A DNA stretch of 51,464 bases, taken from the NCBI GenBank assembly GCA_944358505.1, contig CALVRG010000011.1:1-51464 (forward strand). Reading direction: 5' to 3'. This document shows, piece after piece, positions 1-51,464 of this stretch. The notes under the pieces are model-generated. The model made no database searches. It saw only the letters and a program-made list of their open reading frames with translations, and was not told where the DNA came from. Position 1 is the first letter of the stretch, and each line of letters opens with the position of its first letter. The position numbers were made by a program, and so were the translations under genes. This DNA is from an uncultured Bacilli bacterium (GTDB lineage Bacteria > Bacillota_I > Bacilli_A > RF39 > UBA660).

Positions 1-1304
1 AGTACAGGTTGTCCTTTTTCATAACGTTCTTTTACTTCATTAATTATTGCTTTATATTTAGCACTTCTTGTTGCAAATACTAAATCAGGGGCATCAACTC
101 TTATAACAGGTTTATTAGTAGGTATTGTAATAACATACATATTATAAATATCTCTAAATTCCTCTTCTTCTGTTTTTGCAGTACCTGTCATTCCTGAAAG
201 CTTATTATACATTCTAAATAAATTTTGGAATGTTATTGTTGCAAGTGTTTTAGTCTCTTGATTTATTTTTACTCCTTCTTTAGCCTCTATAGCTTGATGA
301 AGTCCATCGCTATAAGCTCTACCTTTCATTAATCGTCCAGTAAACTGATCTACTATTACAACTTCATCATCTTGCACTACATAGTCAACATCTTTTTTCA
401 TAGCATAATTTGCTCTTAAAGCTTGATTAATATAGTGTAAAAGTGTAGCATTTTCTATTTCATACAAATTCTTTACCTTAAATGTTTTTTCTGCTTTTTC
501 ACTACCTTCATCAGTTAAAGAAACGCTTATTGTACTTTTTCCCGTTTCATCGCATATATAATCTGTATCTTCTTTTAAACTTTTAGCAAATTTATCAGCT
601 TCTAGATATAGATTAGCACTGTGTTGTGCTCCACCAGAAATTATTAATGGAGTCCTAGCTTCATCAATTAAAATAGAATCTACTTCATCAACAATAGCAA
701 AATTTAGTGGCCTTTGAACTCTATTTTCTTTTCTAATTACCATATTATCTCTTAAGTAATCAAAGCCTATTTCATTATTAGTAGAATATAAAATATCACA
801 ATTATATGCTTCTTGTTTTTCTTTTGGAGACATATCTCTTGTATTAACACCAACAGTCAATCCTAAAAAGCGATGTATACCTCCCATCCATTCAGCATCA
901 CGAGTTGCTAAATATTCATTAACAGTGATAATATGTACACCTTTTTCTTCTAAAGCATTTAAATAAGCAGGCATTACACATGTTAATGTTTTTCCTTCAC
1001 CTGTTTTCATCTCTGCTATATTACCATAATGAATTGCAAGTGCACCTAGTATTTGTACATAAAAAGGCTTTTCGCCAATAACACGATATGCAGCTTCTCT
1101 TGCAACTGCAAAAGCTTCGACTAAAATATCTTCTAATGTTTCTCCGTTTTTTAATCTTTCTTTAAATTCTTTTGTTTTATTTTTTAATTCGTCATCACTT
1201 AATTTTTGCATTTCTTCATCAAGTGCAACTACTTTATCTGCCTTTTCAGAAAACTTTTTTAACTCTTTATATTCATGATCAAAAAATTTTGTAAATAATC
1301 CCAT
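1..1304 (-). CDS. secA: Preprotein translocase ATPase SecA (5' part; runs off the window's left edge)
   Basis: Manual minus-strand translation from ATG at 1304 (SD AGGAG): [13 protein letters not shown]...[10 protein letters not shown] (Walker A)...[21 protein letters not shown]...GMTGTA. Not in the ORF track because it is truncated. Confidence 0.97.
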
Positions 1305-1388
1305 TTTAAACATCTCCTTGTATAATGTATTTTATCAAAAAAAAGTAATAATAAAAAGCTTTTGTGATAATTTTATTTATTTTATATA

Positions 1389-1420
1389 AAAAAGAATGAT
1401 ATTTTAATATCATTCTTTTT
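1389..1420 (-). terminator. Rho-independent terminator after hpf
   Basis: Perfect inverted repeat AAAAAGAATGATATT-TT-AATATCATTCTTTTT next to the hpf stop. Confidence 0.8.
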
Positions 1421-1421
1421 G

Positions 1422-1949
1422 TTATTCTGACTCAATTAATCCATATCCGCCATTTTTTCTTTTATAGACAACTGCTTCTTTATCAGTATCAACATTTTTA
1501 AATAAGTAAAATTCATGACCAAGTAGTTCAAGTTGAAGAATAGCTTCTTCTTCATCCATTGGTTTTACTTCTACTTTCTTTCTTTTTATAATATTGTTTT
1601 CTTCATAATCTTCTTCTTCAATATTCATAATACTGAAATCAATCATTGTCTTTGCTTCTTTGGCTTTTATTTTAGTTTTATTTTTTCTTATTTGTCTTTC
1701 TATTATATCTATAGCTTTATCAACAGCAGCATAAAAATCATCTTGTGTCTCTTCAGATCTAATAATAAAATTATGAAGTGGAATTGTAATCTCTACGGTT
1801 TGAAAATGTCCTTTAACTTTTACTACTACATTAGCACGTACATCCTCACTATTTTCTAGATATTTTTCTATCCTTGTTAATTTTTCCTTGATGTAGTCTC
1901 TCATAGCATTAGTTACTTCTATTTTGTTACCTCTAATAATTATTTCCAT
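1422..1949 (-). CDS. hpf: Ribosome hibernation promoting factor, long HPF/RaiA
   Basis: MEIIIRGNKIEVT...DFYAAVD...KPMDEEEAILQLELLGHEFYLF...YKRKNGGYGLIE; the hpf-secA order is conserved. Start moved from 1982 to the ATG at 1949 after SD AAGGTGA. Confidence 0.95.
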   Translation of the reverse strand: MEIIIRGNKIEVTNAMRDYIKEKLTRIEKYLENSEDVRANVVVKVKGHFQTVEITIPLHNFIIRSEETQDDFYAAVDKAIDIIERQIRKNKTKIKAKEAKTMIDFSIMNIEEEDYEENNIIKRKKVEVKPMDEEEAILQLELLGHEFYLFKNVDTDKEAVVYKRKNGGYGLIESE

Positions 1950-1999
1950 ACTATCACCTTCCTTAGTATTAATATACCACAAAAGAAGAAAAAAACCAA

Positions 2000-2218
2000 C
2001 TATTTTACTAATGCTGGTTCTTTTATTGGTGTTACATCAACCGCTTGGTACCCTTTACTAGTTTCAAGTAATGTAAACTCTACATATTGTCCTTCAGCCA
2101 AAGTTTTATAACCCTCACAATTAATAGTTGAATAATGAACAAAAATATCTTCGTTTTCTTTGTATTCAATAAAGCCATATCCCTTTTCATTATTGAACCA
2201 TTTTACTTTTCCAATCAC
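2000..2218 (-). CDS. csp: Cold-shock domain protein (CspA family)
   Basis: GKVKWFNNEKGYGFI (RNP1) and DIFVHYS (RNP2). Probable GTG start at 2218 after SD GGAGGTGA. Confidence 0.95.
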   Translation of the reverse strand: MIGKVKWFNNEKGYGFIEYKENEDIFVHYSTINCEGYKTLAEGQYVEFTLLETSKGYQAVDVTPIKEPALVK

Positions 2219-2318
2219 TAGGATCACCTCCACATCTTTTATTGCTCACTTCTTGCCTACTACTTTCTCAAATGATGTGTTTTCATTATATCAATAGCAT
2301 TATGTTTATTATAATTTT

Positions 2319-2357
2319 TTCCGTTAATTGTCATTTTCATTCCTTTAAATGTTATTT
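2319..2357 (+). promoter_or_regulatory. Candidate LytTR/AgrA-binding direct repeat pair upstream of agrB
   Basis: TTCCGTTAATTGTCATTT (2319) and TTCCTTTAAATGTTATTT (2340) have a 21-bp period. The 9-mer TCCGTTAAT fits the LytTR consensus [TA][AC][CA]GTTN[AG][TG]. Confidence 0.55.
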
Positions 2358-2470
2358 ATATAGAAAAACATAAACATTATTCCAATCGTTCTTTAAAGAT
2401 GCCTTTTTAAGGATAACTTATTTTTTAATTAGTGATTGGAGTTATAATTTTTGTAGCATAGGAGGGTAGT

Positions 2471-3064
2471 ATGAAAGAAGCATTTTTAAATCATTCTATG
2501 GACTTCATATCTAAAAATAGAATTGATATGAGTGACGAAGATAAAGAAAAGCTAATATATGGTTTAGAGGGTCTTTACATGACTATAACTAAACTATTGA
2601 TAATTTTTCTTATTGCTTTGGCTTTAGGTTTTATTAAAGAATTTATTATAACATTAATACTCTTTAATATAATAAGATTTCCAGGTTTTGGATTTCATGC
2701 CAGTAAGTCTATAGTTTGTTTAATTTCGAGTACTATTTTAATTTTAGGATTACCTTATTTATTTGTTAATGTTGAGGTTAATCTTATCATTAAATTAATT
2801 CTATGTTTAGTTTCAGTTATAACATTTATAATCTGTGCTCCTGCTGATACCTATAAAAGACCACTTACTAATAAGAAAAAGAGAACTATTAGAAAGGTTT
2901 GTGCCTGTACTATTGCAATAATTTATAGTGTTATTATTATTGCCTTTAATAAGAGCATAATTAGTGATTTGTTATTAGCAGCACTTATGATTGAAACTGT
3001 TTTAATTTCTCCTATAATGTATGTTATTTTTGGAGAACCTTATAATAATTATAAAAAGGTTTAA
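2471..3064 (+). CDS. agrB: Accessory gene regulator B (AIP-maturing membrane peptidase)
   Basis: 197-aa polytopic membrane protein with YGLE, RFPGFGFHA..IVC (catalytic His/Cys region) and APADTYKRPL motifs; SD GGAGGG. Confidence 0.95.
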   Translation: MKEAFLNHSMDFISKNRIDMSDEDKEKLIYGLEGLYMTITKLLIIFLIALALGFIKEFIITLILFNIIRFPGFGFHASKSIVCLISSTILILGLPYLFVNVEVNLIIKLILCLVSVITFIICAPADTYKRPLTNKKKRTIRKVCACTIAIIYSVIIIAFNKSIISDLLLAALMIETVLISPIMYVIFGEPYNNYKKV

Positions 3065-3114
3065 ACATTTATATGTTTAAATAAATATGTAGTAAGGAAA
3101 GGATGAGAAGTGAA

Positions 3115-3234
3115 ATGAAAAAAAGAATAGCTAAAGTTCTAGCTGCTGTTGCTATGTTAGCTACTGCAAGTGCTAGTATGGGATGTGCTTGGTGGATGTG
3201 TGAAGAACCAAAAGCATTAAAAAACATGGATTAA
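3115..3234 (+). CDS. agrD: AgrD cyclic-lactone autoinducing peptide precursor (39 aa)
   Basis: Manual translation MKKRIAKVLAAVAMLATASASMGCAWWMCEEPKALKNMD*: amphipathic leader, Cys-aromatic core, EEP tail. It lies 50 bp after agrB with SD AAAGGA; an alternative in-frame ATG is at 3103. Confidence 0.9.
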   Translation: MKKRIAKVLAAVAMLATASASMGCAWWMCEEPKALKNMD

Positions 3235-3240
3235 TAAATT

Positions 3241-3265
3241 AAGAGTGTGAATTCACTCTTTTTTT
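3241..3265 (+). terminator. Hairpin terminator between convergent agrD and agrC
   Basis: AAGAGTG-TGAATT-CACTCTT followed by a T-run; overlaps the agrC stop. Confidence 0.65.
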
Positions 3266-4542
3266 AATTCTAATTTTTGAATAAAATAATTATCTATAGT
3301 TTTTACTTCCGTATTAAAAACCTGTGATTTTTTAATTATTTTGTCTGCAAAATATAAACCTTTACCATGGGTACTACCTTTTGTTGTAAATCCTTTTTTA
3401 ATTACATTCTTTAAATTTATTTTACCTTTAAAACTATTTGTTATAACAAATAAGATATTTTCTTTAATTTTATATACTTCTAAAGTTATCTGTTTTTTTT
3501 CTGAATTTATTGCAGCCTCTATTGCATTATCAAAATAAATGCCAATAAGTTGACTTAATTCTCTACAAACAACTGAAGAAAATTTAAAATCATTATCTTT
3601 TAATTTAGGACTAATATCTACTGATATATTTAATCCTTCCATGTTCGCTACTAATAATTTATAATATATTAAGCTTTTTATTTCTCCTTTTGGTATATAT
3701 TTTATTTGACCAAGTATATATGTGTCAGCAGTTAAATCAACTTTTAAAATATCACTTAATATTTTTATTATTTTTTCATCTTTTGTGGCATCTATTATTT
3801 TTGAAAGTTGATTTTTATATTCGTGTATCTTTAAGTCTTGCTTTTCTTGATAATCCTCTACATTGCGCATACATTCTGTCAATATGTTATTTTGAATTAA
3901 AAGCCTATCATATTTTATTATTTCACACATATAGATTAATATTAATAAAATAAAGACAATAATTACAATATTAATAGTAAAATAATACTTTGTTGGTGCA
4001 AATAAATTCGATGTCGTATAATAACAAATGCATATAGCTATAAAAGCAAATAAGCAATAAATTATAAGAGCTCTATTTTTAGGCCTTTCTAATCTTTTAG
4101 TACTATTAGTAATGAATTTATTAATAGGTTTCAAATTAAATATAAAATATGTCACTAGTGAAATACATGTATTAGTTAAAAACATGATTAAATAGTTGTT
4201 TCTCATTGCATCAAATTCCATAAAATTAATCATTATAGCTGAGCATATCAAATCTGGAATTGTTGAAACTATCATTATAAATAATACATATATTAGGCTA
4301 ACTATTATATCAATTTCAAATATTTTCTTCACTGACAATGATAAAAACAAAAAAGTTAAAAATGTTGTAAAATCATATTCTGTTGTAAAAAATACTATAG
4401 TTGGTAAAATACTTAATAAAATCCACTCTAAATTCTTTATGGTTAATAACTTTATTTGTGATTTTGTTATTTTTTTGATAATTAATATAGCAATTAAATT
4501 CATTAAAGTGATATTAATTAGTTTTACTATTACTAGTGACAT
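3253..4542 (-). CDS. agrC: AgrC-like sensor histidine kinase (GHKL domain)
   Basis: About 6-7 N-terminal TM segments, H-box HEYKNQL, N-box GIYFDNAIEAA and G-box GFTTKGSTHGKGL. Confidence 0.9.
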   Translation of the reverse strand: MSLVIVKLINITLMNLIAILIIKKITKSQIKLLTIKNLEWILLSILPTIVFFTTEYDFTTFLTFLFLSLSVKKIFEIDIIVSLIYVLFIMIVSTIPDLICSAIMINFMEFDAMRNNYLIMFLTNTCISLVTYFIFNLKPINKFITNSTKRLERPKNRALIIYCLFAFIAICICYYTTSNLFAPTKYYFTINIVIIVFILLILIYMCEIIKYDRLLIQNNILTECMRNVEDYQEKQDLKIHEYKNQLSKIIDATKDEKIIKILSDILKVDLTADTYILGQIKYIPKGEIKSLIYYKLLVANMEGLNISVDISPKLKDNDFKFSSVVCRELSQLIGIYFDNAIEAAINSEKKQITLEVYKIKENILFVITNSFKGKINLKNVIKKGFTTKGSTHGKGLYFADKIIKKSQVFNTEVKTIDNYFIQKLELKKE

Positions 4543-5254
4543 ATTTAATCAACTCCTTTTTACCAGATCTTGATATTAAGTTAGTACTCATACCATTTAT
4601 GAATAACACTTCATTTTCTCTTATATTATAAGTACTTATTTTATCAGTATTTAAAATTAAACTCTTATGTACTTTTAAAAATCTTTTATCTAATTCCTTT
4701 GATATTGCATTTAATGTATAAGATGCTTTGAAAGTACCATAATCCGTTTGAATAATACATCTTTTGCTATCTTGTTCTTTCTCAATAAAAATAATACTTT
4801 TTAATTCTATTTTATATAATGTGTAATTGTATTCATAATTTAAACATTTTTCTTTACTGTTATATTGTTTATAAATTATTTTTAACGTCTCTTTTATTTT
4901 AGTTTTGCAATTGTCATATTTACTTATAAAATCTAATAAATATAATCTATTAGTTAGTGCTTCATAACGATATTCTGAAAAAGAAGTTACGATTACTATA
5001 ATAGAATTCCAATCTTCTAATTCTTCTCTTATAAACCTTGTAGCATCTAATCCTGAGCCGTCTTTTGTTTTAATATCAAGAAAATATACTTTAAATCCTA
5101 GGTCTTTTCTAGCTAATGCTTCGAAACGTTCATCATAAGTTTCAAATGTATACTTTTTATATTCAATATCATAACTCATCATAAACTTATCAATTTCATC
5201 TGTTACTAGTTTTCTAAACTCTTTTTCATCATCACATATAATAAAATTTAACAC
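4514..5254 (-). CDS. agrA: AgrA-like LytTR response regulator
   Basis: Receiver domain (IICDDE, YFLDI with phospho-Asp, FISK) plus LytTR domain (IIFIE...FLKVHKSLILN...ISRS). Probable GTG start at 5254 after SD AAGGAGG; overlaps the agrC start. Confidence 0.92.
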   Translation of the reverse strand: MLNFIICDDEKEFRKLVTDEIDKFMMSYDIEYKKYTFETYDERFEALARKDLGFKVYFLDIKTKDGSGLDATRFIREELEDWNSIIVIVTSFSEYRYEALTNRLYLLDFISKYDNCKTKIKETLKIIYKQYNSKEKCLNYEYNYTLYKIELKSIIFIEKEQDSKRCIIQTDYGTFKASYTLNAISKELDKRFLKVHKSLILNTDKISTYNIRENEVLFINGMSTNLISRSGKKELIKYVTSNSKTN

Positions 5255-5338
5255 TACTTCATCCTCCTTTACACAACACCCTCTAAATTTTACCATATAT
5301 TTCCAGTTTATAAAATTTTTGTCAAAAAAAAATAGTAG

Positions 5339-6460
5339 CTATTTAACCCTATTTTTCTTTTTAAATTTTTGTTCTTTTTTTATTACTTCTCCTACTTTTT
5401 CAATAATATTATCTGTTACTTCTTTATTCTTTTTAGAAATTATAGTTGTTCTTAATACAAACCAAACAACTATAATAAATATTATTATATATAAAATTCT
5501 ACCCATAACTGGATCTTTTAATGAATAGAAAATTGATGCACTCGCAAATAAAAAATTAAATCCATAAATTATTAATACAGTTGTTCGTTGAGAGAAGTTC
5601 ATTCCCAAAAGTTGATGATGTATATGCTCTTTGTCTGGTGAAAATGGTGCTTGATGTTTTAAAAGTCTTCTTATTATCGCAAATAATGTGTCCAATATTG
5701 GAATTCCTAATATCATAAGTGGTACAAACAAACTAGTAAGCGCTGGTCCTTTAAATTCTAATAGTGTTATAACCGCTATCATAAAGCCTAAGTACATAGC
5801 ACAGTCTCCACAAAATATTTTTGCCGGATAAAAGTTATGTAGTAAAAAACCTAACGTTGCTCCTAACATTATAAATGTTAATATCATTACTAATGTTCCA
5901 CTACGTCCTTGAAAATATCCAATAATACCAATAGTTAAGAAAAATATACTACATATTCCACCACTTAATCCATCTAAACCATCTATTAGATTTATTATAT
6001 TAACACATGCTACTATAAAGAAAATAGTGAAGGGATATGATAACATTCCAAAATTTAATGTATAACCAAATGCTGTTATATTATTTAAAAGAAAGCCTCC
6101 ATAGAAAACAAGAATTGATGCTGCTATTATTTGTCCTATTAGTTTTGTTCTTGCTCTTAATGATTTAATATCATCTGCAATACCTGTTAATATTATAATA
6201 AAACTGCCTATTAGTATAGAGTTCATTTGAACACTTTCTGTTCCAAATAGCATATAACTTATTAGGAAAGCTAAAAATATTCCTACTCCACCTAATTTAG
6301 GGGTTGCCTTTGTGTGTATATGTCTATGTCCTTCATCGTTTCTTGGAATATCTATAGCTCCAATATGCTTTGCTATTTTTTTCATAAATGGCATTATAAG
6401 AGCAGAGCAAATAAATGTTGTTATAACTATCTTTAATATGGAAATTATTTCTTGATTCAT
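5339..6460 (-). CDS. tagO: Undecaprenyl-phosphate GlcNAc-1-phosphate transferase (TagO/WecA, MraY family)
   Basis: PKLGG, GIADD, NIINLIDGLDGL, PAKIFCGD and PDKEHIHH motifs; polytopic. Confidence 0.9.
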   Translation of the reverse strand: MNQEIISILKIVITTFICSALIMPFMKKIAKHIGAIDIPRNDEGHRHIHTKATPKLGGVGIFLAFLISYMLFGTESVQMNSILIGSFIIILTGIADDIKSLRARTKLIGQIIAASILVFYGGFLLNNITAFGYTLNFGMLSYPFTIFFIVACVNIINLIDGLDGLSGGICSIFFLTIGIIGYFQGRSGTLVMILTFIMLGATLGFLLHNFYPAKIFCGDCAMYLGFMIAVITLLEFKGPALTSLFVPLMILGIPILDTLFAIIRRLLKHQAPFSPDKEHIHHQLLGMNFSQRTTVLIIYGFNFLFASASIFYSLKDPVMGRILYIIIFIIVVWFVLRTTIISKKNKEVTDNIIEKVGEVIKKEQKFKKKNRVK

Positions 6461-6569
6461 AATTTTTCCTCTTTTCTAAAATTATTATAACAAGTAAGCA
6501 TATTTTTTACAATAAAAGTTAATAAACAAATAGAACCTTGTCTTTATACTAAAGATTCAAGGTCCTATT

Positions 6570-7562
6570 TTAATTATCTTCTAATAATTTTACATTATCT
6601 AATAAAACTCCAGTTCCTTCAACAACACAAGTTAACGGACTATCTGCAATTAATACTGGAACTTTTAATTCTTTCTTTAATACTTCATTTAATCCTTTTA
6701 ACATAGAACCACCACCAGTTAAAACTATACCTTTATCTACAATATCAGCAGAAAGTTCAGGTGGTGTTTGCTCTAATACATTGGTTGCTGCTTTTACTAT
6801 TTTATATATAGACTCATGTAATGCCTCTTCTGTTTCTACTTCATTTATTTCAATTGTATTAGGAAGTCCTGTTACTAAGTCCCTTCCTCTTACTTCTAAT
6901 TTAGTCTTTTTATCAGGTTCATAAAGATTTGCAAAGTTTATTTTTATATCTTCTGCTGTTTTTTCACCTATTAACAATTTATATTTTTCTTTAATGTATT
7001 TAACAATATCTTGATCAAATACATTTCCTGCTATACGAACTGAAGCACTATTTACAATATCATTTAAAGATAATATTGCTATATCTGTTGTCCCTCCACC
7101 AATATCTATTACCATATTAGCACTAGGTTTAGATATATCCATACCTGCTCCTATAGCAGCAACTTTTGGTTCTTCTTCCAAAAATACTTTTCTTGCTCCT
7201 GTACGTTCTGCAGCTTCTTTTATAGCATTTTTTTCAACTGGAGTTACATTAGTTGGACAGCATATTAGTATTCTAGGCCTTGATAAAAAGTTCCTAGCAT
7301 GAATTTTTCTTATAAAATAATCTAACATTATTTCAGTAATTTCAAAGTCAGCTATTACACCATCTTTCATAGGTTTAATAGCTTTTACTTTTTCTGGTGT
7401 TCTTCCTAGCATTTCACTAGCTTCTTTACCTACTGCTACAACTTTTTTATTGTCTGTATCAATAGCAACAACACTAGGCTCATTTAAGACTATTCCCTCT
7501 CCTTTTATATATATTAAAACATTTGCTGTTCCTAGATCAATACCAATATCTTTTGATAGCAT
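6570..7562 (-). CDS. mbl: MreB-like rod-shape protein Mbl
   Basis: DIGIDLGTAN, EPSVVA, DIGGGTT and LTGGG motifs. Position after spoIIQ matches the Bacillus mbl locus. Confidence 0.9.
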   Translation of the reverse strand: MLSKDIGIDLGTANVLIYIKGEGIVLNEPSVVAIDTDNKKVVAVGKEASEMLGRTPEKVKAIKPMKDGVIADFEITEIMLDYFIRKIHARNFLSRPRILICCPTNVTPVEKNAIKEAAERTGARKVFLEEEPKVAAIGAGMDISKPSANMVIDIGGGTTDIAILSLNDIVNSASVRIAGNVFDQDIVKYIKEKYKLLIGEKTAEDIKINFANLYEPDKKTKLEVRGRDLVTGLPNTIEINEVETEEALHESIYKIVKAATNVLEQTPPELSADIVDKGIVLTGGGSMLKGLNEVLKKELKVPVLIADSPLTCVVEGTGVLLDNVKLLEDN

Positions 7563-7643
7563 TTATATCACGTCCTTTTACTTTTAATATTTTAGCAAAA
7601 ATATAATATAAAGTAAATTGTTTTCGATTAAAAAAAACGGCTT

Positions 7644-8345
7644 TTACTCCGTTTCTTCATTAGTGTTAGTTTCTTCTTCAGTAGTAGTACTATCAGTTGT
7701 TGTTTCTTTTTCCTCATCTTTTATTACTTGATCAAAATATTTACTAGGATCTACTACTTCACCTGATTTATATAATTCAAAATGTAAATGATTACCTAAA
7801 TCTTGATCTATAGTATTAGTACCACTTTTACCAATTACTTGTCCTTGTTTGACTGTATCATTTTTCTTAACTGATACTTCACTCAAACTTTGATAGCTAC
7901 TAATGAAGTCATTGTCATGCTTTATTTCTACAATTGTTCCAAGAAGTTCATCCTTTTTCACATCTATAACAGTTCCATCTAGCACTGCTACTATGTCAAA
8001 TGAATCTTTTAAGCCAAAATCTATACCAGAATTTTGAATATAAGTATTCTCATGATAAAGAATAGATTTTTCTTGAGAAGCGTTATCTGCTTGATAATCG
8101 TAGAAATACTTAAGTGTTTCTACTTGATCATTTGTGTAGGGTCTTATCATTTTTATTTCTTCTTTAATTACTTCTTGATCTTCACTTTCATCACTTATTA
8201 TTGATGAATTAACATATTCAACATCTTCTTGTATGTTATTCGCTTGCATGTTTTGACTTACAAAGAAAGCACCCATTCCTGTTAGAGAAAAAGCAATTAA
8301 ATAAGCACCAACTATAGCACTTTTCTTTAATCTTAATTTTTTCAT
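7644..8345 (-). CDS. spoIIQ: SpoIIQ-like membrane-anchored degenerate M23/LytM protein
   Basis: N-terminal TM helix; FYDYQAD...QEKSILYHENTYIQNSGIDF, YQSLSEV and GNHLHFE. The HxxxD motif is degenerate (NSGID). Lies between DUF1146 and mbl. Confidence 0.8.
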   Translation of the reverse strand: MKKLRLKKSAIVGAYLIAFSLTGMGAFFVSQNMQANNIQEDVEYVNSSIISDESEDQEVIKEEIKMIRPYTNDQVETLKYFYDYQADNASQEKSILYHENTYIQNSGIDFGLKDSFDIVAVLDGTVIDVKKDELLGTIVEIKHDNDFISSYQSLSEVSVKKNDTVKQGQVIGKSGTNTIDQDLGNHLHFELYKSGEVVDPSKYFDQVIKDEEKETTTDSTTTEEETNTNEETE

Positions 8346-8364
8346 TATCCATCACCTCATTAAG

Positions 8365-8392
8365 AGTTTTAACGAAAATAAAAAAATTATAC
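8365..8392 (-). promoter_or_regulatory. Candidate forespore sigma-F-type promoter of spoIIQ
   Basis: Minus strand reads GTATA-N14-GTTAAAACT, resembling the sigF consensus GYATA...GGnnAnAHT, just upstream of SD GAGGTGA. Confidence 0.4.
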
Positions 8393-8407
8393 TTTAAATT
8401 TTATTTT

Positions 8408-8605
8408 TTAAAAAATTATTGCAGATTCATAAATATCGTATATAAAGTTTGTTACTAAGTAAATGATTGCGATTGCTAAAAAGAAATAAAATACTCGAGC
8501 TTGCCAAATTTTATTTTTTTTAAAAATTGCATTAATATTTATAGAATCAAGACTCCATATTACTAATATTGTCATAATTAGGTATATAAAATATTTAACA
8601 CTCAT
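8408..8605 (-). CDS. DUF1146 (YwzB-like) small membrane protein
   Basis: WSLDSININAIFKKNKIWQAR..LAIAIIYLVTNF matches the YwzB pattern; syntenic position. Confidence 0.8.
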   Translation of the reverse strand: MSVKYFIYLIMTILVIWSLDSININAIFKKNKIWQARVFYFFLAIAIIYLVTNFIYDIYESAIIF

Positions 8606-9042
8606 TTTGTTTCCTCATATTTATTTATCTTATTTATTCTTCTAATATGTCTTTCTTCGTTTGAAAATGGAGTCGTAATAAAAGTAATAATTAAATTGTA
8701 AGCTTTTTTTAACTTCATATTTTCATTTAAACAAATGATGTTAGCATCATTATCAAGTCTTGTTTCTATTACATCTTTTTTACTTAAAATTCTCGCTGCT
8801 CTTATTCCTTTTACTTTATTACATGCTATAGATATGCCAATTCCACTACCACAGATGGCAATACCAAAATCTATTTCTTTATTAGCTAAGGCTGTTCCTA
8901 ATTTAAAAGCATAATCAGGGTAATCAACGCTCTCTAATCCTTTACAACCATAATCTATAACTTCATAATTAATATTTAACTTTTTTATTAATTCTTCTTT
9001 TAAATTATAGCCACGGTGATCACTTGTTATTCCTATTTTCAT
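8602..9042 (-). CDS. rpiB: Ribose-5-phosphate isomerase B
   Basis: SDHRG, VDYPDYA, ICGSGIGISIACNKVKGIRAA and RHIRRI motifs. Confidence 0.95.
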   Translation of the reverse strand: MKIGITSDHRGYNLKEELIKKLNINYEVIDYGCKGLESVDYPDYAFKLGTALANKEIDFGIAICGSGIGISIACNKVKGIRAARILSKKDVIETRLDNDANIICLNENMKLKKAYNLIITFITTPFSNEERHIRRINKINKYEETK

Positions 9043-9149
9043 ATTTTTTTCCTTTCTTTTTGCTTATTAAATTTATAAATCATAAATACTGATAATATTA
9101 AACTTTATCTTCAATTTTATTATAACTCTAAATTATTGAAAAAAGAAGC

Positions 9150-9365
9150 TTATGCAGCTTCTTTTTGATTAAATCCATATTTTCTATTAAACTTGTCTAT
9201 TTGTCCTGCTTTTGATGCTCTTCCTTGTTTTCCTGTATAGAATGGATGACATTTAGAACATACTTCTACACTAATTTCATCTTTATTTGACATTATATTA
9301 AATGTTGCACCACAAGCACAAGTAACTTTACAAGGTCTGTAATTTGCTGGGTTATTTTTTGCCAT
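9150..9365 (-). CDS. rpmE: 50S ribosomal protein L31 (Zn-binding type)
   Basis: CACG...VCSKCHPFYTGKQ...FNRKYG. Start is the ATG at 9365 after SD AAAGGAG. Confidence 0.95.
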   Translation of the reverse strand: MAKNNPANYRPCKVTCACGATFNIMSNKDEISVEVCSKCHPFYTGKQGRASKAGQIDKFNRKYGFNQKEAA

Positions 9366-9373
9366 TATTTTCT

Positions 9374-9406
9374 CTCCTTTCGCCATGATAAATAATATCA
9401 TAGAAA
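9374..9406 (-). promoter_or_regulatory. Candidate L31 ribosomal-protein leader hairpin
   Basis: Minus strand CTATGATA-TTATT-TATCATGG hairpin directly followed by CGAAAGGAG (SD). Confidence 0.45.
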
Positions 9407-9458
9407 TTGTTTACTTATATTATAGGTAAACTGATTCGCTACTTAATATATCAAAATT

Positions 9459-10190
9459 TTATTGATTTGGCAAGTACTTTTCTATTATTTTATTGGCTAT
9501 ATCTTCATATGCTCTTGTTGAAGGATAAAAATTAGTAGGATTAGGTAAATAATCTTTATTCTTTTTAAAAGTATTATATATATCTAAATATTCTATATCA
9601 TATTTTGCTGTAATTTTTTTTGTTTTAGTAATCAAGTATGAGTATAATCTTTCTATAATTATACTGTTATTATTGATAGTATTATAGTATCCAATTAAAA
9701 TAATATTTCCCTTAGCATATTTTCTTATTTCATTTAAAAGACTATCTAAACTTTTTAAGTTAGAATTTGCAATTTCAATAATATTTTCATTTGTTAGAGT
9801 TTCCACAGTATTTGTGGAAAAAGTTATTTTACTTAAAATGTCATCCGTTCCTATTGATAATGTTACTAAATTAGATTCGCGAAGGCATTTTTTTATAGAT
9901 AAAGATTGATTATTTTTAGTTATAGTTTTATTTATTTTTATATCATTTAATAAGTCTGTTATTCTGGTTCCACTTGATGAAAAAGTATTATTATATTTCT
10001 TTAACATATTTTTATCTTTAAGATAATTTGCAATATACTTACTATAACCATAGTTTGTATTACCATTTGCATCCATTCCTAAACTAAGAGAATCCCCAAT
10101 TGAAATATAATTTATTTTTTCTGTATGATTAAAATAATATATTGTATATACTATTATAATTAAAATTAATAAACAAAATATTTTTTTCAT
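9459..10190 (-). CDS. Membrane-anchored/secreted SGNH/GDSL-family protein, possibly catalytically degenerate
   Basis: N-terminal hydrophobic segment, YISIGDSL (block I) and LSIGTDD (block III). Block V reads TNFYPS instead of DxxHP. Confidence 0.75.
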   Translation of the reverse strand: MKKIFCLLILIIIVYTIYYFNHTEKINYISIGDSLSLGMDANGNTNYGYSKYIANYLKDKNMLKKYNNTFSSSGTRITDLLNDIKINKTITKNNQSLSIKKCLRESNLVTLSIGTDDILSKITFSTNTVETLTNENIIEIANSNLKSLDSLLNEIRKYAKGNIILIGYYNTINNNSIIIERLYSYLITKTKKITAKYDIEYLDIYNTFKKNKDYLPNPTNFYPSTRAYEDIANKIIEKYLPNQ

Positions 10191-10202
10191 TAAATATCAC
10201 CT

Positions 10203-10251
10203 AAAAAAGACTAGAGTTATATACTATATTTATATTTCTCTAATCTTTTTT
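10203..10251 (-). terminator. Long-loop hairpin/terminator after murA
   Basis: Minus strand AAAAAAGATTAGAG-N21-CTCTAGTCTTTTTT ends immediately before the SD of the GDSL gene. Confidence 0.5.
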
Positions 10252-10284
10252 TAGCACTGTTTTTAATACTGTTTTTAGTATTGT
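10249..10284. repeat. Imperfect 12-bp tandem repeat, 3 copies
   Basis: TTTTAGCACTGT / TTTTAATACTGT / TTTTAGTATTGT. Confidence 0.6.
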
Positions 10285-10321
10285 TTTATTAACTTTTAGT
10301 AATGCTTAAGTATTTTATTAA

Positions 10322-11575
10322 TTATATTTCTTTAAGCTCTAAGCTTGCTCCTACATCGATTAATTTTTCAACAATATTCTCATAGCCCCTTAAGATATGT
10401 TCAACATTAGTGATTTTAGTAGTTCCTTTTGCCATTAAACCTGCTATAACTAGTGCTGCTCCAGCTCTTAAGTCCGTAGCAACTACATCAGTTCCAATTA
10501 GCTTTGTTGGACCAATTATAGTAGAATTCTGATTTTTTACTCTAATATCTGCTCCCATTTGATTTAAATAAGGTATATGCATAAATCTATTCTCATAAAT
10601 CGTTTCTTCTATTTTACTTTTACCATTGCACATAGTAAGAAGTGGGGTAAGTGGCTGTTGAAGATCAGTTGCAAAACCAGGATATGTTTGTGTTTTAACA
10701 TTTATAGGATTGTAATTATTTCCGCTACTTACAATTATATAATCAGCTCCAATATCTAAAAATACTCCCATTTCTTCCAATTTACTTGTTAATGCTTCAA
10801 TATGTTCAGGAATAATATTGGATATTTTTAAATTATTACCAATTGCTGCTCCTAAAATAACATAAGTTCCTGCTTCGATTCTATCTGGTATTACTTCATG
10901 AAAACATTTTCCTAGTTTTTCAACACCCACTATTTCAATACTACTTGTTCCTGCTCCCCTTATTTTTGCACCCATATTGTTTAAAAGTGTTGCTACATTT
11001 ACAATTTCTGGCTCTTTGGCAGCATTATCTATAATAGTTGTTCCTTTAGCAAGTACTGCTGCTAACATAATATTTATAGTGGCACCAACGCTTGCAAAGT
11101 CTAAGTATATATTAGTTCCCTTTAATTCTTTTGCTTCTACAGTATATATGTTATCATTATTAGTTACCTTTGCACCTAAAGCTTCAAATCCTTTTAAATG
11201 CAAATTAATTGGTCTGGCACCTATAGAACATCCTCCTGGTAAGGCCATTGTTACCTTTTTATATTTTCCAAGTAGTGCTCCCATAAAGTAATATGATGCC
11301 CTCAACTTTTTTGTATACATACTTGGTATTTCTTTATTTTGCATATTTGAACTATTTATTACTAGACTCTCAGTAGCCCTTTTTACATCAACATTTAAAA
11401 ATTCTAGTATTTCACAAAGTGCTTCCGTATCAGTAATATTTGGAACATTGCAAATAGTTACTTCTTCACTTGAAAGAACTGCTGCTGGAATTAAAGCAAC
11501 TACACTATTTTTTGCACCACTTATTCTAATCGTTCCACTTAAAGGTTTACCTCCTTTTATTTCTAACATTTTCAT
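10322..11575 (-). CDS. murA: UDP-N-acetylglucosamine 1-carboxyvinyltransferase (MurAB/MurZ position)
   Basis: SGAKNS, LRASYY, LPGGCSIGARP (active-site Cys) and ATDLRAGA. Follows fba as Bacillus murAB does. Confidence 0.96.
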   Translation of the reverse strand: MKMLEIKGGKPLSGTIRISGAKNSVVALIPAAVLSSEEVTICNVPNITDTEALCEILEFLNVDVKRATESLVINSSNMQNKEIPSMYTKKLRASYYFMGALLGKYKKVTMALPGGCSIGARPINLHLKGFEALGAKVTNNDNIYTVEAKELKGTNIYLDFASVGATINIMLAAVLAKGTTIIDNAAKEPEIVNVATLLNNMGAKIRGAGTSSIEIVGVEKLGKCFHEVIPDRIEAGTYVILGAAIGNNLKISNIIPEHIEALTSKLEEMGVFLDIGADYIIVSSGNNYNPINVKTQTYPGFATDLQQPLTPLLTMCNGKSKIEETIYENRFMHIPYLNQMGADIRVKNQNSTIIGPTKLIGTDVVATDLRAGAALVIAGLMAKGTTKITNVEHILRGYENIVEKLIDVGASLELKEI

Positions 11576-11597
11576 ATTTAATCACTACTTTCTTACA

Positions 11598-12473
11598 TTA
11601 TATTATATCATTTTTTTCTTTTTTGGGACTAATGTGATTTGGGTTAAATACATCTACAAGCTCATTTATTTTTTCTTTTATACTAGTCTCACCACTACTT
11701 ATTAGTTTTCTAGGATCATAAACATTTGGGTGTTCTTTGATAAAGGTTAGAACATCATTATGCCAAGTTACTTGCAATTCTGTGTTTATATTTATTTTAC
11801 TTATACCACAACTAATAGCTTTTTTTATCATATTATAAGGAATACCTGTTCCTCCATGTAAAACTAGGGGAATTAACAAGTTTTCATTTATTTCTTTCAT
11901 TCTATTAAAATCTAAATTTGGTTCTCCTTTATATAATCCATGAACAGATCCAAGTGCTGGTGCTAAAGCATCAATTCCTGTTTTACTTAGTTCAATGCAG
12001 TCTTCCAAAGTAGCTCTAAAAACATCGCCATAAACATTATCTTCAGTACCACCAACATGACCTACTTCAGCTTCTACTGAGACACCTTTTGAATGTGCAT
12101 ATTCTACTACTTCCTTTGTTATTTTTTTATTTGTTTCTAAATCATATTTACTAGCATCTATCATAACAGATGTAAAGCCTGCATCTACTGCTTCTTTACA
12201 TTTTTCAAAACTACTGCCATGATCTAAATGAAGACACACAGGGATAGTTATTTTTAAATCCTTGATTAGACCTTCTACCAAAGATCTTATAGTATAAAAG
12301 CCTCCCATATATTTAGCAGCACCCTCACTAACTCCTAAAATAACAGGAAGATTTTCTTCTTGCATTTGTTCTAATATGTATTTTGTCCACTCTAAATTAT
12401 TGATATTAAAATGTGGTACAGCATATTTTTCTTTTTTTGCCGAATTTAACATTTCATTAAAATTTACTAACAT
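11598..12473 (-). CDS. fba: Class II fructose-bisphosphate aldolase
   Basis: [36 protein letters not shown] and KININTE motifs. Confidence 0.96.
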
Positions 12474-12541
12474 AAACAACACCTTTCTATATATATCATA
12501 AGCAATTATATAATCTTTGTCAAAAGAAAAAGAAGCATATT

Positions 12542-12646
12542 TTAGCCTCTTTTAATCTTGGGTTTACAATAATACTCTAATGGAAGTATTTCTTTTCTTA
12601 TAATTTCTTCCATTTCTTCAGTATTAATCATTCTTTTTTCCTGCAT
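12542..12646 (-). CDS. Unannotated small protein (34 aa)
   Basis: Manual translation [34 protein letters not shown], with SD GGGTGA 6 nt upstream. It fills the mntP-fba gap and is co-oriented with its neighbours. Confidence 0.55.
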
Positions 12647-12686
12647 TAAATATCACCCATTTATAGTTTTTACTATTTTTATCTGA

Positions 12687-13232
12687 TTATTCAAAAAAAT
12701 AATAAACTGCTAATAATAATAAAATTATACTACCTATAACATTGGCAATTTTACCAAATTTTAATGTTAAAAAATTACCTATGTTAAGACCTATATATGT
12801 AAATATAAAACTACATACAGAAAAAATAATTCCTGCTAATAATATATTATTTTCATGAGTCCCTAAAGCTATACCAACAGAAAAACTATCTATACTAACA
12901 CTAAAACCAAATAAGAAAGCACTAGCTAAATTTTTGAAGTCTTTTTTTTCTTCTTCTAATTCTTTTATATTTAGTAACATTTCTATACTAAGTATTGTAA
13001 ATATAATTCCTACTAATATATCAGGATTACTAATAATATGATTTACTATAAATAATCCTAGGAGGCTTCCTAAAATGGGCATTACAAAATGAAATATTCC
13101 TACTGTTATACTTAAAAAATTTTTAATTTTTTTAGATAAGTTTAAGGTCCCATAGACAATTGATAAAGAAAATGCATCCATACTTAAGCCTATTGCTATG
13201 ATAATAAGTTCAAAAATTCCCACAAATATCAC
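12687..13232 (-). CDS. mntP: Manganese efflux pump MntP family (YwlD-like)
   Basis: AIGLSMDAFS, GIFHFVMP and SVSIDSFSVG duplicated motifs. Confidence 0.88.
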   Translation of the reverse strand: MIFVGIFELIIIAIGLSMDAFSLSIVYGTLNLSKKIKNFLSITVGIFHFVMPILGSLLGLFIVNHIISNPDILVGIIFTILSIEMLLNIKELEEEKKDFKNLASAFLFGFSVSIDSFSVGIALGTHENNILLAGIIFSVCSFIFTYIGLNIGNFLTLKFGKIANVIGSIILLLLAVYYFFE

Positions 13233-13265
13233 CTATTTGATTTTATTCAAATAGGTATTTTTTTA

Positions 13266-13793
13266 TTATAAGTATTTATCTATCATTTCTTTTACGTATG
13301 ATTTATATTCAATATCAGTTGTATTATTATTTTCCCCTTCCATTAAACATAATGGTGGGAAAAGTACGCACCACCAATTCTCTCCGTTACCATTTCCTAA
13401 TGTTACAACTAATGATTCGTAATACCCTTCTTCATAAATTACACCTTTATAATTTTTTTCCGGAAAATAGTTAAGTCCAAAATTAACTTTATATGCTGTA
13501 TTTATTTGATTTGTTAAAAGTGTTCTTTGAACTAAACTTTCAAAATGACTTTGATTTTCTTTTAGTATTGTTCTTGTTTCATTAATATTATTACTATTTT
13601 TTAATAGTTCTATTAAATCTTGTTCTAAAACATCTTTTATTATATTTTTAGTTTGTTGATCTTCTATAGTATTAGATTCTGCTACTACTCTAAATCTAAT
13701 TGCTTCATCAGGAATTATTATTTCTTCACTTTCTTTATTTGCATTTGGTATAAATACTAAGACAAGACTTGCTAGAATTAAATATTTTTTCAT
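13266..13793 (-). CDS. spoIIR: Stage II sporulation protein R
   Basis: Signal peptide, IPDEAIRFRVVAESN, FPEKNY...YESLVVTLGNGNGENWWCVLFPPLC; downstream of prmC. Confidence 0.95.
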   Translation of the reverse strand: MKKYLILASLVLVFIPNANKESEEIIIPDEAIRFRVVAESNTIEDQQTKNIIKDVLEQDLIELLKNSNNINETRTILKENQSHFESLVQRTLLTNQINTAYKVNFGLNYFPEKNYKGVIYEEGYYESLVVTLGNGNGENWWCVLFPPLCLMEGENNNTTDIEYKSYVKEMIDKYL

Positions 13794-13844
13794 ATAAAAA
13801 TATCACCCTTTCTTTACTTAATTAATGAGTGATATTTTATTTTT

Positions 13845-14672
13845 TTAATCATTATTCTTTTCGACAAAAATCATTCTATCTTTATTACTTAAATCTTTTT
13901 TATTAATTACTTTACTATTAGGTATAGTATTCTCTATTATATTTTTTAATTTTTCTCCCTTAAGATAGTCTATTTCAAAAGCAACTAAATAACTATCTTT
14001 TAAATATTTATTTATATCTTTAAGTATTTTTTTATAGCAATCAAGGCCATCTATTCCTCCATATAAAGCAAGATGTGGTTCATTGTTTTTTACTATCTCT
14101 TCTATTTCTTCATTTGTTTCTATGTATGGTGGATTAGATACAATAATATCATATTTTTCTTCTTTAATATTACTAAACCAATCACTTAAGATGAATTTTA
14201 CTTTTAGATTTAAGTTTTTAGCATTTGTTTTTGCAACTTCTAAGGCTTCATTGCTGATATCTGTTAATGTCACTTCTGCTTCTTCAAAAAATTTTTTTAG
14301 ACTTAAACCAATAACTCCACTACCACATCCTAAATCAAGAATTTTAGGCTTTTTAATTTTTTTAGTGATTAAATAACTTTTAATATATTCTACTAACTCT
14401 TCTGTTTCAAATCTTGGTATTAGAACATTTTCATTGACTATAAATTTTGATCCATAGAAATTAACATGACCTATTACGTATTGAATAGGTCTATTTGCTT
14501 TTAAAGCCTCTAAGCTTTTTTTATAAATATTTATTGTATTTGTTGGTACTTCTTTATCAAGCATTGTTAATAGTTCTAATGGATTCACTGATAAAAATGA
14601 TGCTAATAACATTTTAGCATGAGCGCTATTAGTATATTTTTTACCATAAACTATTAATTCTTCTATTGTCAT
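13845..14672 (-). CDS. prmC: Release factor glutamine methyltransferase
   Basis: PIQYVIG, VLIPRFETEELV, DLGCGSG and VSNPPY; translationally coupled to prfA. Confidence 0.96.
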   Translation of the reverse strand: MTIEELIVYGKKYTNSAHAKMLLASFLSVNPLELLTMLDKEVPTNTINIYKKSLEALKANRPIQYVIGHVNFYGSKFIVNENVLIPRFETEELVEYIKSYLITKKIKKPKILDLGCGSGVIGLSLKKFFEEAEVTLTDISNEALEVAKTNAKNLNLKVKFILSDWFSNIKEEKYDIIVSNPPYIETNEEIEEIVKNNEPHLALYGGIDGLDCYKKILKDINKYLKDSYLVAFEIDYLKGEKLKNIIENTIPNSKVINKKDLSNKDRMIFVEKNND

Positions 14673-15730
14673 TATTTTTCTCCTGCAAGCTGTCTTCTTT
14701 GATCTTCCATTGTTAATGCTTCTATTATTTCCATTAAATCACCATTCATAACTCTATCTAAATTATTTGTAGTAAAGCTAATACGGTGATCTGTTACTCT
14801 ATTTTGTGGATAATTATAAGTTCTTATCTTTTCAGCTCTGTCTCCTGTTCCAATTTTACTACGACGTGACTCTCCTAATTCTTCTTCTTTTTTACGTAAT
14901 TCTTGTTCGTAGAGTCTTGCTTTTAATACTTTCATTGCTTGTTCTTTATTTTGAATTTGACTTCTTTCATTTTGACAAGTTACTACAGTATTTGTTGGTA
15001 AGTGAGTAATTCTAACTGCACTATCTGTTGTATTTACACCTTGTCCTCCACATCCTGACGATCTATAAATATCTATTCTAAGATCAGCTGGATTAATTTC
15101 TATATTAACGTCTTCTGCTTCAGGCATTACTAAAACGGTAGCAGTAGAAGTTTGAATTCTACCATTGCTTTCTGTAACAGGTATTCTTTGAACTCTATGT
15201 GAACCACTTTCATATTTTAATTTCGAATAAGCACCATTTCCTTTTACCATAAATTCTATTTGACTAAAACCTCCAGCAGTTCCTTCTTCAGCATCTATTA
15301 ATTCTGTTTTAAATCCAACCTTTTCAGCATATTTAGTGTACATTCTGTAAAGATCTCCAGCAAATATATTAGCTTCATCTCCCCCTGCTGCACCTCTTAT
15401 TTCTACAATAACATTCTTGTTATCATTTGGATCCTTTGGTATTAATAATACTTCTAAATCTTGCTCTAGTTTTTCTTTTTTTGATTCTAAATCTTTTAAT
15501 TCCTCTTTAGCTATTTCTTTTAATTCTTCATCTTTTAACATTTCTCTAGTTTCAGGAATATCATTTAAAACTTTTTTATATTCTTGATAAACTTTTACTA
15601 CTTCTTCAAGGTCTGCCAATTCTTTTGATAACTCTCTTGTCTTATTAATATTTTTTAATACTTCTTCGCTCATCAAAGTTTGTTGCAATTCTAAGTATTT
15701 TTTTTCTGTAGCTTCAAGTCGTTCTAACAT
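14672..15730 (-). CDS. prfA: Peptide chain release factor 1
   Basis: [10 protein letters not shown] (PxT), GGQ and [15 protein letters not shown] motifs. Confidence 0.98.
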
Positions 15731-15800
15731 AATACCAGTCCTTTCTTTTCTATGTAATTATAACATATTGAACAAATATATAGCAACTAAAAAAGAGTTA

Positions 15801-16250
15801 TTAACTCTCTTCTAATTCATCTTCATCAACTACTACTAAATCTTTTAAATCTTCATTAGTATCAGCATAATCATCATCTTCATCTGTATCACCAGAATCA
15901 TAATTATCTTCTTCGTCTTCATCTATAATGATTGTATCTTCTTTTATTTCTTCGTCTTCATCATCTTCATCTTCATCTTCTGTTACTTTAACAATTTTAT
16001 CAGATGTATGTCTACTTCTTAAATCCCAACATCCATCTTCTAATAAAATAAATCTTTTATCAGTTGTTAATAATGTATAATAGTCACCTATTTTTTCTTC
16101 AAAGGTCTTATTAGGAAGCTCTAAAAGCATTACTACTTTTTTAAATAAATCAGCAGTATTCATTTTTCCTTCTTCTTCTAATATATAATAAGTTATATCT
16201 TTATGTGATAATAATTCTAATTCTTCTTTTTTCATTTTAGCTAATTTCAT
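15801..16250 (-). CDS. rpoE: RNA polymerase delta subunit
   Basis: YYTLLTTDKRFILLEDGCWDLR plus a highly acidic C-terminal tail; start after SD GGAGG. Confidence 0.92.
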   Translation of the reverse strand: MKLAKMKKEELELLSHKDITYYILEEEGKMNTADLFKKVVMLLELPNKTFEEKIGDYYTLLTTDKRFILLEDGCWDLRSRHTSDKIVKVTEDEDEDDEDEEIKEDTIIIDEDEEDNYDSGDTDEDDDYADTNEDLKDLVVVDEDELEES

Positions 16251-16397
16251 AAAATTTCCTCCTATAGCTAAGAGCATTATATGCTATTTATTTTTATTTG
16301 TGTATTAAATCATATAAACTTATAGCATGTTTTTTTTTAAAAGGCAATACTTTTTTATATATTTATATTTTTTACAAAATTGGCTAAAGCTAGATAT

Positions 16398-18140
16398 CTA
16401 CATTTTTTCAGGCACTTCAATGGCAAGAATATTAAGCAATTCTTCGTTTGTTTCTTTTACCAATTTGGTTAAAGTAAGCCAACTTTCTTTTTTACTTTTA
16501 TCTGTTTCTGTTAAAATATAATTTTCTTCATAAAATCTACTATAAAGACTTGTTAAATTATATAAATATTCAGCAATTGGACTTAAATCTTTATTATTAT
16601 AAGATTTATGCAAAACTTTGTTTTTTTCTAGTAATAATAAAATCATTTCTTTTTCTGTTCCAAATGGAACATTATAATAATGTTTATAATCTATTCCTAA
16701 ATCATTTGCTTTTTTTAATATTGATTTCATTCTAATAGTGTTATAAAGAATATATGGACCTGTCTTTCCTTCTACATCAATAAATTTACTTGGTTCAAAA
16801 ATATAGTCAGTTGTTCTATTTGGAAGAAAATCTGCATATTTAATAGCAGCTATAGCTATTTTTTCGGCTATATCTTCTTTAGCTTCTATTTCTTTATTCA
16901 TATGTAATAAAATTTCTTCTTTAACGCTCTTTAAAAGTGATTTTAATGTTGCTGCTTTGCCATCTCTTGTTTTAAAAGGTTTACCATCTGTGCCATTCAT
17001 TGTCCCAAAACCATAAAAAGATAATTTTGTATCATTTTGAACAAGACCTGTTTTAAATGCTGCTCTAAATACTTGAGTAAAATATAATTCTTGTCTGTTA
17101 TCTGTTAAATACCAAATTTCTTTTGGATTAAATCTCTTCATGCGAGAATCAATAGTTGCAAGTTCTCTTGTAGCATATAAAGTTGCACCATTACTTTTAA
17201 TAACAACTAGTGGTGGCATTGGTGACTTATCAGACTCTTCTATCACTTCCACTATTTTAGCACCTTCACTATCAACTAAATAACCTGATTTTTCCATAAT
17301 AGAAATTGTTTCATCAATATATGGAAAAGCATCACTTTCTCCTTCCCACAAATCAAAAGTAGTATTTAACTTTTTATAAATAGATTTTATATCTTGAACT
17401 GATATTTCTTTTATTTTTTCCCACAACGCAACATATCCCTTATTTTTACCAGTTTCAAGTTCAGCAGTTATTTCCCTTACTGTGTTCATTATTTCTTCAT
17501 TTTCTTTAGCTTTAATACTGGCAGTAGGATATATTTCTTCTAAGTCTTTAGCTGTTATTGGAAGTTTATCCCAATTTGTTTCTTCTTTTCCACTGAAATA
17601 ATTAAGATTTGGATATCTTTGTTTAATTTCATAAATAACCATTCCAGACTGGCGACCTATATCACCAAAATGGACATCAGAAATAATATTTTTGCCAAGG
17701 TATTTTGCTAATCTTTTTAGAGCCTCTCCTATATTTGCACTTCTTAAATGACCTACATGAAGAGTTTTTGCAATATTTGCACCACCATAATCAATAACTA
17801 TTTTACTTTCTTTTAGTTTTTCCACATCTTTTGTGGAATCTATATTTAGTTTTTCCACATACTCTGTTAATATCTCATCTTTAAGTGTTAAATTAATAAA
17901 TCCTGCACCTGCGATATTAATATTTTTAAAACAATTTATTTCATCTAAGCATTTTACAATTTCTTCAGCAATTTCTTTAGGAGATTTGTGCATTATTTTT
18001 GCTAATTTCATTGCATCGTTTATTTGAAAGTCCCCAAGTTCTTTTTTATTGCTTGGTAATAATGTTACTTCTTCTAAAGGAATTCCTTTACTTTTTAAGC
18101 TTTTTGATATTTCTTTTTGTATAGTATTTAGAAAATTCAT
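16398..18140 (-). CDS. argS: Arginine--tRNA ligase
   Basis: GDFQIN, AGAGFIN, LHVGHLRS (HIGH), KPFKTRDG and GKTGPYILY; ends PEKM. Confidence 0.96.
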   Translation of the reverse strand: MNFLNTIQKEISKSLKSKGIPLEEVTLLPSNKKELGDFQINDAMKLAKIMHKSPKEIAEEIVKCLDEINCFKNINIAGAGFINLTLKDEILTEYVEKLNIDSTKDVEKLKESKIVIDYGGANIAKTLHVGHLRSANIGEALKRLAKYLGKNIISDVHFGDIGRQSGMVIYEIKQRYPNLNYFSGKEETNWDKLPITAKDLEEIYPTASIKAKENEEIMNTVREITAELETGKNKGYVALWEKIKEISVQDIKSIYKKLNTTFDLWEGESDAFPYIDETISIMEKSGYLVDSEGAKIVEVIEESDKSPMPPLVVIKSNGATLYATRELATIDSRMKRFNPKEIWYLTDNRQELYFTQVFRAAFKTGLVQNDTKLSFYGFGTMNGTDGKPFKTRDGKAATLKSLLKSVKEEILLHMNKEIEAKEDIAEKIAIAAIKYADFLPNRTTDYIFEPSKFIDVEGKTGPYILYNTIRMKSILKKANDLGIDYKHYYNVPFGTEKEMILLLLEKNKVLHKSYNNKDLSPIAEYLYNLTSLYSRFYEENYILTETDKSKKESWLTLTKLVKETNEELLNILAIEVPEKM

Positions 18141-18505
18141 AGATACCTCCATTCTACATTATATGTGTGTTTAAAGTCGTTACCTTCTATTTGATATACT
18201 ACTTCATAGAAATTAACTTTTTTTGTTATAGTAAAAGTTTTCATTGGAACTAGCCCTGTTTGCTTTAAGTCTTTTAAATATACTTCAAAATTAGTCTTTT
18301 CATTCTTAACAAACTTGTAACTCAAAATACTGTCTTCTGTTTCTCTTAGCATAATATTGTCATTAAAAAAAATAGTTAATAAAGCATTTTTATCATGATA
18401 CTGAAGTAAATTTTTATTAGAATCTATTTTTCCTTTACCTTCATAAAATATTTCTTCGTTATCATTTTTTATTTTTGACTTGATTAATACATCTTTCAAA
18501 GTCAT
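18137..18505 (-). CDS. DUF1934/YwiB-like hypothetical protein
   Basis: Beta-rich protein of about 120 aa overlapping the argS start, as in ywiB-argS; assigned mainly by synteny. Confidence 0.55.
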   Translation of the reverse strand: MTLKDVLIKSKIKNDNEEIFYEGKGKIDSNKNLLQYHDKNALLTIFFNDNIMLRETEDSILSYKFVKNEKTNFEVYLKDLKQTGLVPMKTFTITKKVNFYEVVYQIEGNDFKHTYNVEWRYL

Positions 18506-18607
18506 CTCTCCTTTTACTGCTATGATTATAACAAAAAACATAAGAAGTTACAACTTATTTGTTTGAAGTAAATATTTTTGGGTATTACTATTATTAGGTG
18601 ATATCTA

Positions 18608-20560
18608 ATGAAATTTTTAAAAAAATGTCTAAAAATATTTATAATAATTGTAGGTATTTTTGTTATTGGTAATATTTGTGTATATACATATGCTAAATTG
18701 AGTCCCAAGATTGAAATAAAAAATGCTAATAGCTTTATGCTTTTTGATAATAATAATGAAGTTTTTTTTCAGGGCAGTGGTTCAAAAGAATGGATTAGCC
18801 TCGATAACATATCTCCTTATTTAATTGAGGCTACTATAAATACAGAAGATAAGAATTTCTATAATCATATAGGATTTGATTATCTTAGAATTGCTAAAGC
18901 ACTTTTTGTTAATATTACAAGTGGAACTACAAGTCAAGGTGCTAGTACAATTACACAGCAATATGCTAAAAATTTATTTTTGGATTTTGATAAAACTTGG
19001 AAAAGAAAATGGGATGAAATGTGGTATACAATAGAAATAGAAAGTCATTATAGTAAAGATCAAATATTAGAGGGATATTTAAATACAATTAACTATGGGC
19101 ATGGTAAATATGGAATTGAAACTGCTAGTAAATTTTACTTTGGAAAAAGTGCTGAAGATTTAACTTTAGCTGAAGCAGCAATGCTTGCGGGTATTCCTAA
19201 ATCCCCTAGTAATTATTCACCACTTGTTAATTTAGAAAAAGCTACAGAAAGGCAACAAATGATTCTTAAAAATATGTATGAAGATGATGTTATTACTAGT
19301 AAAGAATATAAAACAGCAATGTCTGAAGAATTAAAATTTGTTTTAGAAGACGAAAAAGATAAATTAGAAAGTATATTGTATTATCAAGACGCAGTTATTG
19401 AAGAACTAAAAAATCTTGATGAAATACCCGAATCTTTTTTGGAAACTGGAGGTTTAAAGGTTTATACAAGTCTTGACTTAGAAACACAAAAACAATTAGA
19501 GGAAATGGTAAAAAATACTATGCCAGATAGTGATTTAGAAACAGCTAGTGTTATGATGGATCCTAAAACAGGTAGAGTTATAGCTTTAATTGGTGGTAAA
19601 GATTATAGCAAATCTGAATTTAATCGGGCCACTAACGCAAAAAGGCAAGTTGGATCTACTATGAAAGCATTTCTCTATTATGCTGCTTTAGAAAATGGTT
19701 TTACAGCTTCTACTACTTTTACAAGTCAAGAAACTACTTTTACTTTTAATGATGATGAAACTTATTCACCACAAAATTATAATGGTACTTATGGCAACAA
19801 ACCAATATCTATGGCTACTGCAATTGCTTATTCAGAAAATATTTATGCAGTAAAAACTCATATGTTTTTAGGTGAAGATATTCTTGTTAATATGGCTAAA
19901 AGGCTTGGAATTACCTCTAAACTTGATGAAGTTCCTTCTCTTGCTCTTGGCACTAGTGAAATTTCTATGTTAGAAATGGCAAGTGCTTACTCTGCTTTTG
20001 CAAACGAAGGTTATAAAGTTAGTCCACATTTTATTACTAAAGTTGTGGATAAAGAAGGAAATGTCTTATATGAAGCAGATGAAGAAAAAGAATTAATATT
20101 AAACTCTAGTTTGACTTTTATTTTGAGTAATTTGTTAACTTCTACTTATAATGCTAATTTTATAGATTATAATTATCCAACTGCGGTTAATCTTGCTAGT
20201 AAGATGACTCATAAATATGCTCTAAAAAGTGGAACTACTAATACTGATAACTGGTATATTGGTTACAATAAAAATATAGTTACTGCGGTATGGTGTGGTT
20301 ATGATGATAGTCGAAAGCTTGAATCTAGTGAATATAAATATGCCCAAAATATTTGGTTAAATTCTATGGAAAATTATATGAAAGACAAAACTAACGAATG
20401 GTATGAACAACCTAACAATGTTGTTGGAGTTTTGGTTAATCCTATTACTGGAAAACCTGCTAATGAAAATGATGAAAAAAAAGTGATAATGTATTATGTT
20501 AAAGGAACAGAACCTAGTGATGATGATCCTGTATTTGATGAGTTTGTAAAAGATAATTAG
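18608..20560 (+). CDS. pbpG: Class A penicillin-binding protein (PbpG/YwhE-like)
   Basis: Transglycosylase motifs EDKNFYNH.G, GASTITQQYAKN and RKWDE; transpeptidase motifs STMK, SEN and KSGT. C-terminal GVLVNPITGK...GTEP. Confidence 0.85.
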   Translation: MKFLKKCLKIFIIIVGIFVIGNICVYTYAKLSPKIEIKNANSFMLFDNNNEVFFQGSGSKEWISLDNISPYLIEATINTEDKNFYNHIGFDYLRIAKALFVNITSGTTSQGASTITQQYAKNLFLDFDKTWKRKWDEMWYTIEIESHYSKDQILEGYLNTINYGHGKYGIETASKFYFGKSAEDLTLAEAAMLAGIPKSPSNYSPLVNLEKATERQQMILKNMYEDDVITSKEYKTAMSEELKFVLEDEKDKLESILYYQDAVIEELKNLDEIPESFLETGGLKVYTSLDLETQKQLEEMVKNTMPDSDLETASVMMDPKTGRVIALIGGKDYSKSEFNRATNAKRQVGSTMKAFLYYAALENGFTASTTFTSQETTFTFNDDETYSPQNYNGTYGNKPISMATAIAYSENIYAVKTHMFLGEDILVNMAKRLGITSKLDEVPSLALGTSEISMLEMASAYSAFANEGYKVSPHFITKVVDKEGNVLYEADEEKELILNSSLTFILSNLLTSTYNANFIDYNYPTAVNLASKMTHKYALKSGTTNTDNWYIGYNKNIVTAVWCGYDDSRKLESSEYKYAQNIWLNSMENYMKDKTNEWYEQPNNVVGVLVNPITGKPANENDEKKVIMYYVKGTEPSDDDPVFDEFVKDN

Positions 20561-20587
20561 TATATTTTAGATTTTACATCATAATAT
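20559..20587 (+). promoter_or_regulatory. Candidate mother-cell sigma-E-type promoter of gerQ
   Basis: GTATATT...CATAATAT (20580-20587) resembles the sigE ATA...CATAcaaT consensus. Confidence 0.4.
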
Positions 20588-20607
20588 TATCTTGAGAGGA
20601 TGATTTT

Positions 20608-20964
20608 ATGAATAATAATTATGCAACTTATCCTGATCAAAGTACAGATCCACCTTACCAAAATTTTGACTATAACTATAATAACAATATGAACAATACT
20701 CCTAATACTAATGATATGATTCCAATAAATAATAATATGGATTATGCTGATAATATTTTAGAATTAAATATTGGAAAATTCGCTAATTTCTATATGTCTT
20801 ATTCCGATTCTTTAGAATGGAGAGATAAAGTTTTCAGCGGTATTATTGTAGCAGCAGGTAAAGATTATGTAGTTGTGAAAGATTATAACTCTAATAATAA
20901 TTATTTACTTTGGGCAGTATATTTAAATTATGTTGAGTTTAGAGAAGATATTAATTTAAGATAA
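20608..20964 (+). CDS. gerQ: Spore coat protein GerQ
   Basis: Low-complexity N-terminus, then YADNILELNIGK.ANFYMSY...EW.DKVFSGIIVAAGKDYVVV.D...YLL.AVYLNYVEF.EDI. Confidence 0.9.
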   Translation: MNNNYATYPDQSTDPPYQNFDYNYNNNMNNTPNTNDMIPINNNMDYADNILELNIGKFANFYMSYSDSLEWRDKVFSGIIVAAGKDYVVVKDYNSNNNYLLWAVYLNYVEFREDINLR

Positions 20965-21017
20965 AAATTGTTTCTTCTCTTTTTATTTGCTATAATATTA
21001 TTAAGGATGTGATAGTA

Positions 21018-21548
21018 ATGATTTATGCTATAATAGTAGGTATTTTATTATTGTTTATTTTTATTGCAGTTATTATTGTAATTTTTTATAAAAATAAATA
21101 TAGCTTTTTATACATTAAAGTAAAGGAAGCTGATAATAATTTAGATATTTTATTACAAAAGAAAGAGGCCATCTTGCTTAAGATTGTTCCTGTTTTAGAA
21201 AAAGCCGAGATTAAGGATATTCCTGAAGTTATTAAATTAAAATCAAAAAAAGTTAATCATCATGATTTATACGAAGAATTAACAACTATGTCTAATGAAA
21301 TTTTAAAAATTATTGATGATTATGAGGATAAAATTGATTTTAAAGTATTAGATCCTTTAATTGATAAATTAAATGATAATGAAAACGATTTGAGAGCTGC
21401 TTTAAAATATTATAGTGATAATGGAGATGAAATTAATTATTTAGCACATAAATTTCCAAGTAATTTAATTAAAATCTTTTCTCATTATCAAGATGTAGAA
21501 ACATATAAAATAAAAAAAAGAGAAACTCTTGAAATATTAAAACATTGA
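21018..21548 (+). CDS. LemA-like membrane-anchored coiled-coil protein
   Basis: N-terminal TM, VKEADNNLDILLQKK, and KLNDNENDL...Y...N....KFPSNLI. Confidence 0.7.
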   Translation: MIYAIIVGILLLFIFIAVIIVIFYKNKYSFLYIKVKEADNNLDILLQKKEAILLKIVPVLEKAEIKDIPEVIKLKSKKVNHHDLYEELTTMSNEILKIIDDYEDKIDFKVLDPLIDKLNDNENDLRAALKYYSDNGDEINYLAHKFPSNLIKIFSHYQDVETYKIKKRETLEILKH

Positions 21549-21570
21549 TTATAAAAAATAATCAATGTTT
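21540..21570 (+). terminator. Terminator after lemA-like gene
   Basis: AAACATTGATTAT-AAAAA-ATAATCAATGTTT inverted repeat. Confidence 0.65.
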
Positions 21571-21636
21571 CTTTATTATTACAACGTCAAATATATCTAT
21601 ATTTTTCCATTTATTTCCAGTTTTGTGATATAAAAA

Positions 21637-21658
21637 AACTAATGATTATTCATTAGTT
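21637..21658 (-). terminator. Terminator after ung
   Basis: AACTAATGA-TTAT-TCATTAGTT with a flanking A-run (U-run on the minus strand). Confidence 0.65.
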
Positions 21659-22319
21659 AATCTATTTTCCAATCAATTGGTTTTATACCTTTAGATGTTA
21701 GAAATTTGTTAGTTTTTGAAAATGGTTTACTATCAAAAAAGCCATTATAAGCGGAAAGTGGTGATGGATGTGCTGATTCTATAATATAATGTTTTTTATT
21801 TGTGATCAATTTTTTCTTATTTCTAGCAAATCCCCCCCAAAGTATAAATACTATAGGTTCTTCTTTTTTATTTAGTATTTCAATTATTTTATCAGTAAAT
21901 ATTTCCCATCCTTTATCTTTATGAGAAGCAGCTTTATTTGCTTCTACTGTTAAAACTGTATTTAGAAGCAATACTCCTTGATCAGCCCAAGGTATAAGAC
22001 TACTAGTTTTAGGAATAGGAAGTCCTAAATCTGAATTTAATTCTTTAAATATATTTTGAAGACTGGGCGGCTTTTTTATACCATTTTTTACAGAAAATGA
22101 TAATCCTTCAGCCTGATGTTCTCCATGATATGGATCTTGCCCTAGTATTACTACTTTAACATACTGATAGGATGTATGTCTTAAAGCATTAAATATTTCA
22201 TTTTTAGGTGGATAAATAACTTTATTTTGATATTCCTTATTAATAAACTCAATTAGTTTTTTAAAGTAATCTTTAGTATATTCCTCTTTAAGATAATTAT
22301 CCCAATCATTTCCAATCAT
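21657..22319 (-). CDS. ung: Uracil-DNA glycosylase (family 1)
   Basis: GQDPYH, GLSFSV, PPSL, GVLLLN and HPSPLS motifs. Confidence 0.98.
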   Translation of the reverse strand: MIGNDWDNYLKEEYTKDYFKKLIEFINKEYQNKVIYPPKNEIFNALRHTSYQYVKVVILGQDPYHGEHQAEGLSFSVKNGIKKPPSLQNIFKELNSDLGLPIPKTSSLIPWADQGVLLLNTVLTVEANKAASHKDKGWEIFTDKIIEILNKKEEPIVFILWGGFARNKKKLITNKKHYIIESAHPSPLSAYNGFFDSKPFSKTNKFLTSKGIKPIDWKID

Positions 22320-22331
22320 ATTTTTTCTCCC

Positions 22332-22787
22332 TTATTTATGATAATTTTCATTGTTTTTTATTTTATAAGCTCTATATAGTTGTTCAAGAAACATTACTCT
22401 AAACAATTGATGTGGAAAAGTCAATTTAGAAAAAGAAATGCTGTAATTAGCTCTTTTTTTTACCTCATTACTCAATCCATAACTACCACCTATTATAAAA
22501 GTTAAATTGCTATTAATTTGTTCTATTTTGCATAATTTTTTAGATAACTCAATTGATGATAACTCTTGTCCAATTATGTCTAATATAATAACATTATCGG
22601 TATCTTTTATGTGCCTTAAAATGTTATTTCCTTCCTCTTTTTTACTTTTGTCTAAATCTTCATAGCAAATATCAGGTAATTCTATTATGTCTAACTTTGT
22701 ATATTTTGATAATCTTTTTTTATATTCATCTATTGCTTCTTTTAAGTATTTTTCTTTTATTTTACCTACACATATCAATTTTATCAT
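22332..22787 (-). CDS. rlmH: 23S rRNA pseudouridine-1915 N3-methyltransferase
   Basis: VGKIKEKY, FIIGGSYG, TFPHQL.R..LEQLYRA and YHK terminus. Confidence 0.97.
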   Translation of the reverse strand: MIKLICVGKIKEKYLKEAIDEYKKRLSKYTKLDIIELPDICYEDLDKSKKEEGNNILRHIKDTDNVIILDIIGQELSSIELSKKLCKIEQINSNLTFIIGGSYGLSNEVKKRANYSISFSKLTFPHQLFRVMFLEQLYRAYKIKNNENYHK

Positions 22788-23553
22788 CTAATACCTCTAT
22801 TTCTTCTAAAGATTCATTCTGTTTAGCAATTAAAATCTTAGGATTGTATTCTATTTCACTTATTATTTTGGAAAGAGAATTATAAGCAAGCTCTTCTTTA
22901 TTATTATGTTCGCTTAAGTGGGCAAGTATTATGTACATAGTGTCTTTACCTATTAACTTTTTTAAATATTTAGCTGTTGTATCATTGGAAAGATGCCCTT
23001 CGTCGCTTAAAATACGTTGTTTTAAATAAAATGGATATGGACCATTCAGCAGCATTTTTTCGTCATGATTACTTTCAATATAATAAATATTTTTATTAGT
23101 TAAAAGTGGAAAGTATTTACGATTTATATAACCTGTATCTGTAATATATACTAGTGAATTTTTATCTTCATTAATTACAAAGCCAACTGATCCTTTAGCA
23201 TCATGTGATGTTTTAAAAACTATTATATTTGTTTTACTATTTAAAGATATATTTTCTTGATATTCTTCTATTCTGTCTTCATTAATATCAATATTTAATT
23301 CTTTTAACATATCTACATTAGTATAAACTTTAAATTTACTGTTTTTTAACAAAACTTTAAGTCCGCTAGTATGGTCATTATGAGCGTGTGTTAAAAGTAA
23401 ACAATCTATACTATCTATAGTTAAGTTCATCTTCTCTAGTTCTTTTTTTAATCTCTGATATGTTATCCCTATATCAATTAGAAAGCGAGCAGATTTAGTT
23501 TCTATATAAGAACAATTTCCTTTAGATCCACTCGCTAAAACTTTTATTTTCAT
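22762..23553 (-). CDS. walJ: MBL-fold metallo-hydrolase YycJ/WalJ
   Basis: LASGSKGN, THAHNDH, TSHDA, TDTGY, ESNHD, GHLSN and LAHLSEHNN motifs. Confidence 0.9.
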   Translation of the reverse strand: MKIKVLASGSKGNCSYIETKSARFLIDIGITYQRLKKELEKMNLTIDSIDCLLLTHAHNDHTSGLKVLLKNSKFKVYTNVDMLKELNIDINEDRIEEYQENISLNSKTNIIVFKTSHDAKGSVGFVINEDKNSLVYITDTGYINRKYFPLLTNKNIYYIESNHDEKMLLNGPYPFYLKQRILSDEGHLSNDTTAKYLKKLIGKDTMYIILAHLSEHNNKEELAYNSLSKIISEIEYNPKILIAKQNESLEEIEVLDDKIDMCR

Positions 23554-25070
23554 TAGAATAAACTCATTGGATTTAGAGAAGATGATCCTTTACTATATGG
23601 AAATTTCTTCCACAATCCAAAGTGTAAGTGAACTCCTGTTGCTGCTCCTGTTCTACCCATTGAGCCTATTGTATCTCCCATTGACACTTCTTGTCCAACA
23701 CTTACATATCGTTCTGCAAGGTGTGCATACATCGTATAGTAACCATTATTATGATTAATGACAATATATTCTCCATTATCATACTTGTATGAAGAAGCTA
23801 CTACAATTCCATTATTTGAAGCATAAATAGGCGAACCATAGCCTGCTCCTGCAATATCCATACCATCATGCAGTGTTCCCCAACGATATCCATAAGGACT
23901 ACTTATATAATATGGGGTTCTAGTAGGCCATAACCAGTATCCTTCAACCTTTGTATTACTACTTAATCCACTATTAACACCACCACTAGATCCTTTTTGC
24001 TTTGTACCTTTTACAATTATTTTCTTTATTGGTTCTTTTAATACTTTAGTAGCATTATTATCAATAACAGCACTTTCAACTTGTCCATTTACTTTTTGAA
24101 CTTTTGATGTTACTAATTGTGATCCAACTACTCCTTCCTGAATTGTTTCCTGATACGTACTATATTTAGTATTATCATATCTTGTTTCAGTTTCATATGG
24201 TATATCTTGCATCGTTACTTGATGATCTATTTCTACTAATCGAAATTGAGGCTTGATAATACTAATCGTAACATTTTGACCCTCGTATAAAAGATTATTC
24301 GCATCTGTAAATTCAGGATTTGCTATTAAGAATTCTTCATTTGATAATTTATTATTAAAAGCAACATTACTAATAGTATCTCCAGCTTGGACAGTATATT
24401 TTTGTTGTTCTTCTAATGTTCCAAATAAAAGATACTTACTTAAATCATCACTAGTTTCATAAATTGTTTCATCTGATGGGACATTGGTTTCTTTAATAGT
24501 TATCTTGTTTTCTATATAAATGTTTTCTATTATTGTTCCTGTTTTTCCGTCTTCGATTGCTTGTTGTTCGTTAGCAAGATATTTATCATAACTATCACTA
24601 TCAACAAATGATCTTATAGTTCTATCCATTGCATCTTTAAATACTTGTTTATCTAAAACATATAGAACTTGATCCTTTTCTTTAATTGTCTCACCTTGTT
24701 CATTTGTTTTTTCTATACCTGATATTGTTATTTTATACCCTTTTATTGTAAATGGCTCTATATCTTTAATCTTATTATATATTTCTTTCGTTGTAGAAAT
24801 ATTTTCATTATAAGTTACGTCTTTAATAACTTCTAAATCTTCTGGTGCATAAACTTTATCAGCATTATATTTATCTTTTAATTCTTGTTGTTCTTTATCT
24901 ATATATTCATTAAGATCTTCTTTATTATTTATTAATCCAACTGACTTTCCAGCTAGATAAACACGATAAACACTTTTAGGAGTTGTTGTTTGCTCTTTTG
25001 GTATAATAAATACTAATATAAGGCTTATAACCAATGCTATTAAAATAGTGATTATTTTTTTTATATTCAT
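23553..25070 (-). CDS. Membrane-anchored LysM-G5-M23 peptidoglycan endopeptidase
   Basis: TM anchor, LysM (YTVQAGDTIS), G5 (IPYETETR...QEGVVG...IIVKGTK), and M23 with intact HDGMD and HLH. Confidence 0.9.
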   Translation of the reverse strand: MNIKKIITILIALVISLILVFIIPKEQTTTPKSVYRVYLAGKSVGLINNKEDLNEYIDKEQQELKDKYNADKVYAPEDLEVIKDVTYNENISTTKEIYNKIKDIEPFTIKGYKITISGIEKTNEQGETIKEKDQVLYVLDKQVFKDAMDRTIRSFVDSDSYDKYLANEQQAIEDGKTGTIIENIYIENKITIKETNVPSDETIYETSDDLSKYLLFGTLEEQQKYTVQAGDTISNVAFNNKLSNEEFLIANPEFTDANNLLYEGQNVTISIIKPQFRLVEIDHQVTMQDIPYETETRYDNTKYSTYQETIQEGVVGSQLVTSKVQKVNGQVESAVIDNNATKVLKEPIKKIIVKGTKQKGSSGGVNSGLSSNTKVEGYWLWPTRTPYYISSPYGYRWGTLHDGMDIAGAGYGSPIYASNNGIVVASSYKYDNGEYIVINHNNGYYTMYAHLAERYVSVGQEVSMGDTIGSMGRTGAATGVHLHFGLWKKFPYSKGSSSLNPMSLF

Positions 25071-25071
25071 T

Positions 25072-26418
25072 TTACTCCTCCTCATTTTCATTTTTGCTCA
25101 TATTTAAAAATGTTGATGTATCTTTTTTAAATAAAAGTTGAATTGTAGCTTGAGGCCCACTTCTATGTTTAGCTATAATAAATTCACTAATACTTGTAGG
25201 GTCATTTTTTGATTCTTTACTATAATAATCATCACGATACAAAAATCCTACTAAATCGGCATCTTGTTCAATAGAACCTGATTCTCTTAAATCAGATAAC
25301 ATAGGCCTTTTATCTTCTCTTCCTTCTACACTACGAGAAAGCTGTGCTAAAGCAATAACAGGAATATGTAATTCCATAGCTAATGTTTTTAAACTTCTTG
25401 AAATATCTGCAACCTCTTGTTGTCTATTAGCTCCATAATTTTTTCCACCTGATATTAATTGTAAATAGTCAATTATAACTAAATCTAGGCCATCAGTACT
25501 TGATGACAAACGACGGCATTTAGCACGAATTTCTCCTATTGTTATGCCTGGTGTATCATCTATATATAATTTTGCATCTGATAATCTGCTTACTGCTTGA
25601 TCAAACCTTTTCCAATCATTATTCAACATTTTACCAGTTCTTAATTTAAATCCTTCTAATTGGCCAAGAGAAGATATAATACGACTTGCTAATTGTTCTG
25701 CACCCATCTCTAAGTTAAAAACTGCAACCGTTTTATCAGTATGTGTTGTGACATAAGTTGCAAGATTTAATGCAAAAGCTGTTTTACCCATACCAGGACG
25801 AGCTGCTAATATTATAAGTTCATTTTCATGAAGACCTGCTGTTATTTTATCAATATCATACCACCCTGTTGGAATACCTGTAATTTCTCCTTTAGATTCT
25901 GCCAATTTTTGTAAGTCTTCCTCTGTTTTTTCTAGAACTTTTTGAATAGACTTAAATTCACTAGATTTACGATTCTTTGCAATTGTTAAAATTTTACGTT
26001 CAGCTTGATCTAAAATATCATTTATATTTTCATCACTATTATAACCATTTGCAGCAATAGACTCCGCTGTTTCGATTAATCTCCTTAACAAAGAGGCATT
26101 TTGAACTTCTTTTATATAATATTCTACATTAGTAGCTGTTGGAACAAAGGTTGTTATCTCTGTAAGATAAGTTACTCCCCCAATATCATTTAAATAGTTT
26201 AGTTTAGTTAAAGTTGTTGTTAATGTTGTCAAATCAACTGGTGTTTTTTCTTCTACTAACTTTTTTAAAGCTACAAATATTTTAACATTTCTTTGATCAT
26301 AGAAGTCTGTATCATCTAAATTTTCGATGGCCATTAATAAAGCTGAATTTGATAGAAAGCATGAGCCCAAAACACTTTTTTCAGCTTCTAAATTTTGAGG
26401 CAGTTGTTTTACAGCCAT
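25072..26418 (-). CDS. dnaB: Replicative DNA helicase
   Basis: PQNLEAEKSVLG, AARPGMGKT, IIDYLQL and LSDLRESGSIEQDAD motifs. Confidence 0.98.
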   Translation of the reverse strand: MAVKQLPQNLEAEKSVLGSCFLSNSALLMAIENLDDTDFYDQRNVKIFVALKKLVEEKTPVDLTTLTTTLTKLNYLNDIGGVTYLTEITTFVPTATNVEYYIKEVQNASLLRRLIETAESIAANGYNSDENINDILDQAERKILTIAKNRKSSEFKSIQKVLEKTEEDLQKLAESKGEITGIPTGWYDIDKITAGLHENELIILAARPGMGKTAFALNLATYVTTHTDKTVAVFNLEMGAEQLASRIISSLGQLEGFKLRTGKMLNNDWKRFDQAVSRLSDAKLYIDDTPGITIGEIRAKCRRLSSSTDGLDLVIIDYLQLISGGKNYGANRQQEVADISRSLKTLAMELHIPVIALAQLSRSVEGREDKRPMLSDLRESGSIEQDADLVGFLYRDDYYSKESKNDPTSISEFIIAKHRSGPQATIQLLFKKDTSTFLNMSKNENEEE

Positions 26419-26426
26419 ATTATCAC

Positions 26427-26867
26427 CTACTTAACTAAATGTATTTTTACTTTTGCTAAAACATTTTTATATAATTCTATTTCAATATTATGAAAACCTA
26501 AACTGGATGGGGAAGATGATAATTTAATCATGCTTTTATCAAATTCAAATCCATGTTCTTTCAAAGATTCTTTGATTTGTTTAATACTTATGCTTCCAAA
26601 AACTTTATCATTATCACCCGTTTTAACTTTAAATACTAAAGTAATTTTCTCAAGTTGTTCTTTAATCTTCAATGCTTCCTGCTTTAATTTGGCTTCTTTT
26701 TTCTCCTTTTCTTTTTCTTCTTCTTTCAAGTTAGAAATAGAAATTGGTGTTGCTTTAATAGCATATCCTTTTTTTATTAAAAAGTTTTCAGCATAGCCAT
26801 CCTTTACTTGTTTAATTTCTCCTTTTTTGCCTTGCCCTTTTAAATCTTTAATAAAAATCACTTCCAT
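26427..26867 (-). CDS. rplI: 50S ribosomal protein L9
   Basis: [21 protein letters not shown] and KVFGSIS. Confidence 0.97.
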
Positions 26868-26868
26868 A

Positions 26869-27861
26869 TTATTCTTCCTCCTTTTTTAAAATTTGTTTTA
26901 ATTTAGCTTCTACTTTACTAATAGTACTATCATTAATTCTAGCAGCTCCTACTGTCTTATTGCCACCACCACCTAATGGATTTAAAATAGAAGATATATT
27001 ATAACTTCCTAAACTTCTAGCACTAATAGCAATTGTTTTAGATGCTGATCTAGCTATAACAAATGATGCTTCAATATCATTAAAGAATAGAAGTGTATCT
27101 GCTATCTTTGCTATGTCTTCTCTTCTATAAATCATATATGGGCTACCTTTAGCAATAGCTATTTTATTATTTATTATATCTACATTAGTTATTACTTTTT
27201 GCCTTTCTATGTACTCTTTTAAATCTTGCTTTAGCAAATATTGTACTTTCTTAGTACTAGCTCCCATACTGGATAAATAATATGCTGCATAATATGTTTC
27301 AGAGTTTGTCTTTAATGTGAAGTTATTTGTATCTAAAACTATACCAGACAATAAAAGAGTTGCATAATAAGGATCTAATTCCATCTTATACATTTCTACT
27401 AAATTTGTAATTATTTCACATGTACTAGATATATCATTATCTATAACTCTAAGACCTGCTTCTATTGATGTTTCTCCTAACTCATGATGATCAAGAATGA
27501 CAATTGATTCTTTATCAAAAAGATCGATTGCATCACTAGATTGGACTAATTCTTTCTTATTTACATCTAATATTATTAATAAGTTTTTCTTTTTTCTTAT
27601 ATAAAAATTTTCTTCTATTTCTTTACTATTAATTATATTTAAGCATCCTTCTAATTCTTTAAAAACTTTTGATACACCAGATTCATGTATAGTGTCATCA
27701 ATAACTAAAAAACAATTTTTATTTAGGTTTTCTAAAATTGTATAAAGTCCAATAGAACTACCAAGGGCATCTAAATCTAATTCTTTGTGAGCCATAATAA
27801 ATATTGTTTTAGAACTATTTAGTTTTTGTTTTAATTTTTTTTTATTTTCATATAACTTCAT
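26869..27861 (-). CDS. Stand-alone DHH/DHHA1 phosphoesterase at the gdpP locus
   Basis: [31 protein letters not shown] and ISARSLG, resembling the GdpP catalytic half. No TM, PAS or GGDEF part. Confidence 0.85.
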
Positions 27862-27950
27862 TAGATCCTCCTTTTATCCCTTGTTAATATTATATACTAT
27901 TTTATATGATAAGTAAAATTGTAAAGAAAAAGTAAATAGATTTTTTCTAT

Positions 27951-28193
27951 TTACTTTGTATAAGGTAATAGGCCAATTGCTCTTGCTCTTTTTATTTCTC
28001 TTGCTATATATCTTTGATGACGAGCACAGTTACCAGTTACACGACGAGGAACAATTTTTCCTCTATCATTTATATATCTTTTTAATGTTTCTACATCTTT
28101 ATAATTAACAGTTTTTCCTGTACACATTATACATACTTTCTTTTTACGACGACCAAAATCTTTTCGTTCTTTAAAATCTTTAGTCACTGCCAT
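27951..28193 (-). CDS. rpsR: 30S ribosomal protein S18
   Basis: [29 protein letters not shown]...IKRAR.IGLLPY. Confidence 0.98.
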
Positions 28194-28207
28194 ATTCTTC
28201 CCTCCTT

Positions 28208-28705
28208 TTAAAATGGTAATTCATCATCATTTATTTCTATACTGCTTCCAAAATCGGCATATGGATTATTTGAAATGTCAGTTCCGTTTGATGATGGTTC
28301 TTCTTTAAAATCATATGGAGTAGGTTCTGCAGATGTTTGTGTTGATTGTTGATTAAAACCTGGTTGAGACATTTGATTTTGATTATCTCTTCTACTACCA
28401 ACAAATTCTACATTATCAGCAATTACTTCAGTAACATATCTTCTTTGACCATTTTGATCATCATAGTTACGAACTTGAATACGTCCTTCAATTGCTACTT
28501 GACTTCCTTGTGATAAGTAATTTTTAACATTTTCTGCTTGTTTACGCCATACAACAACATTTATAAAGTCAGCCTCTCGTTCTCCCGTTTGACTTGTATA
28601 AGTTCTATTTACTGCAACCGTAAAACTTGCAACAGCTGTATTATTACCTGTATAACGAAGTTCTGGGTCACGAGTTAATCGACCAATTAAAAATACTTTG
28701 TTCAT
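28208..28705 (-). CDS. ssb: Single-stranded DNA-binding protein
   Basis: [18 protein letters not shown]; C-terminal DDELPF. Confidence 0.98.
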
Positions 28706-28719
28706 AATTACCTCTTTTC

Positions 28720-29007
28720 CTAATCATCTATTCTAATGATTAGATGACGTAAAATGTTTTCATTAATACGAGCTAGACGATCAAATTCAGTAATTGCTTC
28801 ATTGTTAGCTTCAACTACATATAAGAAATAATAACCATTTTTATATTTCTTAATTTCATATGCTAATTCTTTTTGTCCCATAGCTTTTTCTTCTGTAATT
28901 TTACTTTTTTTATCTGTTAAAACTTTCTTTAGAGATTCAGCCTCTTTCTTTATTGTTGCCTCTTCTAAATCAGGTTTAACGATAAACATAACTTCATATT
29001 TATTCAT
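28720..29007 (-). CDS. rpsF: 30S ribosomal protein S6
   Basis: KYEVMFIVKPDL, LAYEIKK...GYY and EFDRLARINENILRH. Confidence 0.97.
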   Translation of the reverse strand: MNKYEVMFIVKPDLEEATIKKEAESLKKVLTDKKSKITEEKAMGQKELAYEIKKYKNGYYFLYVVEANNEAITEFDRLARINENILRHLIIRIDD

Positions 29008-29014
29008 TAAACAC

Positions 29015-29068
29015 ACCTCCTTCTGGACATAAGACCTATTTCTAGGTAAGGAGTATTTAAAATACTCG
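29015..29068 (-). promoter_or_regulatory. S6:S18 ribosomal-protein leader (autoregulatory RNA)
   Basis: Minus strand CTCCTT-AC-CTA-GAAA-TAGG...CCA-GAAGGAGG: the outer stem sequesters the rpsF SD, with a CCR internal-loop motif. Confidence 0.7.
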
Positions 29069-29221
29069 CTAGTATTATAACAAAAATAAAAATAAAAGTC
29101 TATTGTTTTCTTTATCTTTTTTTAATACTGCTATAATAAATTATTATTCTACTTATAATAGAGTATGGTAAATTTCAAAGGAAACAAGCATTTTATTTTC
29201 TACAACTTTTTATTTTATTTT

Positions 29222-30319
29222 TTATACATTAAATCTAAAGTGACAAATATCACCATCTTGCATTATATAATCTTTTCCTTCAAGTCTTGCTTTCCCTGCT
29301 TCTCTTGCTTTCGATTCGCTTCCACAATTTATTAAATCATTATATGAAATAACTTCTGCTTTTATAAATCCTTTTTCAAAGTCTGTATGAATAATTCCAG
29401 CACATTTTTTAGCATTCATTTCTTTTTTAAAAGTCCATGCTCTTACTTCATCAGGACCAACAGTAAAATATGTAGCTAATCCAAGTAAATCGTATGTTGC
29501 ACTAATCAAAGTATCAAGGCCACTTTCTTTTAATCCTAAAGCTTTTAACATTTCTTTTGCATCATCATCTTCTAATTCACTTAATTCTTCTTCTACTTTA
29601 GCACAGATTACTATTACTTTAGCATTTTCTTTACTAGCATATTCTTTAACTCTTTTTACATATTCATTTTCTATTTCTAAATCATTTTCATTTACATTCG
29701 CAAGATATATTAAAGGTTTACTTGTTAATAGGTTAAAGCTTTTAATTATTTCTTTTTCTTCTTTAGTTAATTCTATTAATCTAATTGGATTATTTTCTTC
29801 TAATTCTTTTTTTATTTTATCTAATGTTTCATATTCTAAAAGTTCATCTTTATCTTTACTCATTCTTGCCTTTTTACTTATACGATTAATTCTATTAGTT
29901 ACTACTTCTAAATCAGCTAGGACTAATTCTAAATTGATTGTTTCTATATCTCTTATTGGATCAATATCACCATCTACATGAATAATATTTCCATTATCAA
30001 AGCATCTTACCACTTCACAAATAGCATCTACTTCTCTTATATGTGATAAGAATTTATTACCTAATCCTTCTCCTTTACTTGCTCCCTTTACAAGGCCTGC
30101 AACATCAATGAACTCATAACTAGTATATATTGTTCTTTTTGGATTATACATTTCTGCTAATTTATCTATTCTTTTATCTCTAACATTTACTACACCAACA
30201 TTTGGTTCTATTGTAGCAAAAGGATAATTTTCTGCTAGTATGTGTGTTTTAGTAATAGCGTTAAATAACGTACTTTTGCCTACATTAGGCAATCCAATTA
30301 TTCCTGCTTTTAAACTCAT
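29222..30319 (-). CDS. ychF: Redox-regulated ATPase YchF
   Basis: GIIGLPNVGKST, NYPFATIEPN, GASKGEGLGNKFL and IHTDFEKGFI; ends FRFNV. True start is MSLKAG at 30319, not 30466. Confidence 0.97.
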   Translation of the reverse strand: MSLKAGIIGLPNVGKSTLFNAITKTHILAENYPFATIEPNVGVVNVRDKRIDKLAEMYNPKRTIYTSYEFIDVAGLVKGASKGEGLGNKFLSHIREVDAICEVVRCFDNGNIIHVDGDIDPIRDIETINLELVLADLEVVTNRINRISKKARMSKDKDELLEYETLDKIKKELEENNPIRLIELTKEEKEIIKSFNLLTSKPLIYLANVNENDLEIENEYVKRVKEYASKENAKVIVICAKVEEELSELEDDDAKEMLKALGLKESGLDTLISATYDLLGLATYFTVGPDEVRAWTFKKEMNAKKCAGIIHTDFEKGFIKAEVISYNDLINCGSESKAREAGKARLEGKDYIMQDGDICHFRFNV

Positions 30320-30393
30320 ATATAATACCTCTTTTCTTTTGTTTATTATATCATTTTTTAGTTTTTTTTCAAAGAAAAAATACCTTACGGTAT

Positions 30394-31992
30394 TTAAATC
30401 GTGGAAAATACTCCTGGGCCTAATGGAAGACCGATTAAGTACCATCCTATTATTAATAATATCCAAGTTATAGATATTATACCAAAATATGGAAGTACAT
30501 ATGATATACTTTTATGTATTGTAATTGGTTTGGTCTTATTTTGGTTATATACATTTAAATATCCTATATATATTGCAAAGCAAGCTAATAAAGGCGTAAT
30601 TCCTGCCGTTATGGATGTTCCTGCTCTTAATATAAATTGGGCAAAGGGAGCAGAAATATTTGATTGCATGAAAGCAGGGACCATAACTGGTGCAAATATT
30701 TCCCATTTACTACTAGCTGTTGGAACAAATATATTAGCTATTGCTATCATTATAATTGAGAATATAACTAAAGGAAGTCCAGTAAATCCTATATTACCAG
30801 TAGCACTAGCACACCAAGAAGCAATAACTGTACCTATATTTGTTTGCTTAAATACTGATGTAAATTGCGATACAACAAATATAAGCATTAGTATTTCTCC
30901 TATAGGCATAAATGTTTCTTTACATCCATTTATAATATCTTTATCATTTTTTATACTTTTTGCACCGATACCATAGGCAATTCCTACAAGTGTTAAGAGC
31001 AAAGCCATCATATATGTAAATCCATCTTGAAAGTATGAAGATGTACCAAATAATTGACCCAAATAAGTATCTTCATTCATGTCTAACAACATACCAGAAT
31101 ATGGTAAATTCGGTATTATCATATATATGAATAATACTATTAAAGTTATGGCAGTAATTAAAGCTGCTTTTAAACCTCTTTTTTCTTTTTTTTCTTTTTC
31201 TATTTTTTGTTGTTCTAACTCTTTAGCATCAGCAATTATTAATTCTTCCGTTTTAGACAATTCTTCTTTTTCTTTATATTTACCAAGACGTGGTGCAATT
31301 ATTTTTTCAATTATTATAGTACCTACAATTGATAAAATTATAGAAAAAACTATAATTATAAATAAATTTGAAGTCAGACTAATGTGTGCTGATGCATCTA
31401 TAAGTCTTGCAGCAGAAGTAGTATCTGGAATTAGGTTAACTTCCATACTACCTACAAATAATGATACCCCATAACCAAAACTAGCACCTGAGAAGGCTGC
31501 TATAATTCCTAAATAAGGATTTCTATTATTTAAAAGAAATAATAGTGCTGATATTGGTATTAGAATTACATAACCCACATCATTTATTAAAGAAGAAATT
31601 GTAGCTATAAAAATGATAATAAAGGTAAGTATATTTTTATTTGTTTTTATTAAAATTCTTTTGCATAATGTTTCTAAAAAACCAGTTGAATTTGCAATAC
31701 TTAATCCAAATAAAGTCAAAAGCAGCATTCCAAGTGGGGCGAAACTTAAAAAGTTTGTCATGGCATTACTAAAAATATATTTCATGCCATCGAAGTTTAA
31801 CATATTTTCTACAGTTATCAAATTGCTTTCTAATTCATTAGTTGTAGGACTGATTGTATTATATGTTGCTTGCATTTGTAATCCTGATAAAATTGCGCTT
31901 AAAATTAATAATAGAATAGTAAGAATTATATATACTGTTATAGGATGAAAATAAAATTTCTTTAGTTTTAGTTTTCTTTTACCTTGCATCAT
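30394..31992 (-). CDS. AbgT family transporter
   Basis: FHPITVY, NFLSFAPLG, PYLGIIAAFSG, SASSKWEIFAP-like segment, TPL, and GWYLIGLPLGPG terminus. Confidence 0.88.
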   Translation of the reverse strand: MMQGKRKLKLKKFYFHPITVYIILTILLLILSAILSGLQMQATYNTISPTTNELESNLITVENMLNFDGMKYIFSNAMTNFLSFAPLGMLLLTLFGLSIANSTGFLETLCKRILIKTNKNILTFIIIFIATISSLINDVGYVILIPISALLFLLNNRNPYLGIIAAFSGASFGYGVSLFVGSMEVNLIPDTTSAARLIDASAHISLTSNLFIIIVFSIILSIVGTIIIEKIIAPRLGKYKEKEELSKTEELIIADAKELEQQKIEKEKKEKRGLKAALITAITLIVLFIYMIIPNLPYSGMLLDMNEDTYLGQLFGTSSYFQDGFTYMMALLLTLVGIAYGIGAKSIKNDKDIINGCKETFMPIGEILMLIFVVSQFTSVFKQTNIGTVIASWCASATGNIGFTGLPLVIFSIIMIAIANIFVPTASSKWEIFAPVMVPAFMQSNISAPFAQFILRAGTSITAGITPLLACFAIYIGYLNVYNQNKTKPITIHKSISYVLPYFGIISITWILLIIGWYLIGLPLGPGVFSTI

Positions 31993-32185
31993 TATTCTCC
32001 TTTTCTATTATTTTTTTTATTTTCTTATTAAATTCTATTCTTGGCATAAAGATTAGCCTACCACAGCCCGTACATTTTAGTTTAATATCTGCTCCTAATC
32101 TTACTATTTCCCAGTTATTTACACCACATGGATGTCCTTTTTTTAATATTACTCTATCTCCTAAAGTATATTGTTTATTTTCCAT
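31979..32185 (-). CDS. DUF951 (YyzM-like) protein
   Basis: LKKGHPCGVNNWEIVRLGADIKLKCTGCGR. Confidence 0.92.
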   Translation of the reverse strand: MENKQYTLGDRVILKKGHPCGVNNWEIVRLGADIKLKCTGCGRLIFMPRIEFNKKIKKIIEKENNDAR

Positions 32186-32987
32186 TATGAACCTCCATAT
32201 GTGCTTGTGGCAATTTAACATTTGCTTTTAATAAGGCACTTTGAAAATCTCTTCTCATATTCCTTTGTATGTCAAAATCATGTCCTGATTTTGTTTTAAC
32301 CGCTACCTTATATGTTACGGAGTTTTGATCTATCATTTCAACTCCCCATAATTCTGTATTTCCTTTTAAATATTGATATGTTTTATCTATATTTGCCATT
32401 GTTTTTCTAATTATTTTTTCTACTTCATCTAAATCATTTGCATAATCTACAGATATATTTACTTCTGCTAATGATGGATTTAAGCTATAATTTGTTACTT
32501 CTGTAATCATGTGATTTGCTATTATTTGTACTGCTCCTTTATAATCTCTTACTCTTGTTGTCTTTAATCCCATTTCAATTACATCACCACGGAATCCATT
32601 AATCATTACATTATCTCCTATTTCAAATTGATCTTCCATTACAATTGAAATACCCGCGATAAAATCTTTTGCTAAATCTTGAAAAGCAAGTGTTAAAACT
32701 GCAGCCATTATTCCTAATCCTGCAAATATTTTACTAACATCTAGCCCAAAACTTCCTATAATAATCAATATTGTTAAAAATATTATTATATATTTCAAAC
32801 AGTTATTAATTAAACTTAGAGTTGTTGTAACTCTTTTTCTATTTTTTGAAGATATTTTTTTAGCATGTAGAGCTCTATTAATAAAGAAAGTTAATATATT
32901 ATAGAAAATATAAGCAAAGGCTATATATATTATAGGTCTAACTATATATATAAATATATCGGATTTTATAAATTCTTGCAAAAGCAA
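32175..32987 (-). CDS. mscS: Small-conductance mechanosensitive channel
   Basis: AFQDLAKDFIAG, EDQFEIGDNV and GLKTTRVRD motifs. Confidence 0.9.
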   Translation of the reverse strand: MLLQEFIKSDIFIYIVRPIIYIAFAYIFYNILTFFINRALHAKKISSKNRKRVTTTLSLINNCLKYIIIFLTILIIIGSFGLDVSKIFAGLGIMAAVLTLAFQDLAKDFIAGISIVMEDQFEIGDNVMINGFRGDVIEMGLKTTRVRDYKGAVQIIANHMITEVTNYSLNPSLAEVNISVDYANDLDEVEKIIRKTMANIDKTYQYLKGNTELWGVEMIDQNSVTYKVAVKTKSGHDFDIQRNMRRDFQSALLKANVKLPQAHMEVHNGK

Positions 32988-32995
32988 TACCTCCT

Positions 32996-33877
32996 TTATT
33001 TGTCTAGATGCATAATTTCTAATATTCTTGTTAAGTCATTGGTATTAGTAAAATTAATTTCTAATTTATTATTTTTTATTTTTACTTTAGTTCCTAATTT
33101 TTCACATAAGTCATTTTCTAGAAAAGAGTATTCATTATTTTTAGGCTTTTTATTAGTCATTTCTTTTTTTCGATGATAATCTTCTTTTGAATTTGTTAAC
33201 TCTTCTAGTTTTCTAACACTTAAGTTCTCTACAATTACTTTATCTGCTAAACTTATGGCCTGTTCTTTATCTTCTAGCTTACTTAGTACTCTAGCATGTC
33301 CCATACTAAGTTCACCTTTCATTACCTCATCCTTTATTTCACTTGGTAATGTTAAAAGTCCTAACATGTTTGTAATATGACTTCTAGATTTGCCAACTTT
33401 AATTGCTAATTCTTCTTGGGTTAAATTCAACTTTGTTTTAAGTGAATTATATGCTTCTGCTTCTTCAAGAGCACTTAAATTTTCTCTTTGTAGATTTTCA
33501 AGCAAGGCTATTTCCATCATCTCTTCATCTGTAAAATCTTTTATTATGGCAGGTATTGTTGTAAGACCTGCTAATTTACTTGCTTTTACACGTCGTTCTC
33601 CAGCTATTATTTCATAACCTTTAATACTTTTTTTAGCAATTATAGGTTGAAAAACTCCATGCTCTTTAATTGACGATGCTAATTCATTCAAACTTTCTTC
33701 ATCAAAATTTTTACGTGGTTGATAAGGATTGCTTCTTAATTCTTCTAGGTTTAAATTTATAATTTGCTCTTTTGGAGTTGAATTTATTATATTTTCTTCT
33801 ACTTTAGAAATATCTAATTGTTCATTATTAAATAATTCTTCAAGTCCTCTTCCTAAAGCTCTTCTTTTATTTTCCAT
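32996..33877 (-). CDS. parB: Chromosome partitioning protein ParB/Spo0J
   Basis: ALGRGL, NPYQPRK, IIAGERR, ENLQRENL, GKSRSHITN and MGHAR motifs. Confidence 0.96.
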   Translation of the reverse strand: MENKRRALGRGLEELFNNEQLDISKVEENIINSTPKEQIINLNLEELRSNPYQPRKNFDEESLNELASSIKEHGVFQPIIAKKSIKGYEIIAGERRVKASKLAGLTTIPAIIKDFTDEEMMEIALLENLQRENLSALEEAEAYNSLKTKLNLTQEELAIKVGKSRSHITNMLGLLTLPSEIKDEVMKGELSMGHARVLSKLEDKEQAISLADKVIVENLSVRKLEELTNSKEDYHRKKEMTNKKPKNNEYSFLENDLCEKLGTKVKIKNNKLEINFTNTNDLTRILEIMHLDK

Positions 33878-34655
33878 TTCTATCAATCACTTCCTTTGCT
33901 AGGTTTAAGTATGCTTCTGAACCTTTACTTTTAGGATCATAGACTATTATTGGTTCACCATGTGATGGAGCTTCTGTTAGTCTTATTAATCTTGGTATAA
34001 TAGTATTATATACTTTTTCTTTAAAAAATTTTCTTATATCATCTACAACCTCAAATCCAAGATTTGTTCTTGAATCTAACATAGTTAATAAGACACCTTC
34101 TATATCTAGATTTGGATTTAACTGTTTTTGAGCAAGCCTTATAGTATTAAGTAATTGCATAATTCCTTCTAAGGCAAAAAACTCACATTGTACTGGTATT
34201 ATTACAGAATTACTTGCAGTTAATGCATTTGTAGTTATTAAACCCAATGAAGGAGGACAATCTATTATTATAAAATCAAAATTTTCATCAGCCAATTCTT
34301 CCAAATGATATTTAAGTTGTGCTCCTTTTGCAAATCCTGGTTCACTTTGGCTCTTTTCTAATAGCTCTATATCAAGCCCTGCTAAATTTATAGTTGCAGG
34401 CAAAACATATAATTGTTTATATTTAGTTTTTACTAAAGCTTCTTTTGTACTGCATTTATTTGTTAAAACATCATATACACTTAAACTTATATCACCTTTG
34501 TTAATACCAACTCCTGTTGTTGTATTTCCTTGGGGATCTAAGTCAATTAGTAATACTTTTTTTCCAAGAAATGCTAAAGAGGCTGAAAGGTTAATACTTG
34601 TCGTTGTCTTACCTACTCCACCTTTTTGGTTTACTAAAGAAATTACCTTTGCCAT
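33867..34655 (-). CDS. parA: ParA/Soj ATPase
   Basis: NQKGGVGKTTT, DLDPQGN, IIDCPPSLG and EAPSHG motifs. Confidence 0.97.
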   Translation of the reverse strand: MAKVISLVNQKGGVGKTTTSINLSASLAFLGKKVLLIDLDPQGNTTTGVGINKGDISLSVYDVLTNKCSTKEALVKTKYKQLYVLPATINLAGLDIELLEKSQSEPGFAKGAQLKYHLEELADENFDFIIIDCPPSLGLITTNALTASNSVIIPVQCEFFALEGIMQLLNTIRLAQKQLNPNLDIEGVLLTMLDSRTNLGFEVVDDIRKFFKEKVYNTIIPRLIRLTEAPSHGEPIIVYDPKSKGSEAYLNLAKEVIDRNGK

Positions 34656-34730
34656 TTTATCACTCTCTTCTCCTACTCATCTTTTTTATTGTATCAAAAA
34701 TATATTATTATGAAAAGAATTTTATCTAAA

Positions 34731-34753
34731 AAAGTAGATTTTTACTCTACTTT
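34731..34753 (-). terminator. Terminator after noc-like gene
   Basis: AAAGTAGA-TTTTTAC-TCTACTTT inverted repeat with a flanking A-run. Confidence 0.6.
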
Positions 34754-36186
34754 TATTGCTCATTATTTTCTTTAGATATCTTTATTGTAATTTGATAGTT
34801 GTTAACAAGATCTATTTCTTCACTATCTATTTTAACTCCACTATTTTCTATTTCTTTTAAAGTTTTTCTAATTAATTCTATAGATTCATTTAAAGTATAT
34901 TTTTGTTTATTATTTTTTTCTTTTTCTTCTTTATTTAAAATTGTATCTTTAAAAAGCGGATTGCTAGCAAATGGATTATTAAATGTATCAACTTCTATAT
35001 TAGTTGTTTCTTGAGGCCTATCATTACCATCGTTAACGCTCGATAAAAGATTATCCATAGATGTACTTGTTATATCATTTAAATTTTTTGTATCTCCGGT
35101 TAAATTAAAAGGATTATCATTTTTAAATGGTGCATCTATAGGAACTTGAGTTTCAAATATTTGTGAAATATTTTTTTCTTTTGCTTCATTTTTCTCTTCT
35201 TCATCATTGATTGGTGTAAAAAATTTAAAGTTGTTATTTGGTATCTCAGTTTGATTTTCTTCTTTTGGAGTTACTTTTAAAAATTTTTCTACATCTTGAG
35301 GTTTTTCTTCTATATTAATATCCTTTGCATTATCTTTTATAGCATTAATATCAATTGATTTTGTAGCTGTACTTTCTAAATTTTCATTCATATTTGGAAT
35401 ATCATAATCAATAAATTTAGGTGGTGTTGAATAATCTATTCCTATGTTATTATTAAATTCATTTACACTATTACTACTACTTCCTGAATTTCCAAAGTCT
35501 AGGAATTCAGTATTTATCTTATTTGTATTCATCGATGCTTGATTTAGTATTTTATCAATATCATTAGGAGTTATTTCTTCTTTTGGCTTAATTTTTTCTT
35601 CTAGTTCTCTAACTGTTAATTTATTATTTATTACTTCTTTTAATAGTTTCTTTTGTGTATCAGAATCTTTAGCATTTAAAAGTGCTCTAGCGTGACGCTC
35701 TGATATTTGTTCTTTTAATAAAGCATCTTGTACTTCATCCGTAAGTGATAAAAGTCTTATTTTATTTGCAACTGCACTTTGACTCTTTCCCATAGTTTTA
35801 GCAAGTTCTTCTTGAGTCATTTGATCTATTTCAAGAATTTTTTGGTATGTTTTTGCTTCTTCAATAGGGTTTAGGTTTTTACGTTGTAAATTTTCAAGTA
35901 ATGCTACTTTACTACTTTCCTTATCATCTAAATTACGAATTATAGCCGGAATAGTTGTAAGTCCTGCCATGGCAGATGCTTTATAACGACGTTCTCCTGC
36001 TATTATTTCGTATTTATTACCTATATTACGAACAATTATTGGTTGAATAACACCATGTTCTTTTATAGAGACAGCTAGTTCTTTCAAAGCTTTTTCATCA
36101 AAAACTTGTCTTGGTTGAAATCTATTAGGAATTATATCTTCTAAATGTAAGTATACTACTTCGTTTTCTTTTGTTTCCATTCTCAT
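34753..36186 (-). CDS. noc: Noc-like ParB-family protein with long disordered insertion
   Basis: PNRFQPR, IIAGERR, GKSQSAVANKIRLL and ISERHAR (Noc-type). C-terminal EEIDLVNNYQITIKISK; lies between rsmG and parA. Confidence 0.82.
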   Translation of the reverse strand: MRMETKENEVVYLHLEDIIPNRFQPRQVFDEKALKELAVSIKEHGVIQPIIVRNIGNKYEIIAGERRYKASAMAGLTTIPAIIRNLDDKESSKVALLENLQRKNLNPIEEAKTYQKILEIDQMTQEELAKTMGKSQSAVANKIRLLSLTDEVQDALLKEQISERHARALLNAKDSDTQKKLLKEVINNKLTVRELEEKIKPKEEITPNDIDKILNQASMNTNKINTEFLDFGNSGSSSNSVNEFNNNIGIDYSTPPKFIDYDIPNMNENLESTATKSIDINAIKDNAKDINIEEKPQDVEKFLKVTPKEENQTEIPNNNFKFFTPINDEEEKNEAKEKNISQIFETQVPIDAPFKNDNPFNLTGDTKNLNDITSTSMDNLLSSVNDGNDRPQETTNIEVDTFNNPFASNPLFKDTILNKEEKEKNNKQKYTLNESIELIRKTLKEIENSGVKIDSEEIDLVNNYQITIKISKENNEQ

Positions 36187-36241
36187 ACCCTCTTTATCCT
36201 ATTATTACTATTAACATTATATCATTAATTGAATCAATTGG

Positions 36242-36889
36242 CTAGTTTTTATTTTTTATTTCTAAAATTGTCCTAATATCTCCTTTATTTGGAAGACAAA
36301 ACTCTTCTTTTTTATTTATATACCATTTATTTTTTTCTAGAATATCTTTTGACAAATTTAGTTCTTCTAAAACTTTACCTTTCATTGCTAATAAACTGCC
36401 ATTTTTATTGACTAATGGCATTGTCCATAAAAGTAATTTAGGTAATGGTGCTACTGCTCTTGCTGTTACAATATCATATTTTTTCTTTTTCTTTATTAAA
36501 TCCTCAGCTCTAATATGGTATGCTTTTATTTTTTTTAAATTAAGTTTTTTGATTAAACTATTTAAGTAATTTACTCTTTTTTGTAGTGAATCTACTAATG
36601 TAATGTTTATATTTGGATAAAATATTTTTAATACTAATCCGGGAAAACCAGCACCTGTTCCAATATCACAAAGTGTTTGAACTTTTTCTAAGTCATATAT
36701 TTTTGCTAAAGTTAAACTATCATAAAAATGTTTTAGATAAACATCTGTTTTAGATGTAATTCTAGTTAAGTTCATAGTTTGATTTGTTTCAACCATAGTA
36801 GTATAAATTATTTCTAGATTTTCTAACATTTCTTTGGTTGGTTTAATTCCTAACTTCTCTAACTCTGATTTAAACTCTTCTAAGCTCAT
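36242..36889 (-). CDS. rsmG: 16S rRNA m7G527 methyltransferase
   Basis: NLTRIT, KHFYDSL, DIGTGAGFPG and TARAVA motifs. Confidence 0.97.
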   Translation of the reverse strand: MSLEEFKSELEKLGIKPTKEMLENLEIIYTTMVETNQTMNLTRITSKTDVYLKHFYDSLTLAKIYDLEKVQTLCDIGTGAGFPGLVLKIFYPNINITLVDSLQKRVNYLNSLIKKLNLKKIKAYHIRAEDLIKKKKKYDIVTARAVAPLPKLLLWTMPLVNKNGSLLAMKGKVLEELNLSKDILEKNKWYINKKEEFCLPNKGDIRTILEIKNKN

Positions 36890-38755
36890 TTATGCACCTC
36901 TTTTCTTTAAATAAATAGAAATTATAGCAATATCAGAAGGATTAACTCCACTAATACGACTAGCTTGCCCAAGTGTTAATGGTCTTATTTCTTCTAACTT
37001 TTCTCTTGCTTCGCTTGCAATATTAGGTATATTCTTATAATCAATATCTTCTGGTATAATTTTATTCTCTAATTCCAACATTTTTTTTGCTTCTTCCATA
37101 GATTTTTTTATGTATCCTTCATATTTTATATTAATTTCTACTTCTTTTAAAACTTCATCCTTATAATTTAAGTTTTTAAAATTAAATAGATCTTCAATAG
37201 ATATTTCTGTTCTTTTTAATAAATCATATAAACTTATACTATCTTTCAAAGGAGATGTATTTAGCTCTTTTAGAATATTATTTATAGATTCTTTTGGTGT
37301 TATCTTTTCTTCTTTTAGTAAATTAGTTAGCTCTTCAATGTTTTTTTTCTTTTGCAAAAAATTTTTATAAATATCATCTTTAATTAATCCTATTTCATGA
37401 CCATATTCTCTTAACCTTAAATCAGCATTATCATCACGCAATAAAAGACGGTATTCAGCACGTGATGTTAAAAGTCTATATGGATCTTTTACTCCTTTTG
37501 TTACCAGGTCATCTATTAAAACTCCTATATAGGATTCATTTCGTTTTAAAACAAGAGGTTTTCTATTATCTATTTTTAATGAAGCATTTATTCCTGCCAT
37601 TAATCCTTGCCCTGCCGCTTCTTCGTAACCACTTGTACCATTAATTTGTCCTGCTGTATATAAATTATCTATAATCTTAGTTTCAAGGGTTGGTTTTATT
37701 TGTTTAGGATCTATAGCATCATATTCAATTGCATATGCATATTTTAATATTTTAGCATGTTCTAAACCTTTTAATGAATGGACCATTTGTTCTTGTACAT
37801 AGTGCGGCATACTAGTAGAAAAACCTTGTAAATATAAATCATCATAATAAATACTTTCTGGCTCTAAAAAAAGTTGATGACGTTCTTTGTCACTAAATCT
37901 TACTATTTTATCTTCAATAGAAGGACAATATCTAGGGCCTACTCCTTCTACATAACCTCCATACATACTTGATTCTTTTAAATGATTTTGAATAATTTTT
38001 TTTGTTTCAGCGTTTGTATAAATTAAGTAGCATGGAAGTTGATATTTATATGCAAGTGCTGTTTTATTATCATAGGAAAATGTTATATCTTCACTACTTC
38101 CTCTTTCCACTTGAAGCTTTGAAAAGTCAACACTCGATTTTTCAATACGAGGTGGTGTTCCAGTTTTCAAACGTATAATATTAAAGCCGATTTTTTTTAA
38201 AAAAGGACTTAAATAATTACTTGGCTTTTCTCCGTGAGGTCCTCCGTTTGTTTTTTCACTTCCTACTAAAATTGCACCTCTTAAATATGTTCCCGTTGTT
38301 AATATGACTGCTTTACTACTTATTGTTTCACCATTTTCTAAAATTACACCACTTGCTTTATTATTTTCTATAATTAGCTCTTTTACTAAACCTTCTTTAA
38401 TAGTTAAATTCTCTTGATTTTGCAAAGTATTTAACATCTCTTTTTTATAAATAACTTTATCAGCTTGAGCTCGTAATGCTCTAACAGCAGGTCCTTTTTT
38501 TGTATTTAACATTTTCATTTGTAAAGAACTCTTATCGGTATTTTTTGCCATTTCTCCACCTAAAGCATCTATTTCTCTTACTACAATTCCTTTAGCTGGT
38601 CCTCCAATTGAGGGATTACATGGCATGTCTGCAATGTTATCAATATTTCCAGTTACAAGAAGGGTTTTATGATTCATTCGTGAACTTGCTAATGAGGCCT
38701 CTATTCCAGCATGGCCTCCCCCTACTACTATTATTTCATATTTCAATTTAATCAC
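36890..38755 (-). CDS. mnmG: tRNA modification enzyme MnmG/GidA
   Basis: GGGHAG.EA, MPCNPSIGG, RLKTGTPPR, GPRYCPSIEDK and GQINGTSGYEEAA motifs. Confidence 0.98.
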   Translation of the reverse strand: MIKLKYEIIVVGGGHAGIEASLASSRMNHKTLLVTGNIDNIADMPCNPSIGGPAKGIVVREIDALGGEMAKNTDKSSLQMKMLNTKKGPAVRALRAQADKVIYKKEMLNTLQNQENLTIKEGLVKELIIENNKASGVILENGETISSKAVILTTGTYLRGAILVGSEKTNGGPHGEKPSNYLSPFLKKIGFNIIRLKTGTPPRIEKSSVDFSKLQVERGSSEDITFSYDNKTALAYKYQLPCYLIYTNAETKKIIQNHLKESSMYGGYVEGVGPRYCPSIEDKIVRFSDKERHQLFLEPESIYYDDLYLQGFSTSMPHYVQEQMVHSLKGLEHAKILKYAYAIEYDAIDPKQIKPTLETKIIDNLYTAGQINGTSGYEEAAGQGLMAGINASLKIDNRKPLVLKRNESYIGVLIDDLVTKGVKDPYRLLTSRAEYRLLLRDDNADLRLREYGHEIGLIKDDIYKNFLQKKKNIEELTNLLKEEKITPKESINNILKELNTSPLKDSISLYDLLKRTEISIEDLFNFKNLNYKDEVLKEVEINIKYEGYIKKSMEEAKKMLELENKIIPEDIDYKNIPNIASEAREKLEEIRPLTLGQASRISGVNPSDIAIISIYLKKRGA

Positions 38756-38763
38756 TTCTTTCT

Positions 38764-40119
38764 TTATTTACCTACACAAAAGTTTGCAAATAGCTCATCT
38801 AGTAATTCATCATTGTAATTTTCTCCAGTTATATTTCCTAGTAACTCAAAGACTTCTTTTAAATCCACTTCTACAATATCAATTGGTGCATTGTTTTCAA
38901 AACTTTCTTCAGCATCTTTTAAACTTTGCAATGATTTTTTAGCAAGTGTTAATTGTCTATTATTTGCTAAATATGTATAGTCATCTTCAGATATTTCTTC
39001 TAACTTAAACATCTTTTTTATTTCTTCTTTTAGAGGTGTTAATCCGTCTAAAGTATTTGTATTTGTACTTACAATATGTTTAAATTTTAATTTGTTTTTA
39101 TTTATTCTTAAAGGCAAATCATTTTTATTAAGTACTATTACTGGATTTTTGTCTTCTACTTGAGAAAGAATAAACAAATCATTTTCTGTTAATTCTTCAC
39201 TGCCATTTAATACTGTTATTATTAAATTTGCTTCATTTATTAATGACAAACTTTTTTCTACACCAATTTTTTCTGCAAGATTGTCTGTTTCTCTAATTCC
39301 TGCTGTATCGATTAATGATAATTCTATACCATCAAACATGATACTACCTTCAACAATATCTCTAGTCGTTCCTTCTATATCTGTGACAATTGCTTTTTCT
39401 TCTTTTAATAGATTATTTAAAATGCTGCTTTTTCCTACATTTGGACGTCCTATTATAATTGTTTTAATACCATTTTTTAATATTTGTCTTTCTTCTGATT
39501 TTTTTATTAAATTTGTTAAATCTTCTTTTAATATTTTTATAGTTTCTTTTAATTCTTCTTTTGTTACTTCTTCTATATCATAATATTCTGGGTAGTCTAT
39601 ATTAACCTCAATATTTGCAAGAAGATGTTTTAATTTATTCCTAAAAGTTTGAATATATTTTTTTAAGGATCCTTCAAGGGATGATAAAGCTAATTTTCTT
39701 GACTGATCAGTTTTACTTTCTATTAAATCCATTACTGATTCTGCTTGTGTTAAATCAATTCTACCATTTAGAAATGCTCTTTTAGTAAATTCACCAGGCT
39801 CTGCTAATCTTGCTCCTTTTTCTACTATTAGATCTAAAATACTTAAAGTTGTAGAAATTCCACCATGACAATTTATCTCTACAATATTTTCTCTTGTAAA
39901 TGTTTTTGGTGATCTCATAACACTAACTAAAACTTCATCAAGATCTTCTACTCCATTATTTATATAACCATAATTTATAGTATGACTATCAACTTTAGTT
40001 AAATCTTTACCTTTAAAAATTGAATTTACTATTTCTATAGATTTAGAACCACTGACTCTTATTATAGAAATTGCTCCTACTCCTAATTTTGTAGATATGG
40101 CAGCTATAGTATCATTCAT
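38764..40119 (-). CDS. mnmE: tRNA modification GTPase MnmE
   Basis: DTIAAIST, GEFTKRAFLNGR, GRPNVGKSS and DTAGIR; ends FCVGK. Confidence 0.98.
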   Translation of the reverse strand: MNDTIAAISTKLGVGAISIIRVSGSKSIEIVNSIFKGKDLTKVDSHTINYGYINNGVEDLDEVLVSVMRSPKTFTRENIVEINCHGGISTTLSILDLIVEKGARLAEPGEFTKRAFLNGRIDLTQAESVMDLIESKTDQSRKLALSSLEGSLKKYIQTFRNKLKHLLANIEVNIDYPEYYDIEEVTKEELKETIKILKEDLTNLIKKSEERQILKNGIKTIIIGRPNVGKSSILNNLLKEEKAIVTDIEGTTRDIVEGSIMFDGIELSLIDTAGIRETDNLAEKIGVEKSLSLINEANLIITVLNGSEELTENDLFILSQVEDKNPVIVLNKNDLPLRINKNKLKFKHIVSTNTNTLDGLTPLKEEIKKMFKLEEISEDDYTYLANNRQLTLAKKSLQSLKDAEESFENNAPIDIVEVDLKEVFELLGNITGENYNDELLDELFANFCVGK

Positions 40120-40227
40120 TTTTTTCCCTCCCTTTTTCAGTTTTATTATTATATTTAATATTTATTTTAATGTAAAGCTTAATAAATAAATGTATTTAAG
40201 CTTAGTCACTTTTTTACAAAAAAGAGC

Positions 40228-40836
40228 CTAAGACCGTGGCTTTATAATAACACAACGATTAGGCTCTTCTCCTGTACTTTCAGTGTATACATATTTATTA
40301 TTAGCTAAGGCATTATGGACAATACGTCTTTGGTAAGAATTCATTCTATCCATTTTTACTTCTATTTTTGTTTCTTTTACTTCTTTTGCAAGTTTTTTAG
40401 CAAGGTTTTCTAGATGTCTATCACTTTTTTCTTTATAATTATTAACATCTATAAAAAAGCGATAGGTATTGTTTATTTTATTTTTTAAGATTTGATTTAT
40501 TACTATGTTTAAAGCTTGTAAATTTTTACCATCCTTACCTATTAATAAAGCATCATTATTGGAATATAAGCGATAGGTCGGAATATTATCACTAATACTT
40601 ATTTCTATATCAACTTCATAGCCCATATCTTTTAAAAGATTTTTAATTAATTGTTTTAAGTATTCTCTTATTTCTATTTTTTCTATTACTTCTAATTCTA
40701 CTTTTTTAGAAAGTAAAGTTTTCTTTTCTTCTTTTACATTTATAATTAAATTCTCTTCTAACTCTTGTAAGTCTACCTTTGCTTTATTTAGTGCCTCTTC
40801 ATAAGTTTTTCCAATATAGTTATGCTTTTTTACCAT
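40228..40836 (-). CDS. jag: RNA-binding protein Jag/KhpB (EloR)
   Basis: Jag_N (GKTYEEAL), KH (LLIGKDGKNL) and R3H (RRIVH; STGEEPNR). Confidence 0.93.
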   Translation of the reverse strand: MVKKHNYIGKTYEEALNKAKVDLQELEENLIINVKEEKKTLLSKKVELEVIEKIEIREYLKQLIKNLLKDMGYEVDIEISISDNIPTYRLYSNNDALLIGKDGKNLQALNIVINQILKNKINNTYRFFIDVNNYKEKSDRHLENLAKKLAKEVKETKIEVKMDRMNSYQRRIVHNALANNKYVYTESTGEEPNRCVIIKPRS

Positions 40837-41755
40837 TCTTTTCCATTCCTTTCATTACAATAATATTTTGAACTATTGCAAAGATGTTTCCAACAGACCA
40901 ATAAATACCTAGGGCTGATGGCATAAAGAATGCTGTAATTATAATTATTACACTCATCATTATTGGCATCATCTTCATTGAAGGATCAGTTGCTTGATTA
41001 GATGTAGTTTTAAACATTAGTATAGTTGTTGCTCCTATTATTATTATTAAAATTATGTACATATAAATAGTTGAGCTGGAAAAACCTACTAATGGTGTTG
41101 TTCCTAATTGAATACCAAGGAAATTTTCTTCAAAAATGGCTGGTACTCTATTTATTGCTTCTAAAAATGCTAATAAAAGTGGTAATTGAATAAATGAAAT
41201 AATGCAACTTGTTAAAGGATTAAAATTATACTTTTTATATATCATCATCATTTCTTGATTTTGTTTTAACATTGAGTCTTGATCTGTTTTACCTTCATAT
41301 TTTTTCTTTATTCTCTCAAGTTCTGGTGTTGCCTTCTTCATTAATTCACTTTGCACTGCCATTTTTCTTGTAAATGGAAATAATATTAGTCTAATTATAA
41401 TAGTTATTATAATAATACTTAAAGCAAAACTTCCTATATATTTACCTAAAGTTAAAATTAAAAATGCTAAAGGTTTTACAAAAATACCAGTCCATAAACC
41501 ATCATATTTTGTTGAAGCAGGTGTAAACTCAGAACATTTTGGTAAATCTTTTAATTTAACACCATTTTCTTTGTATAATTTTCTTGTTTGTTCATTTTCA
41601 GGCTGACATAATATGTTTTCAATTAGAGCTTGCCCTGTTTCAGGATTCTTCACAGGTTGCTTATCTTTGTCAACAAGTGTTGTTTGGCATCCTGTGACTA
41701 GAAATACTAATACAATAATCAATATAATTTTTAATTTTTTGTGTTTAATTTTCAT
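40820..41755 (-). CDS. yidC: Membrane protein insertase YidC/SpoIIIJ
   Basis: Lipobox VTGC, IRLILFP, PELERIKKKY, IQLPLL and ALGIYW motifs. Confidence 0.95.
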   Translation of the reverse strand: MKIKHKKLKIILIIVLVFLVTGCQTTLVDKDKQPVKNPETGQALIENILCQPENEQTRKLYKENGVKLKDLPKCSEFTPASTKYDGLWTGIFVKPLAFLILTLGKYIGSFALSIIIITIIIRLILFPFTRKMAVQSELMKKATPELERIKKKYEGKTDQDSMLKQNQEMMMIYKKYNFNPLTSCIISFIQLPLLLAFLEAINRVPAIFEENFLGIQLGTTPLVGFSSSTIYMYIILIIIIGATTILMFKTTSNQATDPSMKMMPIMMSVIIIITAFFMPSALGIYWSVGNIFAIVQNIIVMKGMEKNGKKA

Positions 41756-41768
41756 ACAATTATGCTCC

Positions 41769-42095
41769 TTACTTAATTTTATCTAATAAATTTTCTAAAC
41801 TGCTTTTTAATTCTTGATAAGATAAATTTAAACAGCTATTTCTTATAATTATAATACAATTATAGTTTTTTTCATAGCTTTTATTGTAGATTCTTAAAAT
41901 TGCTCTTATTTTTCTTTTTAATTTATTTCTAATATGGGCCTTACCTACTTTTTTTGGAACTGCAATTCCATATTTATTGAATGATTGCTCTTTTTCTTGA
42001 AAAAACACAATAAAATTATAATTTTTAATTTTTTTACCTGACTTTATAATTTCATCAAATACTTTACTTTCCTTTATAATATACTTTTTATTCAT
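41769..42095 (-). CDS. rnpA: Ribonuclease P protein component
   Basis: GIAVPKKVGKAHIRNKLKR (RNR motif region); rpmH-rnpA-yidC order. Confidence 0.95.
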   Translation of the reverse strand: MNKKYIIKESKVFDEIIKSGKKIKNYNFIVFFQEKEQSFNKYGIAVPKKVGKAHIRNKLKRKIRAILRIYNKSYEKNYNCIIIIRNSCLNLSYQELKSSLENLLDKIK

Positions 42096-42115
42096 AGTTT
42101 CACTTCCCATAAGTA

Positions 42116-42143
42116 AAAAGCCACTGGAAAGATAGTGGCTTTT
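42116..42143 (-). terminator. Hairpin/terminator between rpmH and rnpA
   Basis: AAAAGCCACT-GGAAAGAT-AGTGGCTTTT inverted repeat. Confidence 0.7.
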
Positions 42144-42270
42144 ATTTTACTAATTCTTTGCGTCCTTTCTTACGACGACTATTTAAAATTTTACCATCGC
42201 TATTTTTACGAGCGAAGAATCCATGCTTTTTAGCTCTTCTTCTTTGGTTTGGTTGATATGTTCTTTTCAT
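42142..42270 (-). CDS. rpmH: 50S ribosomal protein L34 (42 aa; missed by ORF track)
   Basis: Manual translation [42 protein letters not shown]; SD GGAGGTG. Confidence 0.96.
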
Positions 42271-42359
42271 TTTTCACACCTCCAGACTTGAAATCTACAT
42301 TATTATAATAGTTAGTATTGATCTTTGTCAAGACGTTATTTTAGTTACTTATTTTTTAA

Positions 42360-42540
42360 TCTTTTTCCACTATTTCCACATAGTGTGGAAAAGTTTTTTC
42401 AACTTGTGAATTTAAAAATTGTGGAAAATGTGGAAAACTATCTTTTTCGTTGATATATTTTAATATAAATTGTGGAGAAATTTGTCGAAAAATTGTGGAA
42501 AATAAAAAATGTTAAAATTACTATTCCTTTTTCCACAAAT
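42360..42540. other. oriC part 1: DnaA-box cluster upstream of dnaA
   Basis: TTTTCCACA/TGTGGAAAA exact at 42384, 42420, 42429, 42494 and 42529; one-mismatch copies at 42363, 42372, 42471 and 42483. The coding strand switches here. Confidence 0.92.
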
Positions 42541-42590
42541 TTAGAGTATTATATTTGTAAATTTATGAAATTCAGGTGGGAGGTGATAGG

Positions 42591-43964
42591 GTGAATGTCG
42601 AAATTCTATGGCAAAATGTTCTAAAGGAAATAAAAGATGAACTTTCATCCTTAGCTTTCGACACTTGGTTTAGTGATGTCAATCTTGTTGAACTTAATGA
42701 AAGTATGGCAATTATTGAAGTACCTATGTCTATCCATAAGAAACATTTATCTGACAATTATTTTGACCTTATTAAATTATCTTTAAATAAAGTTACTGGT
42801 AGCAATTATGAAATAGAATTTTTGTTACCTGAAGAAATAAATAAGAAAAAAATAGAGAAAGAAAAAGAAGAAAATAAATTAGTAAGCGAAAATGTTCCTA
42901 AAGATTTAAAAAATAAATCTAATCTAAATAAAAAGTATAATTTTGAAAATTTTATTGTAGGGAATAGTAATAAATTTGCTCAAGCTGCTGCTTTATCTGT
43001 AGCTGAAAATCCTGGTAAAATGTATAATCCATTATTTATATATGGTAATAGTGGTTTAGGGAAAACACATTTAATGCATGCTATTGGAAATTACATAGTA
43101 GAAAATTCTAATAAGAAAGTTTTATATGTTACAAGTGACCAATTTAGAGATGATTTTGTTGGCATTAATAAGAAAGACGAAAAGGGGACTAATTTTAGTT
43201 ATATAGATTTCTTTAAAGATAAATATAGAAATATTGATGTTTTAATTATCGACGATATACAATTTTTAGGTGGTGCTACGCAAACTCAACAAGAATTTTT
43301 TCACACTTTTACTAATCTTTATAGTGATTCTAAACAAATTATTATTTCTTCTGATAGATCGCCTAATGACTTAAAATTATTGGAAGAAAGGCTTAGAACA
43401 AGATTTTGTTGGGGTCTTACTGTTAATATTTATCCACCTGACTTTGAGCTTAGGAAAGAAATACTTAGAAAAAAAATAATCTCTGGTAATTTTGAAACTG
43501 ATATTCCGGCAGAGGTTATTGAATATATTGCTTCAAATATGGGTAGTGATGTAAGACAACTTGAAGGCTCTATTACTAGACTTGTAGCATATTCTACTAT
43601 TATGGGTGGAGCTAAAATAGACATAAATCTTGCAATTGATGCTTTAAAAGACTTTATTAGTAAAGGATTAAGTGAAAAAAATGATATTACACGAATACAA
43701 AAAATTGTATCAGAATATTTTCAAATTTCAGTAGAAGATATTAGATCAAAGAAAAGGAGTAGTAATATTGCTTTTCCAAGACAAATAGCAATGTATTTAT
43801 GTAGAAAACTAACTAGTGAATCTTTTCCTAAAATCGGAACAGAATTTGGTGGGAAAGATCAGTCTACAGTTATGCATTCTGTTGAAAAAATTGAGCAAGA
43901 AATTAAAAATAATAGTGATTTAGCGGCAATTATAAAAAAACTTGAAAATGATTTAAAGCCATGA
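42591..43964 (+). CDS. dnaA: Chromosomal replication initiator DnaA
   Basis: YNPLFIYGNSGLGKTHL, LIIDDIQF, QQEFFHTF, VRQLEG and RQIAMYL motifs. Probable GTG start at 42591 after SD GGAGGTGA. Confidence 0.98.
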   Translation: MNVEILWQNVLKEIKDELSSLAFDTWFSDVNLVELNESMAIIEVPMSIHKKHLSDNYFDLIKLSLNKVTGSNYEIEFLLPEEINKKKIEKEKEENKLVSENVPKDLKNKSNLNKKYNFENFIVGNSNKFAQAAALSVAENPGKMYNPLFIYGNSGLGKTHLMHAIGNYIVENSNKKVLYVTSDQFRDDFVGINKKDEKGTNFSYIDFFKDKYRNIDVLIIDDIQFLGGATQTQQEFFHTFTNLYSDSKQIIISSDRSPNDLKLLEERLRTRFCWGLTVNIYPPDFELRKEILRKKIISGNFETDIPAEVIEYIASNMGSDVRQLEGSITRLVAYSTIMGGAKIDINLAIDALKDFISKGLSEKNDITRIQKIVSEYFQISVEDIRSKKRSSNIAFPRQIAMYLCRKLTSESFPKIGTEFGGKDQSTVMHSVEKIEQEIKNNSDLAAIIKKLENDLKP

Positions 43965-44090
43965 TTGTTGAAAACTTTATTTTTTAAACTTTTTTTCCAC
44001 AGTTAAAGTTAATAATTTTGTGATATAATATAAGAGAATTATGGGGTTTTCCACAATTTCCACTATATAATTATAAATATATAAATAGAA
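43965..44090. other. oriC part 2: DnaA boxes plus AT-rich unwinding element between dnaA and dnaN
   Basis: TGTTGAAAA (43966), TTTTCCACA (43993), tandem TTTTCCACA-ATTTCCACT (44047-44064), then the pure-AT run TAT AAT TAT AAA TAT (DnaA-trio-like). Confidence 0.88.
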
Positions 44091-44104
44091 AGAAGGAATA
44101 ATTA

Positions 44105-45232
44105 ATGAAATTTACAATAAAAAAAGAAGTATTGATGGATGCTTTAACTAAAGTATCAAAAGCTATATCTAGTAGAAATGTTATACCAGTTTTGGCAGGC
44201 ATTAAATTTGATCTTACTTATAAAAAGCTTGTTTTAACTGCAAGTGATAATGACATTACAATACAAACTTTTATTAATTGTGATGATGAAGATATTATCA
44301 AAGTACGTGAAGAGGGTAGTATTATTATTCAGGGAAAATATATTTCTGATATTGTTAGGAAATTACCTGATTCTTATATAAATATTGAAGTAGTTGATGA
44401 GTTAAAAATTTTAGTATATACAGAAAATAGTGAATTTAATTTAAATGGTATTAGTGAAAGTGAATATCCTAATATTGATTTAGGGGAAAGTAAAAGCTAT
44501 ATAGAAATCTCTGCAGTGACGTTAAAAGAAATTGTTAATCAAACATCATTTGCAACTTCTATAGATGAAAATAAGGCTATTTTAAATGGTATAAACTTTA
44601 ATATCACCGGTGATATATTAGAATGTAATGCCACAGATTCTTATCGTTTAGCTAGAAAACTTATAAAACTTGATAAGGAAAGTAAAGAAAGTCAAAATAT
44701 TGTTATTCCTAGTCGTAATTTAGTTGAGTTTACAAGAATTATAGATGATAAAGAAGATATTGTTCAAATTCATATATTCAATAATAAAATCTTATTTAAA
44801 TATAAAAATCTTTTATTTCAATCTAGACTTATTAATGGCACTTATCCTAATACTTCTAATTTATTACCTAAAGATTATTTAGTTAAATTACATTTTAATA
44901 TCAATAATTTTTATGATGTTGTTGATAGGGTTAGTATTTTGACTAGTGATAAAGACAAGAATACTGTTACTTTAGAAACTGATGGAAATAACTTAATAAT
45001 GAAATCTTCTAGTGCTGAAATTGGTAGAGTAGAAGAAAAAATGGTTATCTCTAAAGATCAAGATATTGATGTAAAGGTATCATTTAGTTCTAAATATATG
45101 ATGGATGCTTTGAAGTCATTTAATACTGATACTGTAGAGATGTATTTTGTGGGAGAAATTAAGCCTATTTTATTAAAGAGTGAAGAAGATGAAACTTTAA
45201 CTCAATTAGTTTTACCTATTAGAACATATTAA
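44105..45232 (+). CDS. dnaN: DNA polymerase III beta clamp
   Basis: PVLAGI, ATDSYRLA and SRLINGTYP; ends LVLPIRTY. Confidence 0.98.
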   Translation: MKFTIKKEVLMDALTKVSKAISSRNVIPVLAGIKFDLTYKKLVLTASDNDITIQTFINCDDEDIIKVREEGSIIIQGKYISDIVRKLPDSYINIEVVDELKILVYTENSEFNLNGISESEYPNIDLGESKSYIEISAVTLKEIVNQTSFATSIDENKAILNGINFNITGDILECNATDSYRLARKLIKLDKESKESQNIVIPSRNLVEFTRIIDDKEDIVQIHIFNNKILFKYKNLLFQSRLINGTYPNTSNLLPKDYLVKLHFNINNFYDVVDRVSILTSDKDKNTVTLETDGNNLIMKSSSAEIGRVEEKMVISKDQDIDVKVSFSSKYMMDALKSFNTDTVEMYFVGEIKPILLKSEEDETLTQLVLPIRTY

Positions 45233-45257
45233 AAAGTAAGAAATTTACTTTTTTTTT
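45231..45257 (+). terminator. Terminator after dnaN
   Basis: AAAAGTAA-GAAAT-TTACTTTT followed by a long T-run. Confidence 0.7.
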
Positions 45258-45296
45258 ATTTTTTCGACAATAAAACCAATTTTTTGACAATATAAT
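45241..45296 (+). promoter_or_regulatory. comK upstream region: candidate K-box and Spo0A boxes
   Basis: AAAT-N5-TTTT (45241) -N18- AAAA-N5-TTTT (45272); TTCGACA (45263) and TTTGACA (45283); TATAAT at 45291. Confidence 0.45.
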
Positions 45297-45348
45297 ATAG
45301 TAGACTGATAGCAAAGCAATGAATTGCTTTTGAAAGGGGAGACGGATT

Positions 45349-45804
45349 ATGAAAGATTATGAAATTAATGATGACACACTTGCTATTATGCCTGATGATA
45401 TTTGGAATTCAATTGTTATGGAGGATGATTGTGATTATAATATTAAAAAGAAACCTTTAGAAATTGTTGATTATAGTTGTAAATATTTTGGAAGTTCTTA
45501 TTCGGGAAGAAAGAGTGGTGCAAGTGAAATATTGAATAGTGGCTATAAATTACCAATAATGGTGGAAGATACAAGAAATATAATATTTTTTCCTACTACT
45601 AGTCCATTGGATGAAGATTGTGGTTGGATTTCTTTAAAAAATGTTAAGAAATATTGTAAGACTTCCAACGGAAAAACTGAGGTTGAATTTAGAAATGGCA
45701 AAGTAATCACATTAGATATTTCCTACAATTCATTTAATAATCAGATTATGAGAGCGAGTAGATTAGAATCCATTATAAGAAGCAGAAAAGAAAAAGCAAA
45801 ATAA
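45349..45804 (+). CDS. comK: Competence transcription factor ComK family protein
   Basis: YEINDDTLAIMP...PLEIVDYSCKYFGSSYSGRK...KLPIMV...IIFFPTTSP....CGWIS. Confidence 0.9.
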   Translation: MKDYEINDDTLAIMPDDIWNSIVMEDDCDYNIKKKPLEIVDYSCKYFGSSYSGRKSGASEILNSGYKLPIMVEDTRNIIFFPTTSPLDEDCGWISLKNVKKYCKTSNGKTEVEFRNGKVITLDISYNSFNNQIMRASRLESIIRSRKEKAK

Positions 45805-45911
45805 TTGCTTTTTTCTATTTTATTGACTTAAAATATGATATAATAGTCTTGCGTGTATAGGAGTACTAAAATAGGGTGTAGGTGATTATATGGTCGTTTT
45901 TTTAGTTGAAT

Positions 45912-47024
45912 ATGATTGTTAGAACTTTAAAAGTTAATAATTTTCGTAATTATGATAAATTTTTAGTTACTTTAGGAAGTAAAATGAATATTTTTATTGG
46001 AAATAATGCTAGTGGAAAGACTAATATTTTAGAAGCAGTTGCTATTTTAGGATTAACTAAATCTTTTAGAAATGGTATTGAGTCTGATATTATTAAGCTT
46101 AATAAACAAAAGGCAATTATAGAAGGAAGAATTCTGAATAATAAACAAATAAAGGACTTAAAAATTGAATTTAGAGAAAAAGATAAAAATGTTTATATTA
46201 ATTCTAAAAAAGTTAGAAAGTATGCTGATTATATTTCAAATTTAAATATTGTTATATTTACTCCTTTAGATTTAGATATTATTAAAGGATCACCTAGTAT
46301 TAGAAGGAATTTACTTAATATTTCTTTATCACAAATATCTTATTCTTATTTAGTTACTTATAATGAATATAATAAAATTTTAAAAACGCGCAACGAATAT
46401 CTTAAAATTTTATATACTAATGGATTAGCAGATAAAGCTTATTTAGATATTTTAACAGAAAAATTAATAGAGAAGGCTGTTATTATTTATCAAGAAAGAT
46501 ATTCTTATTTGAATAAAATTAATAGTTATATCTCTTCTATTTATTATGATATTACTAATGAATTGATAAATATTAAAGTTAATTATAAGCCTAATATTGA
46601 CATTGATAGTTTTGTTTCTAAAAATATAGAAAATAAATTAAAAGAATGCTATATGAAAAACTTTAAAAAGGAATTGCAGGCTGGAATGACATTATATGGT
46701 CCTCATCGCGATGATTTTGCTTTTTTTATGAATAATTTGGATATGAGAATATATGCTTCACAAGGGCAGCAAAAATGTGTTGTGTTATCATATAAATTGG
46801 CTTCTATTCCTATTTTTAAAGAAACTAGCGGAACTAATCCTGTTTTATTATTAGATGATATTTTTAGTGAACTTGATTTAGAAAAGCGTAATAAATTGCT
46901 AAAGTATATAAATCACGATATTCAAAGTATTATAACAACAACTGATTTAAAAAATATTTCTAAAAAAATATTAAATGATGCTGTTATTTTTAATGTTAGT
47001 GAAGGTAAAATTGAGAGGAGTTAA
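45912..47024 (+). CDS. recF: DNA replication and repair protein RecF
   Basis: NFRNY, GNNASGKTN, GPHRDD, ASQGQQK and LLLDDIFSELD motifs. Confidence 0.97.
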   Translation: MIVRTLKVNNFRNYDKFLVTLGSKMNIFIGNNASGKTNILEAVAILGLTKSFRNGIESDIIKLNKQKAIIEGRILNNKQIKDLKIEFREKDKNVYINSKKVRKYADYISNLNIVIFTPLDLDIIKGSPSIRRNLLNISLSQISYSYLVTYNEYNKILKTRNEYLKILYTNGLADKAYLDILTEKLIEKAVIIYQERYSYLNKINSYISSIYYDITNELINIKVNYKPNIDIDSFVSKNIENKLKECYMKNFKKELQAGMTLYGPHRDDFAFFMNNLDMRIYASQGQQKCVVLSYKLASIPIFKETSGTNPVLLLDDIFSELDLEKRNKLLKYINHDIQSIITTTDLKNISKKILNDAVIFNVSEGKIERS

Positions 47025-47027
47025 GTT

Positions 47028-48950
47028 ATGGAAGAAAAAATTGAAAGTACTTATGATTCTTCTGCTATTCAAGTGCTTGAGGGATTAGAAGCAGTAAGAA
47101 AAAGACCAGGTATGTATATAGGATCTACTAGTTCTAGAGGCCTTCATCATTTAGTATGGGAGATTGTTGATAATGCCATTGATGAAGCTTTAGCTGGATA
47201 TTGTACTCATATTGAGGTTGTAGTTAATAAAGATAATAGTATTACTGTTAAGGATGATGGTAGAGGTATTCCTGTGGATATACATCCTAAAACAGGAAAA
47301 AGCACAGTAGAAACCGTTTATACAGTACTACATGCTGGAGGTAAATTTGGTGGTGGTGGCTATAAAGTATCTGGCGGACTTCATGGTGTTGGTGCAAGTG
47401 TGGTTAATGCTTTATCTGATTGGTTAGAGGTTAAAGTTTATAAGAATGGTAAGGTTTATTATCAAAGATATCAAACTGGTGGACATCCTGTTGAAAATTT
47501 AAAAGTAATTGATAGTTGTGATGAAAATAGAACTGGTACAACTGTAACCTTTAAACCAGATGATCAAATATTTACTGAAACAACTGTTTATGATTATGAT
47601 ATTTTAAAAACTAGGCTTCGTGAACTTGCATTTTTAAATAGAGGACTTCGTATCACTTTATATGATGATAGAGAAGATCCAAAAAAAGATAGTTTTCATT
47701 ATGAAGGTGGTATTCGTGAATATATTGAGATGCTTAATAAAAATAAGAATCCAATTCATGATACAATAATTGATATTTCAGGAGTTATGCAGGATATTTC
47801 TTTGGAAGTTGCTTTACAATATAATGAATCATATAATGCTGCTATTTATTCTTTCGTTAATAATATTACTACTCCTGAAGGCGGAACGCATGAAGATGGA
47901 GTTAGAAGAGCTTTGACTAGGATTTTAAATAAATATGCAGTTAGTCATAACTTTTTGAAAGAAAAAGACGATTCTTTAACTGGTGATGATGTTAGAGAAG
48001 GTCTAACTATGATTATTTCTATTAAGCATCCTAATCCTCAATTTGAAGGACAGACAAAGACTAAACTTGGAAATAGTGAAGTTAGAAGTATTGCTGATAA
48101 GATTTTTTCTGAACCATTCGAAAGATTTTTGCTTGAAAATCCTGATGAGGCAAGGGTAATCATTGAAAAATGTATGACGGCTTCACGAGCTAGAGTAGCT
48201 GCTAAAAAAGCAAGAGAGCTAACTAGACGTAAGGGAGATTTAGATGTTACTAATTTTTATGGAAAATTATCAGATTGTAAAAGTAAGGATGCATCTATAA
48301 GTGAAATTTTCTTAGTAGAGGGAGATTCGGCTGGAGGGTCTGCTATTAAGGGAAGGGATAGTATGACTCAGGCTATATTACCTTTGCGTGGTAAAATTTT
48401 GAATGTTGAGAAAGCTAGACTTGACAGAGCGTTATCTAATGAAGAAATTAGGACTATTATTACAGCTTTTGGTACTGGTATTGGTGAAGAATTTGATATT
48501 TCTAAACTTCGTTATAATAAGATTATTATAATGACAGATGCTGATGTTGATGGTTCTCATATTAGGGTATTGCTTTTAACGCTATTTTACCGCTTTTTTA
48601 GGCCTATTGTTGAAGCGGGACATGTATATGCCGCACAGCCTCCTTTGTTCGTTATTAAGCACGGAAAAACTATTAAATATGTATTAAATGAACAAGAACG
48701 TGATCAGTATTTATCCACACTTGCTCCTAATACAAAGTATGAGATTGCTCGTATGAAAGGTTTGGGTGAGATGGATGCTGAAGAATTAAACGAAACAACT
48801 ATGGATATTAATAAGCGGGTTTTAAGACAAATTACAATAGATGATGTAGTTGCAGCAGATGAGGTTTTCTCTGAACTTATGGGTGAAGAAGTTACTCCAA
48901 GACGTGAATTTATAGAAACAAATGCAACTTATGCTAATTTGGATGTTTAG
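47028..48950 (+). CDS. gyrB: DNA gyrase subunit B
   Basis: [34 protein letters not shown] and MTDADVDG motifs. Confidence 0.98.
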
Positions 48951-48960
48951 GAGGTAAAAT

Positions 48961-51390
48961 ATGGATAGATTAGAACAAAATAATATAGTAAAAGAAGTTA
49001 GGGATTCATTTTTAGATTATTCGATGAGTGTAATTACTTCTCGTGCTATTCCTGACTTAAGAGATGGATTAAAGCCTGTTCATAGGCGAATTTTATATTC
49101 AATGTATGAATCTGGTTATACACCAGATAAACCACATAAAAAAAGTGCAAAGACCGTCGGAGAAGTTATGGGTAATTATCATCCGCATGGAGATTCTAGT
49201 ATTTATGAAGCAATGGTTAGGATGGCTCAGGATTTTTCTTATCGCTATATGTTAATTGATGGCCATGGTAATTTTGGTAATATTGAAGGTTATGGTGCTG
49301 CAGCAATGCGTTATACAGAAGCTAGATTATCAAAAATATCTTTGGAATTACTTAGAAATATTAATAAAAATACAGTAGATTTTGATTCTAACTTTGATGA
49401 AACTACAAAAGAACCTCAAGTGTTACCATCAAGGTTTCCTAATATTTTAGTAAATGGTACTACTGGAATTGCTGTTGGTATGGCTACAAATATACCTCCT
49501 CATAATTTAAAGGAAGTAATTGATGGTTGTGTGGCTTATATTGATAATCCTGATATTGATGTGGATGGCTTAATGCAATATATTAAAGGGCCTGATTTTC
49601 CTACTGGTGCTTCAATATTAGGAAATAGTGGTATTAGAAAAGCTTATGAAACAGGTAGAGGAACTATTACTATTAGGAGTAGGGCACAAATTGAAGAAAA
49701 AAATGGTAAACAATATATAATTATTGATGAAGTTCCTTATGGTGTTAATACATTAGAGTTGAAAAATAAAGTTGCTGAATTAGTTCATAATAAGACTATT
49801 GAAGGAATTTCTGATTATCATTCAGATTTAAAAAATGGTATTAAAATTACAATAACATTAAAAAAGGATGCTAATGCTCAAGTAGTTTTGAATAAACTTT
49901 ATAAGCATACGCAATTTCAAACTAGTTATGGAATAATTCTGTTAATGTTAGATCAAGGTGTTCCAAAAACTTTAGGTTTAAAGGATATAATTGCTAAATA
50001 TATTGATTTTCAAAGGGAAGTAATTATTAGGAGAACTAGATTTGATTTAGACAATGCAGAAAAACGTGTTCATATTTTAGAAGGATTAAAAATTGCATTA
50101 GATCATATTGATGAAGTTATTAAACTAATTAGAGGATCTAAATCTGATGAAGAAGCAAGAAATGGTTTAATGAGTAAATTTGGTTTAAGTGAAGTTCAAG
50201 CAAATGCAATTCTTGAAATGAGGCTTAGACGATTAACTGGATTAGAAAGAGAAAAAATAGAAAATGAACTTGCAGAATTACTTAAATTAATATCTTCTTT
50301 AAATGATATTTTAAGTAGCGATGCTAAAGTTTTAGAGGTTATAAAAAAAGAACTTTTGGAAATTAGAGATAAATATGGTGATGATAGAAGAACTAATATT
50401 GATATGACTGCTATAGAGTATATTGAGGACGAATCCTTAATTCCTGTAGAGGATATAATTGTAACTTTAACTAATAAAGGATATATAAAAAGATTAAGAG
50501 CTGATACTTATAAATCACAAAATCGTGGTGGTGTTGGTATTAAAGGTATGTCAACAAACGAAGAAGATTTTGTTAAGCAGCTAATTTCTATGAAAACTCA
50601 TGATTATATACTATTTTTCTCAAATAAAGGAAGAGTATATCGTTTGAAAGGATATGAAATTCCTGAATTCAGTCGTCAATCTAAAGGTATACCAGTAGTT
50701 AATTTATTGTCATTGGAGCAAAAGGAGAACATTAGTTCGACTATATGTTTAGAACCATCTGTGGAAAACTATAAATATTTAATTTTTGTTACAAAGAATG
50801 GTTTAGTTAAAAGAACTGAAATAAATGAGTTTGACAATATAAGAAAAAGCGGTAAAATTGCAATTGTTCTTAAGGAAGATGACGAACTAATAGCTGTGGA
50901 TAAAACAACAGGTAATAATGAAGTAATTATAGGTGCTAGTAATGGTCGAATGGTAAGATTTGTTGAAAATGAGATAAGATCAATGGGAAGAGGTACTTCT
51001 GGAGTTAAAGGTATTGATCTTGATGGAAGCATTGTTGTTGGTGCAAATGTTGTTTGTGGAAATCAAGAAGTTTTAATTGTAACTAGTAATGGTTATGGTA
51101 AAAAAACAAGTATAAATGAATATAGATTAACTCATAGAGGTAGTAAGGGTGTAAAAGCTTTAAATATGACAGAAAAGAACGGATTAATGATATCATTAAA
51201 TTGTATTAATGATAATCAAAGCGATAATAAAGATGTCATGATAATTACTGATGGAGGCGTAGTTATGCGGATGCCAATGTCACAGATTTCTACATTAAAA
51301 CGAGCTACACAAGGAGTTAGACTTATTCATTTAAAAGATAATCAAAACGTATCAACAATTACTGTTGTTGATAAAGAGGAGGAAATGTGA
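48961..51390 (+). CDS. gyrA: DNA gyrase subunit A
   Basis: [24 protein letters not shown] and the GyrA-box QNRGGVG. Confidence 0.98.
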
Positions 51391-51464
51391 TTATAATACC
51401 TTTAAAGTTCACACTAAATAAAAAGAACTAAAATATGGTAAAATTTATTTAGAAAGAACTTTGG

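Follow-up and report, generated by a model that had tools for sequence, protein, structure and literature searches.

A complete agr locus lies in the window, the 51,464-nucleotide stretch analyzed here (contig CALVRG010000011.1 of GCA_944358505.1, from an uncultured Bacilli bacterium). We confirmed that the locus is real, complete and intact, as the first-pass annotation had claimed, and that it is ordinary in kind. It quite probably encodes a working agr-type peptide quorum-sensing system, arranged as two converging transcription units. agrB and agrD on the plus strand face agrC and agrA on the minus strand across one hairpin, and all four frames are open. The features are as follows.

2321 to 2352, plus strand: candidate AgrA (LytTR) operator, a direct repeat of two 11-mers with a period of 21
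2443 to 2448, plus strand: possible basal agrB promoter, a conserved -10-like TATAAT picked out by eye in the spacer alignment
2471 to 3064, plus strand: agrB, 197 amino acids, membrane peptidase family that processes AgrD (Pfam AgrB, PF04647)
3115 to 3234, plus strand: agrD, 39 amino acids, MKKRIAKVLAAVAMLATASASMGCAWWMCEEPKALKNMD; an alternative ATG at 3103 gives 43 amino acids
3241 to 3260, both strands: shared agrD/agrC hairpin, 7-bp stem with a T-run on the plus strand, terminator-like on both strands
3253 to 4542, minus strand: agrC, 429 amino acids, membrane histidine kinase/peptide receptor family (HATPase_c_5)
4514 to 5254, minus strand: agrA, 246 amino acids from GTG 5254, LytTR response regulator
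5287 to 5314, minus strand: predicted agrA-agrC promoter, TTTATA, 16 nt, TAAAAT, with TG before the -10 (extended -10)
5324 to 5360, minus strand: terminator-like hairpin and T-run at the tagO end, upstream of the agrA promoter (-9.6 kcal/mol, z -2.9)

The host MAG contains 0.92 Mb in 74 contigs. It is 72% complete with 3.1% contamination, which corresponds to a Bacilli genome of roughly 1.3 Mb. The relatives that carry related loci are MAGs from gut samples, and the stretch is present in chicken-gut and bird metagenome runs; no RNA run was among those listed for it. These data agree with the small genome and uncultured gut lineage first proposed for it. Contigs from four DNA runs are pieces of 200 to 1200 nt, which show the presence of this agr allele.

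The convergent layout was found in 22 of 23 congener loci, and the 23rd contig stops inside agrD. It was also found in 74 of 80 related gut-MAG loci; the contigs of the other six end at most 640 nt after agrB. Because it recurs in this way, the layout is not an assembly accident. A decaying remnant, or a layout produced by assembly, is exceedingly improbable. The fragmentation and contamination of the MAG would favor such a reading, but the four open frames keep their catalytic residues and independent assemblies show the same layout. In runs from three studies, contigs also contain pieces identical to the agrD-agrC junction (3156 to 3619) and to other parts.

Of the 24 other species of the genus, 23 have AgrB, in the same gene order and at the same site. 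The locus is core in this genus and not sporadic. No mobile-element genes were seen in its flanks in the window, as first reported. csp and hpf-secA lie on the agrB side, and tagO lies upstream of agrA. Of 80 related loci, 72 have the csp-hpf-secA group linked to agrB, including loci with SecA identity as low as about 67%, but tagO follows in only 21.

The first-pass annotation also suggested that agr had replaced an ancestral degSU/comF block between tagO and hpf. secA-hpf and tagO are near each other in the window, and in B. subtilis they presumably bracket degSU, comF and flagellar genes. However, no DegS-family protein was found in any of 31 relatives from 13 families, with the B. subtilis control matched, so there is no indication that DegS ever occupied this site. 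The csp-hpf-secA and tagO counts also indicate that the old link is csp-hpf and not the tagO-hpf interval. The replacement is unsupported and very improbable.

The signal unit begins with agrB. Its product matches PF04647 with 111.2 bits (cut-off 23; 4.9e-32) over residues 10 to 179 of 197. An alignment of five diverse AgrBs shows no variation at H76 or C83; from work on S. aureus AgrB, we take these residues to be the catalytic pair. The agrD ORF begins 39 to 51 nt past agrB, and its product has the pattern G-C-x5-EEP-KALKNMD. The start is more likely ATG 3115 than ATG 3103, since the congener AgrDs begin at the MKKR methionine. The ring Cys and acidic Pro-containing tail were retrieved with a regular expression in 74 of 80 related loci. 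The top family is TIGR04223, but the scores are below the cut-off of 19 (13.5 bits for the 43-residue form and 13.8 bits for the 39-residue form), and no match to Pfam was found. Among 24 same-position peptides of related loci, 18 pass TIGR04223, 3 are below the cut-off, and 3 have no match. The AgrD of the window is the diverged end of this series.

The ring of AgrD is most likely the six-residue CAWWMC; the five-residue CAWWM is less likely. In congeners and related loci, the five residues after the ring Cys are all variable and the follower starts at [DE]EP. The nearest cultured AgrDs have the same C-x5-EEP form, and both observations favor the longer ring. Six-membered rings are described for C. 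acetobutylicum-type agr systems (PMC10301443).

The sensing unit encodes AgrC and AgrA. AgrC matches HATPase_c_5 with 43.8 bits (cut-off 22; 2.5e-11), and its closest solved structure is S. aureus AgrC (4bxi; 9.6e-9). H240, D338/N339 of the N box, and G393/G395 of the G box are invariant in 15 sequences. Residues 1 to 200 are visibly hydrophobic by inspection. agrA overlaps the agrC start by 29 nt. It has a GGAGG 8 nt ahead of its GTG, and extension of the ORF upstream of this GTG meets stop codons in congeners. AgrA matches LytTR with 47.8 bits (cut-off 22.6; 1.8e-12). As a single sequence, it reaches 23.7 bits against Response_reg, under the cut-off of 30.2, and as a single-sequence query it matched no solved structure. 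A profile of 15 relatives was required; it matches full-length ComE (4cbv; 1.5e-36) and the LytTR domain of AgrA (3bs1; 1e-18). Across 15 sequences, D60 and K112 never vary, and conservation of D9 and T90 is 90% or higher. AgrA thus has a receiver with the acceptor Asp and a C-terminal LytTR domain. The kinase His, the receiver Asp, and the AgrB His/Cys pair are intact, as first noted. The suggested profile searches place AgrB, LytTR, and HATPase_c_5 above their cut-offs, but not AgrD.

The hairpin between agrD and agrC was recovered as first described. The agrC stop codon (3253 to 3255) is inside its stem. It folds with -12.1 kcal/mol (z -2.4) on the plus strand and -8.5 kcal/mol (z -1.8) on the minus strand. 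Two terminator-like sites were found in 1900 to 6700, versus 0.9 expected. Of 24 loci of the genus, 19 have a hairpin at this junction, with stems that differ in sequence. At the other end, the block TGGAAA..TATGGTAAAAT at the agrA promoter shows little or no variation across 20 loci of the genus. At the place of the tagO-end hairpin, a second subgroup of the genus has a stem of different sequence, as judged by eye. An agrA promoter behind a tagO terminator, together with the junction hairpins, supports the predicted separate transcription of signal and sensing, an earlier proposal.

The repeat at 2321 to 2352 consists of CCGTTAATTGT, 10 nt, and CCTTTAAATGT, and the agrB ATG follows about 150 nt downstream. 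It is kept in congeners in an alignment of csp-agrB spacers. It is the only perfect pair in its own genome (72% complete). All 5 near-complete congeners have the repeat upstream of agrB, and the control gave 0 matches. In 13 of 79 related loci, versus 1.23 in shuffles, the highest-scoring repeat has a period of 21 and lies at -170 to -135; across related loci its position holds register with agrB and not with csp. The TATAAT at 2443 to 2448 is 23 nt ahead of the agrB ATG, with a GGAGG ribosome-binding site after it. About 90 nt separate the repeat from this element downstream, and by eye we placed no convincing -10 or promoter adjoining the repeat. Its first copy is near the predicted -35 of a divergent csp promoter, and the repeat might serve csp in this genus.

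No further AgrA operator was found beyond agrB in the host genome (72% complete); the other pairs carry three mismatches, which is chance level (shuffles 0 to 3). The five congeners have no second operator, as their extra matches fall in a coding region. These matches were rejected; their counterpart in the window is inside a peptidase gene (23553 to 25091). With no second operator in this genome or in the five congeners, no output regulon is visible.

From these elements we infer the expression, processing, ring size, binding, and feedback steps of the circuit. agrB and agrD would yield a cyclic thiolactone peptide for export. Cleavage of AgrD by AgrB would fall ahead of the acidic-Pro follower (EEP), which is conserved, and AgrB would also close the ring on Cys24 of the 39-residue form. 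agrA and agrC would have an extended -10 promoter to themselves, located behind the tagO terminator, and AgrC and AgrA are therefore probably always present. The peptide would be bound by the membrane domain of AgrC, with phosphotransfer from H240 to D60 of AgrA. Phosphorylated AgrA would then bind the period-21 repeat, leading to more signal production. The hairpin between agrD and agrC would end both units.

The signal and receptor differ among close species far more than their flanks. Mean pairwise identities were 0.96 for SecA, 0.92 for Hpf, 0.96 for Csp, 0.95 for TagO, and 0.97 for MreB. They were 0.84 for AgrA, 0.77 for AgrB, and 0.44 for AgrC, with 0.22 to 0.39 in the sensor half of AgrC. 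The AgrD ring columns have identities of 0.48 to 0.59, and the flanking columns have at least 0.86 except in the first five residues (0.42). A variable AgrC and AgrD ring between conserved flanks is a pherotype-like pattern. The locus has stayed at one chromosomal spot across the lineage while its signal and receptor diversified fast.

In staphylococci, the AgrD/AgrC region is hypervariable between conserved flanks and defines specificity groups. Each peptide activates its own receptor and blocks those of other groups. It is possible, if not the likelier case, that the locus serves mainly for interference of this kind among co-resident species or strains. The near-identical flanks around a hypervariable ring and sensor fit this use. 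The six most similar AgrC sensor pairs also have 3 to 4 of 5 ring residues in common. A second allele of the locus, with the ring CVWIIA and another AgrC, is on a different contig (C46) of the same bin, which fits congeners living together. However, these observations are compatible with self-sensing as well, and the overall ring-to-sensor correlation is weak (Spearman 0.20; 127 of 2000 permutations as high).

agr acts on sporulation in several clostridia. Here, Spo0A may gate signal production, with the system feeding back on sporulation, but we consider this rather unlikely. Spo0A_C is present in the host genome and in 15 of 18 congeners sampled. Of 25 loci of the genus, 13 carry the exact 7-mer TGTCGAA, which we take to be a Spo0A box, between -96 and -100 relative to the agrB start codon, and a 14th has the reverse complement at -86. 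Among related loci, 31 of 79 upstream regions contain the 7-mer in either orientation, versus 1.6 in shuffles, but these loci share common ancestry and the counts are not independent. The window itself does not have the 7-mer upstream of agrB. The box could also belong to the csp promoter. agr is reported to influence sporulation in C. acetobutylicum (PMC10301443).

The closest known systems differ in wiring. The agr system of C. acetobutylicum, with the six-membered-ring peptide R6T0, contains the same four families in separate agrBD and agrCA operons, and its report describes no RNAIII-type effector, as is the case here (PMC10301443). According to that report, five residues likewise separate the Cys of its AgrD from the acidic follower, and a six-residue ring is predicted (PMC10301443). 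The locus in the window differs in that the units converge on one hairpin, no CA_C0082-like gene adjoins them, and the host is a Bacilli lineage of about 1.3 Mb. C. difficile agr2 is described as a complete four-gene system, agrACDB, in an order unlike that of S. aureus; its authors suggest one transcript for the four genes, whereas here there are two converging units (PMC3754575, PMC8534292).

In RefSeq annotation, plasmids pCEST-001C of C. estertheticum and pCM022-183 of C. tagluense have the same convergent arrangement of agrB and agrD against a GHKL kinase and a LytTR gene. Among plasmids, they match this AgrB best (37.8% identity), and their AgrDs are likewise C-x5-EEP. These loci are plasmid-borne beside radical-SAM or ABC genes, whereas the locus of the window is on the chromosome, in a fixed position next to csp-hpf-secA. 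Among the papers listed in literature searches, there was no experimental work on the two plasmid loci. The convergent layout is therefore not unique to this lineage. The co-linear agrBDCA baseline of the first-pass annotation was too narrow, given these plasmids, the agrACDB order in C. difficile (PMC3754575), and the split operons described for C. acetobutylicum (PMC10301443).

S. aureus has the same four families, and its AgrC is the nearest solved structure. Its genes form a co-linear agrBDCA operon with a divergent RNAIII, whereas here the units converge. No RNAIII was found in the window, where only an L31 leader reached the Rfam gathering score. The NCBIfam staphylococcal equivalogs are far below cut-off (AgrC, 38.7 of 500; AgrA, 44.8 of 400). 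Among the papers listed in literature searches, none was found to describe a convergent agr layout or agr in this lineage, and a paper on RF39/RFN20 (PMC7301438) makes no mention of quorum, sporulation, or Spo0A.

agr has been studied mostly in pathogens. Here, a widespread uncultured gut lineage has retained a complete agr by vertical descent as a core locus. As agr wiring, the split convergent circuit is a variant that can be tested and not a new principle. Dozens of natural signal and receptor alleles exist in the lineage on nearly identical backgrounds, and they are useful for studying the evolution of peptide-receptor specificity. Synthetic peptides may help to culture or manipulate its bacteria. 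A wider reading is speculative. A whole uncultured order of small-genome, Spo0A-bearing gut Bacilli may have inherited one agr locus vertically beside csp-hpf-secA. Its receptor and regulator would be always on, and its signal would be self-induced, with additional gating by Spo0A in most lineages. The six-residue signals and their receptors would diversify into private dialects of co-resident species. If this is true, the order would be a natural model of pherotype origin and of quorum control of sporulation in near-minimal spore-formers.

The agr locus comprises a signal unit (agrB-agrD) that faces a sensing unit (agrC-agrA). The genes in and around it are as follows.

3-1313, minus strand: secA
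1422-1982, minus strand: hpf
2000-2233, minus strand: csp
2471-3064, plus strand: agrB, with a Pfam AgrB match
3103-3234, plus strand: agrD, a small ORF whose likelier start is the ATG at 3115
3253-4542, minus strand: agrC, with a HATPase_c_5 match
4514-5296 (ORF as listed; GTG start at 5254), minus strand: agrA, with a LytTR match
5339-6460, minus strand: tagO/wecA-type transferase
6570-7562, minus strand: mreB

The window contains a genuine, complete agr system. The AgrB (111.2 bits), HATPase_c_5 (43.8 bits), and LytTR (47.8 bits) matches all exceed the curated Pfam cut-offs. The AgrA receiver domain, searched as a single sequence, scored 23.7 bits, below its cut-off of 30.2. The staphylococcal equivalog models (NCBIfam) align end to end, at 38.7 against a cut-off of 500 for AgrC and 44.8 against 400 for AgrA. 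By sequence, both proteins are agr-family members without close kinship to the staphylococcal ones. Among solved structures, S. aureus AgrC (4bxi, 9.6e-9) comes closest to the kinase domain. AgrA matched no solved structure as a single-sequence query; a profile from 15 relatives matched full-length ComE (4cbv, 1.5e-36) and the AgrA LytTR domain (3bs1, 1e-18). Alignments show conserved H76 and C83 in AgrB; H240, N244, D338/N339, and G393/G395 in AgrC; and D60 and K112 in AgrA, where 90% or more of the sequences also keep D9 and T90.

The long agrA ORF starting at 5296 was rejected, its 5' extension being interrupted by stop codons in congeners. A GGAGG lies 8 nt upstream of the GTG at 5254, and both observations agree with the 5254 boundary proposed earlier. 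agrA and agrC overlap by 29 nt and thus form a single unit. No mobile-element genes were seen in the flanks, in agreement with the first-pass annotation. Of the Rfam families, RNAIII and other regulatory RNAs included, only an L31-Firmicutes ribosomal protein leader attained its gathering score in the window (9374-9403, minus strand; 33.9 bits against 33.3).

The window MAG contains 915,794 bases in 74 contigs and is 72% complete with 3.1% contamination. A search of 24 further species of the genus detected AgrB in 23; the one miss is a genome that is 86% complete. The kinase gene converges on agrB-agrD in 22 of these 23 loci, and the contig of the 23rd stops inside agrD. The order secA-hpf-csp, agrB-agrD, agrC-agrA-tagO-mreB holds as far as the contigs reach, so the locus is not sporadic among relatives. 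Contigs from chicken-gut or bird metagenome runs in three studies also contain the window stretch, including exact agrD-agrC pieces.

With each species represented by a single genome, a scan retrieved 80 related loci, all from MAGs (titled uncultured Bacilli, Tenericutes, Mollicutes, etc.) whose isolate names indicate human, rabbit, ruminant, and chicken gut. The query was tuned to the window's AgrB subfamily, so the result describes that subfamily and not agr at large. agrC converges on agrB in 74 loci, with agrA behind agrC in 68 of those. The other six end less than 640 nt past agrB, where the layout is not visible; none of the 80 is co-linear. Neighbor genes were matched at E < 1e-5 over at least half the query. 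csp lies upstream on the opposite strand in 72 loci, mostly with hpf and secA (SecA identity down to about 67%), and tagO lies downstream in 21. In seven convergent loci (L057, L058, L060, L066, L092, L098, and L109), csp, hpf, and secA are all missing from the 4 to 5 kb upstream, and the subfamily therefore occurs in a second genomic context too. In four related loci (L043, L058, L065, and L093), agrC is present as a tandem pair that separates agrD from agrA.

In a wider phylum sample, AgrB exceeded the cut-off in 23 of 299 genomes. Among 22 loci from this sample, the convergent order occurred only in three genomes of the window's own family; the 18 loci from other families had none, their arrangements being co-linear, A-C-B, divergent, or different again, as scored with kinase and regulator profiles that derive from the window's lineage and may miss distant members.

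C. difficile agr2 has the order agrACDB, for which the authors suggest one transcript (PMC3754575; PMC8534292). For C. acetobutylicum, PMC10301443 describes agrBD and agrCA operons without RNAIII. C. estertheticum pCEST-001C and C. tagluense pCM022-183 have an annotated convergent order, as in the window. Among the papers listed by literature searches, none was found to describe a convergent agr layout, or agr in this lineage. The first-pass annotation had also proposed that agr replaced degSU at this site. A search for DegS gave no match in 31 relatives of 13 families and the B. subtilis control matched, so nothing points to a replacement.

Two further agr loci were retrieved from the same bin. 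L002 (contig C46, 1-3318) repeats the neighborhood as hpf-csp-csp-agrB-agrD facing agrC. Its AgrB is 74% and its AgrC 35% identical to those of the window, and its ring differs (CVWIIA). The duplication extends to hpf and csp, which favors a co-binned congener over a paralogue. L001 (contig C74, 202-2231) is a distant convergent locus with an AgrB 35% identical. In its AgrD-like peptide, Thr replaces the ring Cys (T-x5-DEP), as in the related locus L105 (4928-5065); a threonine-closed lactone is therefore the predicted product.

Signal and receptor vary far more among close species than the genes around them.

Mean pairwise identity among close species
MreB: 0.97
SecA: 0.96
Csp: 0.96
TagO: 0.95
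Hpf: 0.92
AgrA: 0.84
AgrB: 0.77
AgrC: 0.44

Within AgrC, identity is 0.22-0.39 in the sensor half and 0.41-0.71 in the kinase half. AgrD ring columns are at 0.48-0.59 against at least 0.86 in the flanks, except that the first five residues are variable too (0.42). In the six AgrC sensor pairs of highest similarity, three or four of five ring residues are shared. The window sensor pairs with those of L024 (CAWWMI) and L023 (CGWWMI), two loci of relatives. Over all 105 pairs, ring and sensor similarity correlate weakly (Spearman 0.20; 127 of 2,000 permutations as high). As judged from sequence, this is the variation pattern of agr specificity groups, spread over species within one genus.

Congener AgrDs start at the MKKR methionine, which corresponds to ATG 3115 and gives 39 aa. 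The window peptide has no Pfam match. Its top family is TIGR04223, at 13.5-13.8 bits against a cut-off of 19. Its hydrophobic leader is followed by G-C, then by five residues that vary, and then by a tail that is acidic and contains proline (EEPKALKNMD). Among 24 same-position peptides of related loci, 18 pass the AgrD model, three fall below the cut-off, and three have no match. All three below the cut-off and two of the three without a match lack the second proline seen in the usual DEPEMPKSL tail, which is likewise lost in the window's genus; the remaining one without a match (L105) carries Thr in place of the Cys. We read the window peptide as a diverged AgrD. A six-residue ring would fit because all five post-Cys residues vary and the conserved follower starts at [DE]EP, because the two closest cultured AgrDs share the C-x5-EEP form, and because six-membered rings are reported for C. 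acetobutylicum-type systems (PMC10301443). In L039 (genome G025, of the same taxonomic order but another family), likewise convergent, the small ORF after agrB (3652-3831) lacks a Cys close to its tail (…KVSALYEKEMPKHMLNK); its ring residue may be Ser.

Upstream of agrB, two 11-mers form a period-21 repeat (2321-2352) that is conserved within the genus. The pair's sole perfect match in its own genome is upstream of agrB. It occurs there in five of five near-complete congeners, with no control matches. Extra 2-mismatch matches in congeners resemble the window's own 3-mismatch match, inside a coding region. In 13 of 79 related loci, the highest-scoring repeat has period 21 and lies between -170 and -135 (shuffles: mean, 1.23; maximum, 4), although these share ancestry and counts across them overstate independence. 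The unit sequence varies between lineages. The repeat stays in register with the agrB start codon, whereas the spacing between csp and agrB varies (230 to 378 nt). LytTR regulators bind paired direct repeats about two helical turns apart, and we therefore read 2321-2352 as a candidate AgrA operator. Such an operator would make signal production self-induced. A conserved TATAAT (2443-2448) follows about 90 nt downstream of the repeat, and no nearer promoter could be placed. Repeat 1 is close to the predicted csp -35 in this genus.

The same spacer has other features. The csp leader (2234-2310) contains a genus-wide conserved block (…CAAACGATGTG…, plus strand) and, in most congeners, an extended -10 (TGCTATAAT) on the minus strand; it is probably a cold-shock-type 5' UTR. 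TGTCGAA or its complement occurs upstream of agrB in 31 of 79 relatives against 1.6 expected, sometimes paired at a spacing of about 10 bp; it is absent there in the window. Spo0A is encoded in the window's own genome (C10:13406-13717) and in 15 of 18 congeners; the lineage genome is roughly 1.3 Mb.

The two units meet at a 7-bp stem (3241-3260) with a T-run on the plus strand, flagged as terminator-like on both strands. Its folding energy is -12.1 kcal/mol (z, -2.4) for the plus strand and -8.5 (z, -1.8) for the minus strand, and the agrC stop codon is inside the stem. A stem with flanking A- and T-runs immediately follows agrD in 19 of 24 genus loci, with differing stem sequences, and the junction folds at z < -2 in 12 of the 24. 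The other five (L032-L036), with agrD and agrC stops 2 to 4 nt apart, have no stem in the folded stretch. A hairpin with a T-run also lies at the tagO end before agrA (5360-5324; -9.6 kcal/mol; z, -2.9). It is followed by a predicted agrA promoter (5314-5287; TTTATA, 16 nt, TG-n-TAAAAT). By eye, 20 loci show little or no variation in the -10 block, and a second genus subgroup has another stem sequence at the hairpin position. No paired repeats were seen upstream of agrA.

The locus belongs to an already known kind of system, of which the window holds an additional member. Three things make it of interest: an uncultured gut lineage has conserved it at one site through deep vertical descent, its alleles are diverse, and its split circuit is open to testing.

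Follow-up and report, generated by a model that had tools for sequence, protein, structure and literature searches.

AgrB and AgrD are the textbook enzyme-substrate pair of agr systems. In Staphylococcus aureus, R70, G75, H77 and C84 of AgrB are reported to be required for proteolysis, the cut falls between Met32 and Asp33, i.e. four residues past Cys28, and the Asp33-Glu34 pair is essential for this cleavage (PMC10196373). The S. aureus genes form a four-gene operon with RNAIII, and the resulting autoinducing peptide (AIP) has a five-residue ring and an exocyclic tail of 2-4 residues. In Clostridium acetobutylicum, agrBD and agrCA are described as two separate units, with a Cys nucleophile, a signal-peptide-like leader and a predicted six-residue ring; its AIP, a six-membered macrocycle without tail, carries the designation R6T0 (six-membered ring, no tail) (PMC10301443, PMC8251862, PMC4916163). 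A LanM-like homologue of CA_C0082 directly downstream of the agr cluster is an association reported for six-ring systems (PMC10301443), and is not a strict definition of this subgroup. R. cellulolyticum makes the six-residue cyclo-CWFWSY (Rc-AIP1), a homodetic cAIP: without a tail, the thiolactone undergoes S-to-N rearrangement with a half-life of 5.4 min, and the clostridial AIPs detected are reported to be all tail-less and all rearranged to all-amide rings (PMC8251862). Finally, AIP precursors with two Cys are in print, with the extra Cys in or near the core. They comprise C. botulinum AIP-1 (PMC12312760) and a subset of precursors with canonical SPII signals, some of which have two Cys with the first as the proposed lipid site (PMC13056109, 2026); in these precursors the extra Cys precedes the ring Cys in the sequence, as a residue of the tail or as the proposed site of lipidation.

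Here, we analyzed a window of 51,464 nucleotides, i.e. the whole stretch of DNA under study. Its host, from the chicken gut, is an uncultured Bacilli bacterium with a small genome and belongs to the genus of Candidatus Onthousia; the genome bin comprises 0.92 Mb in 74 contigs, with a completeness of 72%. The agr locus in this window resembles that of S. aureus in the spacing of the catalytic Arg, Gly, His and Cys of AgrB, in an acidic pair that would come right after the cut in AgrD, and in a hypervariable core with pherotypes and a co-varying AgrC (PMC10196373, PMC12312760). By contrast with S. aureus, its ring is probably of six residues, its leader is signal-peptide-like and its two gene units are convergent. 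With C. acetobutylicum, it has in common the separate agrBD and agrCA units, the Cys nucleophile, the predicted six-residue ring and the type of leader, and we suggest that it would work like the clostridial agr systems with this arrangement. It is probably similar to the six-ring C. acetobutylicum type. However, the units converge in the window, no LanM-like gene follows, the neighbors are a cold-shock gene and a gene for a family 4 glycosyltransferase, and the host is a reduced-genome Bacilli bacterium and not a Clostridium. A weak search of the genome (72% complete) for PF13575 gave no hit, and its controls gave none either. The likeness to Rc-AIP1 lies in the core itself, which is six residues long, Trp-rich and hydrophobic and starts with Cys, so that Rc-AIP1 may serve as a model for a tail-less product of this agrD. 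Rc-AIP1, however, has a single Cys, while the core in the window ends in a second one, which would give two neighboring thiols if the peptide rearranged. Compared with the two-Cys precursors in print, this extra Cys would be inside the ring or at its C-terminal end.

The agr locus and its small precursor gene

The features of the locus are listed in Table 1. The agrB product is a predicted membrane peptidase that would cleave off the follower of AgrD and carry out ring closure. Its residues R69, G74, H76 and C83 are spaced as R70, G75, H77 and C84 of the S. aureus enzyme, and this catalytic motif is kept in all but one of the 63 loci scanned. The kinase gives a weak full-length match to the AgrC model NF046015 (residues 14-424; 38.7 bits, equivalog cut-off 500) and the regulator one to the AgrA model NF046049 (E 1e-11; 44.8 bits, cut-off 400), while the receiver domain of the regulator scores 23.7 bits, below the cut-off of 30.2. 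Scores far below the cut-offs of staphylococcal equivalog models are expected for distant hosts. The agrBD unit on the plus strand and the agrAC unit on the minus strand are convergent with a hairpin between them, and a terminator scan of positions 2200-5400 found two sites compared with 0.4 expected. The flanks of the locus are housekeeping genes for a hibernation factor, a cold-shock protein, a family 4 glycosyltransferase, MreB and an M23 peptidase. Judged by gene content, the locus is a complete agr circuit with agrB, agrD, an AgrC-like kinase and an AgrA-like LytTR regulator. When read from the first ATG, the regulator gene and the kinase gene share 29 bases (4514-4542), and 17 residues precede the receiver-domain match in the regulator ORF; the true starts of both genes are probably internal, downstream of the first ATG.

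Table 1. Coordinates of the agr features in the window
Feature	Position	Strand	Basis or description
Candidate AgrA (LytTR) site	2321..2348	+	Two 7-9 base direct repeats, ~150 bases 5' of agrB
agrB	2471..3064	+	PF04647, E 4.9e-32, 111.2 bits (cut-off 23); 197 aa
agrD	3115..3234	+	39-aa precursor: leader 1-23, core 24-29, follower 30-39
Hypervariable core, proposed six-residue ring	3184..3201	+	Cys24-Ala-Trp-Trp-Met-Cys29; column entropy
Terminator-like hairpin	3241..3260	both	7-pair stem, 6-base loop
AgrC-like sensor histidine kinase	3253..4542	-	PF14501 (HATPase_c_5), E 2.5e-11; 429 aa
AgrA-like response regulator	4514..5296	-	PF04397 (LytTR), E 1.8e-12; 260 aa

The agrD ORF follows agrB on the same strand after a gap of 50 bases. 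It consists of ATG, 38 further codons and TAA, and its translation is MKKRIAKVLAAVAMLATASASMGCAWWMCEEPKALKNMD; the codons of Cys24 (3184-3186) and Cys29 (3199-3201) are both TGT. An earlier note on this DNA had proposed a 39-residue ORF with the core GCAWWMCEEP as the precursor of an AgrD-type peptide, and the core reads exactly as given there. An in-frame alternative ATG at 3103 would give a 43-residue form; the start that is conserved among relatives is the MKK start at 3115. The note had also described the ORF as unannotated and below the cut-off of ORF-callers. The first part stands to the extent that the gene is nameless, as are all 43 members of its cluster that were examined. The second part does not, because the 43-residue form is a called protein already in NCBI and ENA, on a contig of 51,464 bases (record P0077), which places agrD within the reach of ORF-callers.

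Of 32 related loci, 30 have a small ORF of the same shape after agrB; of the two exceptions, one (L015) ends too early and the other (L003) has a different peptide. In an enlarged set, agrD is carried by 54 of 63 loci; its nucleotide sequence exists there in 36 distinct versions, and the conserved residues show synonymous variation. The pN/pS ratio is 0.38 in the leader, 0.70 in the core and 0.15 in the follower, i.e. the follower region is under purifying selection. Database searches gave 76 relatives among 77 candidates, nearly all of them 39 residues long. The AgrD model TIGR04223 scores 13.8 bits on the window peptide (E 0.049; cut-off 19) and matches 42 of 48 aligned relatives at E <= 1, with a best E-value of 2.4e-6. 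A minus-strand ORF that overlaps agrD (3069-3227, 52 aa) was rejected, since conservation tracks the plus frame. No relatives of AgrB or of the AgrD profile were found in the PDB. With its conservation and its position next to a catalytically intact AgrB within a complete agr locus, agrD is, on the evidence of sequence, a genuine and conserved precursor of an AgrD-type AIP, in agreement with the earlier proposal.

Upstream of agrB, a direct repeat is formed by TTCCGTTAA and then TTCCTTTAA, 21 bases apart from start to start. This repeat was found in a search specific for the 21-base spacing, while a general direct-repeat search at default settings found no repeats. Allowing at most one mismatch, the pattern has one match in the window compared with 0.08 expected, and at least one match in 8 of 100 shuffles; the exact pattern is present in 26 of the 63 loci, and in each of these with a known agrB position it occupies the same place upstream of the gene. 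LytTR regulators bind direct repeats of such a kind, and the repeat in the window, a candidate AgrA site, resembles their sites. Its conservation would support a feedback by AgrA. A scan for sigma-70 promoters was uninformative, with 39 sites compared with 27.4 expected in this AT-rich DNA.

Variation of the core and the size of the ring

Across 48 aligned AgrD sequences, M1, A11, T17, A20, S21, G23, C24, E31, P32 and L35 are invariant. Computed over 62 distinct 39-residue peptides, the entropy at residues 25-29 is 2.58, 1.31, 1.21, 2.34 and 2.23 bits, respectively, and falls to 1.24 bits at residue 30 and to 0 at residues 31-32. Thus, the variable block comprises exactly the five residues after Cys24. 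AgrD therefore has the layout of a hydrophobic, variable core that begins after an invariant Cys and ends at a conserved, acidic and Pro-containing follower; among 72 distinct nine-residue cores, residue 30 is E in 46, D in 21, N in three and A in two.

The core does not vary independently of the receptor. In 25 comparisons, the AgrC of the window is 62-65% identical to that of three loci with the cores CAWWMI, CGWWMI and CAWWLF, 56% identical to that of a locus with CSWWLL and 42-45% identical to that of five further loci, whereas it is only 29-34% identical to AgrC of 16 loci despite an AgrB identity of 56-78%. In other words, the identity of AgrC to its relatives tracks the AgrD core rather than AgrB. 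This co-variation has the appearance of the classic agr specificity groups and provides indirect evidence that the peptide may be the ligand of the AgrC encoded next to it. In a related observation, AgrC falls into deep lineages, with approximately 30% identity over the whole protein including the kinase domain, among genomes in which AgrB is 72-78% identical (comparisons with L004-L032). This suggests that whole agrC cassettes, perhaps together with agrA, have been exchanged within the genus and that gradual divergence is not the cause.

Whether the ring has five or six residues was the right question for the earlier note to ask, and spacing and variability favor six. Specifically, variability is limited to residues 25-29, an acidic residue and Glu-Pro come next, and both the S. 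aureus cut and the clostridial six-residue rings provide precedents; a 2025 primer also states that some species have rings of 6, not 5, residues (PMC12312760). With Glu30-Glu31 in the role of the S. aureus Asp33-Glu34 pair, the cut would fall after residue 29 and the ring would comprise six residues. Moreover, residue 29 (position +5 relative to Cys24) varies about as often as positions +1 and +4 in every band of receptor similarity, which is the behavior expected of a specificity position; with only three pairs at a sensor identity of at least 70%, this analysis of receptor pairs is suggestive and not decisive for ring size. We consider it reasonably probable that the ring is the six-residue CAWWMC, with closure at the carboxyl group of the second Cys, in an argument that draws on one characterized cleavage site by analogy and on the pattern of variability.

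The main competing reading is a canonical five-residue ring, Cys-Ala-Trp-Trp-Met, with AgrB cutting between Met28 and Cys29 and Cys29 being discarded with the follower. Five residues are the rule among characterized AIPs (PMC12312760, PMC4916163). Position +5 holds small or hydrophobic residues only (V, A, I, L, C, F, M, S), a set that would also be possible at a tolerant, poorly constrained first position of the leaving group, and the closest pair of receptors with differing cores (sensors 85% identical) differs solely at +5, with V in one core and I in the other. However, a cut at this site would leave Glu-Pro one residue farther away than the Asp-Glu pair is in S. aureus; the entropy at +5 (2.23-2.45 bits) is similar to that at the ring positions +1 and +4 and twice that at residue 30; and rings of six residues do exist. 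We therefore regard the five-residue ring as rather unlikely, while giving it more weight than the two readings that remain.

In one of these, the leader is an SPII lipoprotein signal, Cys24 becomes the diacylglycerol-modified N-terminus and the second Cys is free for other chemistry. Such a route has been proposed in print for some AIP precursors with two Cys, and the same source calls the case of single-Cys precursors unclear (PMC13056109). The leader does have a start rich in K and R, a run of hydrophobic residues and the motif S-M-G-C. Furthermore, 17 of 48 family leaders weakly match the lipoprotein family TrbK_Ti (best E 0.014), and Lgt and LspA are encoded in the genome. Against a lipid-modified Cys24 stand the 43 of 71 distinct six-residue cores in which Cys24 is the only Cys and must, thus, be the ring nucleophile. 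A second Cys at +4 or +5 precedes the conserved acidic-Glu-Pro follower by only one or two residues, too few for a ring to be formed in between. In addition, the convincing lipoproteins of this genome mostly have [LVIST]-T-G-C followed by polar residues, whereas here S-[VM]-G-C is followed by AWWM; the agreement of AgrD with the genome's own lipoboxes is limited to the Gly at -1 and the general shape of the signal. With single-Cys cores, no room for a ring and a mismatched lipobox, we rejected the lipoprotein route as highly improbable. Even less credible is that agrD is a chance or decayed small ORF without a product and that the function of the locus resides elsewhere. The HMM score of the window peptide is below threshold, and a metatranscriptome run (X20) gave a single contig of 212 bases on agrB (2473-2684, two differences) and none on agrD; contigs of an RNA library are in themselves no proof of transcription. 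This reading was likewise rejected. Against it stand conservation with synonymous change across 36 distinct nucleotide versions, the invariance of Cys24, Glu31 and Pro32, partner genes that are all intact and a receptor that co-varies with the core.

The second cysteine and the form of the product

A second Cys is present in 28 of the 71 distinct cores, 24 times at +4, three times at +5 (CAWWMC, CGWWMC and CAWFLC) and once at +2. The earlier note had called it unusual. Within the genus it is common, while the description holds among characterized AIPs, since in the table of PMC12312760 a second Cys is present solely in the tail of the C. botulinum peptide. The core CAWWMC recurs, behind different leaders, in five more peptide records (P0001, P0012, P0055, P0078 and P0079), of which P0079 was seen on 18 contigs, the longest of 124 kb. 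CAWWMC is, therefore, a stable allele and not an error. Literature searches limited to the articles proper found no paper on an AIP closed by a C-terminal Cys, and PMC12180512 and PMC8748961 contained nothing on cores with two Cys or rings of six residues.

Between loci with related receptors, the second Cys swaps with Phe or Ile: sensors are 72% identical for the pair CLWWFA and CLWWCA, and 60% identical for CAWWMI and the window core. Because it exchanges with hydrophobic residues, the plain reading of the second Cys is that of a hydrophobic ring residue, and this reading would fit the exchange as well as any special chemistry does. We also considered repeated gain of the Cys at +4. On an AgrB tree of 36 rows, this label needs nine changes, of which the well-supported branches (4 of 33 inner branches) force only two, and 84 of 500 shuffles cluster the label at least as strongly. 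Since the AgrB tree is poorly resolved, the origins of the +4 Cys are uncountable and we make no claim of repeated gain.

From the genes observed, their families, their conservation and their pattern of variation, we suggest the following model based on the six-residue ring as the preferred reading; its cleavage site, ring size, leader cut and feedback are the parts that we infer. AgrB, with His76 and Cys83 as catalytic residues, would cut the precursor between Cys29 and Glu30 and hold the carbonyl of Cys29 as an acyl-enzyme. The thiol of Cys24 would then attack, giving the six-residue thiolactone Cys-Ala-Trp-Trp-Met-Cys, and the follower EEPKALKNMD would be discarded. In this model, Cys29 is the C-terminal residue of the ring, i.e. 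it would supply the carbonyl of the thioester and keep a free thiol of its own. Removal of the leader after Gly23 would leave no tail, and removal after Ala20 would leave the tail Ser-Met-Gly. Without a tail, an S-to-N shift would convert the thiolactone into an all-amide cyclic hexapeptide with two neighboring thiols. The cognate AgrC would sense the peptide, and AgrA would act back on the promoter of agrBD.

The leader is signal-peptide-like and has two small-x-small sites, A18-S-A20, which would give the tail S-M-G, and S21-M-G23, which would give no tail. By the -3/-1 rule, such sites are suited to signal peptidase I. A single gene for this peptidase scores over the cut-off in the genome, next to one CPBP/Rce1-like protease gene found in the same genome, and the presence of these peptidase genes does not allow a choice between a tail of zero and one of three residues. 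If the tail-less pattern of the detected clostridial AIPs is valid here, the product would have two adjacent thiols. The leaders of the AgrD family have a lipoprotein-signal-like shape and give single matches to two other lipoprotein families.

Taken one step further, these considerations lead to dithiol autoinducers. A cut between Gly23 and Cys24 followed by rearrangement would give an all-amide cyclic hexapeptide with adjacent thiols, which could close to a vicinal disulfide and act as a redox-reporting signal. We regard this as improbable. If true, the activity of such a signal would report redox state or exposure to oxygen besides cell density, and the variants with Cys at +4 would form a bridged bicyclic form.

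Relatives, coexisting alleles and significance

Of 36 further genomes from this genus, 32 have AgrB, as do 5 of 24 genomes from outside it, and the related loci are from metagenome-assembled genomes of uncultured Bacilli or Tenericutes bacteria and of Candidatus Onthousia species. Five sequencing runs from three studies contain at least half of the sampled words of the window, i.e. four chicken-gut metagenomes and one gut metagenome; in the three of these runs that were checked, pieces at >= 99% identity to the window were found. The run that contains most of the window may be the sample from which it came.

The genome bin of the window holds two further agr loci. On contig C46 of this bin (G000), a second, syntenic copy (L002, positions 1-3318) has genes for the hibernation factor and cold-shock protein, agrB, agrD and a convergent kinase gene; its DNA is 74-81% identical to positions 1422-3482 of the window, its core is CVWIIA, and it has two tandem cold-shock genes. 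Because a single match was obtained in every one of the 32 other matching genomes of the genus, C46, a short contig, is probably from a second congener that was binned in and not a paralogue. On contig C74, a third and distant agrB (L003, 202-807) encodes a protein that is 35% identical (Pfam AgrB, E 3.9e-35), again with a convergent kinase gene. The small ORF at positions 866-979 of this contig encodes 37 residues ending in ...SVGQARTLWLVWDEPTCPEELL, has no Pfam hit and has no Cys before its Asp-Glu-Pro follower; to close a lactone, the Thr six residues before the follower, or a Ser further up, would have to be used.

In the chicken-gut run X1, contigs differ from the window at 11 places and by small indels within positions 3168-3204, i.e. 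at the agrD core, and the same run also contains a contig with an exact match. Several agr alleles, thus, seem to coexist in one sample, and co-resident congeners with other alleles are more obvious partners for cross-talk than the gut clostridial or enterococcal agr systems that the earlier note had considered.

The agrD of the window is itself ordinary, and the literature already describes its family, rings of six residues, the rearrangement from S to N and precursors with two Cys; a second Cys within the ring would be a small, testable twist. The locus adds one uncharacterized pherotype to the large and strongly diversified agr family of this uncultured chicken-gut lineage, in which genomes measure 1-1.5 Mb. 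It also provides a case on which ring size can be tested, together with the effect, if any, of a ring-closing or in-ring Cys on AIP chemistry. With its naturally occurring set of at least 71 distinct cores and of receptors that co-vary with them, the family is suited to the study of how the specificity between AIPs and their receptors evolves.
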